Source: Promethearchaeota archaeon
GTDB taxonomy: Archaea > Asgardarchaeota > Lokiarchaeia > Sigyniarchaeales > SOKP01
NCBI GenBank assembly: GCA_016839705.1
Contig: JAEOTR010000019.1
Location: 60,285-124,284, forward strand
DNA length: 64,000 nucleotides
Direction: 5' to 3'
The translations under genes were made by a program, and so were the position numbers. The stretch's first letter is position 1; each line of letters opens with the position of its first letter. Shown here piece after piece: positions 1 through 64,000 of this stretch. Under the pieces are notes generated by a model. The model worked only from the letters and a program-made list of their open reading frames with translations, did not search any database and had not been told where the DNA came from.

Positions 1-1
1 A

Positions 2-190
2 TGGGGATTTGGTTGGATAGGTGGACTTCTTGGACTCTTATTTGCGATACTAGTAATTCTCTTAGGGATTAGACCAATTCACTATGCACCAGTTTTTATA
101 GGAATTTTAGGAATACTATTGTTAATATTTGCAATTTTGATAGGAGGAATAATAATATTAATTGCGACAATATTAGGTGCTATTAGTTAG
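2..190 (+). CDS. 3' end of a hydrophobic membrane protein (truncated by window edge)
   Basis: Open frame from base 2 to TAG at 188-190 reads WGFGWIGGLLGLLFAILVILLGIRPIHYAPVFIGILGILLLIFAILIGGIIILIATILGAIS; a T-tract follows. Confidence 0.7.
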   Translation, partial: WGFGWIGGLLGLLFAILVILLGIRPIHYAPVFIGILGILLLIFAILIGGIIILIATILGAIS

Positions 191-264
191 CCAATTTTTA
201 CTTTTTTCTTTTTTTTTAATAAATCTCAATTTTGCTAATAGAAAGATATAATCGAGGTTAAAAA

Positions 265-1089
265 ATGGATTTAAACATTAATTCCACACAAAAATTGAAT
301 AATGGAGTAGATATTCCGTGTTTAGGCTTAGGAACTTGGGATCTTAGAGGTAGAGAAGCATATAAAGCAGTTTTATGGTCATTAGATCTAGGATATCGGT
401 TAATTGATACTGCCACACTTTATGGAAATGAAAATGAAATTGGAGAAGCTTTGAAAGATACAAATATTCCTCGAGAAGAGATTTTTTTGACAACTAAAGT
501 TTGGAATACCGATCAAGGTTATAATAACACATTAAATGCTTTTGAAAAGAGCTTAAAACGATTAAAAGTAGATTATATCGATCTCTATCTTATTCATTGG
601 CCAGTTAGCGGTTTAAGAAATGATACATGGAAAGCGTTAGAAAAAATATATGAAGGTGGGAAGGCTCGTTCTGTGGGTGTGAGTAATTTTACTTCACAAC
701 ATTTAAAAGAATTACTTGAATCTTCAGAGACAACTCCGGCCGTTAATCAAATCGAGTTTTCCCCATTTTTATTTCAAAAAGAATTAATGGATTATTGTAA
801 AGCTAATAAAATTGTCGTAGAAGCTTATACCCCACTAACCCGAGGACGAAGATTTGGAAATATAATAGTAAAAGGTCTTGCTCAAAAGCATAAAAAGACT
901 CCCGCTCAAATCTTAATTCGATGGGGACTACAACATGAAATCATCGAAATACCAAAATCAGGAAATAAACAACATCTCCGAGAGAATGCTGAAGTTTTTG
1001 ATTTTACTTTAGACTTAGAAGAGATGTCGCAACTTGATGAATTGAATGAAAACTATAGATTAGTTGATGACCCTCACTTGATTGACTAA
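265..1089 (+). CDS. Aldo/keto reductase (2,5-diketo-D-gluconate reductase-like)
   Basis: GLGTW, IDTATLYGNE, YIDLYLIHWP, VGVSNF and IPKS motifs of the AKR family. Confidence 0.95.
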   Translation: MDLNINSTQKLNNGVDIPCLGLGTWDLRGREAYKAVLWSLDLGYRLIDTATLYGNENEIGEALKDTNIPREEIFLTTKVWNTDQGYNNTLNAFEKSLKRLKVDYIDLYLIHWPVSGLRNDTWKALEKIYEGGKARSVGVSNFTSQHLKELLESSETTPAVNQIEFSPFLFQKELMDYCKANKIVVEAYTPLTRGRRFGNIIVKGLAQKHKKTPAQILIRWGLQHEIIEIPKSGNKQHLRENAEVFDFTLDLEEMSQLDELNENYRLVDDPHLID

Positions 1090-1092
1090 AAA

Positions 1093-1950
1093 TTAAGACA
1101 AGGCTAATGCTAAAAGAAATGCACCATGAATTTCTGAAATTTCACCAACCCGAGAAGTATCAATAATTACATTTTTTAATCCCATATAAATAGCTCCGTA
1201 AGCCTTTCCCCCTCCTAAATGTACCAGTGTTCTATAAATTAAATTCCCTGAGATTCCATCAGGAGCAAGGATTAAGTTAGATTTATTCAACACAGCATCC
1301 TCAATTAGTATTTCATGATGCTTTATCGATAAATCAGGGTACTTAGTCTTCATTATTTCCACAATCTTCTCACTCTCTCTAATGGATTTATCGATTCTGT
1401 CGTCTCTTCCTATGTCACCCCGCCTACCGCCACTTAATATACTTATTTTTGGTTTAACGTTTAACAATTCAAATTGTTTTAGTGATTGTTCAATAAATTC
1501 GAGTTTATCCACCAAATTATTACATTCGTCAATACCTACAGGGCCATAAAAGAATTGGTGCCCATTTACTGTTTCTAATAATGCTAATCGATTTATTTTT
1601 TTAGTATTTAAGAATTTTCTAAGATTTGTTAGGAATTTGTTTGAACTTAAAGAACCTCTAATAATTGCATTTATTGCCTTCTTATCTAGATATTCAAAGA
1701 TCTCTTTTTCTGCTTTTTCACTTTCGACAAAATTAATATTTAACTTTTGATTCTCAGAGGAAAAATATTTTTCAATACTCAGTATAGCGTGTTTTTTACC
1801 AAAGATAAATATCTTTAATTCTTTTTCTCCTAAAAAATCAATACATGCTTTTAAGATCTTTGTATTATGTAATTCCGATGTACCCAATCCTATTCCTATT
1901 TCTACCCTTTTTCCTTTTGACAATAATTCAAACTTTTGGATCAAACTCAT
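1093..1950 (-). CDS. mtxX: MtxX / methanogenesis marker protein 4 homologue (phosphotransacetylase-like fold)
   Basis: AIIRGSLSS, GPVGIDE, LSGGRRGDIGRD, APDGISGNLIYRTL, GGGKAYGA and DTSR motifs match MtxX as recalled. Confidence 0.8.
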   Translation of the reverse strand: MSLIQKFELLSKGKRVEIGIGLGTSELHNTKILKACIDFLGEKELKIFIFGKKHAILSIEKYFSSENQKLNINFVESEKAEKEIFEYLDKKAINAIIRGSLSSNKFLTNLRKFLNTKKINRLALLETVNGHQFFYGPVGIDECNNLVDKLEFIEQSLKQFELLNVKPKISILSGGRRGDIGRDDRIDKSIRESEKIVEIMKTKYPDLSIKHHEILIEDAVLNKSNLILAPDGISGNLIYRTLVHLGGGKAYGAIYMGLKNVIIDTSRVGEISEIHGAFLLALALS

Positions 1951-3047
1951 TATACCATCCCATAAAGTAAGTAAGTCATCACTATTGCTAACACATCATA
2001 AACACCATGAGTTATCATAACAGCGATTAAATTTTCATTTCTCCAATTATATAGCCAACCTAACATCAATGAAATTGCAAAATAAGGTGTAAATGACAAA
2101 AAAAATGATATTATGAAGAGATAAGGTGATTCTAAAGCGAGAAGAAAAATACCTACTAGATGAATCAATGAAAATATAATGGCTGATGTGATTAACCCCC
2201 ATCGTTTCCCCAAGCTTCTGACTAATCCTTTTTGCATAAATCCTCTAAATAAGATTTCTTCAGAAGTACCAATTACTAAAATTACAACAACGGAAAACAC
2301 AATCAAACTAGGTATATCTGGGGGAAGTATTTCACCTGTTAAACCAGTAGTATCATGAATTACGTTAATCCCTAAAAAAAATTCTAAAATTAATTCAATT
2401 ACAACCGATGTAAAAGTAACTACAAATACTCCAATTAGAGCAAAACCTAATCCAATTAAAATTTCTTTATAGATTCTTTTTCTATCATAATTTTTCGTAG
2501 TAAATCCTAGTAGTATTAATCTATTTTTTAGGGACGGATTCTTGAGATACTTACGTACATAGAAAATGGGGATAATAAAAAAAACTAACTCAAAAAGTGA
2601 AATTATTGAAATGAGGTAAGAGTTTGACACAAAATCAAGAAGTAGAGTTAAATCGTTCGATAAGAACATTATTAGTGAAAGAAATCCTCCAACTAAACCA
2701 TTCATTATTAGCAGAGCTATCACAGGTAATCCAATTGATGCCGTGGTTCCCCAAAGTTTATGATCTTTATTATCAATTAAATTCTCATCAGAAAGTAATT
2801 CGGGTCCGTAATAGATAGGAGGAGTATCATACAGAGAATATTGTGTTGGCGATTTATATGGATTAGAAGTATATCGCGGTTTCAACTTCTTATAATCTTT
2901 AATATATTGAATATCTGTTCCACAAACAGTACAAAATTTAAGGTTTTGAATATTTTGTAGCTTATTCCCACATATAGGACAAAATTTCCAATCTGAAGTA
3001 GGGAAATCTTGATCTCTGTCTGTCTTAGGAACTTCTTTATTATTCAT
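1950..3047 (-). CDS. CPBP/Abi (CAAX protease-like) intramembrane glutamic endopeptidase with N-terminal zinc ribbon
   Basis: CPICG...CTVCG ribbon; EEILFRG, FSLIH and HGVYD motifs; multiple TM segments. Confidence 0.9.
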   Translation of the reverse strand: MNNKEVPKTDRDQDFPTSDWKFCPICGNKLQNIQNLKFCTVCGTDIQYIKDYKKLKPRYTSNPYKSPTQYSLYDTPPIYYGPELLSDENLIDNKDHKLWGTTASIGLPVIALLIMNGLVGGFLSLIMFLSNDLTLLLDFVSNSYLISIISLFELVFFIIPIFYVRKYLKNPSLKNRLILLGFTTKNYDRKRIYKEILIGLGFALIGVFVVTFTSVVIELILEFFLGINVIHDTTGLTGEILPPDIPSLIVFSVVVILVIGTSEEILFRGFMQKGLVRSLGKRWGLITSAIIFSLIHLVGIFLLALESPYLFIISFFLSFTPYFAISLMLGWLYNWRNENLIAVMITHGVYDVLAIVMTYLLYGMV

Positions 3048-3131
3048 TCTTAAGATAAAAGAAGTAATCTAATTAAAAAAAGTTTACATTTCAAATTAAA
3101 TTGAAGCACTTACAGTTGAATCCTAAATTGA

Positions 3132-5048
3132 TTATACAAAATTTCTGGTAAATTTTAAAATAGGGTTAGCATGAAGTTCATTTTGATGAAATTCTTTATA
3201 GAATATAGGATGATATATGGATTTTTTACTTTCTTTTACTTCTAATTTGAATTTTATTGAAGGCATCCAAAAAGTTTTATTAAAATGTTGGTATTCAATC
3301 ATTACCAATGAAAGAAACATGCCCTTCTGTTTTGGATTAATTCTTGTCTTAACCTTTTTTGTTTCATTTGCTTTCAACTTTTTAATACTTGTAAACCCTA
3401 ATTTATTCTGCAAAGCTTCTGGCATAAAGAAGTAAATCATAATATTCTTAATATCAACTGAATTAGGATTTTCAATTATAAGCGTTACTACTTCAGGATT
3501 ATTTAGTTTTAATGTTTGTTTTGGTATTTCGATATCGATAAAAAGAGGATAAGGTAGTATTTCCTCATTTAATGTAAAGCTTAAATCTATTAGTTTTTGA
3601 AGATTTGGTTTTATCTCTGATATAAATTTATTACGTTGTTCTCTTAGTGATAAATCATTTTTACTTCTCAAAACTTCGAAATCCTTTAGCATCCTAATTA
3701 TATACTTTGAGATATATTTATCGAATACAGAATGTTTACCAGATATGAGAGAAATTAGTTCTTTATAATATTCTGATTCTAAATTTCTAAGTAAAGGGAT
3801 TTTAAATAAATTCTCAGTAAAATTTTTTAAGACGTCATCCATTTCAATTAAATCATTATGGCTTATCTTGAACCTTTCAATAAGATTCCCATTATATATG
3901 TTTTTTTGCATTAAATTGTTTAATGTCTCCAATGCTTCGACTGTTTCAGAGTTATAAGAATCTAAAGCCTTTATAATCATTTTTCCTAGCATATCATCAA
4001 ATTTTTCAGCGTTTTTATTCTTATAATTTATAAATTCCGTCCTAATTGGCTCTAAATATTTAATAATACGCCCAGAATGCAATTTCAGTAGGGAATTTTG
4101 ATATTTTTGGTATTTATTGGTAACATTATTAATCCAATTTCTTACACGATTTAAATTATCAAGATTCTCTTCCGTGGTTAATAATGTTGTTTCGTTAAAA
4201 GGGCTAGTTAATAAAAATGGGTCGTCGATTCGAATGTTTTCTAATAGGATGTATGTTTTTCGTTCCAATTGATGAATAAGTTCAATCTGTAAAGATAAAT
4301 TATATATTTTAACATTTCTTACTGCGATCTTATCTAACTTTAAGAGCAAATCTTCGAGTTTTTCTGAAAAATGTATGGGATTTTTATCTAGTATGTTTCG
4401 TAATAAAGATGTAAATTCGACAAGAATAGAATAGAGTTCACCTTCACTCGAGAAAAATGAACCCTCACCTTTAAGTTCTGTAATGTTATAATAATCTACT
4501 ATATTTTGGAAATTAAATTCTGCATATTGGTAAAATTTAGAGCACATTTCTAAACGAGCCGAGATTTTGGCTAAATAACTATAATAAAAGGCTAATAATG
4601 ATTTATTAATGATATATGATTCATCTCTAAATTTGATGAATTGGTTTTTTGTCTTTTCTTCATTAAGATAAGGGAGTAAAAATCTTTCTAGAATGATTTC
4701 GAAATTTCCAGAAGCTCGTATTAGATAAAACAGTTTTACAAGGTCAACATCAATCGTATCAAGTTTTGTTATTAAAAAATGACTATATTCATAAAACTTT
4801 GAATTGATTTTATTAAAATAAGATCGAATTAGTAATTTTCTCCTCTCAATCTCTTTAGCTTTTATCTTTTTTTCATTTCTAATTGAAGAGATATTTAATA
4901 TATCTGATGCATAATATTTTAGAGTGTAATAAGATTCCATATAGAAATTTTTTGCACCACAATAAGGACACTTAACTATCGAACCTTTTACTCCGGGTAA
5001 ACAACTACCACATTTCTTACACGGGAGATGTGATATCATGTTAAACAT
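3132..5048 (-). CDS. Hypothetical protein: N-terminal zinc ribbon, helical core, C-terminal Ig-like beta-sandwich
   Basis: CKKCG...CPYCG; C-terminal VTLIIENPNSVDIKNI...IKKLKANETKKV pattern resembles CARDB-type Ig folds. Confidence 0.6.
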   Translation of the reverse strand: MFNMISHLPCKKCGSCLPGVKGSIVKCPYCGAKNFYMESYYTLKYYASDILNISSIRNEKKIKAKEIERRKLLIRSYFNKINSKFYEYSHFLITKLDTIDVDLVKLFYLIRASGNFEIILERFLLPYLNEEKTKNQFIKFRDESYIINKSLLAFYYSYLAKISARLEMCSKFYQYAEFNFQNIVDYYNITELKGEGSFFSSEGELYSILVEFTSLLRNILDKNPIHFSEKLEDLLLKLDKIAVRNVKIYNLSLQIELIHQLERKTYILLENIRIDDPFLLTSPFNETTLLTTEENLDNLNRVRNWINNVTNKYQKYQNSLLKLHSGRIIKYLEPIRTEFINYKNKNAEKFDDMLGKMIIKALDSYNSETVEALETLNNLMQKNIYNGNLIERFKISHNDLIEMDDVLKNFTENLFKIPLLRNLESEYYKELISLISGKHSVFDKYISKYIIRMLKDFEVLRSKNDLSLREQRNKFISEIKPNLQKLIDLSFTLNEEILPYPLFIDIEIPKQTLKLNNPEVVTLIIENPNSVDIKNIMIYFFMPEALQNKLGFTSIKKLKANETKKVKTRINPKQKGMFLSLVMIEYQHFNKTFWMPSIKFKLEVKESKKSIYHPIFYKEFHQNELHANPILKFTRNFV

Positions 5049-5184
5049 CCTTTTAAATTATTCTAGCTAAAATAAATTATTCTTGTACGGATATAAACTT
5101 ATTCTAGATTATTAAAAATTTTTCGGTTAAGCACGAAACATCATAATATTTTGATAAGTATTTGGGGAAAATTGTAAGGAAATT

Positions 5185-6945
5185 TTAGTGCGTAAAATAA
5201 CAAAAGAGACATTTCTCCTTTAATTCAATGGGATTAACAAACCCAAAACGCTCAAACTGTATTGTTTTATTAATAGGGATCTGTAAAAGATTGATTTCTC
5301 CAAGACCATTAGAAATAGTGCCATCAGGTTTCACAACTGAAACCTTTATATTTTCTTCTTTTGGTAACCAATGAATAATCGGAAATTCTCTATTTAATTC
5401 CTTACTATAAAAGGACGAATTAATTACTTTTTTTTTAAGATCTACAGATTCAATTCTTATATTAATTAAATCTTTTAGCCTTATGATTTGACTTTTTTTA
5501 ATTTTCTTAGCATCTGATAAATTGATTATTAGGTTCATTTTACTATCCTTAACTTTACAGTAAATTTTCCTTCTCCCTTTTTTTGGGTTAGTAGGGAGGA
5601 GTAAAGGTTCAGCAAGATACTCTCCAGACGGTACATCTTGAACAATTACCGTAATTGGTTTTTCAACAAAGAAATAGCGATCTGAAATCTCATCAATAAT
5701 ATCTTGATTTTTTGAATATAACCAATTCACTGAGAAAGTGATTCCTGATTGAGACATGCCAAGCTCTAATAATGTTTCTCTTAGAGCTGATGGTTTTATC
5801 CCTCTTTTTTGAAGAGATTGTAGACTATTAGTCCTAGGATCCTCCCATCCCTCATAAACTCCGTTTTCAATATAGTTACGAGACTCTGTTTTACTCAACT
5901 TCAATCCAGGAAATTTCAATCTGCCATGATATAGCAATGTCGCTTTTTTCCAGTCAAAATGATCCCACACAAATTCTTCTATGATACCCTCTTTAACTAA
6001 ATCTATACCCCTAATAATGTGAGAGACTCCAATTAGGTAATCATCAATAGCCCAGGAAAATTCAAGCATTGGCCAAATGATATATTTTTTTCCCACTCTA
6101 GGATGGTCTGCTTCAGAGATTCTCATAATAATTTGATCTCTCAGAGCAGGATCTTTTTGATCCATACCAGTTTTTAATCTTACTACTGCTTCACCTTCAT
6201 GATATTTCCCTTTAAGCATAGACTGCCATTCATTTATATTCTTCTCTATCGAGTACTTTCTATGTGGGCAATTTAATCCCAGTTTTTTATATTTTTCTCT
6301 AAATTCAGTAGCACTGCAAAAGCAAACATATGCCATATGATCCTCTATCAATTTTTCGCAATAACTATAGAAAATATCTAGCCGATCACTTTTATAAAAT
6401 ATTTTAGAATATTTTACTCCTAGCCATTGCAAGCCTTCTTTTATCAAATCATAGGCTTCTGGTAAAACATACTTAGCTCTTGGACTATCTCTTAAAGATT
6501 CAGGGCTTCCTATTGTATCATCATAAAATAATATAAGCTCTCCATTATATTTTTTCACATATTCATCGTTTAGAACAATTCCCCTTGCATTTCCAATGTG
6601 TAACGCACCACTTGGATAAGGAGCTAATCGCATTACTATTCTTTCATAATTCTCAATATCAGGTAAGGGTGGTAATTCTTTACTTTCTTCCTTAATTTCT
6701 TTTTTTTCTAAAGCTTTTGGATCTAGTTCCAATAGTCTCTTTTTTTGCTGTTCTAGGCTAAGGTTTTCAATTTCTTCTATTATTTGATTTAAAATAGGAA
6801 TGACATTTTTAGCTTGAGATTGTAGATCCTTCCTTTCAGCCATCAATTTCCCCATAACCGCTTTTCTATTTGGTTTTCCACCAAAATTTATAGCATTTTT
6901 CAAACCTCTTATCCAGATGGTTTCTTTAATCTCTTCCTCATCCAT
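5185..6945 (-). CDS. gltX: Glutamyl-tRNA synthetase, archaeal type
   Basis: MRLAPYPSGALHIGN (HIGH), KLSKT (KMSKS-like) and QFERFGF. Confidence 0.97.
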   Translation of the reverse strand: MDEEEIKETIWIRGLKNAINFGGKPNRKAVMGKLMAERKDLQSQAKNVIPILNQIIEEIENLSLEQQKKRLLELDPKALEKKEIKEESKELPPLPDIENYERIVMRLAPYPSGALHIGNARGIVLNDEYVKKYNGELILFYDDTIGSPESLRDSPRAKYVLPEAYDLIKEGLQWLGVKYSKIFYKSDRLDIFYSYCEKLIEDHMAYVCFCSATEFREKYKKLGLNCPHRKYSIEKNINEWQSMLKGKYHEGEAVVRLKTGMDQKDPALRDQIIMRISEADHPRVGKKYIIWPMLEFSWAIDDYLIGVSHIIRGIDLVKEGIIEEFVWDHFDWKKATLLYHGRLKFPGLKLSKTESRNYIENGVYEGWEDPRTNSLQSLQKRGIKPSALRETLLELGMSQSGITFSVNWLYSKNQDIIDEISDRYFFVEKPITVIVQDVPSGEYLAEPLLLPTNPKKGRRKIYCKVKDSKMNLIINLSDAKKIKKSQIIRLKDLINIRIESVDLKKKVINSSFYSKELNREFPIIHWLPKEENIKVSVVKPDGTISNGLGEINLLQIPINKTIQFERFGFVNPIELKEKCLFCYFTH

Positions 6946-7195
6946 GAGAATTCTTGTATTCAGTTATGTATTTGAATTTATTTCTTTTGTCTAACTCTTC
7001 TAATTTTTGTTTAATATCATGTAATTTATATTTGTAGTAATTCGAGTATGTTGGTATTTGTTAAATATTTATTTTTTCGTTGTTTTTATATATTTTTCAT
7101 TATCTTAGATTTAATTATTAATACTATTGTTAGAAACAATAAAAAAGTTCATCTTGTCATTTAAAAAAAGCCTTCAAATTAATACAAGGATTTCC

Positions 7196-7642
7196 TCAGA
7201 TAAGAGATACTCCGCTATTTAAAGCTAGAATCATAAAAAATGCAAGTAATATAATAATTAAAGCTATTATTACAGCAAAAACATCATTAAATGAATTGTC
7301 TTCAGTCTTATAGAACTTCTTTGGAATTCCTTTCATCAACCATGAAATATATGGTTTTGAAAGTTTTTCATCGTTTATTGCACTTTTCCCTGTTTTACTT
7401 TCAAAATCTTTCTGATTTGCTTTATTATCACGAGAAAGGTACATCTTCTTATAATCCCTTTTTCGGTAAAATACTCGAAGAGTTATAAGAGAGATTAAAA
7501 ATAATGGGATGGAAACATACCAAAAATGCATTAGAAATGTAATAAAAAAATACAATGGTTTAGCTATAAAAACTACAATTAATAAAGGGATAATAAAATA
7601 AAAAATTACAAGAGTTGCTATTCTCTGCTCAGAAAACCGCAT
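7196..7642 (-). CDS. Hypothetical membrane protein
   Basis: 148-aa ORF with three hydrophobic segments; no recognised motif. Confidence 0.55.
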   Translation of the reverse strand: MRFSEQRIATLVIFYFIIPLLIVVFIAKPLYFFITFLMHFWYVSIPLFLISLITLRVFYRKRDYKKMYLSRDNKANQKDFESKTGKSAINDEKLSKPYISWLMKGIPKKFYKTEDNSFNDVFAVIIALIIILLAFFMILALNSGVSLI

Positions 7643-7960
7643 TAAAACTTATAGTATTTGCATTTTCATTATTTAATACTAAAAAGAATCATCAATATTA
7701 TAAATCTTGCTTCTTAAAATCTGTTATTACCTAATATTTACTAACTTAATACTTTCATTTGATTTTATAAAACCTCTATAATCTTTTTATCTTCTATGAG
7801 AAATGATATTTTTAGTGACAAATTTCTTTTTTTTTCCATTGTTTTAATTTTTTGCAGTTTTAATTGCCCCGCAATTTATTACGAGGAACTATAAATAACG
7901 ATTAAATAAGTATTTTAGAGAATTATTAATTATTAAGAAATATATTTAGATTCTTATTAT

Positions 7961-8061
7961 GGCCTGGTAGTCCAGCCTGGATAGGGCGCTGGCTTGCGGA
8001 GCCAGATATGTGAAATAATGATTTACACTGGAGATCGAGGGTTCAAATCCCCCCCAGGCCA
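7961..8061 (+). tRNA. tRNA-Arg(GCG) with a ~26-nt intron in the variable region (predicted 8008-8033, position 45/46)
   Basis: Acceptor GGCCTGG/CCAGGCC, D stem GTCC/GGGC, anticodon arm CTGGC-TTGCGGA-GCCAG (GCG at 7996-7998), T arm GAGGG-TTCAAAT-CCCCC; 31 nt lie between the anticodon and T arms instead of 5; CCA not encoded. Confidence 0.92.
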
Positions 8062-8095
8062 TTCTGATTCGTTTTGTGTATATTTAATGGTTTAT

Positions 8096-8866
8096 TTAAT
8101 CCAAATGTTCTAAAATTTCAGAAATATTATCAATTCTTATTAATTCTGGCACATCAAACTCTCTTTCAAAAGGAAATTTATATCTTCTTTCACACAGGAT
8201 AGTCTGCATACCTGCTCTATCACCCCCTACAACATCTGCATACTCATCTCCGCATACTAGACATTCTGAATTTTCTGTTAATCCCATTTTTTTTAAAGTA
8301 TAAAAGAAAATTTCAGGATCAGGTTTTCTTTTACCAAATTCAGCAGAAGTAACAACTGCATTAAAATATTTAAAAAGTTGATATTTTTTTAGAGAATTTT
8401 CAACCATCGAGTGGCTCGGGTGATTAGATAAAACTGCTAATTTAAGTTTTTCGTATTTAGACAATTTTTCTAAGGTTTCTTTAGTATTAGGTAATGGTTT
8501 CCACTCTTCCATCTCGAACGAATGATATATTTCTTGGAGTTTAAAATATGCTTTATCATTTAGGTGATTAATACTATTGATAGCTTTCATTTCCCAGAGT
8601 GATTCTAGAACATGTTGATAAAGCTTAGATGTTGGAAATTCTTTTTTTGTTTTTCTACTCTCTCTCCAACATTGTTCCCGCTTCATAGCAAACTTCTTAA
8701 CAAAGTCGTCTTCTGATATTTGATCATTCCAAACATCCAGTTCTTTTAAATACTCAACAGATTTTAATAATCCTTTTTTAAAACTTTCGTAATATCGCTC
8801 TACAGAAGGATTATCAAATTGGAACAGAGTAAAACCAAAATCAAAAATAATTCCTTTTATCATCAT
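8096..8866 (-). CDS. HAD-superfamily hydrolase
   Basis: IFDFGFTL, LSN, KPDPEIF and GDEYADVVG motifs. Confidence 0.9.
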   Translation of the reverse strand: MMIKGIIFDFGFTLFQFDNPSVERYYESFKKGLLKSVEYLKELDVWNDQISEDDFVKKFAMKREQCWRESRKTKKEFPTSKLYQHVLESLWEMKAINSINHLNDKAYFKLQEIYHSFEMEEWKPLPNTKETLEKLSKYEKLKLAVLSNHPSHSMVENSLKKYQLFKYFNAVVTSAEFGKRKPDPEIFFYTLKKMGLTENSECLVCGDEYADVVGGDRAGMQTILCERRYKFPFEREFDVPELIRIDNISEILEHLD

Positions 8867-8993
8867 CGCATTAATAATAATAAAAATTGATTCTCAATTT
8901 TAATTTATCTAAATTGAAATTTATGTAAGTTCTTAATCGTTTGTGTTAAATACTTAATAAAAAACAAATTATTTATGTAAAATTTTATAATTA

Positions 8994-9530
8994 GTGAGGA
9001 TAGATATGTCAATTGACAAATGGCTCTCTAAAAAGGGATCAAAAGAAGAAGAACTAAAAAGAGAAAAGGCTTTTAAAAGCCTTACTGAAAGTGAAGTTAA
9101 AGATTTAAAGAAAAAAAAGATTAGAAACATGATTCAGAAAGAGGATCGAAAATCCAGTGATGAGTCGGATACAGAAAAACTTCTGCTCCATGTTGTAGAA
9201 TTTAAAGACTGGTTAAACCAAAGAACGTATTTAAAAGGAGATATTGAAAAAATTGAAACGTGGATAAACAATCTTAATTCAGAAGTTAAATATAATAAAC
9301 AAAAATTAAGTGACAATTACGATAAAAAGAAAATAGTTGAAGATTATAAGAAAATTCCACCTACATTTTTAGATGAAAAAACTCGAATTGCTTTAAACAA
9401 AAAAATTTATGGTACAAAGAGAACAAATTCAGATAATTATTATTTAAGAAAATTGAAAAACATTATTCAAGATAAATTATTTGAAGTAAAATATTACGAG
9501 ATCTTAGATAGAATATTGGAAATATTTTAA
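8994..9530 (+). CDS. Hypothetical protein (probable start ATG 9006)
   Basis: 178-aa charged helical ORF with genome-typical codon usage. Confidence 0.6.
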   Translation: MRIDMSIDKWLSKKGSKEEELKREKAFKSLTESEVKDLKKKKIRNMIQKEDRKSSDESDTEKLLLHVVEFKDWLNQRTYLKGDIEKIETWINNLNSEVKYNKQKLSDNYDKKKIVEDYKKIPPTFLDEKTRIALNKKIYGTKRTNSDNYYLRKLKNIIQDKLFEVKYYEILDRILEIF

Positions 9531-9611
9531 TTGTTAAAGAAAAATACAATATACTTTAAATCTTATCTATTTTTATAATGTTATAAAAAACATTACACCC
9601 GTTATAAGTAA

Positions 9612-10706
9612 ATGTGGTTGATATGTCCTATAGCTAGTGTTGGCAGAAGATTACAGCCATTTACATATTCTAAGCCAAAAGCTTTTATAAAAATTGCAGG
9701 GAAACGGATCATCGATCATATTCTTATAAAATTGAAAAACACCTTTCCAAAAGAAACGAATATCTGTTTCATTGTTGGCTATAAAAAGAGACAAATAACA
9801 GAGTATCTAAAGAAAAACCATACAGATTATTTTACTCTTCATTTTGTAGAACAAGAACCACTAGGGTATGAAGCAGATACCCCTTTTTTTAGCGGTATAG
9901 GAGATGCAATATTACTAGCAAAAGATTATGCTGATAATGATGATATTTTTGTATTTTTCAGTGATAGATTACCAATGGAAGATTATTCCCAAGTCTTATT
10001 GAATTTTCATGAAGATATATCTGATGGGGTTATAAATGTAAGACAAGTAACTAATCCTAAATTTTATGGAGTTGTTGAAATAGACGAAAATGGTATTGTT
10101 ACAACAATTGTAGAAAAACCAGAAATGCCTAAGTCCAATCTTGCTGTATCTGGTTCATATCTATTGGGGATGAGTGTTACCCCCAGATTATTTCAATTAT
10201 TAGAAGAACAAAATAAAATTCCTCTTGAAAATGGTCAAGAACACGAGATAACACCTATTATTCAAAAACTCGTCGAAGAAGGATTTAAATTTAGAATTAA
10301 TGAAATGAAAAGAGAAATATTAGATTTTGGAAGACCGGAAAGCTTACTAAATGGTAATCGCTTATTACTTTCAGAAATTAAAATTCCGGATCCAACATAT
10401 GAGAAATTAATTAAATCTGGAAATATTAATGATTCAAAAATAGTCCCTCCCGTTTTCATTGGGAAAAATACTAACATTTCTGATTCTGTTATTGGCCCAA
10501 ATGTATCTATTGGAGATAATGTGAGTCTCAAAAAATGCATATTATCTGATTCTGTTATAGGTGATGGTGCAAAGCTAAAAAGAATAATCTCTTCTGAAAG
10601 TATTATAGGTGATTATTCAACTTTAGAAGACTTAATTAAAAAAAGTATTACAATCGGAGATTCTTCTTATATCACTACATCTAATAATCAGACCAATCAA
10701 TTATAG
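9612..10706 (+). CDS. Sugar-phosphate nucleotidyltransferase (glucose-1-phosphate thymidylyltransferase-like) with hexapeptide repeats
   Basis: Variant ASVGRRLQPFTYSKPK motif, YGVVE, VEKP, DFGRPESL, C-terminal left-handed beta-helix repeats. Confidence 0.85.
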   Translation: MWLICPIASVGRRLQPFTYSKPKAFIKIAGKRIIDHILIKLKNTFPKETNICFIVGYKKRQITEYLKKNHTDYFTLHFVEQEPLGYEADTPFFSGIGDAILLAKDYADNDDIFVFFSDRLPMEDYSQVLLNFHEDISDGVINVRQVTNPKFYGVVEIDENGIVTTIVEKPEMPKSNLAVSGSYLLGMSVTPRLFQLLEEQNKIPLENGQEHEITPIIQKLVEEGFKFRINEMKREILDFGRPESLLNGNRLLLSEIKIPDPTYEKLIKSGNINDSKIVPPVFIGKNTNISDSVIGPNVSIGDNVSLKKCILSDSVIGDGAKLKRIISSESIIGDYSTLEDLIKKSITIGDSSYITTSNNQTNQL

Positions 10707-10731
10707 TAAAAAAAAAGTAAGAATCGAATAT

Positions 10732-12204
10732 TCATTTTATTTCTGGTCTTTTACTTTGCCAGGGAGCAATTTCCTCAAAAGCCTTAGAAACTTGAAGTAC
10801 AGTTTTTTCATCATAGCGTTTTCCAATTATTTGCATTCCAATTGGTAATCCCGAATCTGTCCATCCACAAGGAATTGATGCTGCTGGTAAACCAGTTAGG
10901 TTAAAAGGATAAGTAAAAGAAATCCAGTTGGTTATATTTAGAGCCTTTCCCTTAACTATAGGAAATCGAGTACCAAATTCTGTTTTTTCAACTGTGAAAG
11001 CAGGACAAGGTGTAGTGGGGGTAATTAATACATCATAATCTTTAAAATACGTATGAAATACTTCGTATACCCCTTTACGTTGGGCAATGGCTTTTGCGAC
11101 GTCTTGCCCACCAAATGATAATCCTGCTTTTATAATTCCCTTTAAGTCTGGACTGAGATCTTCAGGTTTTTCATTATAAAATTTTTTGGAATCAAAGGCA
11201 TAACCCAAGGATGCGAAAATATTAAATGAATATTCAGGTTTTTTCAATTTCAATTTTACATTCTCAATATCCCAACCATATTGAGTTAATTTTTCAACTT
11301 GTTCAAGGATAACTTTTTCAACTATCTCATCAAGTAATTTAAAAAATCCTAAATTCATAGAACATCCAATCTTTAATTTTTTTGGTTTGCTATCAATTTC
11401 TTTTAAATAATCAATCCCATCGTCAGGAATAGAATATTGATCAAATGGATGATAACCCTTCATTACATTCAGCATCAAGGCAGCATCGCTAACATACCGT
11501 ACAATTGGACCATAGTGATCCATATTCCAAAAAAAAATACCCTTAACAGGATAACGCGGGATACGTCCAAATGTGGGTTTCAACCCATAGACCCCGCAGA
11601 GACTGCTGGGAACCCTGATTGATCCGCCACCGTCAGCACCTAAAGCTAATGGCCCCATTCCACTAGCAACAGCAGCAGCAGCACCTCCGCTAGAACCTCC
11701 AGATGATCTTTCCAGATCCCAGGGATTTTTGGTAAGGCCAAATATTAAATTATCCGTTATACCGGGATGATGCCCAAATTCAGGCATGTTAGTTTTTCCT
11801 AATATTACACACCCCGCTTCTCTCAATCTTTGGACAGCAATATCATCTTTTTCTGGAATCTGATTTGCATAGAATTTAGAACCATATGTAGTCCTTATTC
11901 CTTTAGTATCCATCTCATCTTTAATTGACGTCGGAATTCCCTGTAAAATCCCCATTTTTTCACCCTTCTTCACTGAGTTATCCGCTTCTTTTGCTAGATC
12001 TCTTGCTAAGTCGAAAGTAGTAGTGCAATATGCGTTGATTAAAGGATTTATCCTCTCTATTCTTTCAATTAAAGTTTCAGTAATTTCTTGCGATGTAAGT
12101 TCTTGTCTCAGTATTGAATCTCTCATGTCACAAGCAGACATAAAACAGATATCTTCTTTATACATTATTATCAATTGTATTTTTTCGATTTTGTTAAAAT
12201 ACAA
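10732..12204 (-). CDS. Amidase-signature family protein
   Basis: GIPTSIKD, GKTNMPEF, GGSSGG and GADGGGSIR (Ser-cisSer-Lys triad). Confidence 0.93.
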   Translation of the reverse strand: MYFNKIEKIQLIIMYKEDICFMSACDMRDSILRQELTSQEITETLIERIERINPLINAYCTTTFDLARDLAKEADNSVKKGEKMGILQGIPTSIKDEMDTKGIRTTYGSKFYANQIPEKDDIAVQRLREAGCVILGKTNMPEFGHHPGITDNLIFGLTKNPWDLERSSGGSSGGAAAAVASGMGPLALGADGGGSIRVPSSLCGVYGLKPTFGRIPRYPVKGIFFWNMDHYGPIVRYVSDAALMLNVMKGYHPFDQYSIPDDGIDYLKEIDSKPKKLKIGCSMNLGFFKLLDEIVEKVILEQVEKLTQYGWDIENVKLKLKKPEYSFNIFASLGYAFDSKKFYNEKPEDLSPDLKGIIKAGLSFGGQDVAKAIAQRKGVYEVFHTYFKDYDVLITPTTPCPAFTVEKTEFGTRFPIVKGKALNITNWISFTYPFNLTGLPAASIPCGWTDSGLPIGMQIIGKRYDEKTVLQVSKAFEEIAPWQSKRPEIK

Positions 12205-12286
12205 TGTGATAAAAGAGAATATAAATGATTGCTTATTTTGGAATATACAAAATGCTTCAGTACTTTAAAAAAATCTTTAAAGAAAC

Positions 12287-13054
12287 TTGGAAAAGAAAAT
12301 GATAAAAGGAGTTTTTTTTGATCTTTTCGGAACGTTAATGATTTACACTGATATGCAAGAAGCTTGGGAAAACTGGTTACAAACACTTTATGATTGTTTT
12401 GAAGATTGTGGACTAAAAATGTCTCAAAAATCATTTGCATCAAAGTGTAACGGGTTTCTTGCAAAGGAAGAACCAGAATTTAAAAAATTTAATCTGACTA
12501 TTTATGAGAAACGGCTTTATTCCTTAGGCCTTGATTTAAAGTTACAATTAGAAATAGAAGATATAAGAGAAATGGCAAATAAAACAATAAAAGCTTGGCA
12601 AAAATTTGTACCTTTAGATCCAGATGCAATCTCAATATTAGAAGTGTTAGAGAAAAATAAGATCATTGCTTTAATAACGAATTTTGACCACCCACCTTAT
12701 GTCTATTCATTATTATCCGAATTAAAACTTACAAAATTTTTTAATTCAATTACAATCTCAAGTGAAGTAGGTGTTAAAAAACCCGATCCTACAATTTTTT
12801 CGTTTGCTCTAAAAGAAGCAAAATTAAAAGTTAATGAGGTTTGTTATATTGGGGATTCAAATGAAGATATAGAAGCAGCTCGGAGTGCTAAGATATACCC
12901 CATTTTAATCCAACGTAAAATTAATACTAGAAATGAAATAGTTGACGATTATAATGTAGAAGAACCGCCTTTAAATCCCGATAGATCAGTTGTTATTGAT
13001 AAGAATGTTAAAAAAATTAAGAATTTAAAGGAATTAATTAATATTGTCAATTAA
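12287..13054 (+). CDS. HAD-superfamily hydrolase
   Basis: FFDLFGTL, ITN, KPDPTIF and IGDSNEDI motifs. Confidence 0.9.
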   Translation: MEKKMIKGVFFDLFGTLMIYTDMQEAWENWLQTLYDCFEDCGLKMSQKSFASKCNGFLAKEEPEFKKFNLTIYEKRLYSLGLDLKLQLEIEDIREMANKTIKAWQKFVPLDPDAISILEVLEKNKIIALITNFDHPPYVYSLLSELKLTKFFNSITISSEVGVKKPDPTIFSFALKEAKLKVNEVCYIGDSNEDIEAARSAKIYPILIQRKINTRNEIVDDYNVEEPPLNPDRSVVIDKNVKKIKNLKELINIVN

Positions 13055-14544
13055 CTGAAAAGATCCTTTTCATTTTCTCTCAAACCGTTATATATAATTT
13101 TACTTTGAACCATTTCTCGAGGGTAATATTTTATCCCCGGGGGAAAAGAACTATCTTTCCAACCTCCCAAAGCTGTGCTGATATTAGCTTGCATGGGTTT
13201 TGAATTTATATAGAGACTTCCCGCTTGTAATTCGGTTGAGAACCGTTCAATATGTTCTGCAGGTGTATAAACAACAGCTCTCATGCCATAATTTGAATGA
13301 TTTGCGAGATGAATAGCGTCTTCAAGACTATTTGCTTTAGTTATACTTCTCACGGGTCCAAAAGCCTCTTCGCGCCATAAGAATGGAGCTTTATCAAAAT
13401 CAAGAATATTTTCTCTAGGAATTTCTACTAAAGTTGGTTTATAAAAAAGCCCATAACTTTTTCCAGTATCTATTTTTTCAGCCCCACACAAAATAGTGAC
13501 ATTTTTATGCTTCTGAGCCTCACCAACCATCACTTCCATCATCATTAAAATTCGTCGAGAACCTAAAGGGCCAATATCAGTGGACATATTCCTTGGATCA
13601 CCCATTTTTAAGGTTTCAATCTTTTTTAACACAAGTTCAACATATTCGTCATAAATGTCTTTATGAACGATTATTCTTTTCATCGAGAAACATTGCTGGC
13701 CCGAATTAGTGTAGGAAGCTATAACATTCCATTTAGCGACTAAATCTAGATTTACACCAGGCATGACTATTCCTGCATCATTTCCGGCACATTCAAATAC
13801 AAAGTTCTTAAATGGTTGATTTACCATATTAACACCAAGATATTTTTCAGTACTCTTTCGAAGATGGTCAGCATAATCCATTAGGATTTGTTTTGCAGTA
13901 TGAGAAGCAGCGACTACTATTAGATTCTTTACTAAATTTGATTCAATAAAAATTTTAGTAGCAAAATCCCCGGGACTAATAACTAAATCAAATGCGCCAT
14001 TGAACGGAAAATCGCTTTCAAATATTCTCTCAATACAATATTTCATTGTTAAAGGACAAGCTGTAGAGGGTTTTATTATTGCTGGGTTACCCGTTAGAAA
14101 AGCACTACCCCAAAAATACATTGGTAAGCTCATAGGAGTATTTCTAGGTGATATCCCAATAGTAAGTCCTATAGGTTGATACTTGATCAATGAAGGTTTT
14201 CCGCTTTCCAGATCAGTTTGACTTCTATCTTGTACTAAATCTTTAAACCAATCAACAAAACTATAACCTTTCTCTATCATGGAAAATTCCCATTCAGAAT
14301 ACTTTATAGGAAGTCCTCCTTCTGCAACTATTAAATCCTTGATTTTCTCTTTATCTTTAATCAAAACATCTGCAATATCTTTAATAACGTCTATTCGTTC
14401 TTCGAGGGTTGTATTTAAAAGCTTATATTCCCATTGAGCGGTTCTCATAATTTTTTCATTAATAGTTTCTGCTGTATCAGCTTCCAGCGAATCTATAATT
14501 TCTCCCGTATATTTATTTACAACATCTAATTTCATGTTTATCAA
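13051..14544 (-). CDS. Aldehyde dehydrogenase family protein
   Basis: PRNTP, IKPS, FECAGND, SGQQC (catalytic Cys), EEAFGP and AN.S.YG motifs. Confidence 0.9.
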   Translation of the reverse strand: MINMKLDVVNKYTGEIIDSLEADTAETINEKIMRTAQWEYKLLNTTLEERIDVIKDIADVLIKDKEKIKDLIVAEGGLPIKYSEWEFSMIEKGYSFVDWFKDLVQDRSQTDLESGKPSLIKYQPIGLTIGISPRNTPMSLPMYFWGSAFLTGNPAIIKPSTACPLTMKYCIERIFESDFPFNGAFDLVISPGDFATKIFIESNLVKNLIVVAASHTAKQILMDYADHLRKSTEKYLGVNMVNQPFKNFVFECAGNDAGIVMPGVNLDLVAKWNVIASYTNSGQQCFSMKRIIVHKDIYDEYVELVLKKIETLKMGDPRNMSTDIGPLGSRRILMMMEVMVGEAQKHKNVTILCGAEKIDTGKSYGLFYKPTLVEIPRENILDFDKAPFLWREEAFGPVRSITKANSLEDAIHLANHSNYGMRAVVYTPAEHIERFSTELQAGSLYINSKPMQANISTALGGWKDSSFPPGIKYYPREMVQSKIIYNGLRENEKDLFS

Positions 14545-14570
14545 GTTATTTTCTATTTTTTTATTTTATT

Positions 14571-15566
14571 TTATTTATTTTGAGACGCATAATAATTCCT
14601 ATACCAGGCTATAGTTTCTTGTAATCCAACATCTAATGGAGTAATCTTATAATCCAACACTTTTATAGCTTTATCAGAATTGTATACCCAATTATGATTT
14701 AACATTTTAACTGTTGCTCTGTTTGTATAAGGCATCTTTTTTGTAATTTTTGTTTTAATTTCACAGAGCCAACCATATAATATACCTAAACTCATTGGAA
14801 AATGTCGTGGTTTTTTTGCGTTCCCCGCAATTTCTGAAATTAAATTAAGCCAATCACCAAATTTTATGTTTACTCCACCAAGGATGAATTCATTTCCCTT
14901 CAGATTGTTCCTTTCAATAACACTAATAAAACCTTCAACAACATCATTAACATATACAAAACTTCCTATAGTATCACCTTTTCCAGGGCAACCCAAAAAT
15001 TTACCTACTGTAATATCATATATTGTTTGACCGAATATATTAAAATCTCCTGGACCATAAACGATTCCGGGGTAAAATATAATTACATCAAGACCATTTT
15101 GAATATATTTTTTGATTATTTTCTTTGCTTGAAACTTAGTTTGTGCATAATCAAGAAACAAACCCTCTTCACTTTCAAAAGTCTCATCAACAGGTTCAAC
15201 AGGAGTAGCTCCTAATGCGATAAAGGAACTAATGTAAATAAGTTTTATTCCTTTCTCAAGTGCTACTTTTGCAATATTTTCCATACCTTTGATATTAGTT
15301 TCTTCGTAAACCTTTTCATCTCTTGCCCACATTCGAGTATAGGCCGCGAGGTGGTATATCAAATCAATATCCTCCGTAGCATTATAGAGAGTTTCAATAC
15401 TATTAACATCACCTATACAATATTCGATATTCTTAAGATCTTGAAAGGTTGATATATTGCTATTCTTTCTTATTAGGAGTTTTAAATTGTACCCTAGACT
15501 ATTTAACTTTATAACCAAATGAGTTCCTAAAAAGCCAGTACCACCTGTTATTAAAATATTTACCAT
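14571..15566 (-). CDS. NAD-dependent epimerase/dehydratase (extended SDR)
   Basis: TGGTGFLG, YHLAA, YAQTK (YxxxK) and VYGPGD. Confidence 0.92.
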   Translation of the reverse strand: MVNILITGGTGFLGTHLVIKLNSLGYNLKLLIRKNSNISTFQDLKNIEYCIGDVNSIETLYNATEDIDLIYHLAAYTRMWARDEKVYEETNIKGMENIAKVALEKGIKLIYISSFIALGATPVEPVDETFESEEGLFLDYAQTKFQAKKIIKKYIQNGLDVIIFYPGIVYGPGDFNIFGQTIYDITVGKFLGCPGKGDTIGSFVYVNDVVEGFISVIERNNLKGNEFILGGVNIKFGDWLNLISEIAGNAKKPRHFPMSLGILYGWLCEIKTKITKKMPYTNRATVKMLNHNWVYNSDKAIKVLDYKITPLDVGLQETIAWYRNYYASQNK

Positions 15567-15772
15567 ATTTAGACTACCAAAATGTTATTGAAACCTTATA
15601 TTTTTAAGAGTTACATCTTATGTTAAATTTTATGAGAAATGCAATAACTTTGATTTAGAATTATTAGATTATAATTTAATACTCACATCTTTGTAATTCG
15701 TAAAACCTTAATTTCTCCATTTATTTTTCATTGTAACAGATTCGAAATATTATCAGTTGGAGTTTTATTTTC

Positions 15773-17605
15773 TTGAAAAGTCAACATGTAGTAGAGCAAA
15801 ATCTAACAAACAATTCAGAATTTAGATTTGAAGAAGATTTTTTTTTCAAAGCTCGAAAGAAAGGAATAGGAGCTTGGATAGTAAGTCATATGCTATATCG
15901 GTCTAATAAATATTTATTGGCATTATTCTTCACTTCTCTTGTAATGGCATCTTATTTAAATTCATTCATTTATGTCATAATAGGTAAAGCAATTGATGTT
16001 TTCTTGGCTGGACAATCTGATCAAGTAATCATTTATACATTTCTGGTATTACTTATAGGATTGGGAGGTCCCATCTCGGGATTATTATCAAGAACTTTTC
16101 GAGAAATTATTGCTCAAAGAATAGAGAGAGATGTACGCAGAGAATTCTATTTAAATTTACTAGGTAAAAGTCAATCCTTTCATGATAATCAGAGAATAGG
16201 AGATATTATGGCTCGAGCAACGAATGATGTAAGATTATTAAATTTTCTAATATCACCCGCAGTAGCTATGCTCTTGGTTGCTGCCAATAATCTAATTGTT
16301 CCTATTTATTTAATTGGTACCTCTTATCGACTTGAATTAATGTTACTTCCAATTATATTTAGTATTATCTTTATTTTATATGTCAAAAAATTCTTAAAGA
16401 AGCTGACACCCCCCTCAGAAGAGAGGAGGATAGCCTTTGGATTTATGAACACGGTTTTAAATGAATCTCTAAGTGGGATTGAAGTTGTAAAATCTATGGC
16501 TCAGGAAGAAGATAGTATTGAGAAATATAAAGAGAGTGCCTTGAGTTATCGAGATGCTGGTATTGAACAAGGAGATATACAAGCAAAATATCTTCCTCTA
16601 TTATTTCTTTCAATAACAATTACCTTGGGTTTAGCAATCGGTGTGTTTTATAATAGAGCCAATATTTTGTCGGTTGGTGGTGTGCTAGGTTTCGTAGGAT
16701 TATTGCTAAGATTACGATTTCCTGTTAATGCTTCAATAAGATCATCTTTGATGGTGAAAGAAGCAGTTATTGGGGCACAAAGACTTTTGGAAATTATGAA
16801 TAAGAAATCAGAGATTTATGATAGTGAAGATTCTGTATCTAAAAAAATTAAAGGAAACATAAAGTTTGAAGACGTTACTTTTTCTTATCCCGGTACTCAA
16901 AACAAGGTTCTTAAAAATATTAATTTTGAAATATCTGAGGGACAAACTGTGGCAATAGTGGGAACAACCGGTTCAGGGAAAACAACACTTACAAAATTAA
17001 TTTCACGGTTGTATGATGTTGATAGTGGTCGGATTTTAATTGACGGGATTGATGTTAGAAATATTTCCTTGGAATCTCTTCGAGACCAGATTGCCTATAT
17101 TGAGCAGGATATTTTTATCTTTTCAGATTCAATCTTTGATAATATTTCTTTTGGAAGAAATCCTTCCAAGGAAGAAGTAATTTCAGTTGCTCAAGAAGCT
17201 CAGGCTCATGAATTTATAGAAGAATTACCAAATAAGTATGATACTGAGGTAGGAGAAAGAGGTGTGCAATTAAGTGGGGGAGAACGTCAACGAGTTGCAA
17301 TTGCCCGTGCTTTCATCACAAATCCAAAAATATTAGTCTTGGATGATTCCAGCTCATCAATTGATTCAGAAACGGAAGAAAGAATTCAAAAGGCAATATT
17401 CAGGGTTTTACGTGGAAGAACCACCTTCATCATAACTCATAGGCTTTCTCAGATAAGATGGGCAGATTTAATAATCGTATTAAGTCAGGGTGAAATTGTT
17501 AACCAAGGATCGCATGAATATTTGCTAAAAAACTCAGAAGAGTATCGGAAAATCTTTATTAAGCGTTTTGATAAATCATTAACTGAGCTTTTAGGAGGGG
17601 ACTAA
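15773..17605 (+). CDS. ABC exporter half-transporter (TMD+NBD) with degenerate Walker B
   Basis: GTTGSGKT, LSGGERQR, LVLDD (catalytic Glu replaced by Asp); N-terminal TM helices. Confidence 0.95.
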   Translation: MKSQHVVEQNLTNNSEFRFEEDFFFKARKKGIGAWIVSHMLYRSNKYLLALFFTSLVMASYLNSFIYVIIGKAIDVFLAGQSDQVIIYTFLVLLIGLGGPISGLLSRTFREIIAQRIERDVRREFYLNLLGKSQSFHDNQRIGDIMARATNDVRLLNFLISPAVAMLLVAANNLIVPIYLIGTSYRLELMLLPIIFSIIFILYVKKFLKKLTPPSEERRIAFGFMNTVLNESLSGIEVVKSMAQEEDSIEKYKESALSYRDAGIEQGDIQAKYLPLLFLSITITLGLAIGVFYNRANILSVGGVLGFVGLLLRLRFPVNASIRSSLMVKEAVIGAQRLLEIMNKKSEIYDSEDSVSKKIKGNIKFEDVTFSYPGTQNKVLKNINFEISEGQTVAIVGTTGSGKTTLTKLISRLYDVDSGRILIDGIDVRNISLESLRDQIAYIEQDIFIFSDSIFDNISFGRNPSKEEVISVAQEAQAHEFIEELPNKYDTEVGERGVQLSGGERQRVAIARAFITNPKILVLDDSSSSIDSETEERIQKAIFRVLRGRTTFIITHRLSQIRWADLIIVLSQGEIVNQGSHEYLLKNSEEYRKIFIKRFDKSLTELLGGD

Positions 17606-17610
17606 TTAGA

Positions 17611-19440
17611 ATGGCTAGAAGAATGGGTTATTTTGGACTAGATGAAGAAGGATATGACAGAATCTATTCAGATAAAGAATTATTTTCTAGAGTTATAAAA
17701 TTATTTAAACCATATAGACGGTCAATGGCAATTGTAATTACGTTCATTTGTCTTTCATCAGTTACCAATGGATTAACACCCTTGTTGATGACTTTAATTA
17801 TTACCCAATTAGAATTACATTCAGATCCCACTATTTTAATTTTCTTTATTATAAATACCTTAATCTTGAATTCATTAGGATATATTTTTAACTATGTAAA
17901 TAGACGTACCAGTAATCGAATGGTATATGGTGTATGCTATAATTTACGTAGACAAACTAATTTAAGAGTTCTTGAGCAAGATTTATCTTTCTTTGATAAA
18001 TATCCAACAGGAAGAATTGTCAGTAGGATAAATTCGGATGGGCAGAAATTTGGTGGTTCAGTTACTATGTTTACTGAATTAATTTCTGCTTTCTTAATGT
18101 TAATCATTGTAATCATTCCCATGATATTTATTAGTGCCTTGTTAACTGGAGTATTTATGCTAATCGTACCGGTTGTATTTGCATTTACTCTCTCTTTTCG
18201 TAAAGTTGCAAGAAGAAAATCCGTATATGGTCAACGTTCCTTAGCACAAGTCAATGCATTTGTTCAGGAATCAATGGCAGGAATTCAAATTATTAAAAGT
18301 TTTCGTCAAGAAGAAAGTCAATTTGATAATTTTGAGGAAATTAACAAACAATCATATCGTGTAAACATGAGTAGAGCGTTATATTTGTCCATACTCTTTC
18401 CAAGCTTGGATATCCTTATAGCGGTTCTATATGCTTTACTTATCTTTTTCGGGGGCAATTTCATCATTCAAGGGGTGCTAAGTGGGGCAGCTATCTATTA
18501 TTTTCTTCAAGGTTCATTAATTTTATTCGAGCCTTTACTTCAAATCGCGGGTTTTTGGCCTCAATTTCAAGAAGGATTAGCTGCTGCAGAAAGAATTTTT
18601 GCTCTTCAAGACTCTCAATCTTATATTAAGCAAGGGGATTATGTTTTAGATGCAATAAAAGGAAAAATAGAATTTGAGAATTTAGGATTTGAATATGTAG
18701 CCGGAAAACCAATTTTCAAGGATTTTAACTTAGAAATCCAACCTGGAGAAACTGTTGCTATAGTAGGGCATACTGGAGCAGGGAAGTCAAGTTTAACAAA
18801 AATTTTACTTCGCCTGTATGAATTTCAATCAGGAGATGTTCGCATAGATGGTCATAGTATACGAGATATTTCACTTACGGAATTTAGAAGATCTTTAGGA
18901 TTTATTCCTCAGGTGCCATTCCTCTGGGCAGACACAATTGAAAACAATGTTAAATATGGTTCACCTGATACCTCAAGAGAAGATGTAATCTGGGCTTTAG
19001 AACAATCTGGTGGAATGGAATGGATCAAAAATCTTGATAAAGGGTTAGATACATTTATCTTGGAAAGAGGAAAAGTTCTTTCAATGGGACAACGACAATT
19101 AATTGTATTTGCGAGAGTTTTATTACAGAACCCATCGATATTAATATTAGATGAAGCAACAGCATCAGTAGATCCTTTTACAGAAGTTCAGATCCAAGAA
19201 GCAATGGAAAGAGTCATGCAAGATCGAACAACTATTGTTATTGCCCATAGGCTCACCACTGTTAGAAATGTTAATCGAATAATTGTACTAGATCATGGGA
19301 AGATTGTTGAAGAAGGGAATCATGAGAATTTAATGCAAAAAAATGGATATTATGCTAGGTTATACAACACATATTTTAGACATCAATCATACGAATTTAT
19401 AGAAGAGATAAAGTCAAAACAATCAGAAGGAACTTTCTAA
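17611..19440 (+). CDS. ABC exporter half-transporter, partner subunit of a heterodimer
   Basis: GHTGAGKS, non-consensus signature LSMGQRQ, LILDEAT, IAHRL; the pair has the asymmetric pattern of TM287/288-type exporters. Confidence 0.95.
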   Translation: MARRMGYFGLDEEGYDRIYSDKELFSRVIKLFKPYRRSMAIVITFICLSSVTNGLTPLLMTLIITQLELHSDPTILIFFIINTLILNSLGYIFNYVNRRTSNRMVYGVCYNLRRQTNLRVLEQDLSFFDKYPTGRIVSRINSDGQKFGGSVTMFTELISAFLMLIIVIIPMIFISALLTGVFMLIVPVVFAFTLSFRKVARRKSVYGQRSLAQVNAFVQESMAGIQIIKSFRQEESQFDNFEEINKQSYRVNMSRALYLSILFPSLDILIAVLYALLIFFGGNFIIQGVLSGAAIYYFLQGSLILFEPLLQIAGFWPQFQEGLAAAERIFALQDSQSYIKQGDYVLDAIKGKIEFENLGFEYVAGKPIFKDFNLEIQPGETVAIVGHTGAGKSSLTKILLRLYEFQSGDVRIDGHSIRDISLTEFRRSLGFIPQVPFLWADTIENNVKYGSPDTSREDVIWALEQSGGMEWIKNLDKGLDTFILERGKVLSMGQRQLIVFARVLLQNPSILILDEATASVDPFTEVQIQEAMERVMQDRTTIVIAHRLTTVRNVNRIIVLDHGKIVEEGNHENLMQKNGYYARLYNTYFRHQSYEFIEEIKSKQSEGTF

Positions 19441-19463
19441 ACTATCTCTTAAGATTTATATAT

Positions 19464-20069
19464 GTGTATAAAATTCTTGAATATGAATTAATTAAAGTTT
19501 TATCATATATGAAACTCCTAATGAATAAAAAAAACTTAATAAAGTTATATTCTCAGTTAGATTTACCATTTCAAGAAACTAAACAGCTCTATCTTAAAGA
19601 GATATTTAAAACACTAGAGAGTAAATTTGACCTCCAGAAAAATTCTACACAATTTTTTATCGATTTAGGATCTGGAAGTGGTCAGGTTATCATTTATTGT
19701 GCGTTAAACTATGGAATAAGATCAATCGGAGTTGAAATTGATCCGATCCTTATAAAAGAAGCCAAATATTCTATTCGATTATTAAAAAAAAGTAATTATG
19801 CGAAAAAAAAAGTTTTAGGAAAAATAACCCTCATATCTGGCGATTTTTTTGAACTTAATTTAAAAGATTATGATTTTATTTACATCTTTTCTTTACCCAC
19901 AATGCAAAAATATCTCAGACATGTATTCCAGACTATAAAAAGTGGAGCAATTATTATATCTCATAGGCACCCTTTTAGAAATTTTAAGGGGTGCTTAGAT
20001 TTGAAGTTCAAATTAGAACATGAAGGAGATAATCAAGAAGCTACTACATATTTTTACAATAAATTATAG
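19464..20069 (+). CDS. Class I SAM-dependent methyltransferase, Dot1/FAM173/aKMT-like (possible protein-lysine methyltransferase)
   Basis: FIDLGSGSGQV, GVEID and GDFFELNLKDYDFIYIF motifs. Confidence 0.75.
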   Translation: MYKILEYELIKVLSYMKLLMNKKNLIKLYSQLDLPFQETKQLYLKEIFKTLESKFDLQKNSTQFFIDLGSGSGQVIIYCALNYGIRSIGVEIDPILIKEAKYSIRLLKKSNYAKKKVLGKITLISGDFFELNLKDYDFIYIFSLPTMQKYLRHVFQTIKSGAIIISHRHPFRNFKGCLDLKFKLEHEGDNQEATTYFYNKL

Positions 20070-20175
20070 GTCTAGATTCAAAAAACTAAAAACTATATTA
20101 TAAATAAAAATAAAATTAATAATTATATAATTTTAAAAATTTGAAATTTAAACTTTAAATTAGGTGTAAAATAGA

Positions 20176-20874
20176 ATGGTTTCCGTAACAGGCTGGATAG
20201 ATGGATTAACCGCGACACTTATTATTCTTTCATCTGTAATTTTTGGATTAATCTCATTATCTAAATCGATAAGATTGAAAGCAAAGCTTCTTTCTATTGC
20301 AGGTATCCAGATGATTTTTGTTGGGTTTTTATGGCTTGGACCGACAATTGATTTAATTCTGGTTCTGTCGACGGGTGCGAATATTAGTCCATTTTCAACA
20401 TATTCCATATTAAGCTATCTTTGGGTTGCTCCAGCATTAATTACAGCGATGTATTTGGGGGGGGAACTTATCCTTCCAAAAGGAAAATGGATTTTAGTTG
20501 GGATCTTTATAGTTTTAGGTGTAATATTCGAATATTTTTTATGGTTTCAAACAAACGATTCATTTACATGGGTTTTAGCAAATCCTGGTGAAGACTTAAT
20601 AGATGCAAGTTTCGTTCGTACTCATCCGACATTTCTAATGATAGCATTATTCTTAGTTGCTACATTAGTGTTCTTAGCAATCGGCTTTTTTGTCAAAGCG
20701 AAACAAGCAACTGGTGAGCTTAGAAAAAAATTTATTTACCTTGGATTAGGATTTACTATTTTTGTACTCTGCGGTGCGTTAGATTCGATACTGACCTTAC
20801 CTTTAGCGATTGGATTTGTGAGAATAGTAATGGCCACGTTTGCTCTGTGGATGTATTTAGGGTTAAAAACCTAA
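20176..20874 (+). CDS. Multi-pass (about 7 TM) membrane protein
   Basis: About seven hydrophobic segments and no soluble domain; T-tract after the stop. Confidence 0.75.
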   Translation: MVSVTGWIDGLTATLIILSSVIFGLISLSKSIRLKAKLLSIAGIQMIFVGFLWLGPTIDLILVLSTGANISPFSTYSILSYLWVAPALITAMYLGGELILPKGKWILVGIFIVLGVIFEYFLWFQTNDSFTWVLANPGEDLIDASFVRTHPTFLMIALFLVATLVFLAIGFFVKAKQATGELRKKFIYLGLGFTIFVLCGALDSILTLPLAIGFVRIVMATFALWMYLGLKT

Positions 20875-20938
20875 TTATTCTTTTTTTTTGTTTAATTAAT
20901 TTGTTATTATTGAGTTTTAATTAAAATTAGTAATAAGA

Positions 20939-21280
20939 TCATTTTTTATTGATTTTAACTAAGACTTCCTTGAGATACAATTTCATGAAATATCTTTGGC
21001 TATTACAGTAATCAAGTTTTTGATCACTAGTAAGGTCTGGATAGTTTGATAGAATTGAATGAATATCCACTGATATAGACAGATATTCTTCTTCTGCTTT
21101 AGTTAGATTTAGTCTAGAAAAAGAAAATGGATGGTTTTTGTCTTCAAAAATTAGATGGTTTGAATCTTCCTGTTTAAAAATTTCCGAGACTGGTTCTATT
21201 ATGATATTTGGATTTTTATTATGAAAATAATCATATGGTAAAATTGATTTTATACTAGAGATATTCTTCTCTACACGCAC
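20939..21280 (-). CDS. Hypothetical protein
   Basis: 113-aa ORF; no recognised motif; start uncertain. Confidence 0.45.
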   Translation of the reverse strand: MRVEKNISSIKSILPYDYFHNKNPNIIIEPVSEIFKQEDSNHLIFEDKNHPFSFSRLNLTKAEEEYLSISVDIHSILSNYPDLTSDQKLDYCNSQRYFMKLYLKEVLVKINKK

Positions 21281-21627
21281 TTCAGAGAGTTCTTTGTTAA
21301 TATATCCCTTTGAAATTATACCTCATCTCGGAGAATTTTAAATTTGATATTATTGAAATTAAATTGATATTTATAAAAAGAGCCTCTCCAAATTTAGTGG
21401 AAATGAAAGACATTTGTATAATAATGGGGATAACACATTAAAAAATGATAGGTTAGTTTTATACAAATTTGATAACATATTCTTTAGCGAACTGCGAAAT
21501 GGAATTTTCCAAAAATTAGAGAAGAATATGATAGTTTAACGGAGGTAATAAAAAGGATTCAAAATTAAGAAAGAATGAAAATTCAAGATATATTGACGAC
21601 AAAAAAAGAGAGATAAGTATTTTAATT

Positions 21628-23130
21628 TCAAGCTCTAGATTCTAAATATTTTCCATAATTCCATAAGCGAAATAAACTTATAGCAGCGGCTCTTGCAGAA
21701 TCGTAAATCATTATTCCATATTCTCTAGCTTTAACATAAAACTCATCTATTAAATCAATAGTGTCTTTTCGGGCTCTAGAAATATTTAATAAACATATTA
21801 TATTTTTATTTGAATCCTGTGATACAGTATTTGCAAAGCTTTTAACTACCTCATCCATAGTTAATTTTTCTGAGGTATACCATCCAGGATTAGTTGTAGT
21901 CAATATGGTAGATATATGAGGTTCTTCACCAAGAATTTTCATAACCTTAATCATATTGGGATAACCCCCGTTAGCTCCAAATTCCAAAGGATTTGACAAG
22001 TTTGAATTTACTTCCGGGATAAAATCCCTTATTTTGTTCTGTCCATCTTCAGTTATTCTTGGTATCTTTAGACCGTAAGCCTCACACTCATCTGTTAACT
22101 CTACGGCGGGACCTCCACCTCCTGTTAAAATAGCGGTATTACGATTTTTAGGAATTTTTAGAACTAAAACAGTTTGTATCATTTCTATTAACTCTTTGAA
22201 ATTATTAACAAGGATAACTCCTGTTTGATGGGCCATAGATTTCCACAATTTTATATTACCTGCTAAACCCCCTGTATGGCTCCTTACAGCGCTATGCCCT
22301 GCATTTAATTTACCTCCTTTCCATATTATCACAGGTTTTTCTTTGGTGGTTTCTTTTAGTAGCTTTACAAAATCACTTCCACCTCTCTTTAAGTTCTCTA
22401 CATACATAGTAATTACTTTCGTATCAGGATCGGATCGAAAGTAATTCAAGAAATCAAGTAAATCGAGATCAATCTGGTTTCCAAGAGAAACTATTTTTGA
22501 GAAATTATACCCACTAGCAATCCCCGTATATGCATGTCTATTAGCATTTCCCCCAGATTGACTTATAAAAGCTACAGGTCCACTTACTAATGAAAGTCTA
22601 TGTGAAAAACCAATGCGACCCTTAGGATTATATATCCCCATACAGTTAGGGCCAAGGATGCGTATGTGATTTTCTATGGCTTTCTCTAACAGTTGCTGTT
22701 CAAGCAGTTTTCCTTCTTTACCTAATTCAGAATAACCACTGGAAAATAAATGAGCAAAAAGGACACCTTTTTGTCCTAATTCTTCGATAATTTGAGGAGT
22801 AAATTTAGCAGGAACTGCAACAATTCCAAGATCAATCGGTATATCATCCGGCAAAGACGAAATAGAACCATAAACCTTGAGTCCTTGAATTTCTTCCCCT
22901 TCATACTTTGGATTAACAGGATAGATTGGACCTGAATATCCATATTCTTTAAAAGTTTCCAAATAATGAGATCCCCCCCAGCCTCTTCCTTTGCTAACAC
23001 CCACAACCACTACAGCACGAGGGTTAAATAATCTCTCAAATGGGATGTGTTCTCTCTCAAAAGGGATATTTTTTCTTCTGATTTCTTCCTTTGATTTGAA
23101 ATCAATATCTTTGCCTTCACATGTCGTAAT
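21628..23130 (-). CDS. NDP-forming acyl-CoA synthetase alpha subunit (CoA-binding); start probably upstream of the ORF-track GTG at 23010
   Basis: LFNPRAVVVVG (upstream of 23010), YPVNP, ILGPNCMG, SQSGG, SLGNQ and SHTG phospho-His motif. Confidence 0.88.
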   Translation of the reverse strand: MTTCEGKDIDFKSKEEIRRKNIPFEREHIPFERLFNPRAVVVVGVSKGRGWGGSHYLETFKEYGYSGPIYPVNPKYEGEEIQGLKVYGSISSLPDDIPIDLGIVAVPAKFTPQIIEELGQKGVLFAHLFSSGYSELGKEGKLLEQQLLEKAIENHIRILGPNCMGIYNPKGRIGFSHRLSLVSGPVAFISQSGGNANRHAYTGIASGYNFSKIVSLGNQIDLDLLDFLNYFRSDPDTKVITMYVENLKRGGSDFVKLLKETTKEKPVIIWKGGKLNAGHSAVRSHTGGLAGNIKLWKSMAHQTGVILVNNFKELIEMIQTVLVLKIPKNRNTAILTGGGGPAVELTDECEAYGLKIPRITEDGQNKIRDFIPEVNSNLSNPLEFGANGGYPNMIKVMKILGEEPHISTILTTTNPGWYTSEKLTMDEVVKSFANTVSQDSNKNIICLLNISRARKDTIDLIDEFYVKAREYGIMIYDSARAAAISLFRLWNYGKYLESRA

Positions 23131-23229
23131 AGTAATACACCAATTATTATTAACTCCTATTTCTAAAATTATGAATTAAGGATAAGTAAAAAATTTTGTT
23201 AAAAAAAAAGAGATTTTAAAAAAATTAAA

Positions 23230-23796
23230 TTACAGCTTGGATCCACAATTTGGGCAAAAACTACCGCTTATTTCTATTTTATGACCACAATAGACACAGT
23301 AATTCTTACCTTCAGTAGGTAAAGGGGATTCTAATTTTTTAGCTGGAGGAACATATTCAGTTGCTTGAGAGTATGTAATTCCTTGACCTAATATAATTTG
23401 TCCTGATTCAGAATTAAAACTATATTTTGCAACTCCTTTTCTGCGTAAGTCTTGTAAAACACGGAGGATATCTTTTGGTCTCATACCTATCTCTAATGCT
23501 ATATGTTCGAGTTTGTGTGTACCTGTGAAGTTTCTTTGGATGAGAGCATTTTTGACTACTTGTTGATATTTATAATTTCGATAGACCTGTGTAAATCCCC
23601 CAATAAAGATAAAAAAGGCTGGAATAAAAAGCCAGTAACCCCAACTTGCTAAGCCTATAAACTCTATGTTATAACTTCTGAAAAACAATGATAATATTGC
23701 GACAAAGAGAAAAACAATTGCGGTAGCAAATGTCCCAATAGCGGAAGTATAATCCTCTTTATAATAATATCTATGTTTATATTTTTCATCTGACAT
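23230..23796 (-). CDS. Membrane protein with winged-helix-like segment and C-terminal zinc ribbon
   Basis: Two TM helices; LEHIALEIGMRPKDILRVL; YCVYCG...FCPNCGSKL. Confidence 0.75.
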   Translation of the reverse strand: MSDEKYKHRYYYKEDYTSAIGTFATAIVFLFVAILSLFFRSYNIEFIGLASWGYWLFIPAFFIFIGGFTQVYRNYKYQQVVKNALIQRNFTGTHKLEHIALEIGMRPKDILRVLQDLRRKGVAKYSFNSESGQIILGQGITYSQATEYVPPAKKLESPLPTEGKNYCVYCGHKIEISGSFCPNCGSKL

Positions 23797-23976
23797 TTTT
23801 TCAACAACTTCCTTAAATTGAGTATTCTTTGATAAGGATTTATTCTTTATTATTTAAATTGTTTTAAGAGTCCGATCTTTAATGAATAATATAAACTGTT
23901 TACAAAATCGCTAGTTTCATTATAAAATGTGCATATTTAATATAATATAATTTAGGATCATGTTTAGAATAGAAGA

Positions 23977-24750
23977 TCATAACTCCTTTAACCAATCTGT
24001 ATTTTTTTTCAAGTGTTCGTACTCATTAATATCTCCAAAATCTCCCCGAAATTGATTTTTAGCCATTTTTATAACTCTTACTTTCCATTGTTGCTTTGAA
24101 ATACCAAAATTGATTGCTTCAGTTAATTCGATTTCTCCTCTTATTGAAGGTTTTAAATTTTTTAAAACAGTAAAAATAGCTTCTGATAAAATAAAAATTC
24201 CGCAATTATTAAGCTTCGATCTAAATTTACCTTTAGGAGGTTTTTCAGTTACCTCAATACAATATTTTCCTTCACAATTAACAATTGCACCTTTATAGGG
24301 ATCATCTGTGTAATTTGTTACCATTATGTAATTTGGTTTTTCTTTTTTAAATGTCGTAACAACTTCATTGTAAACATGATAAGAAACTAAAATATCTCCC
24401 CAAGTTAGAAAAAAATGACTTTCTTTTATCAGATCGTCACATAACAATAAAGCTCCTCCGGTACCATTTATTTCTGTTTGTTCGATGTATTCAATATTAA
24501 TTCCCCATTTATTTCCACCTTGAAAGTAATTAATTATTTGCTCCTTTAGGTAACCCACCACAATAATAAAATCTTTAAAACCTGCTTGGATTAATCCATT
24601 AATAATATATTCCAATAGTGGCTTACCATGAACAGAAATCATTGATTTCTGGTATGTATTAGTATAAGGTTTCATGCGTTTACCCTGACCAGCGCTTAAA
24701 ATAACTGCTTTCAGCACAATTCGACTCCTTTCTTGGTTTTTATTAAACAA
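23977..24750 (-). CDS. Sugar-phosphate nucleotidyltransferase (likely start at the downstream GTG of VLKAVIL)
   Basis: AVILSAGQGKRMKP, GTGGAL, EKP and SIRGEIEL motifs. Confidence 0.9.
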   Translation of the reverse strand: MFNKNQERSRIVLKAVILSAGQGKRMKPYTNTYQKSMISVHGKPLLEYIINGLIQAGFKDFIIVVGYLKEQIINYFQGGNKWGINIEYIEQTEINGTGGALLLCDDLIKESHFFLTWGDILVSYHVYNEVVTTFKKEKPNYIMVTNYTDDPYKGAIVNCEGKYCIEVTEKPPKGKFRSKLNNCGIFILSEAIFTVLKNLKPSIRGEIELTEAINFGISKQQWKVRVIKMAKNQFRGDFGDINEYEHLKKNTDWLKEL

Positions 24751-24985
24751 TAGTTATTACTATTAAAGAGCTCAATAAGATTTTTTGATATTATTATTCC
24801 TTTTGCTGCGAAGTATACAAAATTTCTATGAGCCCTAAGTTTGATCATTTTATAAAGTATAAGTATATTATTCTGGTATCACTGAAGTATTATAATTCTT
24901 TTTTTTTCAATTTAAGTAGATTATATTAATTTGGTAGAACAGTTTCAGTTCTATTGATTAGAAACGACCTACTTGGCTGAGATTA

Positions 24986-25738
24986 ATGATTTGTGACGTT
25001 TTGATAATAAAAGATGGTTTACCGTTGCTATCTAAGAGTTTTTCTAATTCTTCTAATGTCAAAAATATGTTCTCAGAAATAGATAATCTAATAATGGTAT
25101 CTGGATTTTTCTCCGCATTGAATTCATTTTCAAACTCCTTCGAATCACTCGGATGCATAAGTGAGTTGAAGATGGATAATTCTAATTTAAAATTATCTTT
25201 TTTAAGGGACCCACACGTCCCAGAATTGATTTTTCTAGCTACATTTGATAGTGACTCAGATGTAAAAAGCGTTAAAAGCTTTTTAAAAAAAATTTCAACC
25301 CTCTTTTTCGAAAAATTTGATATTAATCAAATTGCAAAATGGAATGGAAAATTAGATAGTTTTAAATCTTTTGAGAATATAATCGAAGAATGTATGAATG
25401 AGAATGAAACAGTTAAACATACTCAGCAAAATACCAAAGCATTTGACTGGTTAACAAGTTTTGAAACAGTTGATATTGTTAAAACTGAAGAAGAACTTGA
25501 AGTAAGTACTCCAGATCCTGAATTCTATAACTTTATCCCATGTTTTGAGGGCTCTGGTTCAAAAATTATAAATCCTAAAAATTACCTCACAGGAGATACT
25601 TCTTATAAAGTATATGATAAAATTGATGGGAAGAAAACAATCAACCAGATTACGAAAGAACTAGATAATCTTGATCAAACCAAAGTGTATAACATATGTA
25701 AAAATCTTGTTAAAATGGGATTTATCTCTTTTAACTGA
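24986..25738 (+). CDS. Longin/roadblock-like domain protein with C-terminal winged helix
   Basis: N-terminal DVLIIKDGLPL...MVSGFFSALNSFS pattern typical of Asgard longin-like proteins; C-terminal IDGKKTINQI...ICKNLVKMGFI. Confidence 0.65.
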   Translation: MICDVLIIKDGLPLLSKSFSNSSNVKNMFSEIDNLIMVSGFFSALNSFSNSFESLGCISELKMDNSNLKLSFLRDPHVPELIFLATFDSDSDVKSVKSFLKKISTLFFEKFDINQIAKWNGKLDSFKSFENIIEECMNENETVKHTQQNTKAFDWLTSFETVDIVKTEEELEVSTPDPEFYNFIPCFEGSGSKIINPKNYLTGDTSYKVYDKIDGKKTINQITKELDNLDQTKVYNICKNLVKMGFISFN

Positions 25739-25833
25739 TTTTTTTACCACAAAGGCTATTTTTTTATTATTTAATATTAAAATTAACATTTTCTTATTAC
25801 AAACAAATAAATATTTACAAAATTTTGTAATGG

Positions 25834-27963
25834 TTGAGTAAAAATTTACAATTATATGAGTTTTGGTGTAATAAGATTTCTCTAACAAATTCCGCGGAAT
25901 TTAAGTCGACTTCAATTGATGTCCTGATTGATAAACTTAAAGAAACCACTGGATTGAAATTTGATCAATATCAAAGGCAGTTTATTGAGAAAAGAATCTC
26001 CTTTCGGATGAAGAATCTCAAAATAGATTTGTATCAGGACTATATTGAATACATTCGTAAAAATCCTATCGAAGTTGATTTATTTTTAGATAAATTTACA
26101 ATCAATTATACTTATTTTTTCAGAAATCTTAGTGTTTTTGAGAATTTTGAGAAATTTATTAAATTCTATGTTAAAAGTAATAAAAAGGAAGTCTTAAAGA
26201 TTTGGTCTGCCCCGTGTGCAACCGGTGACGAACCTTATACACTCGCAATGATACTAGATAATTTAAAAAAGACAAATACAAATTTCCCTGATTTTAAAAT
26301 ATTTGATTCTGATATTGATACTAATGCACTTAAAATAGCAGATGAGGGGATTTACGGAGAATATGCTGTGCATGAAATGCCAAAACATTACTTAAATGCT
26401 TATTTTTCAAAAGAAATTAATGAACTTGGTCCAAAATTTACGCTTAGCAATGATATTAAGAACAAAGTCGAATTCATTCAGGAAGACATTATTAGGGAAC
26501 ATAAAACAAAAAATGTTTATGATGTGATCTTTTGTCGAAATTTCTTTATTTATATTAATCACCATGCTCGTGAAAACTTGTTGTGAAATCTAGATAAAAG
26601 GATACATGAGAGTGGTTTATTAGTATTAGGAGGTTCTGAGAATATACCAAGGGAAAATTCAGTTTTTAGTACCCTCAGTATTAGAGACCATTTTTATATC
26701 AAAAACTTATTCAATAAGTCTGAATCCTATAAAAATGCATTAACTTCTCTCTTTCCAAGACAGAATATAAATAGATCTACAAAAAACTATTCTCTTTCAA
26801 AAAATCTTACTGGGGTAAAAGAAATAAAAAAGAATTCTAAAATTCTCCCTAAAATTAACAAAATTGCTAAAACTATAATGAAAAATGAGAAGGTCAACAA
26901 AGAAAAGAAATTGGGAGAGTCTGAACCAACAAAAGCATCTGAATCCACTGAAGTTAAAATCACAGGACTTGTGGTTAATAATGGAATTAAAAGTCAATTC
27001 CCAGATACTAAGCGGTCTTCTTCCTTAGAACGCGTGGAGAATTTCAATAAAAATCAACACAAAAAATTAAAACAAAGGGAATTACTCCTCAAACAGCGAG
27101 AAATAAATATCGAATATAAAATAAAACATTTAGAAGACCAATTCAAAATTTTAGAAAAGGAACGAAAAGAAGTGAAAGAGCTCCTTTATGAAACAAATAA
27201 TAAAGATAAGGACATCACAAATCGTTTATTAGTTTTAGAACGTGTTTCAAGACAAATTGAGCAAAGAGAGAGAAGTTTAAAACTAAAAGAAGAACAATTA
27301 GAAAAACGATTAGTTAAGATGGAACAATATTCTAAAAATATGCTCCAACAAGAGCTTCAAATAAAAAATATTTCGAAAGAACTAGATAATCTCGATGAAA
27401 CAGAAAGAGTTTTTTCCCTTTATGAAGAAAGAAGAATGGATCAAGTGAAGAATCCTAAAAATAAGAAAGAATTAACAATCAAGATAGGATATTATAGCTT
27501 AATCCATTCATTTGATCAAAATACAACTGCAACAAAATTTAGGATCAAAGGTCTTGGTTCAGGCATTGGTTTAATTCTAAGAGATCCAAAAAATCATGTG
27601 TTTGCCATGTCTCATATTTCACTACCAAGCTCATTGGCCTCAAAACAAGGATATCATTTACTTTTTCCACATACATTTGCAGACACATCAGCGAAAGATT
27701 TACTTAATAATTTATTATACAATGGTGCTAATAGAGTAAATATTAAAGCTTTTATTGTCGGTGGGGCAAAAATATTTTTAGATTATGATATGACTTATCA
27801 AGAGAATATTGATACTGTTAAAAAGGAATTACAATCGTTAAAAATTGAAATAGAGGCTGAAGATGTCGGAGGATTGAGTGAAAGATCTGTAATTTATGAT
27901 ACTATTAATGATTCCCTCTTTGTTAAGAAATCTTGGGAATTTCAGTATAGAAAAATCGTTTAA
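25834..27963 (+). CDS. cheR: CheR methyltransferase - coiled coil - CheD-like fusion, interrupted by one in-frame TGA (26584-26586)
   Basis: TINYTYFFRN, IWSAPCATGDEPYT and DVIFCRNFFIY; the frame stays open after the TGA (NLDKRIHESGLLVLGGSE completes CheR) into ORF 26878..27963, which carries GLGSGIGLILRD, MSHISLP, FADT, VGGAKIF and EDVGG of CheD. Confidence 0.8.
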
Positions 27964-28007
27964 GTTTTTTTTTATAGATAACAGTATAATTGATAATGAC
28001 AAAAAAA

Positions 28008-28952
28008 TTAGTATTTGAAAATATCAAAAATCCAAGCTTTCCCCCCAGCATTATTGATAGCTTGAGCAACTTCTTTCTGTTTTCGAGGTGCTATTGCCAC
28101 TATGCATCCTCCTCCTCCCGCACCCATTTGTTTCACACCTAAGGCCCCTGCATTCATTGCTGCGTTACATAGTTCTAAAATCTTTTTTGTATCGGCTTTC
28201 AGAATTCCTTCCTGTTTTTGCTGTAAATTCATTAATTCACCTAACTTTGAATAGTCTCTTCTTAATATAGCGTCTCTCGCTTGATACACGCAATTTTCAA
28301 TTACGTTAAAAGCTTCTAATGTTATTGGATCTTTCTCCTTAATTTGATTTTTCACCCTATTTAATATAGAGGACGATTTCCTTTCTTCCAGAGAATCTCC
28401 AACGACTATAGGTAATTCATCGATGTCTAAATATTCAACACTTGGATTTTCATGAGTTTGAATAAAGACAATGCCACCAAATGTCTCGGTATATTGATCA
28501 AGGCGACCGCATTGAATATCTAGATCAATATTCTCTCCTAGATACGCTAATTCTGCGATTTCTTTTTTTGAAAGTTTTAAATCATACGCTTGATTTATAG
28601 CTTTAATAAAACCAATAGATAAAGCTGCTGATGTAGATAATCCTGCTCCAATGGGAATATCAGAATCTACTTCTAAAGAAAAGCCTTTTTTTATGTATTT
28701 TCTTAATCTCTCATAAAGCACGCTCCAGTAAGAAAGGTCTATATTTGTTGGGGGAGATTCACCTACCTTAAATTTAGTTCTTTCTTTTGTGTTATTACTA
28801 TAGAATTCGATCATATCATCCTTGTTTTCTTCATAGTTGATAGTCATCATTAAGTTTATAGCCATTCCTATAACAGGTTTACCTAAAAGATCAACCTTAT
28901 CACCCATTAGACAAATTCGACCGGGGACCTTTACAGTAATATTTTTCTTCAC
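28008..28952 (-). CDS. GHMP kinase (mevalonate kinase/galactokinase family; substrate uncertain)
   Basis: VPGRICLMGD, IPIGAGLSTSAA, CGRLDQ and GAGGGGC motifs. Confidence 0.85.
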   Translation of the reverse strand: MKKNITVKVPGRICLMGDKVDLLGKPVIGMAINLMMTINYEENKDDMIEFYSNNTKERTKFKVGESPPTNIDLSYWSVLYERLRKYIKKGFSLEVDSDIPIGAGLSTSAALSIGFIKAINQAYDLKLSKKEIAELAYLGENIDLDIQCGRLDQYTETFGGIVFIQTHENPSVEYLDIDELPIVVGDSLEERKSSSILNRVKNQIKEKDPITLEAFNVIENCVYQARDAILRRDYSKLGELMNLQQKQEGILKADTKKILELCNAAMNAGALGVKQMGAGGGGCIVAIAPRKQKEVAQAINNAGGKAWIFDIFKY

Positions 28953-29026
28953 ACTAAGAGAACCTCAATAAAAAGCTATATATTCATAGGGTAAATAATC
29001 CAAAATCGATAAAAAAAGTAACTCGT

Positions 29027-29332
29027 TTATGTTTGTTTCCTTTTTAGTTGAGCTTTTTTTCTTTTACGATCCATTTCTTTAATTTGTTCTTCTAATCCAC
29101 TTAACTGCGAATCAGCTTTTCCCTCCAGTTTAAATCGTCCAAAAATTTTACTTTCTTCATGGTCACCTGTCTTCGAGATTTTTTCAAAAGATAGATCTAT
29201 CGGTAATTCTTGATTTAAGGCTAAATTTATAAAGTTAATAAAACCAATATGCTTACTTGGACTTATTGGAAATTTTATACTTATCTCTTTATTTTTCTTA
29301 GTTTTCGTTTTTAAAATTAATCTTAACTTCAA
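29027..29332 (-). CDS. Hypothetical protein
   Basis: 101-aa basic ORF, co-oriented with the GHMP kinase. Confidence 0.6.
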   Translation of the reverse strand: MKLRLILKTKTKKNKEISIKFPISPSKHIGFINFINLALNQELPIDLSFEKISKTGDHEESKIFGRFKLEGKADSQLSGLEEQIKEMDRKRKKAQLKRKQT

Positions 29333-29485
29333 CGATTTTCAATCTCTTTATTGTTTATATTGTTTAAGTGAATTAATTATATATTTAAAATAATTAAAAT
29401 AAAAAAACTATGTTATTTTATAAAGTGAAATATATTTTAATTTAACTCACTTAAGAGTTTGAATTAATCATAGTAAATATGTAAA

Positions 29486-30118
29486 TTGCCATCTAAATAC
29501 CGATTAAGATATATTTTTAAACCATTTGTAAAGCTGGTAGCGAAAGGTTTAATTAAAATTGGAGTTTCACCAAATCTAGCTACCGTTATAATGCTCTGTT
29601 TTTCGATCTCAAGTTATATATCAATTGGATTTTATCAAAATCTTCTATTATTTTCCATTTTAGTGTTTATTACGGGGATAATGGATGGATGTGATGGAGC
29701 AATTGCTAGATTGACTAATAAATCTACAAAATTCGGGGCTTTTTTTGATTCGGTCATGGACAGAATTTCAGAGTTTTTTATATTTTTAGGATTGTATATT
29801 TATAATCAAAATCGATTCCTTTGGAATATAATTGACATGAAATTGATAATATTCATTACTTTTTTAGCCTCAATAATGATCAGTTATACAAGAGCACGAG
29901 CCGAAAATTTTTTTAAAGGAGATTTTGATATAGGTCTTATGGCTCGGTCTGAGAGATTGTTTTATTTAGTTATAACGATGATAATTTCTTTTTTTTTTAA
30001 TTTTGTTAATGAATTTCTTTTCATATTCATGTGGCTTGTATTAAGTACCTTTATTTTTAGAATGATAAAAATATATCATTTAATGAAAGGAATACAATTT
30101 TCAAAATTAGCAGATTAG
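29486..30118 (+). CDS. CDP-alcohol phosphatidyltransferase (archaetidylinositol phosphate synthase-like)
   Basis: DGCDGAIAR...GAFFDSVMDR signature; SYTRARAE and GLMARSER. Confidence 0.9.
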   Translation: MPSKYRLRYIFKPFVKLVAKGLIKIGVSPNLATVIMLCFSISSYISIGFYQNLLLFSILVFITGIMDGCDGAIARLTNKSTKFGAFFDSVMDRISEFFIFLGLYIYNQNRFLWNIIDMKLIIFITFLASIMISYTRARAENFFKGDFDIGLMARSERLFYLVITMIISFFFNFVNEFLFIFMWLVLSTFIFRMIKIYHLMKGIQFSKLAD

Positions 30119-30131
30119 AATAATTTTTCAA

Positions 30132-30842
30132 TTACTTTTTAGTAAATTCAATTCTCAATCGATCTCCATCTTTTAATTTTAACTTCTCTCTCAAGTAATC
30201 TTCTGCAAGAATTTCAACGATATTTTTCTTATGATGAGTCCTTTTTATTTTTAAAATAGCTGAATCTACTTTAACATCTTGGTTGTCTAATCGTGAAACA
30301 GAACAAATGAAACAATCTACAGCACCATATGTACGTCCTAACTTATTGTCTTCAAAACCTTCAATTCTCACAGGTATTTGATTTTTTAGATTTTCTTCTA
30401 ATAGTTCCTTATTGAGATCGCTTAATTGTATATTTAACGTTCCAAAATATGGTTTAAATCCAAGTTTTTCCTGAAATTGTGCTAAATAACCTGGAATTCT
30501 AACATAATATCCACCCTCTTTCATTCCTTCAGTGACTTCGCCAACAATTAGAATTTCTTCTAAAATTTGTCTTAAATTTTTGTACATGGCAAGGATTACA
30601 TCTGCTCCTTTCTTGGTGATTCTTATTACTTGATCTTTTCCAATAATTTTTCTCTGAATCCAGCCGATTTCTTCCAAATCATTTATTCGACGAGAGGCCG
30701 TTTGTTGGGATAAATTTAAAATCTTCCCAAACTCAGTACTGCTGATATGTATAGCCTTTTGACTTCCTATATTTTGACAAAGATGATAAAGGGCGAACCA
30801 ATTAGCATAATTATCTTGAGAAATTTCCTTATTCAATTTCAT
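30132..30842 (-). CDS. ribK: CTP-dependent riboflavin kinase with N-terminal HTH (RbkR type)
   Basis: SQQTASRR HTH; GMKEGGYY, GFKPYFGTLN and LREKLKLKDGD. Confidence 0.92.
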   Translation of the reverse strand: MKLNKEISQDNYANWFALYHLCQNIGSQKAIHISSTEFGKILNLSQQTASRRINDLEEIGWIQRKIIGKDQVIRITKKGADVILAMYKNLRQILEEILIVGEVTEGMKEGGYYVRIPGYLAQFQEKLGFKPYFGTLNIQLSDLNKELLEENLKNQIPVRIEGFEDNKLGRTYGAVDCFICSVSRLDNQDVKVDSAILKIKRTHHKKNIVEILAEDYLREKLKLKDGDRLRIEFTKK

Positions 30843-31300
30843 GATTCTTTATTATTTTCTTTATATTTTTCAATGATTTTTTGTTTTATTTGGCTTGAGC
30901 TATGCAACTCATATTTTTTATAATAGATTTCAAGTTTTTTTACTTCAATATTGTTTAATCCCATATCTGTTAGACCTTTTTTAAGAGTTTTAATGCTATA
31001 CTTTTGATCTGGGCCAAGTAAAACTATGTCTGGTTTTATATCCTTTACAGTCTTTAGGGTATCATTATCATGCCTTCCTAATTTTGCATCCTTGACATTT
31101 TTTATACTTTTCATGACCGCTAGTCTTTGTTCTTCTGGAATAATTGGTGCTTCTCCTGAATACAATTCTCGATTTTTATCAGTAGCCACGACTACATAAA
31201 CTTCTCCAAGTTTAGCGGCTTCGTTGATTAAATAAATATGTCCTGGATGTATTATATCGAATGTCCCTGCAATTAATACTTTTTTCGCTATTTTATTCAC
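30839..31300 (-). CDS. ribL: Archaeal FAD synthetase
   Basis: GTFDIIHPGH, PDIVLLGPDQ and SSSQIK; overlaps ribK. Confidence 0.88.
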   Translation of the reverse strand: MNKIAKKVLIAGTFDIIHPGHIYLINEAAKLGEVYVVVATDKNRELYSGEAPIIPEEQRLAVMKSIKNVKDAKLGRHDNDTLKTVKDIKPDIVLLGPDQKYSIKTLKKGLTDMGLNNIEVKKLEIYYKKYELHSSSQIKQKIIEKYKENNKES

Positions 31301-31327
31301 CTATTCCCATAATTACTCGCAAGATTT

Positions 31328-31954
31328 CTACAATTTTGAAGATCTATTATCATTTTCGAAACATTGTTTTAAATCATTCATTTGAATTGCTAGAGATATG
31401 TCTCCTCTAGTTTTTTCAATGATATTCCTAGCAACGTCAACTTTATGTCTTAAATCTTGAGTAACGCCAACGGGATAATCAACAGAGAATAGGATTGTAT
31501 AAATCTCGTCCATACTCTCTAAAACAATATTTAATTCATTTGTTTGAGAGTTTCTAATATTATCTAACGCATATCTTCTTAATTCACCAATGACGTCTGC
31601 TAATCCAAGAGCAAAATTTATAGGACTTATTTTCAGCTCTGAAGGTGGGGGTATTTCTTTATTACTAATAATTGAATAAAAGACTATTAATTCTGTATAT
31701 TCCTGCTCTGGTGTCTTCAAGAATTTAGAAAACACCGCAGGATTCTTATTAACCAAGTTATTTAAGGTTTCAAGATCGATTTCAATTTTTTTTTTTTTCT
31801 CTTGAAACATACTGAATTCTTTTCTATGAATATTTTTGATACCTATACTGCAATCTCGAACGATATTTCGAGATAACCGTAAAATTTTTTCTCTACTATT
31901 ATAAAGTGCATCAAATAAGTTAGATATTTCTGAAAAAGCTTTTTTAAGGTTCAT
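31328..31954 (-). CDS. Translin/Trax (C3PO) family nuclease
   Basis: REKILRLSR, QEYTE and GLADVIGELRR acidic active-site motifs; LRHKVD. Confidence 0.88.
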   Translation of the reverse strand: MNLKKAFSEISNLFDALYNSREKILRLSRNIVRDCSIGIKNIHRKEFSMFQEKKKKIEIDLETLNNLVNKNPAVFSKFLKTPEQEYTELIVFYSIISNKEIPPPSELKISPINFALGLADVIGELRRYALDNIRNSQTNELNIVLESMDEIYTILFSVDYPVGVTQDLRHKVDVARNIIEKTRGDISLAIQMNDLKQCFENDNRSSKL

Positions 31955-32074
31955 GATGGTTCAAATAAATTTTAGTAACAATTATTTTGAACTTATAATT
32001 ATCTATCAGAAGTAATCAAAATATTTAGAATTTATTATAAACTTAAGGTAAACAAACAAAAAAATTGATCTCAT

Positions 32075-34135
32075 ATGAAAATCTTATTAATTCACTCTCA
32101 AGATGTTGAAGTTATCAAAAACAAAGAAGCAACTTCTAATCCTCAGGAGTTTTCAGAAGATTTCATAAAGATGGAAGGTTTAGTCTTAGTTTGTTATGTA
32201 TCAGTTGAAGATCAAGATACTTATGATACAAATCTAATTGCAAAACAGGGTGCTGAGGAAATTGAGGCAGCTATCTTACAAATTTCGGGTTTTCCAGAGG
32301 TTATTAGAGGACGAAATGAAGAAATTAGAAATTACAATAATAAAATTGAGAAGAATGAAATAAAGGGAAAGCCAAGAAAATTGCTAGAATTAATCATGGA
32401 TCACAGTAAGTATCGAGTAGATAAGGTCCTCGTTTATCCCTGGGCCCATTTGAGCAAATTTTTGAGTAATGAGGCAAATGCTATGGAAGTTTGTCCAAAG
32501 ATTGCAAAAATTTTACAAAATAAAGGAATTGAAGCAAAATTTTCACCTTTCGGCTGGTATAAGTCATTTAAAATTAATTGTTTAGGACATGAATTAGCTG
32601 AAATGTATAGAGATGTCAAACTAGCCATTAAACCCGAAGAACAAGTTAAAAATTCAACATTTAAGATAATTACCGAGTCAGGTAAAGAAATTGATTTAAA
32701 ATTTGATGGACAAAATAAACTTTTACCCTTAAAAGAAATTACTGATAAGGATTTTAACTTGTTTCTAAAATCCGAGTTAGGATCTAGAATAGTAGATAAA
32801 GCCGTTGAACCTGCTCATATAAAAGTGATGAAAGAGTTTGAGCTCATTGACTTCGACAGAAATTCTGATGCGGGTAACCTTCGCTGGTATACCAAGGGTC
32901 TCATTATGAGGAATTTAATTAAAAATTTCGTTGAAGATAGAATAATAGATTATGGAGCAATTCTTATTGACACTCCAATAATGTATACCGTAAAAAACAA
33001 AAAATTAACTGCTCAAACCGCCCGTTTTCCTGCAAGAAGTTATTGGCTTGAATCTGGAAAAGAGAGATTCATTTTGAGATATGCTAGTGATTTCCTTTTA
33101 TTTGACCTTTTCTCTCAAATGAATTTAAAACCCCAATATTTCCCTCTAAGAGCATATGAGTATGAACAGTATGATTTTCGACGTGAACAAGAGGGAGAGC
33201 TTTCAGGATTAAGGAGATTACGAGGTTTTATAATGCCTGATATGCATACACTCTGTAAGGATATAGATTCTTCGATTGATGAATTTAAAAAGCAATACAC
33301 ACTGATTAGAAAATTAGAAAATGATTTAGGCATAAAAACTTATGCGATTTTCAGAGTTACGCAAGAATTTTATAGTGAAAATAAAGACTGGATTATTGAT
33401 TTAATTAAAACTGAAAAACAACCAGCCTTATTAGAGTTATGGGAAGACAGATATTATTATTATGTATTAAAATTTGAAAGGAATGTATTATCTGCTGAGA
33501 ACAGAAGTGCTACATTAGCTACAAATCAAATTGATGTAGAAAGTTCATTAGAATTTATGGTTGATAATGATGGAGAAAGAAGGCAAAAGTATAACATTTC
33601 CTTCACTGATTCCGATGGTCAAGTAAAACATCCTATAATCCTCCACAATTCACCTACGGGAGGTTTGGAGAGGGTTTTATGGGGCTTAATAGAATCTGCC
33701 ATTCGGAATAAAGAAACATTAGTACCTGGTTTTAAAACGTGGTTATCTCCTATTCAAGTACGTATTATTACTGTTTCAAATGAACAGAATGAGTATGCTA
33801 AAAGAATCCTTGATATCATTAATGGACAGTCATATAGATGTGATTGGGATGACCGTGAAGAAACCGTTGGGAAAAAAATAAGGCAATCTGAAATTGAATG
33901 GATCCCTTATACTGTTATCCTCGGTAAAAAGGAGCAGGATAACCAATCGGTATCTATTAGAAAAAGATTAATTGGTGAGCCCATTGGACCAAAGAAGCAG
34001 ACATCTGAACAAACAAATGATGTAAAATTGGATAAATTATTAGAAATGCTCGAAGATGATACAAGAAATTTTCCTAAATATAAATTACCAAAACCGTTTA
34101 GAAAATTTTCTACAAAGGTTTATTTCAGAAAATGA
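32075..34135 (+). CDS. thrS: Threonyl-tRNA synthetase, archaeal type with N-terminal editing domain
   Basis: MKILLIH, YPWAHLS, PFGWYKSF, FRREQEGE..GLRRLRGF and MPDMH. Confidence 0.97.
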   Translation: MKILLIHSQDVEVIKNKEATSNPQEFSEDFIKMEGLVLVCYVSVEDQDTYDTNLIAKQGAEEIEAAILQISGFPEVIRGRNEEIRNYNNKIEKNEIKGKPRKLLELIMDHSKYRVDKVLVYPWAHLSKFLSNEANAMEVCPKIAKILQNKGIEAKFSPFGWYKSFKINCLGHELAEMYRDVKLAIKPEEQVKNSTFKIITESGKEIDLKFDGQNKLLPLKEITDKDFNLFLKSELGSRIVDKAVEPAHIKVMKEFELIDFDRNSDAGNLRWYTKGLIMRNLIKNFVEDRIIDYGAILIDTPIMYTVKNKKLTAQTARFPARSYWLESGKERFILRYASDFLLFDLFSQMNLKPQYFPLRAYEYEQYDFRREQEGELSGLRRLRGFIMPDMHTLCKDIDSSIDEFKKQYTLIRKLENDLGIKTYAIFRVTQEFYSENKDWIIDLIKTEKQPALLELWEDRYYYYVLKFERNVLSAENRSATLATNQIDVESSLEFMVDNDGERRQKYNISFTDSDGQVKHPIILHNSPTGGLERVLWGLIESAIRNKETLVPGFKTWLSPIQVRIITVSNEQNEYAKRILDIINGQSYRCDWDDREETVGKKIRQSEIEWIPYTVILGKKEQDNQSVSIRKRLIGEPIGPKKQTSEQTNDVKLDKLLEMLEDDTRNFPKYKLPKPFRKFSTKVYFRK

Positions 34136-34758
34136 GTCAAATTAAATGTATTATTTTTGATTTAGGTGGAGTTATAGTAGATTTTGATTTCTCAAATTTT
34201 TATAATAGTATTATCACTCAATCTCCGGTAAATAAACCTCAAACTCCAATTATCCTTGAATTTTTTCGTCAATCAGATATTTATCACCAAGGTTTAATAA
34301 ATGATAAGGAATTTTATCAGTTGGCGTGTGATCTACTCCAAGTTTGTGAAATCGATCAAGAACACTTCTTTACTGCTTTTAATAGCATAATCTCAGGATA
34401 TAATTCTGAAATTGTAGAAATAATAAAGAAAATAAAGGAGGATACTAATATAAAACTTATTTGCTTATCAAATGTAAATTCTAGTCATTGGGAATTCCTT
34501 TTAAATAAAAAATGGGATTTTTTTGATTATTTCGATGAATTTATTTTATCTCATAAAGTCCATATGACTAAGCCTGATGAAAAAATATTTCATTATGCTA
34601 TAGAAAAAGCGGGATGTAATCCTGAAGAGATTATGTTCATAGATGATGGTTTAAATAACATCCGCTCAGCGGGTAAATTGGGTATAATCGGGATAAAATT
34701 CACAAATAAAGAAAACCTGGTTGAAGAACTTAAAAATCTTCAAATTTTAGAAAATTAA
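34132..34758 (+). CDS. HAD-superfamily phosphatase (YihX-like)
   Basis: FDLGGV, LSN, KPDEKIF and FIDD motifs. Confidence 0.9.
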   Translation: MSQIKCIIFDLGGVIVDFDFSNFYNSIITQSPVNKPQTPIILEFFRQSDIYHQGLINDKEFYQLACDLLQVCEIDQEHFFTAFNSIISGYNSEIVEIIKKIKEDTNIKLICLSNVNSSHWEFLLNKKWDFFDYFDEFILSHKVHMTKPDEKIFHYAIEKAGCNPEEIMFIDDGLNNIRSAGKLGIIGIKFTNKENLVEELKNLQILEN

Positions 34759-34779
34759 ACAATCCTTTAATTTGACAGT

Positions 34780-35304
34780 TTATATTTCCCCTGCGTCCTG
34801 AAGGCACGCTCTAGCAACTATTTCAAATGCTTTTTCTACGTTTTCCCCTGTTTTTGCTGAGGTTTCAAGATAAGTACAACCTAATCTTTTAGCAGAATCT
34901 TCTGCTTCTTCTTGATCAACCTCTCTTTCCAAATCAACTTTATTGCCTATAAGCAGCATAGGTATAGTTCTTTTTATCGTTTTTTTAATTGAGCTAATCC
35001 AACCTGGAATTTTTAAAAGAGTTTGACTAGATGATAAATCAAACACACCAAGTGCGCCATTACTGCCTTTAAAATAAATAGTACGGAGTTTATGGAACTG
35101 AGGCTGACCTCCTATATCCCATAAGAGAAGACGGACTTGTTTTCCGTCGATATCTACATCCTTTATCAAGAAAGTACTACCAATTGTTTTTTTTAAATCA
35201 TCTCTAAAATAATCCTTAATATACCGTAATAATAAGCTTGTTTTACCCACACCTCCCGGTCCAAACAAGGTTATTTTGAATTTGTATTGTCCAATCCCAG
35301 ACAT
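34780..35304 (-). CDS. Rab-like small GTPase (Ras superfamily)
   Basis: G1 GPGGVGKT, G2 TIG, G3 WDIGGQ, G4 NKVD and G5 ETSAK. Confidence 0.95.
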   Translation of the reverse strand: MSGIGQYKFKITLFGPGGVGKTSLLLRYIKDYFRDDLKKTIGSTFLIKDVDIDGKQVRLLLWDIGGQPQFHKLRTIYFKGSNGALGVFDLSSSQTLLKIPGWISSIKKTIKRTIPMLLIGNKVDLEREVDQEEAEDSAKRLGCTYLETSAKTGENVEKAFEIVARACLQDAGEI

Positions 35305-35489
35305 TTTTAATCTCCTTGAAAGAATTTAATACTTGGTGTAATTTCTTAATTATTCAAATTTATTAATAATTCAAATGAATTAAAATATCATTTTATTCTT
35401 TGATTATAATTTAAATTATCTTTTTAAGATATTTATATCTTTATAATAAAGCTTATTGATTTTTTAAAATCCAATATGTGAAATCCTTA

Positions 35490-36749
35490 TCAATTATTAT
35501 TCTTTTTTTTCTCTCTACTACCGAGTTTACTCATTAGCCATTCCGGTGATCCCACGCCATTAAAAAATTTATGCCAAATATACATCAGCAAGCCCAAAAA
35601 TCCACTATAAGCGGCAAACACAAAACACGCAAATGTGATTGGAAACTGACCAAGATATAGGGGAAGAAACATAAATTGAATAAGAAAAAGGCTGAGAGAA
35701 ACATTCCCAAAGAAAATCAGCATTTTTATAAAAACATTCTGTTTATTTTTAATGTCGATATAATAAAAGCTTACTGCGATTATTATTAATGATGCGCCTA
35801 GATTAAAATACATATTTTGGGCAGAACTCCTTATTGTGAACATTAGCATCCCTGGAAATTGATAATCTATCACATTATTATTAGTAATTGTCAAAAGATT
35901 AATATGCAAATACTCGGAAGATACAATGGTACCTCCTAATGATGTAGGATTTAATATTGCCCAACCAGGTTCCCATTGATCTAATCCCAATCTTGGGACC
36001 CAAATAAAAAGTCCTATTAATATCAAACCAATACCATAAGCAACAAACTTGCGAAACAATCTGTAGTAAGCCTCTTTTGTACTTTTCATCATTGTTTCAA
36101 AAAGATATTCACCAAATATCGTCGATATAAAGCACACTGCAATCCATGGGAGAAATGGTACTTGTGGGAGGGGTGAGGTTATGATGAAATGTAAGATATT
36201 CACCCCAAAATTTACATCTTTGAATTGAAAGAGTACTTCTCTGATCCAAGGAGAGATGAAAATTATTACGAATCCTGATACTGCACGTGTCCTTTTACTA
36301 AATTTTAATGCATAATATGAAAAAATTTGAGAAAATCCAATAAACATGAGGATATTCCACCCCCATAAATTTGCAGGAAATGGAAGAGATTTATTCTCGA
36401 TAAATAATGAAATTGGATTAAAAATTGTCCCAATTATGATAATTGCTAATCCTCTTGTAAAAATTCGGTTACGTATTGGTTTATCTGACCTTGCAATCTT
36501 CTTTCGTTTAATACTAAAAACTACACTGAGAGCAGAGAGAAAAACGAATAATGAAGGTCCGAGTATATCCAGATATGTAAAAAGAAGTCCGTACATATAT
36601 CTCCAGTCATCATCAAACCAACTTAAGGCCGCATGAGCCCAAATAATAAAACCTAAAGCAAGTCCTTTTACGAAATCAATTGAAGCAATTCTTTTTGTGG
36701 GTGAAACTTCCTCATTATTATCTATGTATTTCTCGTTTATAGTTGACAT
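35490..36749 (-). CDS. HGSNAT/DUF1624-like transmembrane acyltransferase, paralogue 1
   Basis: RIASIDFVKG, LDILGPSLFVFLS and PFLPW; about 11 TM segments. Confidence 0.75.
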   Translation of the reverse strand: MSTINEKYIDNNEEVSPTKRIASIDFVKGLALGFIIWAHAALSWFDDDWRYMYGLLFTYLDILGPSLFVFLSALSVVFSIKRKKIARSDKPIRNRIFTRGLAIIIIGTIFNPISLFIENKSLPFPANLWGWNILMFIGFSQIFSYYALKFSKRTRAVSGFVIIFISPWIREVLFQFKDVNFGVNILHFIITSPLPQVPFLPWIAVCFISTIFGEYLFETMMKSTKEAYYRLFRKFVAYGIGLILIGLFIWVPRLGLDQWEPGWAILNPTSLGGTIVSSEYLHINLLTITNNNVIDYQFPGMLMFTIRSSAQNMYFNLGASLIIIAVSFYYIDIKNKQNVFIKMLIFFGNVSLSLFLIQFMFLPLYLGQFPITFACFVFAAYSGFLGLLMYIWHKFFNGVGSPEWLMSKLGSREKKKNNN

Positions 36750-36884
36750 ATTTGATCAGACTCTAGGACTTATTATTTATTTGAAGATTTATAAGATAAA
36801 AAACCTTCCTATTGAATTTTCCTAGATCATATTTTAAGAAGAAAGAGAGATTAATTGTTAATATTTGCTCTTCGAGAATTTTCT

Positions 36885-38180
36885 TTATCTTAAAATTTGT
36901 TTTGGAATGTTTCTATAATAAATTATTAATAGAAAGTAAACAAGCATTAGCAATATCAATCCTCCAAGATTAAATGGGAATATTTCATAAGTCAAATAAA
37001 AAATCCCCCAAAATCCCACAGCAAGTGTCGCAAGTAGATAGTAAGAATATTTTACAGAATTGTATAACTTAAAATCTTTATGAAAAAGTATGAAAAAAAT
37101 TAAGAATGGCATTAATACTACAAGATGATGAGGCCATGTGTCAAAATAGGCAATTAACATTACTAATATTCCCACTAAATATCCATCAATTAAGGAAATA
37201 GACTGGTTTGAGTTTTTAAACATTATTATAAATATTGGAATCAAAATTAGTAAAGTGATTAATATAAAAATTAAAAACCCGTTAACATCCATATTAAGAA
37301 GGTTAAAGAGAATTAAAATAATTCTAGTTAGACTAAATGATGGATTGATTTCCACAGCGCTTTCAATTGTGTAGGTATAACCTCCAGTGAGATTAACGTC
37401 GATAAAATCTTTTAACATTTGTGGAAAAATCATGAAATACAAACCAGAGATCATTATTAAAATTATAGGGCCTGCCAATCGAATAAAAGTTTTTTTCAAA
37501 TCAAAATGAATTTTCTTAGTTGTTCTGTTGTAGTTTAACACCATTACAAAGGGTAAAATTAAAATTAAAGTAGGACGAATTGAAATTGCTAATCCTAATA
37601 AAAAGCCTCCTATCAATTCCTTCCTAAAACCTCCTTTCAGGAAATAAAAGAGAGAAGAAAGGATGAGAACAGAAACTAATAAGTTAATCTGTCCTAAAAA
37701 AAAATTCATAAATTGTGGTAACATTATTAAGAAAACAGCACTTTGATGAAGAACTGATTCATTTTCTGCATTATCAAAGAGATCTCTAAAATTATTTAGT
37801 TTATAGTTGAAAGTATGGTTATTATACAAGTTCTGATAAATCTGAATAATCTTATAAATTAGATATATCAGTAAGAGGTTTAGACAAAAATTGAAAATTT
37901 GGAATATAAAATAACCTATTTTTAGGCCTAAAATTGAAAATGGTGTAAAAAAATAAGCAGAAAGAGGTAAATACCTAAACGGAAAGGGAGAAAGCGTTGA
38001 ATTGTATAAATTAGGTAAATCTTCCAAAACATTTAAACCAGCATAATGGAATGATAAATAATCATTTTCATTAATATTCATTAAAGGATTATCTAAAAAA
38101 TAAAAAAAAATGAAAGTTAAAACTAAATAAAAAGCATTAACTGTGTATGCTAAAAAAAAAAATATTCGTGTTTTATGCAT
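36885..38180 (-). CDS. GT87/DUF2029 family membrane glycosyltransferase (GT-C fold)
   Basis: ND...F, FRYLP, FLGQIN, GLAISIRP and WPHH motifs; polytopic. Confidence 0.75.
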   Translation of the reverse strand: MHKTRIFFFLAYTVNAFYLVLTFIFFYFLDNPLMNINENDYLSFHYAGLNVLEDLPNLYNSTLSPFPFRYLPLSAYFFTPFSILGLKIGYFIFQIFNFCLNLLLIYLIYKIIQIYQNLYNNHTFNYKLNNFRDLFDNAENESVLHQSAVFLIMLPQFMNFFLGQINLLVSVLILSSLFYFLKGGFRKELIGGFLLGLAISIRPTLILILPFVMVLNYNRTTKKIHFDLKKTFIRLAGPIILIMISGLYFMIFPQMLKDFIDVNLTGGYTYTIESAVEINPSFSLTRIILILFNLLNMDVNGFLIFILITLLILIPIFIIMFKNSNQSISLIDGYLVGILVMLIAYFDTWPHHLVVLMPFLIFFILFHKDFKLYNSVKYSYYLLATLAVGFWGIFYLTYEIFPFNLGGLILLMLVYFLLIIYYRNIPKQILR

Positions 38181-38222
38181 TAGAAATCTGGTTTAATTTA
38201 TTTAATAAAAGATTTTGAATGG

Positions 38223-39623
38223 TTATTCATCTCTGCCATCTTTACTCAATTTCCTCATGAAATCTTCCATTTTTTTAACTTTTTCTCGCTTTTTAATTTT
38301 TGCATACATCATTTTTGTTGTTTTCTTAACTGCTTCACCTGATTTTTGACCTACTCTACCGATTTGTACCATTAACCATTCAGGAGACCCTACACCTTTA
38401 GCGTATTCCATCCAAATATACATAAAAACACCTAAAAATCCAATGTAAGATAGGCTAACGATGAGGAAGATGAGTATGCTAAATTGATTAAAAAATAGAG
38501 GGATAAATATGAAGTGAATAAGAAATAAGCTAAGGGATGTTTTGCCGAAATAAATTAATACGCTAGTAATGTTATTGTATTTATTTTTAATATCTATGAA
38601 GTAAAAGAAAATAGCTATAATTAATAATGCAGCACCTTGGTTATAAAACATGTTCGCGCTTGTTCCTCTTATTAAAAAATTTGGCATCCCTGGAATTTGG
38701 AAAAAATCTTGTTGATTGGCATAAAGTAAATTAACTAAATGAGGATATTCAGAAAGACCGCCGATTATTGATGCGGGAGTCTCTAACGTCCATCCTGGCT
38801 CCCAAAAAGTAAGATTCAGCCCATCAGGAAAGAAGGCGAATATTCCAACCAAGATAAAAATTATACCCCAGACAAAAAATATTCTAAACAAACCAATATA
38901 TGCATCCTTAGTACCTTTGTTCATGGCTTCATAGATATATTCCCCAAAGATTGTAGAAATAAAAGCAATTGAAATCCAGGGGAGTAAAGTCAAATGAGGT
39001 GTTGGAGAGGTAATGATATAATGGAAAATGCTTAAGAAAACATTTCCTTCAACTTTTCCAAGATAAAGAATAGCTCTTAACGTAGGAGAGAGAAGGATTA
39101 TTAAAAGCCCAATTATGATACGATTTGATTTCTTAATTTTTAAAATATAATAAGAGAAAATTTGAGAAAAACCAATAAATGTAATTATATTCCAACCATA
39201 AATGGCAATCTTTATTTCTCCTCCCTCAATGATTAAAACATTTGTGAGCATTCCTATTACAATCATCACAAGCCCACGAGTAAAAACTCTATTTCGAATG
39301 ATTTTAGGATGAACAATACCTTCCTTCCGTTTAATGCTAAAAATTACACTTAGTGCTGAAAGGAACACAAATAAAGAAGGTCCTAAAATGTCTAATAAAC
39401 CAAACATTATTCCATATACGTAGTATGAATCTGGTGCTAACCAACCACTCGCAGTATGAGCTAATATAATAAAAACGATTGCGAATCCTTTAACAAAATC
39501 AATTGACAGAATACGTCTGGGTGAAGCATAATCTCTAATATCCTCAAGAGGAATTTCTTGTCTTAAATAATTAAAGAGAGGTGGTGATTCTGTATCTATC
39601 TCTGTATTAATTTGTGAAGTCAT
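38223..39623 (-). CDS. HGSNAT/DUF1624-like transmembrane acyltransferase, paralogue 2
   Basis: RILSIDFVKG, LDILGPSLFVFLSALS and GVGSPEWLM, all closely shared with 35490..36749. Confidence 0.75.
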   Translation of the reverse strand: MTSQINTEIDTESPPLFNYLRQEIPLEDIRDYASPRRILSIDFVKGFAIVFIILAHTASGWLAPDSYYVYGIMFGLLDILGPSLFVFLSALSVIFSIKRKEGIVHPKIIRNRVFTRGLVMIVIGMLTNVLIIEGGEIKIAIYGWNIITFIGFSQIFSYYILKIKKSNRIIIGLLIILLSPTLRAILYLGKVEGNVFLSIFHYIITSPTPHLTLLPWISIAFISTIFGEYIYEAMNKGTKDAYIGLFRIFFVWGIIFILVGIFAFFPDGLNLTFWEPGWTLETPASIIGGLSEYPHLVNLLYANQQDFFQIPGMPNFLIRGTSANMFYNQGAALLIIAIFFYFIDIKNKYNNITSVLIYFGKTSLSLFLIHFIFIPLFFNQFSILIFLIVSLSYIGFLGVFMYIWMEYAKGVGSPEWLMVQIGRVGQKSGEAVKKTTKMMYAKIKKREKVKKMEDFMRKLSKDGRDE

Positions 39624-39757
39624 ATCAACTTGATTTTATAGTTTGTTAGTTTTTAATAATCTAAGAAAAATTAATATTTTCAAAATTTATTTAAATATTA
39701 TTCTTTTGGAATTTTTATAGTTTTTCAAAAATGTAGCTTAAACTAAATTGATTTTTT

Positions 39758-40180
39758 ATGCCACTCAACAAAAAAATTGTTAGTTTTTTGTTATTAGGAT
39801 TAATTGGTCCAATTCTCCTCATATTATCTGAATTTTTTCCGTGGTTCTCAGGTTATAATTTATTTGAGCTATTTATAATCACAACCTTTGCTGAAATTGA
39901 AAACTCTTTTTTATTTCTATTCCCATTAATGAGTGGAATTGTGTGCTTAATAGCTAATATGTTAGCAATATACAAGGCAGAGTTTAAAATAAAAACGGTT
40001 ATCTTATCTTTGGTTGGTTTAGGATTTCAGCTAATATTTTTTATAGATTATATTATACAAGAATTAGGATTTCTCTCTAACTCTGGTGTTGGAGTTTATT
40101 TAGGAAGTTTTGGTTTTTTTCTGGTTATTATTAATATTATAAGTATATTAACAAGAATTGAAAAAGATTCAGGAGGTTAA
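39758..40180 (+). CDS. Hypothetical membrane protein (about 4 TM)
   Basis: Hydrophobic 140-aa ORF directly abutting the next gene. Confidence 0.65.
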   Translation: MPLNKKIVSFLLLGLIGPILLILSEFFPWFSGYNLFELFIITTFAEIENSFLFLFPLMSGIVCLIANMLAIYKAEFKIKTVILSLVGLGFQLIFFIDYIIQELGFLSNSGVGVYLGSFGFFLVIINIISILTRIEKDSGG

Positions 40181-41065
40181 TTGACTATCAGTAAGGAAAG
40201 AAAACAAAATTTCAAAAAGAAAGATGTTGATGTTGAATCCAGCTTTTATTATGCATTAAGTCATGAAATCCGCAGAAAAATAATTAAGATTATAGGAGAT
40301 AATGAATTTACCTCTTTTACTCATCTTAAAAATGAATTGAATGTAAGTACAGGCACAATCTATCATCATTTAGAGACATTATCATCGTTAATTGAACAAA
40401 AACAAGATAAAAAATATTATTTAAAAGAATTGGGAACCTATGCGTATAATTCCTTAAAAGACAATATTGAAACAATCAAAGCTCCTCAGAGGGAATTCAA
40501 ATCCGCATTCTTAAATAAGTTAATGGTGTTAACTTCAAAAAGGTTCATAACATTTAATAAAAAAGATCGAATCTATACTCTTTTAATATCAATTGGCATC
40601 ATCATAATCGGAACGATTTTCTGTATTTTAAATGATTTCATTTCCTTCTTTCTCTTTTATATTGAAATTAATTCTGAGAATTTGGATTATATTGTTCAGA
40701 TTTTAATAAACCTAAGTTTTATTTTAAATTTCCTTGCTTTCTTTGCTATAATTGAAATAGTATCTCGCTTATTTTACAAGAAGACTGAAAATACATTGAA
40801 GCTACTTGCATCCTTTGCGTTAATTCAGTTTCCAATGATAATTTATCTAATAATTAATTTTATCTTTAAATATACTGCATTAACGAGTTTGAATGTAGTC
40901 AATTTCATTGATCAAATTTTAATGATTGTTTTTCAAGCATGGTCAATATGGCTACTATCCTATACTTTGAGCGTGAAGAAGGGATTAAAGATTGAAAATA
41001 GCTTAATTATATCTTTATTGCTACATTATGGTGGTTTTACTTTAATTTTGCTTACCTTCATTTAA
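40181..41065 (+). CDS. ArsR-like winged-helix protein fused to a multi-pass membrane domain
   Basis: ALSHEIRRKII...SFTHLKNELNVSTGTIYHHL, followed by about 5 TM helices. Confidence 0.8.
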   Translation: MTISKERKQNFKKKDVDVESSFYYALSHEIRRKIIKIIGDNEFTSFTHLKNELNVSTGTIYHHLETLSSLIEQKQDKKYYLKELGTYAYNSLKDNIETIKAPQREFKSAFLNKLMVLTSKRFITFNKKDRIYTLLISIGIIIIGTIFCILNDFISFFLFYIEINSENLDYIVQILINLSFILNFLAFFAIIEIVSRLFYKKTENTLKLLASFALIQFPMIIYLIINFIFKYTALTSLNVVNFIDQILMIVFQAWSIWLLSYTLSVKKGLKIENSLIISLLLHYGGFTLILLTFI

Positions 41066-42359
41066 TATTCTCAAAACCATATCTTCTTAATGTATTTTTA
41101 ATTTCTTTCATTCTATTTTTAGACTCACTTAAACTTTTTGATTTAGTTGCGATTAAACTTGTAAAGTGATTTGAAATTTTGAGTGATATGGGAGGAGTAA
41201 CGAACTCTGGGATTTCATTCACAAGTTTTTGCGTTAGCTCCTCATTTATCCCAGTATCCCGCATTTCCTCATAATAATCCATTTCTATCCTTGAAAATAT
41301 AGAGTGATTAAGGTATTTCACCTCATAGTTATTAATAGAATTTAATTGTGAATCAAGGATCAATTTTGCGGGATTATAATTTATGACATTTCTTAAACCG
41401 ATATATGATGTAGTTAATCTAGGATTGATTTCAATAAAAAACTGTTTTGCATCATTAGTACTGATGAAATCAATACCATAATAACCAGAAATAACTGAAA
41501 AATTGATTTTTTCTAAAATATCATTAAGTTTATTCTTAATTTCCTCAAAATTCTCTATGGGTGTTGTACCCCCATAATATTCTGATTCATAATTTGAATG
41601 TTTAATATCAATATTTTGGGAATTTATGCTTAGTAATATAGGACTTTTAAATTGGGAATCCCCTATGTAAGGTACTCCAATCAATGAAACACTTAAATCT
41701 TTTCCCTCTATAAATTCTTGAAGTATATATCTTCTCCCAAATTCAACTTTATGCTGAAAATTTAGAAAAAAATGCTTTAATTGATATTGAGATTCGAAAT
41801 AATATATAGATTCAGCTCCAACACCATCTTCAGGTTTTATCACCACTGGTTTTTTCAATATATTGAATTTTTGAAGTATGAATTCACTATCTAATTGTTT
41901 ATTTCTTATTGGTATCAAGTATGTTTTAGGGCTTGGGATTTTATTTTCTTTAAAAAAGGAATACGTATTCAGCTTCGACATACCTAGCCTAATTCCTTTT
42001 AAATTAGTGCTTAATAGAATCCTATTAGCCTTTTTAACTATATCACTTAAATTATATAGTACATTTGATGATTCTGGAGCGATGATGAATATATATTTAC
42101 ATTCTTCAACAAAAGTCTTGAATTTCTTAAGAAAATTATCCTGGCTGTTAGTTATACTTAAATCATCAACTGGTAGAAATTGAGCAAGATTATTAATTCT
42201 ATAATCTAGCATGGTCTTGATCTCAAAATTTAGAGATTTAAAATCTATAATAATAGATCTTAACATTCCATAACCTTCACAAAAAAGTGAAATGGGTATG
42301 TTTACTTTATTAAAACCACCACCAGAAACAAATTCAAAAATAAAAATTTTATTCTTCAT
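41058..42359 (-). CDS. mfnD: ATP-grasp ligase, MfnD (tyramine-L-glutamate ligase)-like
   Basis: IFEFVSGGG...EGYGML, IIAPE, KPEDGVG, QEFIEG and EINPRLTTSY. Confidence 0.72.
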   Translation of the reverse strand: MKNKIFIFEFVSGGGFNKVNIPISLFCEGYGMLRSIIIDFKSLNFEIKTMLDYRINNLAQFLPVDDLSITNSQDNFLKKFKTFVEECKYIFIIAPESSNVLYNLSDIVKKANRILLSTNLKGIRLGMSKLNTYSFFKENKIPSPKTYLIPIRNKQLDSEFILQKFNILKKPVVIKPEDGVGAESIYYFESQYQLKHFFLNFQHKVEFGRRYILQEFIEGKDLSVSLIGVPYIGDSQFKSPILLSINSQNIDIKHSNYESEYYGGTTPIENFEEIKNKLNDILEKINFSVISGYYGIDFISTNDAKQFFIEINPRLTTSYIGLRNVINYNPAKLILDSQLNSINNYEVKYLNHSIFSRIEMDYYEEMRDTGINEELTQKLVNEIPEFVTPPISLKISNHFTSLIATKSKSLSESKNRMKEIKNTLRRYGFENIK

Positions 42360-42496
42360 TATTTTAGTTTAAAATCGTAATAATCAGAATTGTATAGAAT
42401 ACTTGTTTATAAAAAGGTTATTATAGATTAGTTTTAAAATGATGGATAAATAATTTTAATTAACTCAAATTTAACGAAAAACGTTAAGATCTAAAT

Positions 42497-43729
42497 ATGA
42501 CTTTTTTTACAGAAGAAGTAATGCAACGCATTAGGTATCTTCATTATAAAATTAAGAAAATTGAAGATGCTATTGAAAAAGAAGATGAATATTTCAACCT
42601 TGATGACCTAAATCTTATTTTAGAATATACTAAAATCCTAAATAGGAATTATCAGCGTGAGAATCATAAAGAAATTTTAGATGTTTTAGATATAACTAAA
42701 AACTATCTTGATCCTCAAACTGATAGAGAAATTGAAATTTATGATATAATGTTTGAATGTGCTCGTGTACTTTGGGTAATGGCAAGAGCGTATTTTCAAC
42801 TTTCTGATAAGTATGAAGAAGAAAATGAATGGGAAAATGCTATTATCTCAATGACAGAATGTAGTAAAGTATATAAAACAGCTGCTTATTTTAGTGCTGC
42901 TGTAGTTAACCAGAATGACTTAGGTCGTACACTCAATTCTGAAAACTTAGAATTAAACTCGGAAGAATCAAGGATTTTAGCTCAGAGTATCGCTGCATTG
43001 CGTGAAGAATCAAATCGAAACATATATTTTGCGTCGAAGTTATACGCAGGGCTTAGTGTTTTATCAAAGAGATTATTTTATTTAAAACAGCATGAAGAGA
43101 AAAAAAAACAGCAGATAAGAGCTCAATTTCATTATGATATGGGAAAGGCTTGCTTTCTTAAAGCACGAGCTTCTCTAGAATCATCAATAACAAATATCAA
43201 CCAAGAAAAGGTACAAAAACTAAACCAAAAAGCTCTCTGGTACTATATAAAAGCAAAAGATATTTGGGAAGATATGCAAAAAACCCTTACACTTTCGGGG
43301 GAAGAAAAAGAGCATATCAATCTAAATTTATCCATCGTAGAGGAAAATATTAATGAAAACGAAATTGAACAATTGGATTATGATGAAATTAAAAAAATTC
43401 AAGATCCAGAACCAATAATTATTATCCCTGAGAATTTAGCACCTTTTGTACCTAAAAATGTTATATATCTAACAAAATTTGTACCCAAGGATTTAAATAT
43501 AAAAAGATTTAAAGCATATCAACGCAAGAAGCTAGAAGAAAAAATCCCGTATAGTAAAAAAGAAAAATTAATAGATCAGAAAGCTGGTGTTGTCCGAACC
43601 ATAAATGAATTAAAGTTATTAAAAGAAAATAACGAGATTGAAGTAGACAAATTTGCTGAGCTCATGGAAAAGTACTCTACTAAACTAAAAATGATTGAGT
43701 CTGCTATTGAAAAATTAGTAAAGAAATAG
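42497..43729 (+). CDS. Hypothetical alpha-helical (TPR-like) protein
   Basis: 410-aa ORF of amphipathic helices with alanine/aromatic periodicity. Confidence 0.6.
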   Translation: MTFFTEEVMQRIRYLHYKIKKIEDAIEKEDEYFNLDDLNLILEYTKILNRNYQRENHKEILDVLDITKNYLDPQTDREIEIYDIMFECARVLWVMARAYFQLSDKYEEENEWENAIISMTECSKVYKTAAYFSAAVVNQNDLGRTLNSENLELNSEESRILAQSIAALREESNRNIYFASKLYAGLSVLSKRLFYLKQHEEKKKQQIRAQFHYDMGKACFLKARASLESSITNINQEKVQKLNQKALWYYIKAKDIWEDMQKTLTLSGEEKEHINLNLSIVEENINENEIEQLDYDEIKKIQDPEPIIIIPENLAPFVPKNVIYLTKFVPKDLNIKRFKAYQRKKLEEKIPYSKKEKLIDQKAGVVRTINELKLLKENNEIEVDKFAELMEKYSTKLKMIESAIEKLVKK

Positions 43730-43748
43730 CTTTTATCTACAGATAATT

Positions 43749-44251
43749 TTAAAATCCTTCTCCTTGAATCGGCTTCTTTTCTTTTTCGATATATTTTTTT
43801 CGATTTTCCTCTATTTCAAAGCACCTACGATTTTCTTCCTGAAACAATAAATCATAAACCTCCTTTAGTACAAGACCAATTAGTGTAGCCTCAATAATAA
43901 CAATTAAAATTACCATCATAAATTCTAAGTTATGGAGTTCTCTAAAAAAAGGCTTGTAAACAGGAAGAGGTGGGGAAAATAAAGGCAGGTAACAACACCA
44001 ATTCTTTTTCCAAATTTTATAATATTAATTATTTCCAATCTAAATACTCTTTCTAATTTCAAAATTTCCCATAAATAATAAGTACAGAATAAGAGATTAA
44101 TTATGCATAGAATTATAATAAAATTCCTTTCTTGAAATGTTAGACCAATATAAGGTTTTAAAAAAATTGAACCAATTATAAAAGTAAGTGAAAATATAAA
44201 CAAAATTAGGGAGGAAGAAAGAAGCCCATTTTGAAAATCTTTATAATCTAA
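43749..44251 (-). pseudogene. Membrane protein with apparent frameshift at a T7 run (43944-43950)
   Basis: Adding one T extends ORF 43925..44203 with FRELHNLEFMMVILIVIIEATLIGLVLKEVYDLLF...QGEGF to TAA at 43749; the frame is also open upstream of 44203. Confidence 0.6.
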
Positions 44252-44393
44252 AGTTTTGCACCTTTATTATGTTAATATTGTAAGTATCTAAATGATCTAA
44301 GTAAAATTAGGTATTATAATTAATTTGATTCTATTTTCTAAATCCTAATTAAATTTTATGGTCATTTTTATTTTAAGCAATCTTTTTTAATAC

Positions 44394-44663
44394 ATGTCTG
44401 AACAAATTTCAATTTTGCTTTATATTAAAAATATGCTTGCAGATTTAATTTATATCAATGGAATTGTGGCAACAGAGCTGATAAAAGTAACAGAAAATAC
44501 TGCTACTATACGTCGTGGGGAGGAATTCCTAAGTAAAACAACATGTCTCGCTGAACATACCCAGTTAAATACTCAGATAATTGAGATTCTAAAAAAATAC
44601 CAAAAATCGCCAGAAGATTTAGCAGGATTAGCTTCACACGTATTAAAGGACAATAAAGAATAA
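44394..44663 (+). CDS. Hypothetical small helical protein
   Basis: 89-aa ORF heading a co-oriented run of genes. Confidence 0.65.
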   Translation: MSEQISILLYIKNMLADLIYINGIVATELIKVTENTATIRRGEEFLSKTTCLAEHTQLNTQIIEILKKYQKSPEDLAGLASHVLKDNKE

Positions 44664-44681
44664 GTTATTTTTGAGTATAAT

Positions 44682-45119
44682 ATGCCAGATCAGTTCGATG
44701 AATTTATCGAAAATCTTCAAAAAGAAATTATCAAGATGGAAATTGAGGATCATAATGAAAGAATCGTGTCGTTATGCTATAATCCTCAAAATTGGGGAAA
44801 ACCTAAGATAGAGAATATCATCAGTTATGAAGAGCAAAGAGGAGGTCCTAAAAACTATTTTCTAGGACTTTACTTAAACATTGAAAATAACTTTATAAAA
44901 AAGGCTAACTTCTTAACAGATGGATGTGGTGTGATGATTGCTACTGGAAGTCAACTTACACTTTTGCTCGAAGGTAAAACAATAACATTTGCGGAAAACT
45001 TAATCGCGAAAGATATAGATGAGGCGCTAATGGGAGTACCTGAAAATGAGAAACATTGTTTAGATTTGGCTATTAGAACACTTAATAGAGCAATTGAAAA
45101 ATATAAAACAAAAGACTAA
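44682..45119 (+). CDS. IscU/NifU-like Fe-S scaffold-fold protein
   Basis: NPQNWG, FLTDGCG and EKHC motifs; first conserved Cys absent. Confidence 0.8.
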   Translation: MPDQFDEFIENLQKEIIKMEIEDHNERIVSLCYNPQNWGKPKIENIISYEEQRGGPKNYFLGLYLNIENNFIKKANFLTDGCGVMIATGSQLTLLLEGKTITFAENLIAKDIDEALMGVPENEKHCLDLAIRTLNRAIEKYKTKD

Positions 45120-45131
45120 TCTGAATCTACG

Positions 45132-45872
45132 ATGGTTGAATTAATTACAGAAAATATTGATATTCATGTAAAATCAGACAATATAAATCTCAAAGGTTCA
45201 ATATATTATACATCCAGAACACCATCTAAAGCCCCATTTTTGCTAAATTTACCAGGATTTATGAATCACAGAGACAATTATCTTGTGCAGTTTTTTTCTG
45301 AAAAATTTGCGAATGCGGGGTATTATGTTTTGTCCTATGATTATCGTGGTCATGGAGAAACCCAAAAGCAAACTGGTTCAAGATGGGATAAGATGATAAC
45401 GCAAATATATTCTGATATACATATTGTAATAGATTGGATCATTCAAAAACAAGCTAAGAGACTTTTAATAGATAAGATAGCATTGTTTGGGAGGAGTTTA
45501 GGAGGAGCGATCATATTATCTCATGGATTTATCGATGAAAGGGCTAAGTTATTAATAGCACTTAGTACAAGGTATGATTATTATACAATTAGAGGAAGAT
45601 ATCAAGCAGTTGAAGATTATGAAGGAGAAGAAATTATTAAAAAAATTAGCCCTAAGTATTTTCTTAAAAAAGACCCATTAAACAATGAGAGAATCTTAAT
45701 AGCTCATTGTAAAGATGATGATCGAGTTCCATTTGAAAATTTGATCCAGATAAGAGATCAACTTGGTTTAAGGGATGAAAATGTTATTGAATTTGATACG
45801 GGAGGGCATACATTTTCGGGTCATAGAGAGGAAATATTTAATTATTCACTTAAATTTCTAGAAAAGTTATAA
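45132..45872 (+). CDS. Alpha/beta hydrolase
   Basis: YDYRGHG, GRSLGG, DDRVP and GGH (Ser-Asp-His triad). Confidence 0.9.
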   Translation: MVELITENIDIHVKSDNINLKGSIYYTSRTPSKAPFLLNLPGFMNHRDNYLVQFFSEKFANAGYYVLSYDYRGHGETQKQTGSRWDKMITQIYSDIHIVIDWIIQKQAKRLLIDKIALFGRSLGGAIILSHGFIDERAKLLIALSTRYDYYTIRGRYQAVEDYEGEEIIKKISPKYFLKKDPLNNERILIAHCKDDDRVPFENLIQIRDQLGLRDENVIEFDTGGHTFSGHREEIFNYSLKFLEKL

Positions 45873-45922
45873 ACATTATAAAAAAGAAAAATTATTATGA
45901 ATCATTATAAGGTGGGATCATA

Positions 45923-46825
45923 ATGAAAAAAATTCTAATCGCAGGACCTGCTTCCCAAATACTTGGGGTAAAGATAGCTCAAGAATTAGCAATTGAGGTT
46001 ATAAATACTGAAACAAAACTATTTCCAGATGGAGAAAATTACGTAAGAATCAATATTGAGGATGAAACCCTAATAGCAGATAAAGAAGTTATAATAATTC
46101 AATCAACAGGACCTAGTTCCAACGGAAATCAAAATAAACGCTTGATGGAACTATTCATGATGATTGATTCTGTTAAGAGAATGGGTGCAAAATCTATAAT
46201 AGTAGTTGCCCCATACTTAGCTTATGCTCGACAAGATAAAGTATTTAGACCAGGAGAAAGTTTATTTGCAAATGTGGTGTTTAGATTCATTAATTCATTG
46301 GGAATCGATGAATTATATACTGTAGATATCCATGCTCAACATGTATTGAAGGAATGTACGTGTAAAACGGTAAATATTGACTCTATGAAACTATTAGCTG
46401 ATTATATTAAATCTAAAGGAGCAGAAGACATTGTTGTTGTTTCACCTGATAAAGGGGCAGTCGAAAGATCAAAAGCCTTTGCCAGACATTTCGGAGAGAA
46501 TGTCCCTGTTGAAGTGTTTGAAAAAAAGCGAGATCTGAAAACTGGAGAAATAAAAATGTCGGGAGTATTAAGTTTAAAAGGCAAGGATGTTGTGATCGCA
46601 GATGATATTATTGCTACGGGAGGGACAATGGCAACAGCAATAAAATTAGCAAGGGAAAGTGGAGCTAATAAAATTTTTGCAGTTGCAACTCATGCATTGT
46701 TGCTAGATCAAGCGAAATATCGAATATTAAAAGCAGGTGCGGATGAAATAATAGGGACTGATTCAATTGATAATGAAGCATGTAAAGTTTCATTATCTAA
46801 GATAATAGCAGATTATTTAAAATAA
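45923..46825 (+). CDS. prs: Ribose-phosphate pyrophosphokinase
   Basis: FPDGE, PYLAYARQD, VDIH, SPDKGA and DDIIATGGT. Confidence 0.96.
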   Translation: MKKILIAGPASQILGVKIAQELAIEVINTETKLFPDGENYVRINIEDETLIADKEVIIIQSTGPSSNGNQNKRLMELFMMIDSVKRMGAKSIIVVAPYLAYARQDKVFRPGESLFANVVFRFINSLGIDELYTVDIHAQHVLKECTCKTVNIDSMKLLADYIKSKGAEDIVVVSPDKGAVERSKAFARHFGENVPVEVFEKKRDLKTGEIKMSGVLSLKGKDVVIADDIIATGGTMATAIKLARESGANKIFAVATHALLLDQAKYRILKAGADEIIGTDSIDNEACKVSLSKIIADYLK

Positions 46826-46840
46826 AATGTGTAATAGATT

Positions 46841-47384
46841 TTAATATGTTTGAATTACTTTCAATACTACCTCTCTAATATTTTTCTTTAGGTCATCAAC
46901 TGTCGAATTATTCTTTATTTTATAATCTGCTTCTTTTAAAACTGCATCAAGTCCAAAATTTAGCTCTCTCATATCTCTCTCTTTTAATTGCTCTAAGTTT
47001 TTTGGATCATCACTTCGGGATCTCTTGAATAGCCTCCTTAATCGTTTTTTTTCGTCGACAATTATAGCAATAATAGGAAATTTCCAATAATTTCTAAAAA
47101 TATTGACTTCAGCAAGAGATCTTATACCATCAATAAAAATAACCTCATCTTTTTTTTTTTATTATCAGGTCGACACATTTTTTAGCAATTATTCCCGGTC
47201 CCCCACTTTTCCGTAATTGCTGTGCGATCCTCCCAAGATTATTTCCAGAAGGATCAATATTCCTTTTTTTAGCTTCATCTCGAACAATATCACCCATTGT
47301 TACAACAATTCCTAGATCCCTAATAGCCTCTATTGCTGTAGATTTTCCAGATCCGGGAAGCCCTACTAATGCTAGAATTTTCAT
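46841..47384 (-). pseudogene. UPF0200/COG0237 P-loop kinase (dephospho-CoA kinase-like), frameshifted at an A11 run
   Basis: GLPGSGKS and MGDIVR; removing one A at 47150-47160 gives KKKDEVIFIDGIRSLAEV...RSRSDDP...ERDMRELNFG...ADYKIKN to TAA at 46841. Confidence 0.8.
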
Positions 47385-47497
47385 TTCAATTAATTTTCTT
47401 AAAATAATTTAAATATCTAGAATTTGTTTAGATTCTATATAGAATATGAAATTAAGTTTTTAAAATATACTAGTAAACGGTATATATCACGCTAAAA

Positions 47498-48625
47498 ATG
47501 AAGAATCCAAAAGGGGTGAAGCCTCCATATGCACCGGTTTTACTCTCATTAAAAGCATATGAAAGAATCGTTGGTTATGCTATTAGATATGCAAATAATA
47601 ATATAAATCCCGGAAAATGGCGTGAAGTTTATGGGATCTTAATAGGAACTATAGAAAACAACGCAAAGGTGATTGTAAAAGATGCCATACCTATTATGGT
47701 GGGAGATCGTGTTGGGGTTGCATATGAAAATAAACAGTATGTCGATACTGCCCAAATTGATACCTCGGTTCATGAACGTTCTATTCAAGATAAGAGGAAT
47801 GATTTCATCATAGGGTGGTACCATACTCATCCAAATATGGGATTTTTCTACAGTGTTGTGGATCGTATGACTCAATTAGGATATCAGAGTAAAAATCCTT
47901 TTGCTGTGGGGTTAATTTTTGATCATTGTAAAAGAGAATCAGAAGAACATTATTTAGGAATTGCTGGGTTAAGATTAAAAGATCCTGACTTCGGTGTAAG
48001 ATCCCCATTTACTTTTGTTGATTTAAATTATGAACATGATAAGGAAACCATGAAGAAAAAAGCTAATAAGGTTATTAAACTGGTTGGCAAAAACATGGAC
48101 AAAACATTAAAAGAAATTAAATATATTGACAATGTGCTCAGGAAAAAAAATCTTGCTCAATTACAAAGAAATTATGGGTTAATTCTTGTTCCAAAAGAAG
48201 ACATTAAAATTACAGACGATGAGGAAGAAGCAGAGGAAGTTGAAAGATTTTTATATGAATGGGATCCAGATCTATATAAAAAATCATATCGAATGCCAAA
48301 ATTTAGGGAAAAGGTCGAAAGAGCTGTTTCAGAAGCTTATGATGAGTTAGATAAATTACCCAAAGGAATAGAGACAGGTGATTATGAAATTCTAAGAGAA
48401 AAATTGTCCAAAAAAATCCACGCACTGTTGAAGAAAGCTAATGAGTGGTATGATAAATTAATGGAAAATTTCTCAAAAAAGATAGAAAACATAAGTCCTT
48501 TCTATATGTATTTAGACACTGATGAAAGAAAAGTAATTGAACATTTTGAAGAACGGAGTTCTGAGTATTACAAAATTCTAGATAACCTAAATATTAGAGC
48601 AGAATTAGACTTAGATAATATCTAA
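47498..48625 (+). CDS. JAB1/MPN+ (JAMM) metalloprotease, Rpn11/CSN5-like, with long helical C-terminus
   Basis: EVYGILIG and IIGWYHTHPNMGFFYSVVD (E...HxH...S..D). Confidence 0.88.
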   Translation: MKNPKGVKPPYAPVLLSLKAYERIVGYAIRYANNNINPGKWREVYGILIGTIENNAKVIVKDAIPIMVGDRVGVAYENKQYVDTAQIDTSVHERSIQDKRNDFIIGWYHTHPNMGFFYSVVDRMTQLGYQSKNPFAVGLIFDHCKRESEEHYLGIAGLRLKDPDFGVRSPFTFVDLNYEHDKETMKKKANKVIKLVGKNMDKTLKEIKYIDNVLRKKNLAQLQRNYGLILVPKEDIKITDDEEEAEEVERFLYEWDPDLYKKSYRMPKFREKVERAVSEAYDELDKLPKGIETGDYEILREKLSKKIHALLKKANEWYDKLMENFSKKIENISPFYMYLDTDERKVIEHFEERSSEYYKILDNLNIRAELDLDNI

Positions 48626-48788
48626 CAAAAAAATATATTTTTACATTTATTAAAGTTTAAAAATATGAGAAAATATATACAAATTAAGAATTTTAGTAAG
48701 ATTTTATAAAGATACAAAATTAATTAAATCAAAGAATAAAGCTACTTTTTATATTAACGTATATTTTTTCTTCGAAAGAGGTTCTTTC

Positions 48789-49142
48789 ATGGTTAATGAA
48801 ACCACTATTATTATTAAAAATAGAAGTGACAAAGAAAAATCTATCAAAGACGCAATATTTGCATTTTCTGGTGGTAAGAAATCATTATTGATCAAGGGGG
48901 AAGGAGAAGAAATAAGTACTGCGGTTGAAGTTGCTGAAATATTAAAAAATCGGATGTATCCTAGACTAGAAATATCCAATGTCTCTCTGGGAAGCCGTCC
49001 TTTTTTTAACAATAAGAATTTTAGATATAATAGTAGAAATTCAAAAAATTATAATAGAAATACGAGATCTAATGGAAACAAGAAAGATCTTATTTCTAAA
49101 ATTGAAATCACGTTACAAACGAAATCTATAAGTTATTCATGA
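48789..49142 (+). CDS. Divergent Alba-family nucleic-acid-binding protein
   Basis: LIKGEGEEISTAVEVAEILK and ISKIEITL align to Alba KARGxAISxAVDVAE and VSxIEIxL. Confidence 0.78.
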   Translation: MVNETTIIIKNRSDKEKSIKDAIFAFSGGKKSLLIKGEGEEISTAVEVAEILKNRMYPRLEISNVSLGSRPFFNNKNFRYNSRNSKNYNRNTRSNGNKKDLISKIEITLQTKSISYS

Positions 49143-49309
49143 AGTCTAATTTTGAACATCTAGGTCCACTTTTAAATGAAACCCGAACACCTGAAGTTTG
49201 TGCTCTTTGCAACAATTTCATTTATAAACGTGTATACCATGATGAAAATTCTAATGGAAAAAAAAAAATTGTATTTGTCTGCAAGAATTGTTTAAAAGAT
49301 CCCCTTTAA
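49139..49309 (+). CDS. 56-aa zinc-finger microprotein (below the ORF-track cutoff)
   Basis: MKSNFEHLGPLLNETRTPEVCALCNNFIYKRVYHDENSNGKKKIVFVCKNCLKDPL; two CxxC; ATGA overlap with the Alba stop. Confidence 0.75.
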   Translation: MKSNFEHLGPLLNETRTPEVCALCNNFIYKRVYHDENSNGKKKIVFVCKNCLKDPL

Positions 49310-49344
49310 TAGGCATAGAGAATAATAAATTCTTTTCTGACATT

Positions 49345-50151
49345 TTACAATTTTTTGAGTTTTCGCTTCTCAAGAAATTTTGCCCAATCAAACGCCATAA
49401 TAAAAAACATTACTGTTATAGTTACAAGCAATAAGATTGCTTCCGTGATTATGCTTGATTTACTATTGGATTGAATTCCCTGAGATGTAAATCCTAGGGC
49501 TACAAATAGAGGCCAGCAGCAATAAAAAAGAGTGGTAAAATTCTTACCCAACCAACCAGGAATAATACATTTCCAAAAACTATATTTCATCATTCCTAAA
49601 GGTAAAAATAAAAGATCATCAGGAAGTGGTGTTAAGGCAAATACGAAAATATATAATGGGGTGCGTTTCTCATTCTCTAAAATCATCTTTCCGAACCCAT
49701 CGACGTTATCTAACAAATCTGACTTTCGTTCCTCAGCAATTTTCTTAGTCCCATATCCTACCGCGTAGCCCGTAAGTTCCCCTAGAGCACTCCCCAAACC
49801 ACCGATCAATGCAATTCCTAAGATTTCAAACCAAAAAGGTCCAGATTGTAAGATCTGGTTAATATTAAGCCCAAGGTTTGAATATCTAAGAAAGATTGAA
49901 TTTGAAAGAGAAAATAAAACAAATGGAAAAGGTATAGGAAATCCTATTGATGCACTGCCTAAAAAACAAATTCCGAGAGAAATAAGAAGAGCCCAAAAAT
50001 AGTTGGCTCCTTCAGTAATCGCAGTTAAACTCTCTCTCGACTGAATTATAGCATTTTGAATTGAGGGTACATATAGAAATAGAATAATATAAATAATGAT
50101 GAGGAGATAAAAGCTAGCAAATATTATAGTTAATTTTTTCGGAACTGCCAT
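49345..50151 (-). CDS. DedA/VTT (SNARE-associated) family membrane protein
   Basis: GLGSALGELTGYAVG, FALTPLPDD and GWLGK motifs. Confidence 0.85.
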   Translation of the reverse strand: MAVPKKLTIIFASFYLLIIIYIILFLYVPSIQNAIIQSRESLTAITEGANYFWALLISLGICFLGSASIGFPIPFPFVLFSLSNSIFLRYSNLGLNINQILQSGPFWFEILGIALIGGLGSALGELTGYAVGYGTKKIAEERKSDLLDNVDGFGKMILENEKRTPLYIFVFALTPLPDDLLFLPLGMMKYSFWKCIIPGWLGKNFTTLFYCCWPLFVALGFTSQGIQSNSKSSIITEAILLLVTITVMFFIMAFDWAKFLEKRKLKKL

Positions 50152-50155
50152 AGTA

Positions 50156-50548
50156 TTAAGTTCTTTTTGATATTTTCGTGTTTAATCCATTTCTAGCCTT
50201 TAGAATTAAATCTAAGTTTGCATTAATTTTTCCAACCTTGTTCACTTTATTTGACATTTGGAGATTTTCTATAGCGATTACTACCTCATCTGTTTTAGGA
50301 TTATAAATAATATCTCCTATCTCAACATCCTTAGTTGATTTAGAATTTGTTCCTTTAAAGATTCCCATTCCCGGTAGAGTCCAATATTTTTTCGATCCGA
50401 AGCTGAAACGACCTCTCATCGCAAAGGGCATTTTTTCAATTATTGCATCTGCAGATAATGGAGCAATATGTCTAATGATATGTCCTTCTAATGTACCAAT
50501 TCCGTATAAATCTACTTTTATTGGTATTAAACCTGTATCACTATTCAT
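50156..50548 (-). CDS. Cyclophilin-like fold protein
   Basis: RHIAPLS...IIEKMPF, VEIGDIIY and VNKVGKI pattern. Confidence 0.65.
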   Translation of the reverse strand: MNSDTGLIPIKVDLYGIGTLEGHIIRHIAPLSADAIIEKMPFAMRGRFSFGSKKYWTLPGMGIFKGTNSKSTKDVEIGDIIYNPKTDEVVIAIENLQMSNKVNKVGKINANLDLILKARNGLNTKISKRT

Positions 50549-50637
50549 GTTTTATAAATAATACAAATGGAGATATTTAATATTAATTAGAAATCCTCAA
50601 TGATTTGAAAAATAAAGTGGTTAGTATAATAACAAGA

Positions 50638-50645
50638 TTTAAATA
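50638..50645 (+). promoter_or_regulatory. Candidate archaeal TATA box for the putative ncRNA
   Basis: TTTAAATA preceded by purine-rich AACAAGA, ending 23 nt before the 5' strand of the terminal helix; weak on its own in AT-rich DNA. Confidence 0.45.
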
Positions 50646-50667
50646 TCTAAAGTGTGATCTATTAGAT

Positions 50668-51166
50668 GGAGGAACAATAGGTTAGTTTAGCATTGGATTT
50701 TAATACGCAATCACGGTTCGAACACCGATAAAATTGCATCCTTAACATTAACAAATCCCTTTTTTACGGAAAGTTTTTTATTTTTGAATTGAAACGTTTT
50801 GGTATAATAGAGCTTACAAATCTCTCATGTTCCTGGAGTGTTTAATGCACAAATACGGAAAATAAAATATTATTCAAAAATTCTATCATTTATTCCTTTT
50901 GATTAACACTATAGAGCAACACTATAAGTTTTTCAATTACTTCATGACTCTAGTAATAAATACATATTTGGCTAGAACGCATTAAATAACTGAATGCTGT
51001 TGATAGCATGTAGTTTCTGATACTCGAGACCTTTAAGCTTCAAGAACCATGACTAGTTAAAAACTTAAAATAGGAGCTTTGATTACGTATTTACTTCATA
51101 GGTGGTTTTTTTGAGTTTCCTTTGATTTAATATTACACGGAATAATCGGAGCACCTATTGTCCTCT
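50668..51166 (+). ncRNA. Putative ~500-nt structured non-coding RNA, family unassigned
   Basis: ORF-free gap; GGAGGAACAATAGGT (50668-50682) pairs with ACCTATTGTCCTCT (51153-51166); internal hairpins at 50695-50758, 50949-50976 and 51072-51121; TATA box upstream and T-tract downstream. Confidence 0.65.
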
Positions 51167-52009
51167 TTTCTTCTTATTCAAATTTATTAGATCTAATTCA
51201 GTATCTATATCAAAAAAACTATAGTTAGGATTTAAGCGATAGGCATAAAGAATATTCTTCTCTGTTATTAATATATTAACAATCTCTCTAAGAGTTTTCA
51301 CAGAAACTTTTTTTTCAGCATCGATAATGCTTTCAAGAAATTCAGAATCAAAAGCAAAAACAGGGATTAAAGATTTGTAAAATAAATTCTCAATTATGGA
51401 ATCAACTACGGTTTGCTCAATTTTTCTTACTATTTCTATTGAGTTTAGTTGTTTAGTTATAATTGTAGAGATTATTTTAGTCGGATCTTCTGTATTTTTT
51501 AGTCTAGCTCCCTGCAATTCCTGATAAAAAAGAAAAGAATTGTTTTGGAAAAGAGTAGAGTTACTTTTAATTGCAGTAATTAACTCACTAATCAGATTGA
51601 ATTCAAAAAAAGTATCACCAGGAAACACAAGATAGATAAAATCCTTATTAACAATACCTTTTTCATTGGTAATTGATAAAAAAGAATATAATGGTCCTTT
51701 TTTATAGTCGTTTCCAGAATCAATAACTAAAATCTTATCTTTTAAGGAATCGTTTTTTTGATTGATTTCCTTCATGTAATTTTCAATCTGTTCCTTTAAA
51801 TGCCCAGTCACAATGACTATTGATGTGATATGTGATTTTATTAAATTAGAGATCAAATATGATAAAATTGGTTTATGATTTATTTCTATTAATGGCTTTG
51901 GTTTATTAGAAATAAAATTACTAATTCGAGTTCCTTCTCCCGCACATAGGATTATCGACTTTAGTTTAACAGTTGAGTTATTCTTGAGTTGTGACAATTT
52001 TATTCCCAT
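51155..52009 (-). CDS. NTP transferase (nucleotidyltransferase) family protein
   Basis: IILCAGEGTR, KPKPL, VTGHLKEQI, GPLYS, PGD and FDIDT motifs. Confidence 0.85.
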   Translation of the reverse strand: MGIKLSQLKNNSTVKLKSIILCAGEGTRISNFISNKPKPLIEINHKPILSYLISNLIKSHITSIVIVTGHLKEQIENYMKEINQKNDSLKDKILVIDSGNDYKKGPLYSFLSITNEKGIVNKDFIYLVFPGDTFFEFNLISELITAIKSNSTLFQNNSFLFYQELQGARLKNTEDPTKIISTIITKQLNSIEIVRKIEQTVVDSIIENLFYKSLIPVFAFDSEFLESIIDAEKKVSVKTLREIVNILITEKNILYAYRLNPNYSFFDIDTELDLINLNKKKRGQ

Positions 52010-52895
52010 CCAAATCCAATATAATTGTATGTTCTTCTTGAGCTACAGGTTCTTTTGCTCTTTCTATTAAGATAGGATAGTTATCTAATATTTTTCTTCC
52101 AAGAAATGATTCAATTGTTCTTAAGATTTTATCCTTAGGTATAAGGTTATTATTGATTATCCACCGTGGAGAAAATGGGAGGTTCCCAAAATTTTTTTGA
52201 ATTTTATTCATATATCCCTGTTGCTCATAAGACATATTTTTCTTCACTTTTTTGACAAATCGGAATATGTAAGAATAACTTCCATTTTCTACTCTACCTA
52301 CACCAGATGTAGCAAATGGCTCACAGGCATAAGCGTCTCCTGGTTTTAGTACTTGATTATGTAACTTCTCTTTAAAATTTGGAATAAACGGTCCTGCATG
52401 TAAATTGAACTGCTTTAATTCATGACCACCAAGATTAGTAATTGGTCTAAGACCACGATTAATAATTTTTTGAGCGATAACTTCACCTAATTCGTAAAGT
52501 TTTATACCAGGATTATACAATTCAATTGCAGCATCTAGAGCCTCTTTAGCAGCATCTACATAATTTTGAAGTTTTGGATCTTCATCAAGATTAATAGTAA
52601 AAGCGGAGTCCGCAATGAAACCATTAAAATGTGCCCCGACATCAATTTTTAAAAGCCCCTTTTCGGGAATAACCGTAATATCATCAATTGGAGGACTGTA
52701 ATGAGCAGCAATTTCATTTAACGATAAATTAATAGGGAATGATAATTCACACCCATTTTTAATTATTTCTGCTTCACATTTATTTGCAACGTCTAAAAAT
52801 AAGGTTCCTGGTTTAATAATACGCTTCGCTAATTTTTTTGCAGCAATTACTCCCTTTCCGGCTTTAATATAATCTTGAATATAACTTTCGCTCAT
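51978..52895 (-). CDS. map: Type II methionine aminopeptidase
   Basis: FPINLS..IAAHY, KIDVGAH.GFIADSA, NLGGH, EPFAT and QEEHT. Confidence 0.96.
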   Translation of the reverse strand: MSESYIQDYIKAGKGVIAAKKLAKRIIKPGTLFLDVANKCEAEIIKNGCELSFPINLSLNEIAAHYSPPIDDITVIPEKGLLKIDVGAHFNGFIADSAFTINLDEDPKLQNYVDAAKEALDAAIELYNPGIKLYELGEVIAQKIINRGLRPITNLGGHELKQFNLHAGPFIPNFKEKLHNQVLKPGDAYACEPFATSGVGRVENGSYSYIFRFVKKVKKNMSYEQQGYMNKIQKNFGNLPFSPRWIINNNLIPKDKILRTIESFLGRKILDNYPILIERAKEPVAQEEHTIILDLDGNKIVTTQE

Positions 52896-52928
52896 TTTTT
52901 TCGAATCTTTAATTTTCTTAAAATCAGA

Positions 52929-54251
52929 TTAAGGTGTTAGTCGATCTGGAGTTCTTGGATACATAACGGCTTCTCGAATATCATCCAACCCACATAATAT
53001 AGTTAACCATCTATCAATTCCTAATCCAAATCCTGCGTGAGGTGGCATTCCATAATCAAATGAACCAAGGTGAGATTTAAAGGATATTGAGTTTAATCCT
53101 TTCGATTCTATTGCATTCGTCAATTGTTCTTTATTATGTACTCTAGTTCCTCCTGAAGTAAGTTCTAACATCCCTTTTTGTAAATCAAATGATTCACTAT
53201 ATTTTGGATCTTCTGTGGGCATGATATAAAATGGTTTAATAACCATTGGGTAGTGAGTAATATAATAATAACCTTGTATCTCTTCTCCTAACTTTCGCAA
53301 TGCTTCAGTAGAAGGTTCCTCCCCGAATTCAATATCAAATCCAAATTTAGAGCTAAGTATCTCACGGATTTCTTCATATTTATATCTTGGAAAAGGTATT
53401 TCAGGTACCACAGTTTTGTCTTCCATATGTAGATATTTTAGTGCATCCATTTTGTTTTCCCTAATATCTTTAATTACTGAATTGACTAATTCTTCTAAAA
53501 GCTTAAGTACATCTTCCATTGTAACAAAGGACATCTCCACATCCAACATAAATATTTCACATATATGTCTTTTCGTACGACTTTTTTCAGCTCTAAAACA
53601 ATCACTTAGCTCAAAAACTCTTTCATATACTCCGCTCAATTGTTCTTTATATAATTGAGCAGACTGGGTAAGAAAGGCTTCTCTTTCAAAATACATGATA
53701 GGAAATAATTCAGTACCACCTTCAGTCGCAGACCCAATAATTTTAGGTGTAGATATCTCAGTGAAATCTCGGTTAAATAAGAATTTCCTAATTGATCTAA
53801 GCACCTCTCCTCTAATCTCAAATACCGCTTGATTTCTCAGAGATCTTAAATCCAATGCTCGATGATTCAACCTAAGATCTAATTCTGAAATTGTTTCTCC
53901 TGTCATATCTATTGGTAATTTTTCGGGTGTTTTGTTCAATATTTTTATTTCAGAAGGAATTATCTCAATTCCGCCTGGAGCGGCATTAAATGCCTTAATT
54001 TTTCCCTTAACCATTAAACAATATTGATAGCCAACCCTAATATTCTCAAACAACTCATCAGAGACAACTCCCTTTTTGAGAGTTATTTGTCGTTCACCAT
54101 ATTTATCTTGAATTGAAATGAATTTTAATCCTCCAAGATCTCTGAAATTTCTAACCCATCCACCCAATATCACTTCTTTATCAACAATTTTAGTGGTAAT
54201 ATCTTTCGTATAATGAGTTTTTCTCCAATCACCTAACTTATCAAGCGACAC
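52929..54251 (-). CDS. aspS: Aspartyl-tRNA synthetase, archaeal type
   Basis: GWV..RDLGG, ATEGG, QSAQLYK, FRAEKS, GMPPHAG and YPRTPDRLTP. Confidence 0.96.
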   Translation of the reverse strand: MSLDKLGDWRKTHYTKDITTKIVDKEVILGGWVRNFRDLGGLKFISIQDKYGERQITLKKGVVSDELFENIRVGYQYCLMVKGKIKAFNAAPGGIEIIPSEIKILNKTPEKLPIDMTGETISELDLRLNHRALDLRSLRNQAVFEIRGEVLRSIRKFLFNRDFTEISTPKIIGSATEGGTELFPIMYFEREAFLTQSAQLYKEQLSGVYERVFELSDCFRAEKSRTKRHICEIFMLDVEMSFVTMEDVLKLLEELVNSVIKDIRENKMDALKYLHMEDKTVVPEIPFPRYKYEEIREILSSKFGFDIEFGEEPSTEALRKLGEEIQGYYYITHYPMVIKPFYIMPTEDPKYSESFDLQKGMLELTSGGTRVHNKEQLTNAIESKGLNSISFKSHLGSFDYGMPPHAGFGLGIDRWLTILCGLDDIREAVMYPRTPDRLTP

Positions 54252-54335
54252 TTTAATTACATCTCGTAAAATTCCTCAGATATATTTCTTAAAATTAAAG
54301 TAAAAATATAATTTTTGCCTTCTTAACTATTATTT

Positions 54336-55763
54336 ATGGTTAATTTGAAATGGAATGGTAAACTAAAAAAAGAAGAAATTTGCGAGAAAAGGCATAATAT
54401 AGCACCATTCCATGTTCTTGATCTTTACCCTACCAATAGTTCTGACCTAAAAATAACAGAAGGATGGCAGAATTTATTGATATGGGGAGAAAACAGAGCA
54501 ATAATGAATTCTCTATTGAAGAAATACAAAAATAAAATTTCTTTGATATATATAGATCCTCCGTTTAGAACAGGAGGAGATTTCAACTTAAAAATTCAAA
54601 TAGGGGAAGATGGTAAATTTGTTGATGAAATTGCCTATGAAGATAAGTGGGATAAGGGAGTAGACTCCTACTTGAGTTTTATACAAGAAAGATTAATTTT
54701 AATGAGAGAATTTCTATCTAACACTGGATCTATTTATGTTCATTTAGACTGGCATACTTCACACTATGTAAAATTAATCATGGATGAAATTTTTGGTATA
54801 GATAATTTCAGAAATGAAATAGTATGGGCATATCCAGCTGCTTCAGCAAAGACAAGAAAATTTTTTATTAGAGCCTATGATACAATCCTTTTTTACACTA
54901 AAACAGATGATTACATTTTTAATGATGATCCAAACATATATATGGAGTATTCAGATCGAGTAAAAAACGCTTTAAAGAGAGATGAACACGGAGTATTCTA
55001 TTATCGAGGAGGGAGCCACGATGGGAAAAAATTATCCAGAAAAGTCTATGTGGAACAAGAAGGGACGTTTCCAAGGGATGTTTGGAATGACATTCCTTAT
55101 ATTAGAGCGAATGCCAATGAGTATCAAGGTTTTTCAACGCAGAAACCAGAAAGACTTCTAAAAAGAATTATTTTAGCATCAACCAATAAAAAAGATCTTA
55201 TCGCCGACTTCTTTTGTGGCTCTGGTACAACTTTATCAGTTGCAGAGAAACTTGGAAGACGCTGGATTGGATGCGATACAAATTACACTGCAATCCATAT
55301 TTCCAAAAAGCGTATTCTTAGTATAAGCAATAGTAATGATATAATGAAATGGAAACTAAAATATGATAAAAATCCTAATTCTTTTAAAATTTATGGATTA
55401 AACAAACAGGAAAACCTTAATCTAAAATCTTCAAACCTAGATTTAGACATTCAACAAGATCACAATATTGTTAGCATAAAGTTAACAAACTTTTCATATT
55501 CTAAAGATAAAGATCTCCCGGCTAAAATTAAAAAGAAAATTAAAGTTTTTTCAGATTTCATTGATTATTGGGCTATAGATTACGATTATAAAGATGATAC
55601 ATTTAATAATATGTGGATTTCTTTTAGGACTCCAAAAAAAAGAAAATTAAAACTGAAATCTGACCCATTTCTTTATGAAAAGTCAGGAGAATATAATCTT
55701 TCAGTTAAAATTATCGATATTTTTGGAACAGAGTTAATATATTCATTCAGAATTAGAATCTGA
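54336..55763 (+). CDS. Beta-class amino (N6-adenine/N4-cytosine) DNA methyltransferase, Type III Mod-like, no adjacent restriction gene
   Basis: IYIDPPF (motif IV) precedes DFFCGSGTT (motif I); TQKPERLL; C-terminal VKIIDIFG. Confidence 0.9.
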   Translation: MVNLKWNGKLKKEEICEKRHNIAPFHVLDLYPTNSSDLKITEGWQNLLIWGENRAIMNSLLKKYKNKISLIYIDPPFRTGGDFNLKIQIGEDGKFVDEIAYEDKWDKGVDSYLSFIQERLILMREFLSNTGSIYVHLDWHTSHYVKLIMDEIFGIDNFRNEIVWAYPAASAKTRKFFIRAYDTILFYTKTDDYIFNDDPNIYMEYSDRVKNALKRDEHGVFYYRGGSHDGKKLSRKVYVEQEGTFPRDVWNDIPYIRANANEYQGFSTQKPERLLKRIILASTNKKDLIADFFCGSGTTLSVAEKLGRRWIGCDTNYTAIHISKKRILSISNSNDIMKWKLKYDKNPNSFKIYGLNKQENLNLKSSNLDLDIQQDHNIVSIKLTNFSYSKDKDLPAKIKKKIKVFSDFIDYWAIDYDYKDDTFNNMWISFRTPKKRKLKLKSDPFLYEKSGEYNLSVKIIDIFGTELIYSFRIRI

Positions 55764-55765
55764 TA

Positions 55766-57151
55766 TCATTTGATAAGCTCTCTAATCAACATCGTAGCAT
55801 AGCTTCCTTTTTGAAGCGAAAATTCAATTTTCATCTTCTTTCTATCCTTAAATACATCATCTTCACTCAACTCTATCATCTTCAAATCCCATGGTTTAAC
55901 AGACAGTGCTCTAATCGAACCTTTAAACTCATTTTCATCTACAAACTCAGATTGAAAAATAGCATCACTTATCTTTTCTTCCTTGGTTATTTCTGTAAAA
56001 AATGAATTCATCAAGGGGAAATCATCTAAATTTGTGAGTTTACCAACAATCGGTATAACAATAGAAGCTCGATCCAATTCAAATGCTTTTTCTAAGTACC
56101 TATCATATTTGTCACCATAAACATATTTCACCGATGTAATATTACCGTTAAAATCATCTAAAATGCTTATCACATCCCCCGTAATAGGTTTAAATAAAGG
56201 TAAGCCTTTTTTTATGCGTAATGAAACCATTTTATTAAAAATAAAGGATTGGAAGGAACTAATTAATAATCTCCTTAAATCAGCGGAAAGTGTATATATA
56301 GCACCACGATAATCCCCAGGATTGTCTATTAAAAATTCAATCATCTTCCTTTCATAATTCAACCCTAATGGAAAGTTTTTCAACGCTTCCTTGAAATCTC
56401 TCGTTTTTTTCAGATTATTTCGAACTTTTTTTGATTCTTCAGGTTCAGTAGAATAAGTTCTTAATACGTACTCATTAAATGCATTTTCATAATCATCATT
56501 TAAGAGAAAATAGCCCACTATATGTGAATTAGGTCTAATATTGCCAAAACGTTGTAGTCCGAAATAGTTAGGAAAACCAAAATTCTTCAAAAAATTAATA
56601 TTTTTTTGAGAATCTGTTCTCAAGGTATTACTTGTTTTGATATTTCTTATAATTATTGTGAAATTATTTCCCAAATGGCTCCCCAATTTAATCGGTTTCC
56701 TTGAGGGATTGACATTTCTAATAAAAATATCATGTAATTTTAGTGCCTTTAATTTTTTAATATAATTTCCTTTAATTGAAATTTTCTGAACAGAAATTGA
56801 GTGCTTATCTTTTAACCCAGAATAAGTAATTAACTTCTTTGGGATTTTAAGAGCCTTACTAATTTTATTTACTGCTTCAAATGTATCCATATTGACTTTT
56901 GTTAAATTAAATGTAGTAAATCTATCATTTAGTTCTTCTGAAAATGTGGGGCTGGTGAAATCTTCATTTATATTTAGAATTCTTCTATTTTCAACAATTT
57001 CTTTTACAATAAAATCTTTATATTGAGTTTTGAATACTCCCCCAATCCCTTTAATTTTACTTGTTGCATAACTCTCAATCCCTACAAACGTCTCTAATTC
57101 TTTTTCACGATTTTCTTTAAAAATATAGGGATCTGTTTCTTGATCAAGCAA
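55766..57151 (-). CDS. truD: tRNA pseudouridine(13) synthase
   Basis: DFIVKEI, GLKDK, GNNFTI, PNYFGLQRFG and GSYAT.LIRE. Confidence 0.95.
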   Translation of the reverse strand: MLDQETDPYIFKENREKELETFVGIESYATSKIKGIGGVFKTQYKDFIVKEIVENRRILNINEDFTSPTFSEELNDRFTTFNLTKVNMDTFEAVNKISKALKIPKKLITYSGLKDKHSISVQKISIKGNYIKKLKALKLHDIFIRNVNPSRKPIKLGSHLGNNFTIIIRNIKTSNTLRTDSQKNINFLKNFGFPNYFGLQRFGNIRPNSHIVGYFLLNDDYENAFNEYVLRTYSTEPEESKKVRNNLKKTRDFKEALKNFPLGLNYERKMIEFLIDNPGDYRGAIYTLSADLRRLLISSFQSFIFNKMVSLRIKKGLPLFKPITGDVISILDDFNGNITSVKYVYGDKYDRYLEKAFELDRASIVIPIVGKLTNLDDFPLMNSFFTEITKEEKISDAIFQSEFVDENEFKGSIRALSVKPWDLKMIELSEDDVFKDRKKMKIEFSLQKGSYATMLIRELIK

Positions 57152-57175
57152 CTTTTTTAGCCAATAGTTTTAGTA

Positions 57176-57532
57176 TTATAATAACTTAAGATCTCCCGTA
57201 ATTTTATCTATTTTAGTGGATTCTATTGGTCCAATACCAATAGCCGTTGTTGTACCAGGTGTCAGCTGAGTAAGTCCTGCATCTTTTACAATAAAATATA
57301 GAATCTTATTTAATTCTAATTTCTTTATAATTTCTTTCATTTCTTCTAAATCTTTTAGTTTTATAACAACTTTTTTCTGCCCAGTATTCTTCCACATTTT
57401 CCAAGCATTTTTATTTTGTACTCTAACTAAATCTGATGCGGAAAGACTTGCATGACACGATTGAACACACTTCTTCCCAGTGCCCATCTTTAAATCCGTT
57501 CTAATTAAAATAACTTGTTTGAATTCTTCCAC
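57176..57532 (-). CDS. pth2: Peptidyl-tRNA hydrolase Pth2
   Basis: [27 protein letters not shown] and [11 protein letters not shown]. Confidence 0.95.
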
Positions 57533-57579
57533 GGTAAATCTATTTAATATTAAGAAAGAGATAAATTAAACCTTATTGA

Positions 57580-58092
57580 TTATTGGAATTCAACTCTAGT
57601 TATGTTTCCTGTTAGCTCGAAAATCAATTCTTCAAGTTCTTCTTTAGTAAATAATAACTTGTCTTTATCTTCTTCCCAAAGAACAGCTCTAAACTGAACA
57701 TCTCCAGTAGCTAAAAATATTTCGTTAAGAGATTTTATCTTATATGGATTGATTAATGCTTCAACAACCGGACGTGGCTTCTTGGTGTTTTGAACCAAGA
57801 GTATTTCGTCAATTTCATATGTTTCTTTTATCAAATCCATTAATTTTGGAGTTATTCTTAATTTGTCTCTCTTCCCTACAACGATGATTACAACATCTTC
57901 AAAATCAATTGCTTTATGAAAAGATATATCTTTTAAAAAAGCAAATTCTTCATTTTCTTCCTCTAACTTAATAAGATCTTTTGCTAAGTCAATCTCGAAT
58001 TCAGATATTTCTCCCGCATCAAGTCTAGCCTGACAATTATTACATAAGAACCCAGAATTTATACATGTTTTATCCGCAGGGAGAACCTTCAT
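57580..58092 (-). CDS. Archaeal NusA-like protein with N-terminal Cys cluster
   Basis: CINSGFLCNNC...GEISEFEID followed by a KH-like region ending ELTG...RVEF. Confidence 0.65.
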   Translation of the reverse strand: MKVLPADKTCINSGFLCNNCQARLDAGEISEFEIDLAKDLIKLEEENEEFAFLKDISFHKAIDFEDVVIIVVGKRDKLRITPKLMDLIKETYEIDEILLVQNTKKPRPVVEALINPYKIKSLNEIFLATGDVQFRAVLWEEDKDKLLFTKEELEELIFELTGNITRVEFQ

Positions 58093-58286
58093 AATATTTT
58101 AACTAACTTGAATGATTCAATTTTAAAATTGTTCCATCAAATCGTTTTAGCAAAGCCTAATGTAATTATAATCTATTAAATATATTTAATTAATTTTATG
58201 ATGAAGATTCTTAATTTGATATTTTATAAAAGATGTTTTTATAATGATAGTGCTAAAATATTTACAACGAGAAAGAATTAAATGTG

Positions 58287-59207
58287 TTATATTTCTAAAG
58301 TTAGATATCTGTTAATTTCGTCTTCAATTATAGAAACTTCTCTTATTACTTCTCTAAATTCTTGTTTAGATACTTTATTTCTATTCAAAATTGTTTTAGC
58401 AAACGATTGATATTTTTCAATTATCTTAGGCTCAACAAAATTTTTAAGTTTTAAGCAAAATGAATAAAGGTAAGAATAGGTTTCTGCAAATTTCGAATAT
58501 GAAATAGACTCTATAACTCGATCTAAATAGTATTGTAACCTAAGTTTTCGATCCTTTATTTCATCTCTTAGAGATTTTGATTCAGTCTGATACTCAATAA
58601 ATTTTTCATCGTCATGAAGTTTTTCTGAAATTTCAATTAATTTCTTAGAAATCTCATATTTTTTAAGATAATTTTCTTCTTCTAAATACTCCTTAGTTAA
58701 ATTTTCTCTTTCTGTTAATAGATTCTCTCTTAACTGCTCAGACAAAGCACCTTTTTGATCCCATATTGATTTTAGAATAGAACTCTGATTTGCAGTTAAT
58801 GATGATTCAGAAATTAGTCTTTTATTCGATAAAATTAATTGTATGATTTTAAGATCAAACATCTCAAGCATTTCTGGTTTCTGATCCCAGTTTACAAATA
58901 AATCTAAATGATCCATTATAATCTTGACTATCTTTGGGATCATTTTTTCAGTTTCTCTTATATCATCCCTGTCAATGATTATCACAAGATCAGAAGTCAC
59001 CTCTGGAATTCTTGAAATGAGAACAAAATATTCCCCTAACTCAATTGTACTTAACGATTCTGTACTACTTGCAGTTAATTCTGAGACAAAAGTTTGAAGA
59101 GCAGAGAAAAAAGAGCTGAACATCTCCAATTTTTCATCGCTCTGAAATTTTTTATTATAGAGCAAATTCTTTGAATTACTCTGAAAAATGTATAAAGATT
59201 GGATCAT
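58287..59207 (-). CDS. Longin-like domain protein with helical C-terminus
   Basis: MIQSLYIF...LLY...FSSFFSALQTFVSE...LSTIELG pattern. Confidence 0.62.
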   Translation of the reverse strand: MIQSLYIFQSNSKNLLYNKKFQSDEKLEMFSSFFSALQTFVSELTASSTESLSTIELGEYFVLISRIPEVTSDLVIIIDRDDIRETEKMIPKIVKIIMDHLDLFVNWDQKPEMLEMFDLKIIQLILSNKRLISESSLTANQSSILKSIWDQKGALSEQLRENLLTERENLTKEYLEEENYLKKYEISKKLIEISEKLHDDEKFIEYQTESKSLRDEIKDRKLRLQYYLDRVIESISYSKFAETYSYLYSFCLKLKNFVEPKIIEKYQSFAKTILNRNKVSKQEFREVIREVSIIEDEINRYLTLEI

Positions 59208-59399
59208 TTTTTTTAGCTAATATCCCGAATTCAGTTTAACGTATTCTATTTAATTACAATTATATTAAAATTATTGTGTTATCCAAATTTATAATTATAC
59301 TATTCAAAACTAATACAAAAATTAGATAAGTTCATTTATTTTTATCAAATTAATAATTATAATTTGTTATAATTAGTTGATGTTGTTAGAGTATTCTTC

Positions 59400-59594
59400 C
59401 TATAATTCTATAACATCACAAGTAATGTTTCTCAAAATTCTCTCTGCAGTAACAGGATCAGTTTTATATGTATAAAGTATTTTCTGTGTTCTTAATTTTA
59501 GCTTGACTACATCTTTCAAGCGCTTAACACGACAATGAACAGCAAACTCTGCTAATTCGATAAACTTCTCTTCATCAAATATTTCTCTGGGCAT
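59400..59594 (-). CDS. rpl38e: Ribosomal protein eL38
   Basis: MPREI, CRVKR and KLKLRT..LYT match eL38. Confidence 0.9.
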   Translation of the reverse strand: MPREIFDEEKFIELAEFAVHCRVKRLKDVVKLKLRTQKILYTYKTDPVTAERILRNITCDVIEL

Positions 59595-59785
59595 TTTTAC
59601 TCAACTAAGCATTCATAATGTAATTGTTGAATAGATTTATTCATCATAAAATTTTAATTTTATTATATTTCACATTATTTCAATCCAAAATTTTATTTTG
59701 AATCGCATGTTTTTGAAATTATTCTTATATTGATTATTTCTAAGTTAGATCTGAAGAAACAAAAAGAAATAAAAAACTGAAAATA

Positions 59786-59947
59786 ATGCCGATTGATGAT
59801 CCAGCGAAACGAAGAATTGCCCGATACCATTTATTGGAGAAAAGTGTTTGCCGTAAATGTGGATCTTTAAATCCCGTTAAAGCAAAAAAATGTAGACGGT
59901 GTCATAGCAAGGATTTGCGACCAAAAAGAAGAGAACTTACTAAATAA
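59786..59947 (+). CDS. rpl40e: Ribosomal protein eL40 (53 aa, absent from ORF track)
   Basis: MPIDDPAKRRIARYHLLEKSVCRKCGSLNPVKAKKCRRCHSKDLRPKRRELTK. Confidence 0.95.
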   Translation: MPIDDPAKRRIARYHLLEKSVCRKCGSLNPVKAKKCRRCHSKDLRPKRRELTK

Positions 59948-60131
59948 ATTAATAATTTTAATACTACTGATTTTTGAATATCAATCCTAATCCTATATTA
60001 TTCAAATTCACAATTTTGTAAATTTTTCCCATAAAAATTTTTATAGAATGAAAGAAATAGTACCTTACTTGAAAATCTATTTACAAATTTGTTAAGCATT
60101 ATATTAATTTAATATTAAAGGAGAAAATAAT

Positions 60132-60434
60132 ATGACATTTGTAATGGTAACCGCTAAATATCCACCTCATCAAGCAGATAAAGTGGGAAAAGCTTTCACC
60201 GGAACAAAAATTCCAGAAACAGCAGATTTCGTGAAAAGAATAAACATATTCGTTGTTGCGGATTTTGATGTTAAAATATATACTCTATATGAGATGCCTG
60301 ATGATAAGCTCCATGAAGGCATAAAATCAATAGCTACGCGATATATGGGATATAGAGACATTGTAGGCTTTGATTATAAAATCGAACCACTCCTGACCGC
60401 GCAAGAAGCGCTACCAATGATAGGACTCGGTTAA
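60132..60434 (+). CDS. Hypothetical protein
   Basis: 100-aa ORF with an AGGAG ribosome-binding site upstream. Confidence 0.7.
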   Translation: MTFVMVTAKYPPHQADKVGKAFTGTKIPETADFVKRINIFVVADFDVKIYTLYEMPDDKLHEGIKSIATRYMGYRDIVGFDYKIEPLLTAQEALPMIGLG

Positions 60435-60643
60435 AAACAAAATAAATAAAAAAAAATAAAAAATTCTAAATTCCATTTTTTTCAATTATTTAAATTTAAA
60501 TCCTCGTTAGCTCTAATATTAAATTATTTCTGCTCTTACCACAATTCGTAAACTTTTTTAATTTTATGACTTAGAGATCTATATATATAAAATATTATAT
60601 CGAAAAAATTATTCAATATAAAATAAACAAAAAGTGAAAAAAA

Positions 60644-62359
60644 ATGGCACAATTAGGCGGAACACCCGTATTAATAATGCGCGAAGGTACTGAGAGACAA
60701 AGAGGCAGAGATGCGATGTCGAATAACATTGCAGCAGCAATTGTTATCGCAGAGGCGGTTAGAACTTCATTAGGCCCCCGAGGTATGGATAAAATGCTTG
60801 TAGACCAGTTTGGCGATGTTGTTATCACAAATGATGGCGCTACAATTCTAAAAGAAATAGATGTTCAACATCCTGCAGCTAAAATGATGGTAGAAGTCGC
60901 CAAAACCCAAGACTCTGAAGTGGGAGATGGAACTACAACTTCAGTAATTCTAGCTGGTGAACTCTTAAAACGAGCAAAAAAATTATTGGAACAAAAGATC
61001 CATCCAACAGTTATTACTGAAGGTTTTCGTAAAGCAGCTGATAAAGCAGTTGAAATTCTCAATTCGATTTCAATTAAAAGCGGCATCGATGATGAAGAAG
61101 GTTTAAAAAATAGTGCTATGACCTGCATGTCCAGTAAAATCGTCTCAGAATCAAAAGCGAAACTAGCACAAATGTGTATGAATGCAATTAAAGCTGTTGC
61201 TGAAAAAGATGGTAATGGAAATTGGGTAGTTGATATCGAAAAAGTTCAAATCCAAAAAAAAGCAGGAGATTCTATAGATGATACAAGTCTAATTAAAGGT
61301 ATTATCCTAGATAAAGAAGTTGTTAGCCCAGGTATGCCAAAAATTATTAACGATGCTAAAATCTTACTCTTACAAAGCGCGATTGAGCTTGAAAAAACAG
61401 AATTTGACAGTAAACTTCAAATTACCAGCCCTGAACAAATTCAGGAGTTCCTCGATGAAGAAGAAAAAATGATCAGAAATATGGTTGAAAAAATTGTAAA
61501 TTCTGGAGCAAATGTTGTCATCTGCCAAAAAGGAATTGATGATCTTGCTCAACATTTCCTTTCAAGAGCAGGAATTATGGCTATTCGAAGGGTTAAAAAA
61601 TCTGACATCGAAAAACTCGCAAAAGCTACTGGCGGTATGATCTATACAAACCTCGATGACGTCACCGCAGAAAAACTTGGATTTGCTGGACTTGTGGAAG
61701 AACGCAAAATTATGAACGATAGCTGGATCTTCATTGAAGAATGTAAAGACCCAAAATCCGTTGTAATCCTTATCAGAGGTGGAACTGATCTTATCATTGA
61801 TGAAGTGGATAGAGCAATTCATGATGCTCTTTGCGTTATACGAGACGTGGTTGAAGACCAAAAATTAGTCGGTGGCGGCGGCGCTCCAGAAATCGAAGTA
61901 GCAATTCAATTACGTAAATATGCCTCAACATTAGGAGGTCGTGAACAATTGGCTGTAGAAATTTTCGCAGATTCGCTTGACATCATCCCAAAAACATTAG
62001 CAGAGAATGCAGGCTTAGACCAAATCGACACACTCATGAAATTAAGAGCTGCCCATCAACAAGGCAATAAATTCGCTGGAACTGATTTAGATACTGGTGA
62101 TGTCGTTCTTGATATGGCGAAAATCGGCGTTGTTGAACCAACTGTCGTGAAAGTTCAAGCTATAAAAAGCTCTACTGAAGCAACCTCAATGATCCTTCGA
62201 ATTGATGATGTAATTGCATCTCAACGAAGTGCTGGACCTCCCGGTGGTGGTATGCCTCCTGGAATGGGCGGAATGGGCGGTGGTATGCCTCCGGGAATGG
62301 GCGGTATGCCTCCGGGAATGGGCGGTATGCCTCCGGGAATGGGCGGTATGGATTATTAA
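60644..62359 (+). CDS. ths: Thermosome (group II chaperonin) subunit
   Basis: [24 protein letters not shown] and ILRIDD; GGM-rich tail. Confidence 0.98.
62282..62350 (+). repeat. Three perfect 21-bp tandem repeats (GGTATGCCTCCGGGAATGGGC) encoding the GMPPGMG chaperonin tail
   Basis: Directly visible; a degenerate copy lies just upstream. Confidence 0.9.
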
Positions 62360-62506
62360 GAAAATCACTAACATTTTTTTATTTTTATTTTTTCTATTAT
62401 CATTTAGTATAAATCTGGTTTAAATCCATAAAGATATTTCTTTCATCTCTTCTCGATTGACTAATTAGAAATATATTGTAAATTATTTCAATTAAAATTG
62501 TTTTAA

Positions 62507-63892
62507 TTGAAATTTTCGGTGGGATTTTTCCTTCACAATAGCAGTTTAAATACTCATTTTGAAATATATGTTAAAAGAGAAAATAACTTTCGGATGGTTA
62601 AAAAAGAGAGTAAACCGTATGGTCACATCTATGTAGCTAATTATCCTGTTAATGGAAAAAATTACGTGGGTAAAACCAAGATAGAAAGATGGGCGGAGGA
62701 TAAGAATCCTATACAAGAACGATGGAAGGAAGAAGCAGATATAGCCAAAAATAAAGCGGAGAAAGGTTTAAGATTGCGTCATATTGAAAACGCCATTGTT
62801 AAGTATGGCTCTGAGAATTTTATCCTATTTGAGGTGGATAAAGCCTATAATCGAGAGGAATTAAACATTAAAGAGCAAAATTGGATAAAAAAGCTTGATT
62901 CGATGAATCGAGAAAAGGGATATAATATGACAGAAGGGGGAGAAGGTGGGATAAAAAGTCCAGAAGTAAATGAAAGAATGACCAAGATAAACCAGGAGAT
63001 CGCAAGGAATCCAGAAGTTCAAGAGAAGATGAGTAGATCAATTTCAGAAAAATGGGGAGACCCAATATATCAAGAAAATGTAAGTATGGGAGTTACCAAT
63101 AAATGGCAAGAGTCTAAATACCGAGAACGTCAATTCACTGCAAGAGTAGAAGGAAAAAGGGAAATTCAAAATAAGCGGGAATTTTTGAAAGACATTCAAG
63201 ACATGAAGAAAAAAGAAATAAATGTTAAATATGATATGACTGGAAAAAGTATAAATAAGAGAATAGAAGAGATACTCGGCCATCATGGTGTAAAAAACTA
63301 TTCGGAAGCTAAAAAGTACCTTAAGGATAAAGATCTTGATGATTTGGTGAAAGATATTAATGAGAGGTTGAATGACCGGTCTCAGGAATCCAACTTAAAG
63401 AAGGAAATCTCAAACAAAAGAGAATTTTTAGAAGACATTCTTAATATGAAAAGTAAGGATATTGTACAAAAATACAATATGAATAGAGCAACCGTCAATT
63501 TAAGAATACGAGAGATGTTAGGCGAGCACGGCGTGAAAAACTATACGGAAGCGAAAGAATACCTTAAAGAAAAGAATCTTGATGATGTTGTAAAAGATAT
63601 TACTGAAAGGCTTAGTGATCAAACCCAGAAATATGAGGGAACAACGGAAATCTCAAATAAGCAAGAATTTTTGGAAGATATACAGAACCTTCAAAAAAAT
63701 GAAATTGATCATAAATATGGGATGGATGGGAAGACAATTAATAATAAAATTGAGGGGATGTTAGGCGAACATGGAGTTAAGGACTATACGGATGCAAAAG
63801 AATTCCTAAAGGATAAAGATTTAAATGAAGTTTTGAAAGAGATCGAGGAGAGAGAAACAATGGGACGAGGATCATTGCAACATTTATCATAG
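62507..63892 (+). CDS. Free-standing GIY-YIG endonuclease with tandem repeat modules (probable start ATG 62594)
   Basis: GHIY...NYVGKT, RW, AIVKYG..NF, ELNIKEQ.WI and GYNMTEGG catalytic motifs; short helical repeats, then three 81-aa repeats. Confidence 0.85.
   Translation: MKFSVGFFLHNSSLNTHFEIYVKRENNFRMVKKESKPYGHIYVANYPVNGKNYVGKTKIERWAEDKNPIQERWKEEADIAKNKAEKGLRLRHIENAIVKYGSENFILFEVDKAYNREELNIKEQNWIKKLDSMNREKGYNMTEGGEGGIKSPEVNERMTKINQEIARNPEVQEKMSRSISEKWGDPIYQENVSMGVTNKWQESKYRERQFTARVEGKREIQNKREFLKDIQDMKKKEINVKYDMTGKSINKRIEEILGHHGVKNYSEAKKYLKDKDLDDLVKDINERLNDRSQESNLKKEISNKREFLEDILNMKSKDIVQKYNMNRATVNLRIREMLGEHGVKNYTEAKEYLKEKNLDDVVKDITERLSDQTQKYEGTTEISNKQEFLEDIQNLQKNEIDHKYGMDGKTINNKIEGMLGEHGVKDYTDAKEFLKDKDLNEVLKEIEERETMGRGSLQHLS
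63161..63855 (+). repeat. Three diverged 243-bp (81-aa) coding repeats
   Basis: EI.NK.EFL.DI...KY.M....N..I...LG.HGVK.Y..AK..LK.K.L units start at 63161, 63404 and 63647. Confidence 0.92.
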
Positions 63893-64000
63893 GTGGTCCT
63901 AGTGAAACAGCTAAAGAAATGCAGGCAACTATTGATTATTGTCGTACAGCAAAATTAGATGTTGCCAAGCCATTTCCATTTCGATTTGCTTATGGATCAG
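63856..64000 (+). pseudogene. Internal fragment of a radical SAM (B12-binding class-like) gene
   Basis: A different frame from the GIY-YIG reads NNGTRIIATFIIGGPSETAKEMQATIDYCRTAKLDVA, matching the FIIGxPxET..TI motif; no 5' part present. Confidence 0.6.

What the first reader, a model, noticed from the sequence alone, without database searches (positions are those of the whole stretch)
50668..51166. Candidate large (~500 nt) structured ncRNA in a housekeeping region
Seen: the longest ORF-free gap in the window is bracketed by a 14-bp end-to-end helix with one bulged A (50668-50682 with 51153-51166), with TTTAAATA upstream and a T-tract after. Inside are a nested arm GGATTT/AAATCC, GCAAT/ATTGC, CGGT/ACCG capped by a T-loop-like TTCGAAC (50695-50758); AATTGAAA/TTTCAATT (50787/50931); TCTAGT/GCTAGA (50949/50971); a long arm 51072-51121 with many G-T pairs that only work on the + strand; and a long-range TTATTCC/GGAATAA (50890/51139). 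It lacks the hallmark motifs of SRP RNA and tmRNA and the canonical GAGGAAAGTCC of RNase P RNA. Inference: an unannotated, possibly Asgard-specific RNA and the best candidate for a new system in this window.
Basis: partly seen in the sequence, partly recalled or inferred. Interest (0 to 1): 0.85.

Follow-up and report, generated by a model that had tools for sequence, protein, structure and literature searches.

The report
New large non-coding RNA, Lokiarchaeia
The gap holds a real, roughly 500-nucleotide non-coding RNA gene whose two ends pair; it is present once per genome in all 13 sampled genera of one uncultured family of Asgard (Lokiarchaeia) archaea and matches no described RNA family, so its job is still unknown.

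Summary
Window 50668-~51175 (+) is an independent non-coding RNA gene.

- **Signals:** an invariant BRE/TATA promoter (50626-50645) sits about 23 nt upstream of the 5' end. An oligo-T terminator follows the 3' end.
- **Terminal helix (P1):** 50668-50682 pairs with 51153-51166. In this window alone it is not beyond chance (55 of 200 shuffles do as well). In 58 homologues it covaries repeatedly: C-G to U.G, U-A and G-C, and G-C to U-A and A-U.
- **Distribution:** the RNA was detected in all 13 genera sampled from one family of Lokiarchaeia (uncultured MAGs). It is single-copy, 358-631 nt long, and mostly lies between the same two genes. It was not found in the five genomes of sister families searched with the sensitive model.
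- **Not a known family:** no Rfam 15 family matches it or seven homologues. RNase P RNA lies elsewhere in this genome, and SRP RNA lies elsewhere in relatives. It carries no conserved ORF and is not repeated in the genome.
the 5' arm is supported and a 3' arm is real, though in a different register. The three long-range helices are not conserved.
- **Function:** unknown. My best guess is a stable, trans-acting RNA-protein scaffold. No expression data could be obtained.

The parts
50626..50645 (+). BRE/TATA promoter of the RNA gene (TAATAACAAGATTTAAATA)
   Evidence: It is nearly invariant in 27 homologues from 8 genera (A4) and in 22 same-genus gaps. It ends 22-25 nt before the first paired base of P1. 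Its role as a promoter is inferred from the archaeal consensus, not measured.
50668..51175 (+). The RNA gene itself, about 500 nt. The 5' end is inferred from the TATA distance and the 3' end from the T-tract.
   Evidence: It is single-copy in the genome. Homologues of 358-631 nt occur in 13 genera. There is no Rfam match and no conserved ORF; the median longest ATG ORF is 15 aa.
50668..50682 (+). P1 5' strand (GGAGGA-A-CAATAGGT; core GGAYAAUAG)
   Evidence: Anchored pair count on 53 sequences: positions 0-6 are paired in 53 of 53. Position 3 is CG 42, UG 10, UA 1. Position 9 is GC 32, UA 13, AU 5, UG 2, GU 1. Further compensations appear in other genera.
51153..51166 (+). P1 3' strand (ACCTATTGTCCTCT)
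   Evidence: Same evidence as the 5' strand. The stop codon of the convergent NTP-transferase ORF (51155-51157) lies inside it here. That ORF ends in P1 in only 21 of 58 loci, so coding does not explain the conservation.
51167..51175 (+). Oligo-T terminator tract
   Evidence: A run of 7-12 T (with occasional C) follows P1 in the homologues inspected. Its role as a terminator is inferred.
50690..50696 (+). Near-invariant GCAUUGG motif just after the P1 5' strand
   Evidence: CAUUGG is identical or nearly so in all 27 sequences of A4 and is kept in the further genera. The pattern GGAYAATAG-N(0-14)-GCATTGG hits 76 of 134 family genomes, against 4 hits for the reversed control.
50695..50758 (+). 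5' arm: GGATTT/AAATCC, GCAAT/ATTGC and the CGGT/ACCG hairpin (50714-50727)
   Evidence: 66-75% of cells are paired on A3, against 38-45% when slid, with compensatory changes. The loop sequence is not conserved.
50774..50785 (+). Internal U-tract (7-12 U in relatives), usually in the loop of a small hairpin
   Evidence: It lies 80-115 nt from the 5' end in most homologues. The enclosing stems differ between lineages: UCUGG/CCAGA, GUGAC/GUUCAC, CCGAU/AUUCGG.
50828..50918 (+). Central long-range helix: TGTTCC..AGTGT (50828-50841) with ACACT..AGAGCA (50906-50918), enclosing a variable insert
   Evidence: RNAalifold on A3. All five AGUGC/GCACU pairs show changes on both sides, and the helix is 75-83% paired.
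50994..51030 (+). Hairpin closed by CUC..GU/AC..GAG, and the conserved block UAC-NN-GAGACA (GAGAC at 51026-51030)
   Evidence: The helix is 92.5% paired on A3. GAGAC is invariant in the genus.
51069..51152 (+). Junction AAUAGGA plus the 3' arm (GCTTTGATT 51076-51084 with AATCGGAGC 51144-51152, and upper stems)
   Evidence: Model R1 finds one copy per genome, scoring 121 bits on the + strand against 30 bits on the - strand. On A6, 90.3% of cells are paired against 87.8 +/- 0.4 in shuffles (0 of 500) and 30-53% when slid. Two near-invariant U.G pairs work only on the + strand.
50156..50548 (-). Context: cyclophilin-like gene, divergent from the RNA
   Evidence: Pfam Cyclophil_like2. It is adjacent to the RNA in 11 of the genera checked, but not in g15.
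51155..52009 (-). Context: NTP_transferase-domain gene, convergent with the RNA
   Evidence: Pfam. It is adjacent in most genera including g15, but not in g16 or g23.

Best explanation
Window 50668-~51175 (+) is an independent gene for a non-coding RNA of about 500 nt. The RNA family is undescribed and confined to one uncultured family of Lokiarchaeia (Asgard archaea).

**Shown.**
- A conserved BRE/TATA element lies at a fixed distance from the 5' end, and a T-tract follows the 3' end.
- The first and last 9-15 nt pair into a terminal helix (P1) that covaries.
- Inside P1 are a 5' arm, a hairpin with a U-rich loop, a central long-range helix around a variable insert, a GAGACA block, and a roughly 80-nt 3' arm that abuts P1.
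- There is one copy per genome. The RNA was detected in all 13 genera sampled from the family. It keeps its place when either neighbouring gene is replaced.

**Inferred.**
- It is transcribed from about 50668 and ends in the T-tract.
- P1 plus the 3' U-tail protects a stable RNA.
- It acts in trans as the RNA scaffold of a lineage-specific RNA-protein particle. The invariant single-stranded GCAUUGG, the U-rich loop or tail, and the GAGACA block would be the protein or target contact sites.

The cellular process it serves is not known.
For: **Conservation.** The RNA blocks are 70-79% identical at the nucleotide level across species whose adjacent NTP-transferase protein is only 34-50% identical.

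**Promoter and terminator.** Both are conserved in 8 or more genera.

**P1 covariation.** At position 9, 53 of 53 sequences pair, using three Watson-Crick pair types. Across genera:
- C-G changes to U.G, and to U-A in g12 and g19.
- C-G changes to G-C in g17.
- G-C changes to A-U in g13 and g20.
- All single-sided changes at positions 3 and 9 are wobbles that work only on the + strand.

**Whole structure.** 86.9% of cells are paired against 83.4 +/- 0.3 in shuffles (0 of 500). The covariation score is 0.148 against 0.098 (0 of 500). Slid controls give 37-47% paired.

**3' arm.** 90.3% of cells are paired against 87.8% in shuffles (0 of 500).

**Copy number and spread.** One copy per genome. 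Found in all 13 genera of family f1 and in 0 of 5 genomes from f2 and f4.

**Independence from neighbours.** g15 lacks the cyclophilin-like neighbour. g16 and g23 lack the NTP-transferase neighbour.

**Not a known RNA or a coding gene.** No Rfam family matches. RNase P RNA and SRP RNA lie elsewhere. There is no conserved ORF.
Against:
- G+C is 29%, below the genome's 31% and far below the 46% of this genome's RNase P RNA.
- Folding z-scores are weak, -1.4 to -1.8. The interior is very variable between genera, so much of it may be loosely structured.
- An internal run of 7-12 U should partly terminate archaeal RNA polymerase, so the full-length form may be a minority species.
- The shuffle control of the pair counts can be exceeded by related sequences without any structure (stated in the tool's own description).
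- The scaffold role and any protein partner are guesses.
Confidence: 0.75

Rival explanations
1. A base-pairing regulatory RNA or conformational switch. The invariant GCAUUGG (or another conserved single strand) would pair with target RNAs. Access would be controlled by the competition between the 5' end and its internal near-copy (ACAAUAGGAGC) for the same 3' strand.
For: - GCAUUGG is near-invariant in all genera, yet only its GG is paired in the model.
- The internal copy also tracks changes in the 3' strand in g1, g15, g19 and g21.
Against: - No target could be identified; a 7-mer has too little information for a 3.4-Mb genome.
- In g22 the internal pairing keeps a mismatch (13 of 47 sequences unpaired at that pair), while P1 pairs in 53 of 53.
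- 360-630 nt with several conserved helices is far more than a seed-type regulator needs.
Confidence: 0.12
2. A cis-acting antisense or 3'-overlap regulator of the convergent NTP-transferase gene, or of the divergent cyclophilin-like gene.
For: - The RNA's 3' end meets or overlaps the 3' end of the NTP-transferase gene. The stop codon lies inside P1 here.
- The pair stays together in g15, where the cyclophilin-like gene has moved 9 kb away.
Against: - g16 and g23 keep the RNA without an adjacent NTP-transferase gene.
- The ORF reaches P1 in only 21 of 58 loci.
- A relative from family f2 has the NTP-transferase-like gene with no such RNA beside it.
Confidence: 0.06
3. Two products: a short 5' RNA of about 105 nt that ends at the internal U-tract is the main functional species, and the full-length form is read-through.
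For: - A 7-12 U tract lies at a conserved distance from the 5' end.
- The 5' 100 nt are the best-conserved part across genera.
Against: - P1 covariation requires the 5' and 3' ends to pair, in cis or in trans.
- No conserved second promoter is seen downstream of the U-tract.
- The U-tract lies in a hairpin loop in most lineages and is absent in g12.
Confidence: 0.1
4. A very divergent member of a known RNA family: RNase P or MRP RNA, SRP RNA, an snRNA-like or Y-like RNA, or a bacterial-type large ncRNA.
For: - The general look is familiar: a terminal stem, a 3' U-tail and a multi-arm interior.
- Another first-stage note (e1-5577191) saw an RNase P/MRP-like topology.
Against: - No Rfam 15 family reaches E of 5 or better on the RNA in this window or in seven homologues.
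- RNase P RNA scores 129 bits elsewhere in the genome.
- SRP RNA is at separate loci in relatives.
- No TROVE/Ro protein is found.
Confidence: 0.03
5. A DNA-level element rather than an RNA. The inverted repeats would be protein-binding sites (as at an origin), or the terminal repeats of a dead mobile element.
For: - Inverted repeats of 10-12 bp flank an AT-rich 480 bp.
- Two arms bound by one protein would also change in concert.
Against: - It is single-copy and syntenic.
- 13 one-sided changes at P1 positions 3 and 9 are all G.U or U.G on the + strand, which would be A-C mismatches on the other strand, and there are none of any other kind.
- Two near-invariant U.G pairs lie in the 3' arm.
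- Promoter and terminator signals are on one strand, and no orc1/cdc6 gene is nearby.
Confidence: 0.02

Closest known systems
Archaeal RNase P RNA (Rfam RF00373) and SRP RNA (RF01857)
   Same: It is a single-copy, housekeeping-style RNA gene with its own archaeal promoter. It has a terminal helix joining the 5' and 3' ends, a multi-arm interior, and is several hundred nt long.
   Different: - Neither model matches it.
- The genuine RNase P RNA is at contig C1:10811-11133 of the window's genome.
- SRP RNA is at other loci in relatives.
- There is no P4 (GAGGAAAGUCC-type) or helix-8 motif.
- G+C is 29% against 46% for RNase P RNA.
- It is restricted to one family rather than universal.
Orphan large structured ncRNAs of bacteria (OLE, GOLLD, HEARO, ROOL, raiA classes in Rfam)
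   Same: It is large (360-630 nt), conserved in a narrow lineage, found by comparative genomics, of unknown function, and presumably a particle of RNA and protein.
   Different: - It is archaeal and matches none of those models.
- It is far more AT-rich and has a much more variable interior.
- Covariation support so far is concentrated in P1, the central helix and the arms.
Y RNA, vault RNA and 7SK-type small RNPs of eukaryotes, and bacterial Y-like RNAs
   Same: It works like these in outline: a conserved stem formed by the two ends, an oligo-U 3' tail, a variable interior, and a non-coding scaffold role. This resemblance is from general knowledge and is not a test.
   Different: - It is 4-6 times longer.
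- No TROVE/Ro protein is found in the genome.
- No Rfam match.
Miniature inverted-repeat elements (MITEs)
   Same: About 500 bp of non-coding DNA bounded by 10-14-bp inverted repeats.
   Different: It has one copy per genome at a fixed syntenic site. It has its own promoter and terminator, and the pairing tolerates wobbles.

Membership tests
Archaeal RNase P RNA (RF00373) / nuclear RNase P and MRP RNA | Covariance-model match and the P4 pseudoknot motifs; one such RNA per genome | tested here: not met
   No RNase P or MRP hit at E of 10 or better on 50450-51300, nor at E of 5 or better on 8 homologous loci. A 129-bit RNase P RNA lies at G000:C1:10811-11133.
Archaeal SRP RNA (RF01857) | Covariance-model match (helices 5 and 8); one per genome | tested here: not met
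   No hit in the region. 19 of 24 genus relatives have an SRP RNA hit (43-84 bits) at loci other than this RNA, for example G003:C23 against G003:C2.
tRNA / tmRNA | Cloverleaf or tRNA-like domain with a tag reading frame | tested here: not met
   ARAGORN finds nothing in 50400-51400. No Rfam hit. The 'T-loop-like' loop is not conserved.
Box C/D or H/ACA guide RNA, or another L7Ae-bound kink-turn RNA | Conserved tandem sheared G.A pairs next to a 3-nt bulge; C/D or ACA boxes | tested here: inconclusive
   A UUGA...UGAUAC arrangement around 51000-51025 could give U.U, G.A and A.G pairs in the majority. However, the GA on the 3' side varies (GA, UU, GU, AU, GG, GC, AA) across the alignment. The only snoRNA hit is at chance level, E 7.4.
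Mobile element with terminal inverted repeats (MITE) | Several copies per genome at unrelated sites | tested here: not met
   Only the locus itself matches in the 3.36-Mb assembly. There is one copy per genome at a syntenic site in relatives.
Ro-Y RNA particle | TROVE-domain protein in the genome; Y RNA of about 100 nt with a bulged terminal stem | tested here: not met
   PF05731 was not found in the 93%-complete genome; the control search hit Deinococcus. The RNA is 360-630 nt long.
Spliceosomal snRNAs (U2, U6) / group II intron domain V | Covariance-model match; ACAGAGA and AGC motifs in the correct structural context | tested here: not met
   No such Rfam family appears at E of 10 or better. 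Short look-alike words (GAUAC..GAGA, UGUAGUG) were recalled from memory and count only as a lead.
The new family itself (working definition) | BRE/TATA, then about 23 nt, then GGAYAAUAG, then 0-14 nt, then GCAUUGG; a complementary CUAUURUCC plus T-tract lies 350-620 nt downstream; one copy per genome | tested here: met
   The window has all of these features, with GGAACAAUAG (one extra, bulged A) in place of the core. The same features are seen in g1, g12-g17 and g19-g23. g18 has the 5' features only; its 3' partner was not confirmed.

The most novel reading that the evidence does not exclude
This RNA is the core of an Asgard-lineage-specific RNA-protein particle built on eukaryote-like principles. 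Its features would be a terminal stem, an oligo-U loop or tail bound by Sm/LSm-type proteins, and a dedicated Alba-fold partner. The partner would be the divergent Alba paralogue encoded 1.5 kb upstream, whose orthologues were found only in the RNA-bearing family. That would make it an archaeal analogue of the Alba-fold (Rpp20/Rpp25) RNPs or of small nuclear-type RNPs.
Probability: 0.08. Interest if true: 0.9.

Novelty: categorically new. Interest (0 to 1): 0.72.

Why it matters
Large conserved non-coding RNAs without a known function are rare, and very few are known from archaea. Past examples (RNase P, SRP RNA, OLE and others) turned out to be cores of important machines.

This RNA is universal in one family of Lokiarchaeia, the archaeal group nearest to eukaryotes, and was not found in its sister families. 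It therefore marks a lineage-specific RNA-based function in organisms where almost all attention has gone to proteins.

The work here supplies a testable definition:
- a promoter and ends;
- a covarying terminal helix;
- two covariance models;
- public contigs that carry it, for example JAHQWK010000002.1 (the record of G003:C2) near 228.7-229.2 kb.

With these, it can be sought in metatranscriptomes and used for pull-downs.

If no transcript is found, it would still be an unusually constrained 500-bp non-coding element that needs explaining.

Tried and rejected
- **Rfam:** gathering thresholds on the whole window found only a tRNA at 7961-8061. Permissive scans of the region and of 8 homologous loci gave only chance-level hits.
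- **MITE idea:** rejected because the element is single-copy.
- **RNase P and SRP RNA:** rejected.
- **Structure-aware alignment:** mafft-qinsi and mafft-xinsi are not usable on the script machine. R-scape, CMfinder and LocARNA are not installed.
- **RNAalifold:**
  - With default settings on MAFFT alignments it predicted little or nothing.
  - A ribosum-scored run in Python gave the model used here.
- **All-against-all column-pair scan:** too noisy in this U-rich RNA.
- **RNAduplex of 200 x 200 nt:** uninformative as a chance test. It was replaced by a helix-length test.
- **Coding constraint on the P1 3' strand from the NTP-transferase C-terminus:** rejected.
- **Y RNA/Ro:** rejected.
- **GGA-repeat protein-sponge idea:** GGA is enriched 2-fold overall, but only in g1 and g22, so it is not a family-wide feature.
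- **Kink-turn at 51000-51025:** not conserved.
- **Pattern hits in family f5 and in two g15 genomes:** spurious, with no promoter and no 3' partner.
- **First CM alignment (A5):** discarded because it contained reverse-strand hits that would fake covariation. It was redone as A6.
- **Literature:** two searches and one paper look-up found no description of such an RNA in Asgard archaea.
- **Earlier scan findings:** one search of look-alike stretches in other genomes returned nothing, and one word search was mis-specified.

Full report
**What is in the window**

The stretch 50549-51154 lies between two genes on the minus strand. One is a cyclophilin-like gene (50156-50548). The other carries an NTP_transferase domain (51155-52009). 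The stretch is the longest one free of ORFs of 60 aa or more, although not at 80 or 100 aa cut-offs.

- GGAGGAACAATAGGT (50668-50682) pairs with ACCTATTGTCCTCT (51153-51166), giving 14 pairs and one bulged A.
- TTTAAATA lies at 50638-50645.
- A T-rich run follows 51166.

Taken alone, this is not beyond chance. 55 of 200 dinucleotide shuffles give an equally long helix between the two ends. Folding z-scores are weak, -1.4 on the + strand and -2.8 on the - strand. G+C is no higher than in the surroundings.

**Known families are excluded**

- Rfam 15 finds only a tRNA in the whole window.
- A permissive scan of the region finds nothing better than E = 3.4.
- Eight homologous loci from eight genera give nothing either.
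- ARAGORN finds nothing.
- The region is single-copy in the 3.36-Mb assembly, so it is not a repeat element.
- The genome's RNase P RNA is on another contig at 129 bits.
- SRP RNA was not detected in this 93%-complete assembly. It is present at separate loci in 19 of 24 relatives of the genus, and those relatives also carry the present element.
- No TROVE/Ro protein is encoded.

**Comparison shows a gene**

A DNA search of relatives found two conserved blocks about 430 nt apart in every genome of the genus. Twenty-one syntenic gaps of 510-635 nt were fetched.

Their alignment shows three things:
- An invariant TTAATAACAAGATTTAAATA element.
- The RNA's first paired bases about 23 nt after it.
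- A nearly invariant 3' end, AATCGGAGCRCCTATTGTCC, followed by 7-12 T.

The RNA blocks are 70-79% identical in DNA. The neighbouring NTP-transferase protein is only 34-50% identical.

The longest ATG ORF in the homologues has a median of 15 aa and is not conserved.

The NTP-transferase reading frame ends inside the 3' strand of the terminal helix in only 21 of 58 loci. Coding therefore does not explain that strand's conservation.

**The terminal helix covaries**

I anchored 53 distinct sequences on the helix core and counted pairs:

| Position | Pairs observed |
|---|---|
| 0-6 | paired in all 53 |
| 3 | C-G 42, U.G 10, U-A 1 |
| 9 | G-C 32, U-A 13, A-U 5, U.G 2, G.U 1 (53 of 53 paired) |

- Species that lost the inner AGG have an outward extension instead (GAAAAGGACAAU/AUUGUCCUUUUC).
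- The outer extension also flips in concert: GGAGGA/UCCUCU, GAUGGA/UCCAUC, GAAGAGGA/UCCUUUUC.

Other genera add independent compensations:
- GGAUAAUAG/CUAUUAUCC in g12 and g19.
- GGAGAAUAGUG/CACUAUUCUCC in g17.
- GAACAAUAG/CUAUUGUUC in g13.
- AGACAAUAG/CUAUUGUCU in g20.

Every one-sided change at positions 3 and 9 is a wobble on the + strand. This argues for an RNA helix on that strand rather than a DNA repeat.

**The rest of the fold**

I ran a ribosum-scored RNAalifold on 51 sequences. It gave these elements:
- P1.
- The CGGU/ACCG hairpin.
- A central long-range helix (UGUUCC..AGUGC with GCACU..GGAGCA).
- A hairpin closed by CUC..GU/AC..GAG.
- A long 3' arm.

Counts on that structure:

| Measure | Observed | Shuffled | Slid |
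|---|---|---|---|
| Cells paired | 86.9% | 83.4 +/- 0.3% (0 of 500 reach it) | 37-47% |
| Cells changed on both sides | 78 | 27 | - |
| Covariation score | 0.148 | 0.098 (0 of 500) | - |

The tool warns that related sequences can beat the shuffles without any structure. The slid controls and the several independent compensations therefore carry the weight.

Further points:
- On a model-based alignment of 49 sequences, the 3' arm is 90.3% paired against 87.8% in shuffles (0 of 500).
- A 7-12 U tract about 100 nt from the 5' end sits in the loop of a small hairpin whose stem sequence differs between lineages.

**Distribution**

- A model of the 3' arm finds one copy per genome in four genera. 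The + strand scores far above the - strand.
- The 5' word GGAYAATAG-N(0-14)-GCATTGG hits 76 of 134 genomes of the family, against 4 hits for the reversed control.
- A sequence model of the promoter plus the 5' domain finds the RNA in genera that the first two searches missed (g13, g14, g17, g18, g20). Together the three searches detect it in all 13 genera sampled from the family. The sensitive model finds it in none of 5 genomes from two sister families.
- The hits in a third family, f5, are spurious.
- Lengths run from 358 to 631 nt, and the interior differs greatly between genera.
- The family consists of uncultured MAGs labelled Promethearchaeota archaeon.
- Five genomes of the window's own genus gave no hit. 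They are 58-95% complete.

**Context**

- Most genera have the order cyclophilin-like gene, RNA, NTP-transferase.
- g15 keeps only the NTP-transferase neighbour.
- g16 and g23 keep only the cyclophilin-like neighbour.
- A sister-family genome has an NTP-transferase-like gene with no such RNA beside it.

The RNA is therefore an independent gene and not an appendage of either neighbour.

A divergent Alba paralogue (48789-49142) lies 1.5 kb upstream here, and 1.6-7 kb upstream on the same strand in five other genera of the family. Five genomes outside the family show only weak hits to ordinary Alba genes. This is a lead for a protein partner. Relatives share most of their genes, so it is not evidence.

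**How it most likely works**

Shown: a conserved promoter, terminator, terminal helix and several internal helices; one copy per genome; breadth across the family.

Inferred:
- Transcription starts at about 50668.
- A blunt terminal helix with a U-tail stabilises the RNA.
- It acts in trans as a scaffold for proteins.
- The invariant GCAUUGG, the U-rich loop and the GAGACA block are the contact sites.

I give 0.9 that this is a genuine RNA gene and about 0.8 that it belongs to no described family. I give only about 0.4-0.5 to the scaffold reading against a base-pairing or switch role.

**Unexplained points**

- The same 3' strand can pair with an internal near-copy of the 5' end.
- The internal U-tract should partly terminate transcription.
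- G+C is low.

**Limits**

- No transcript data could be obtained.
- No R-scape or structure-aware aligner was available.
- The alignments of the variable interior are poor, so helices there may have been missed.

Noticed in passing
window 7961-8061 (+): A 101-nt tRNA gene (49 bits). It has an insertion of about 30 nt between the anticodon arm and the T arm, which is probably an intron at a non-canonical position.
   Followed up: no
whole genome G000; relatives G001-G024: Rfam's archaeal SRP RNA model finds nothing in this genome even at E of 10. In the relatives it scores only 43-84 bits, below the gathering score of 96.5. The SRP RNA of this family is therefore unusually divergent, and here it is either missing from the assembly or too divergent to detect.
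   Followed up: partly
window 48789-49142 (+): This is the third and most divergent Alba-domain gene of the genome (43 bits against 61-62 for the other two). Orthologues of 50-76% identity lie 1.6-7 kb upstream of the RNA, on the same strand, in five other genera of the family. Only weak hits to ordinary Alba genes appear in five genomes outside the family.
   Followed up: partly
window 51155-51175: The last codons of the NTP-transferase ORF (..KKKRGQ-stop) are read from the complement of the RNA's terminator and P1 strand. The ORF runs into the RNA gene in 21 of 58 loci and stops earlier in the rest.
   Followed up: yes
window 50646-50667 and homologues: A conserved CATAT word lies about 12 nt after the TATA box, between the TATA box and the start of the RNA, in most genera. 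It may be a promoter-proximal or initiator element.
   Followed up: no
window 59208-60131, 46826-47497, 43730-44681: These are other long stretches without ORFs of 80-100 aa or more (924, 672 and 952 nt). They were not examined.
   Followed up: no
L129 (G038:C1) about 2470-2570, minus strand: In a sister-family genome, a tRNA-like sequence and a small ORF follow the NTP-transferase-like gene, where this family has the RNA. The tRNA-like sequence was noted by eye only.
   Followed up: no
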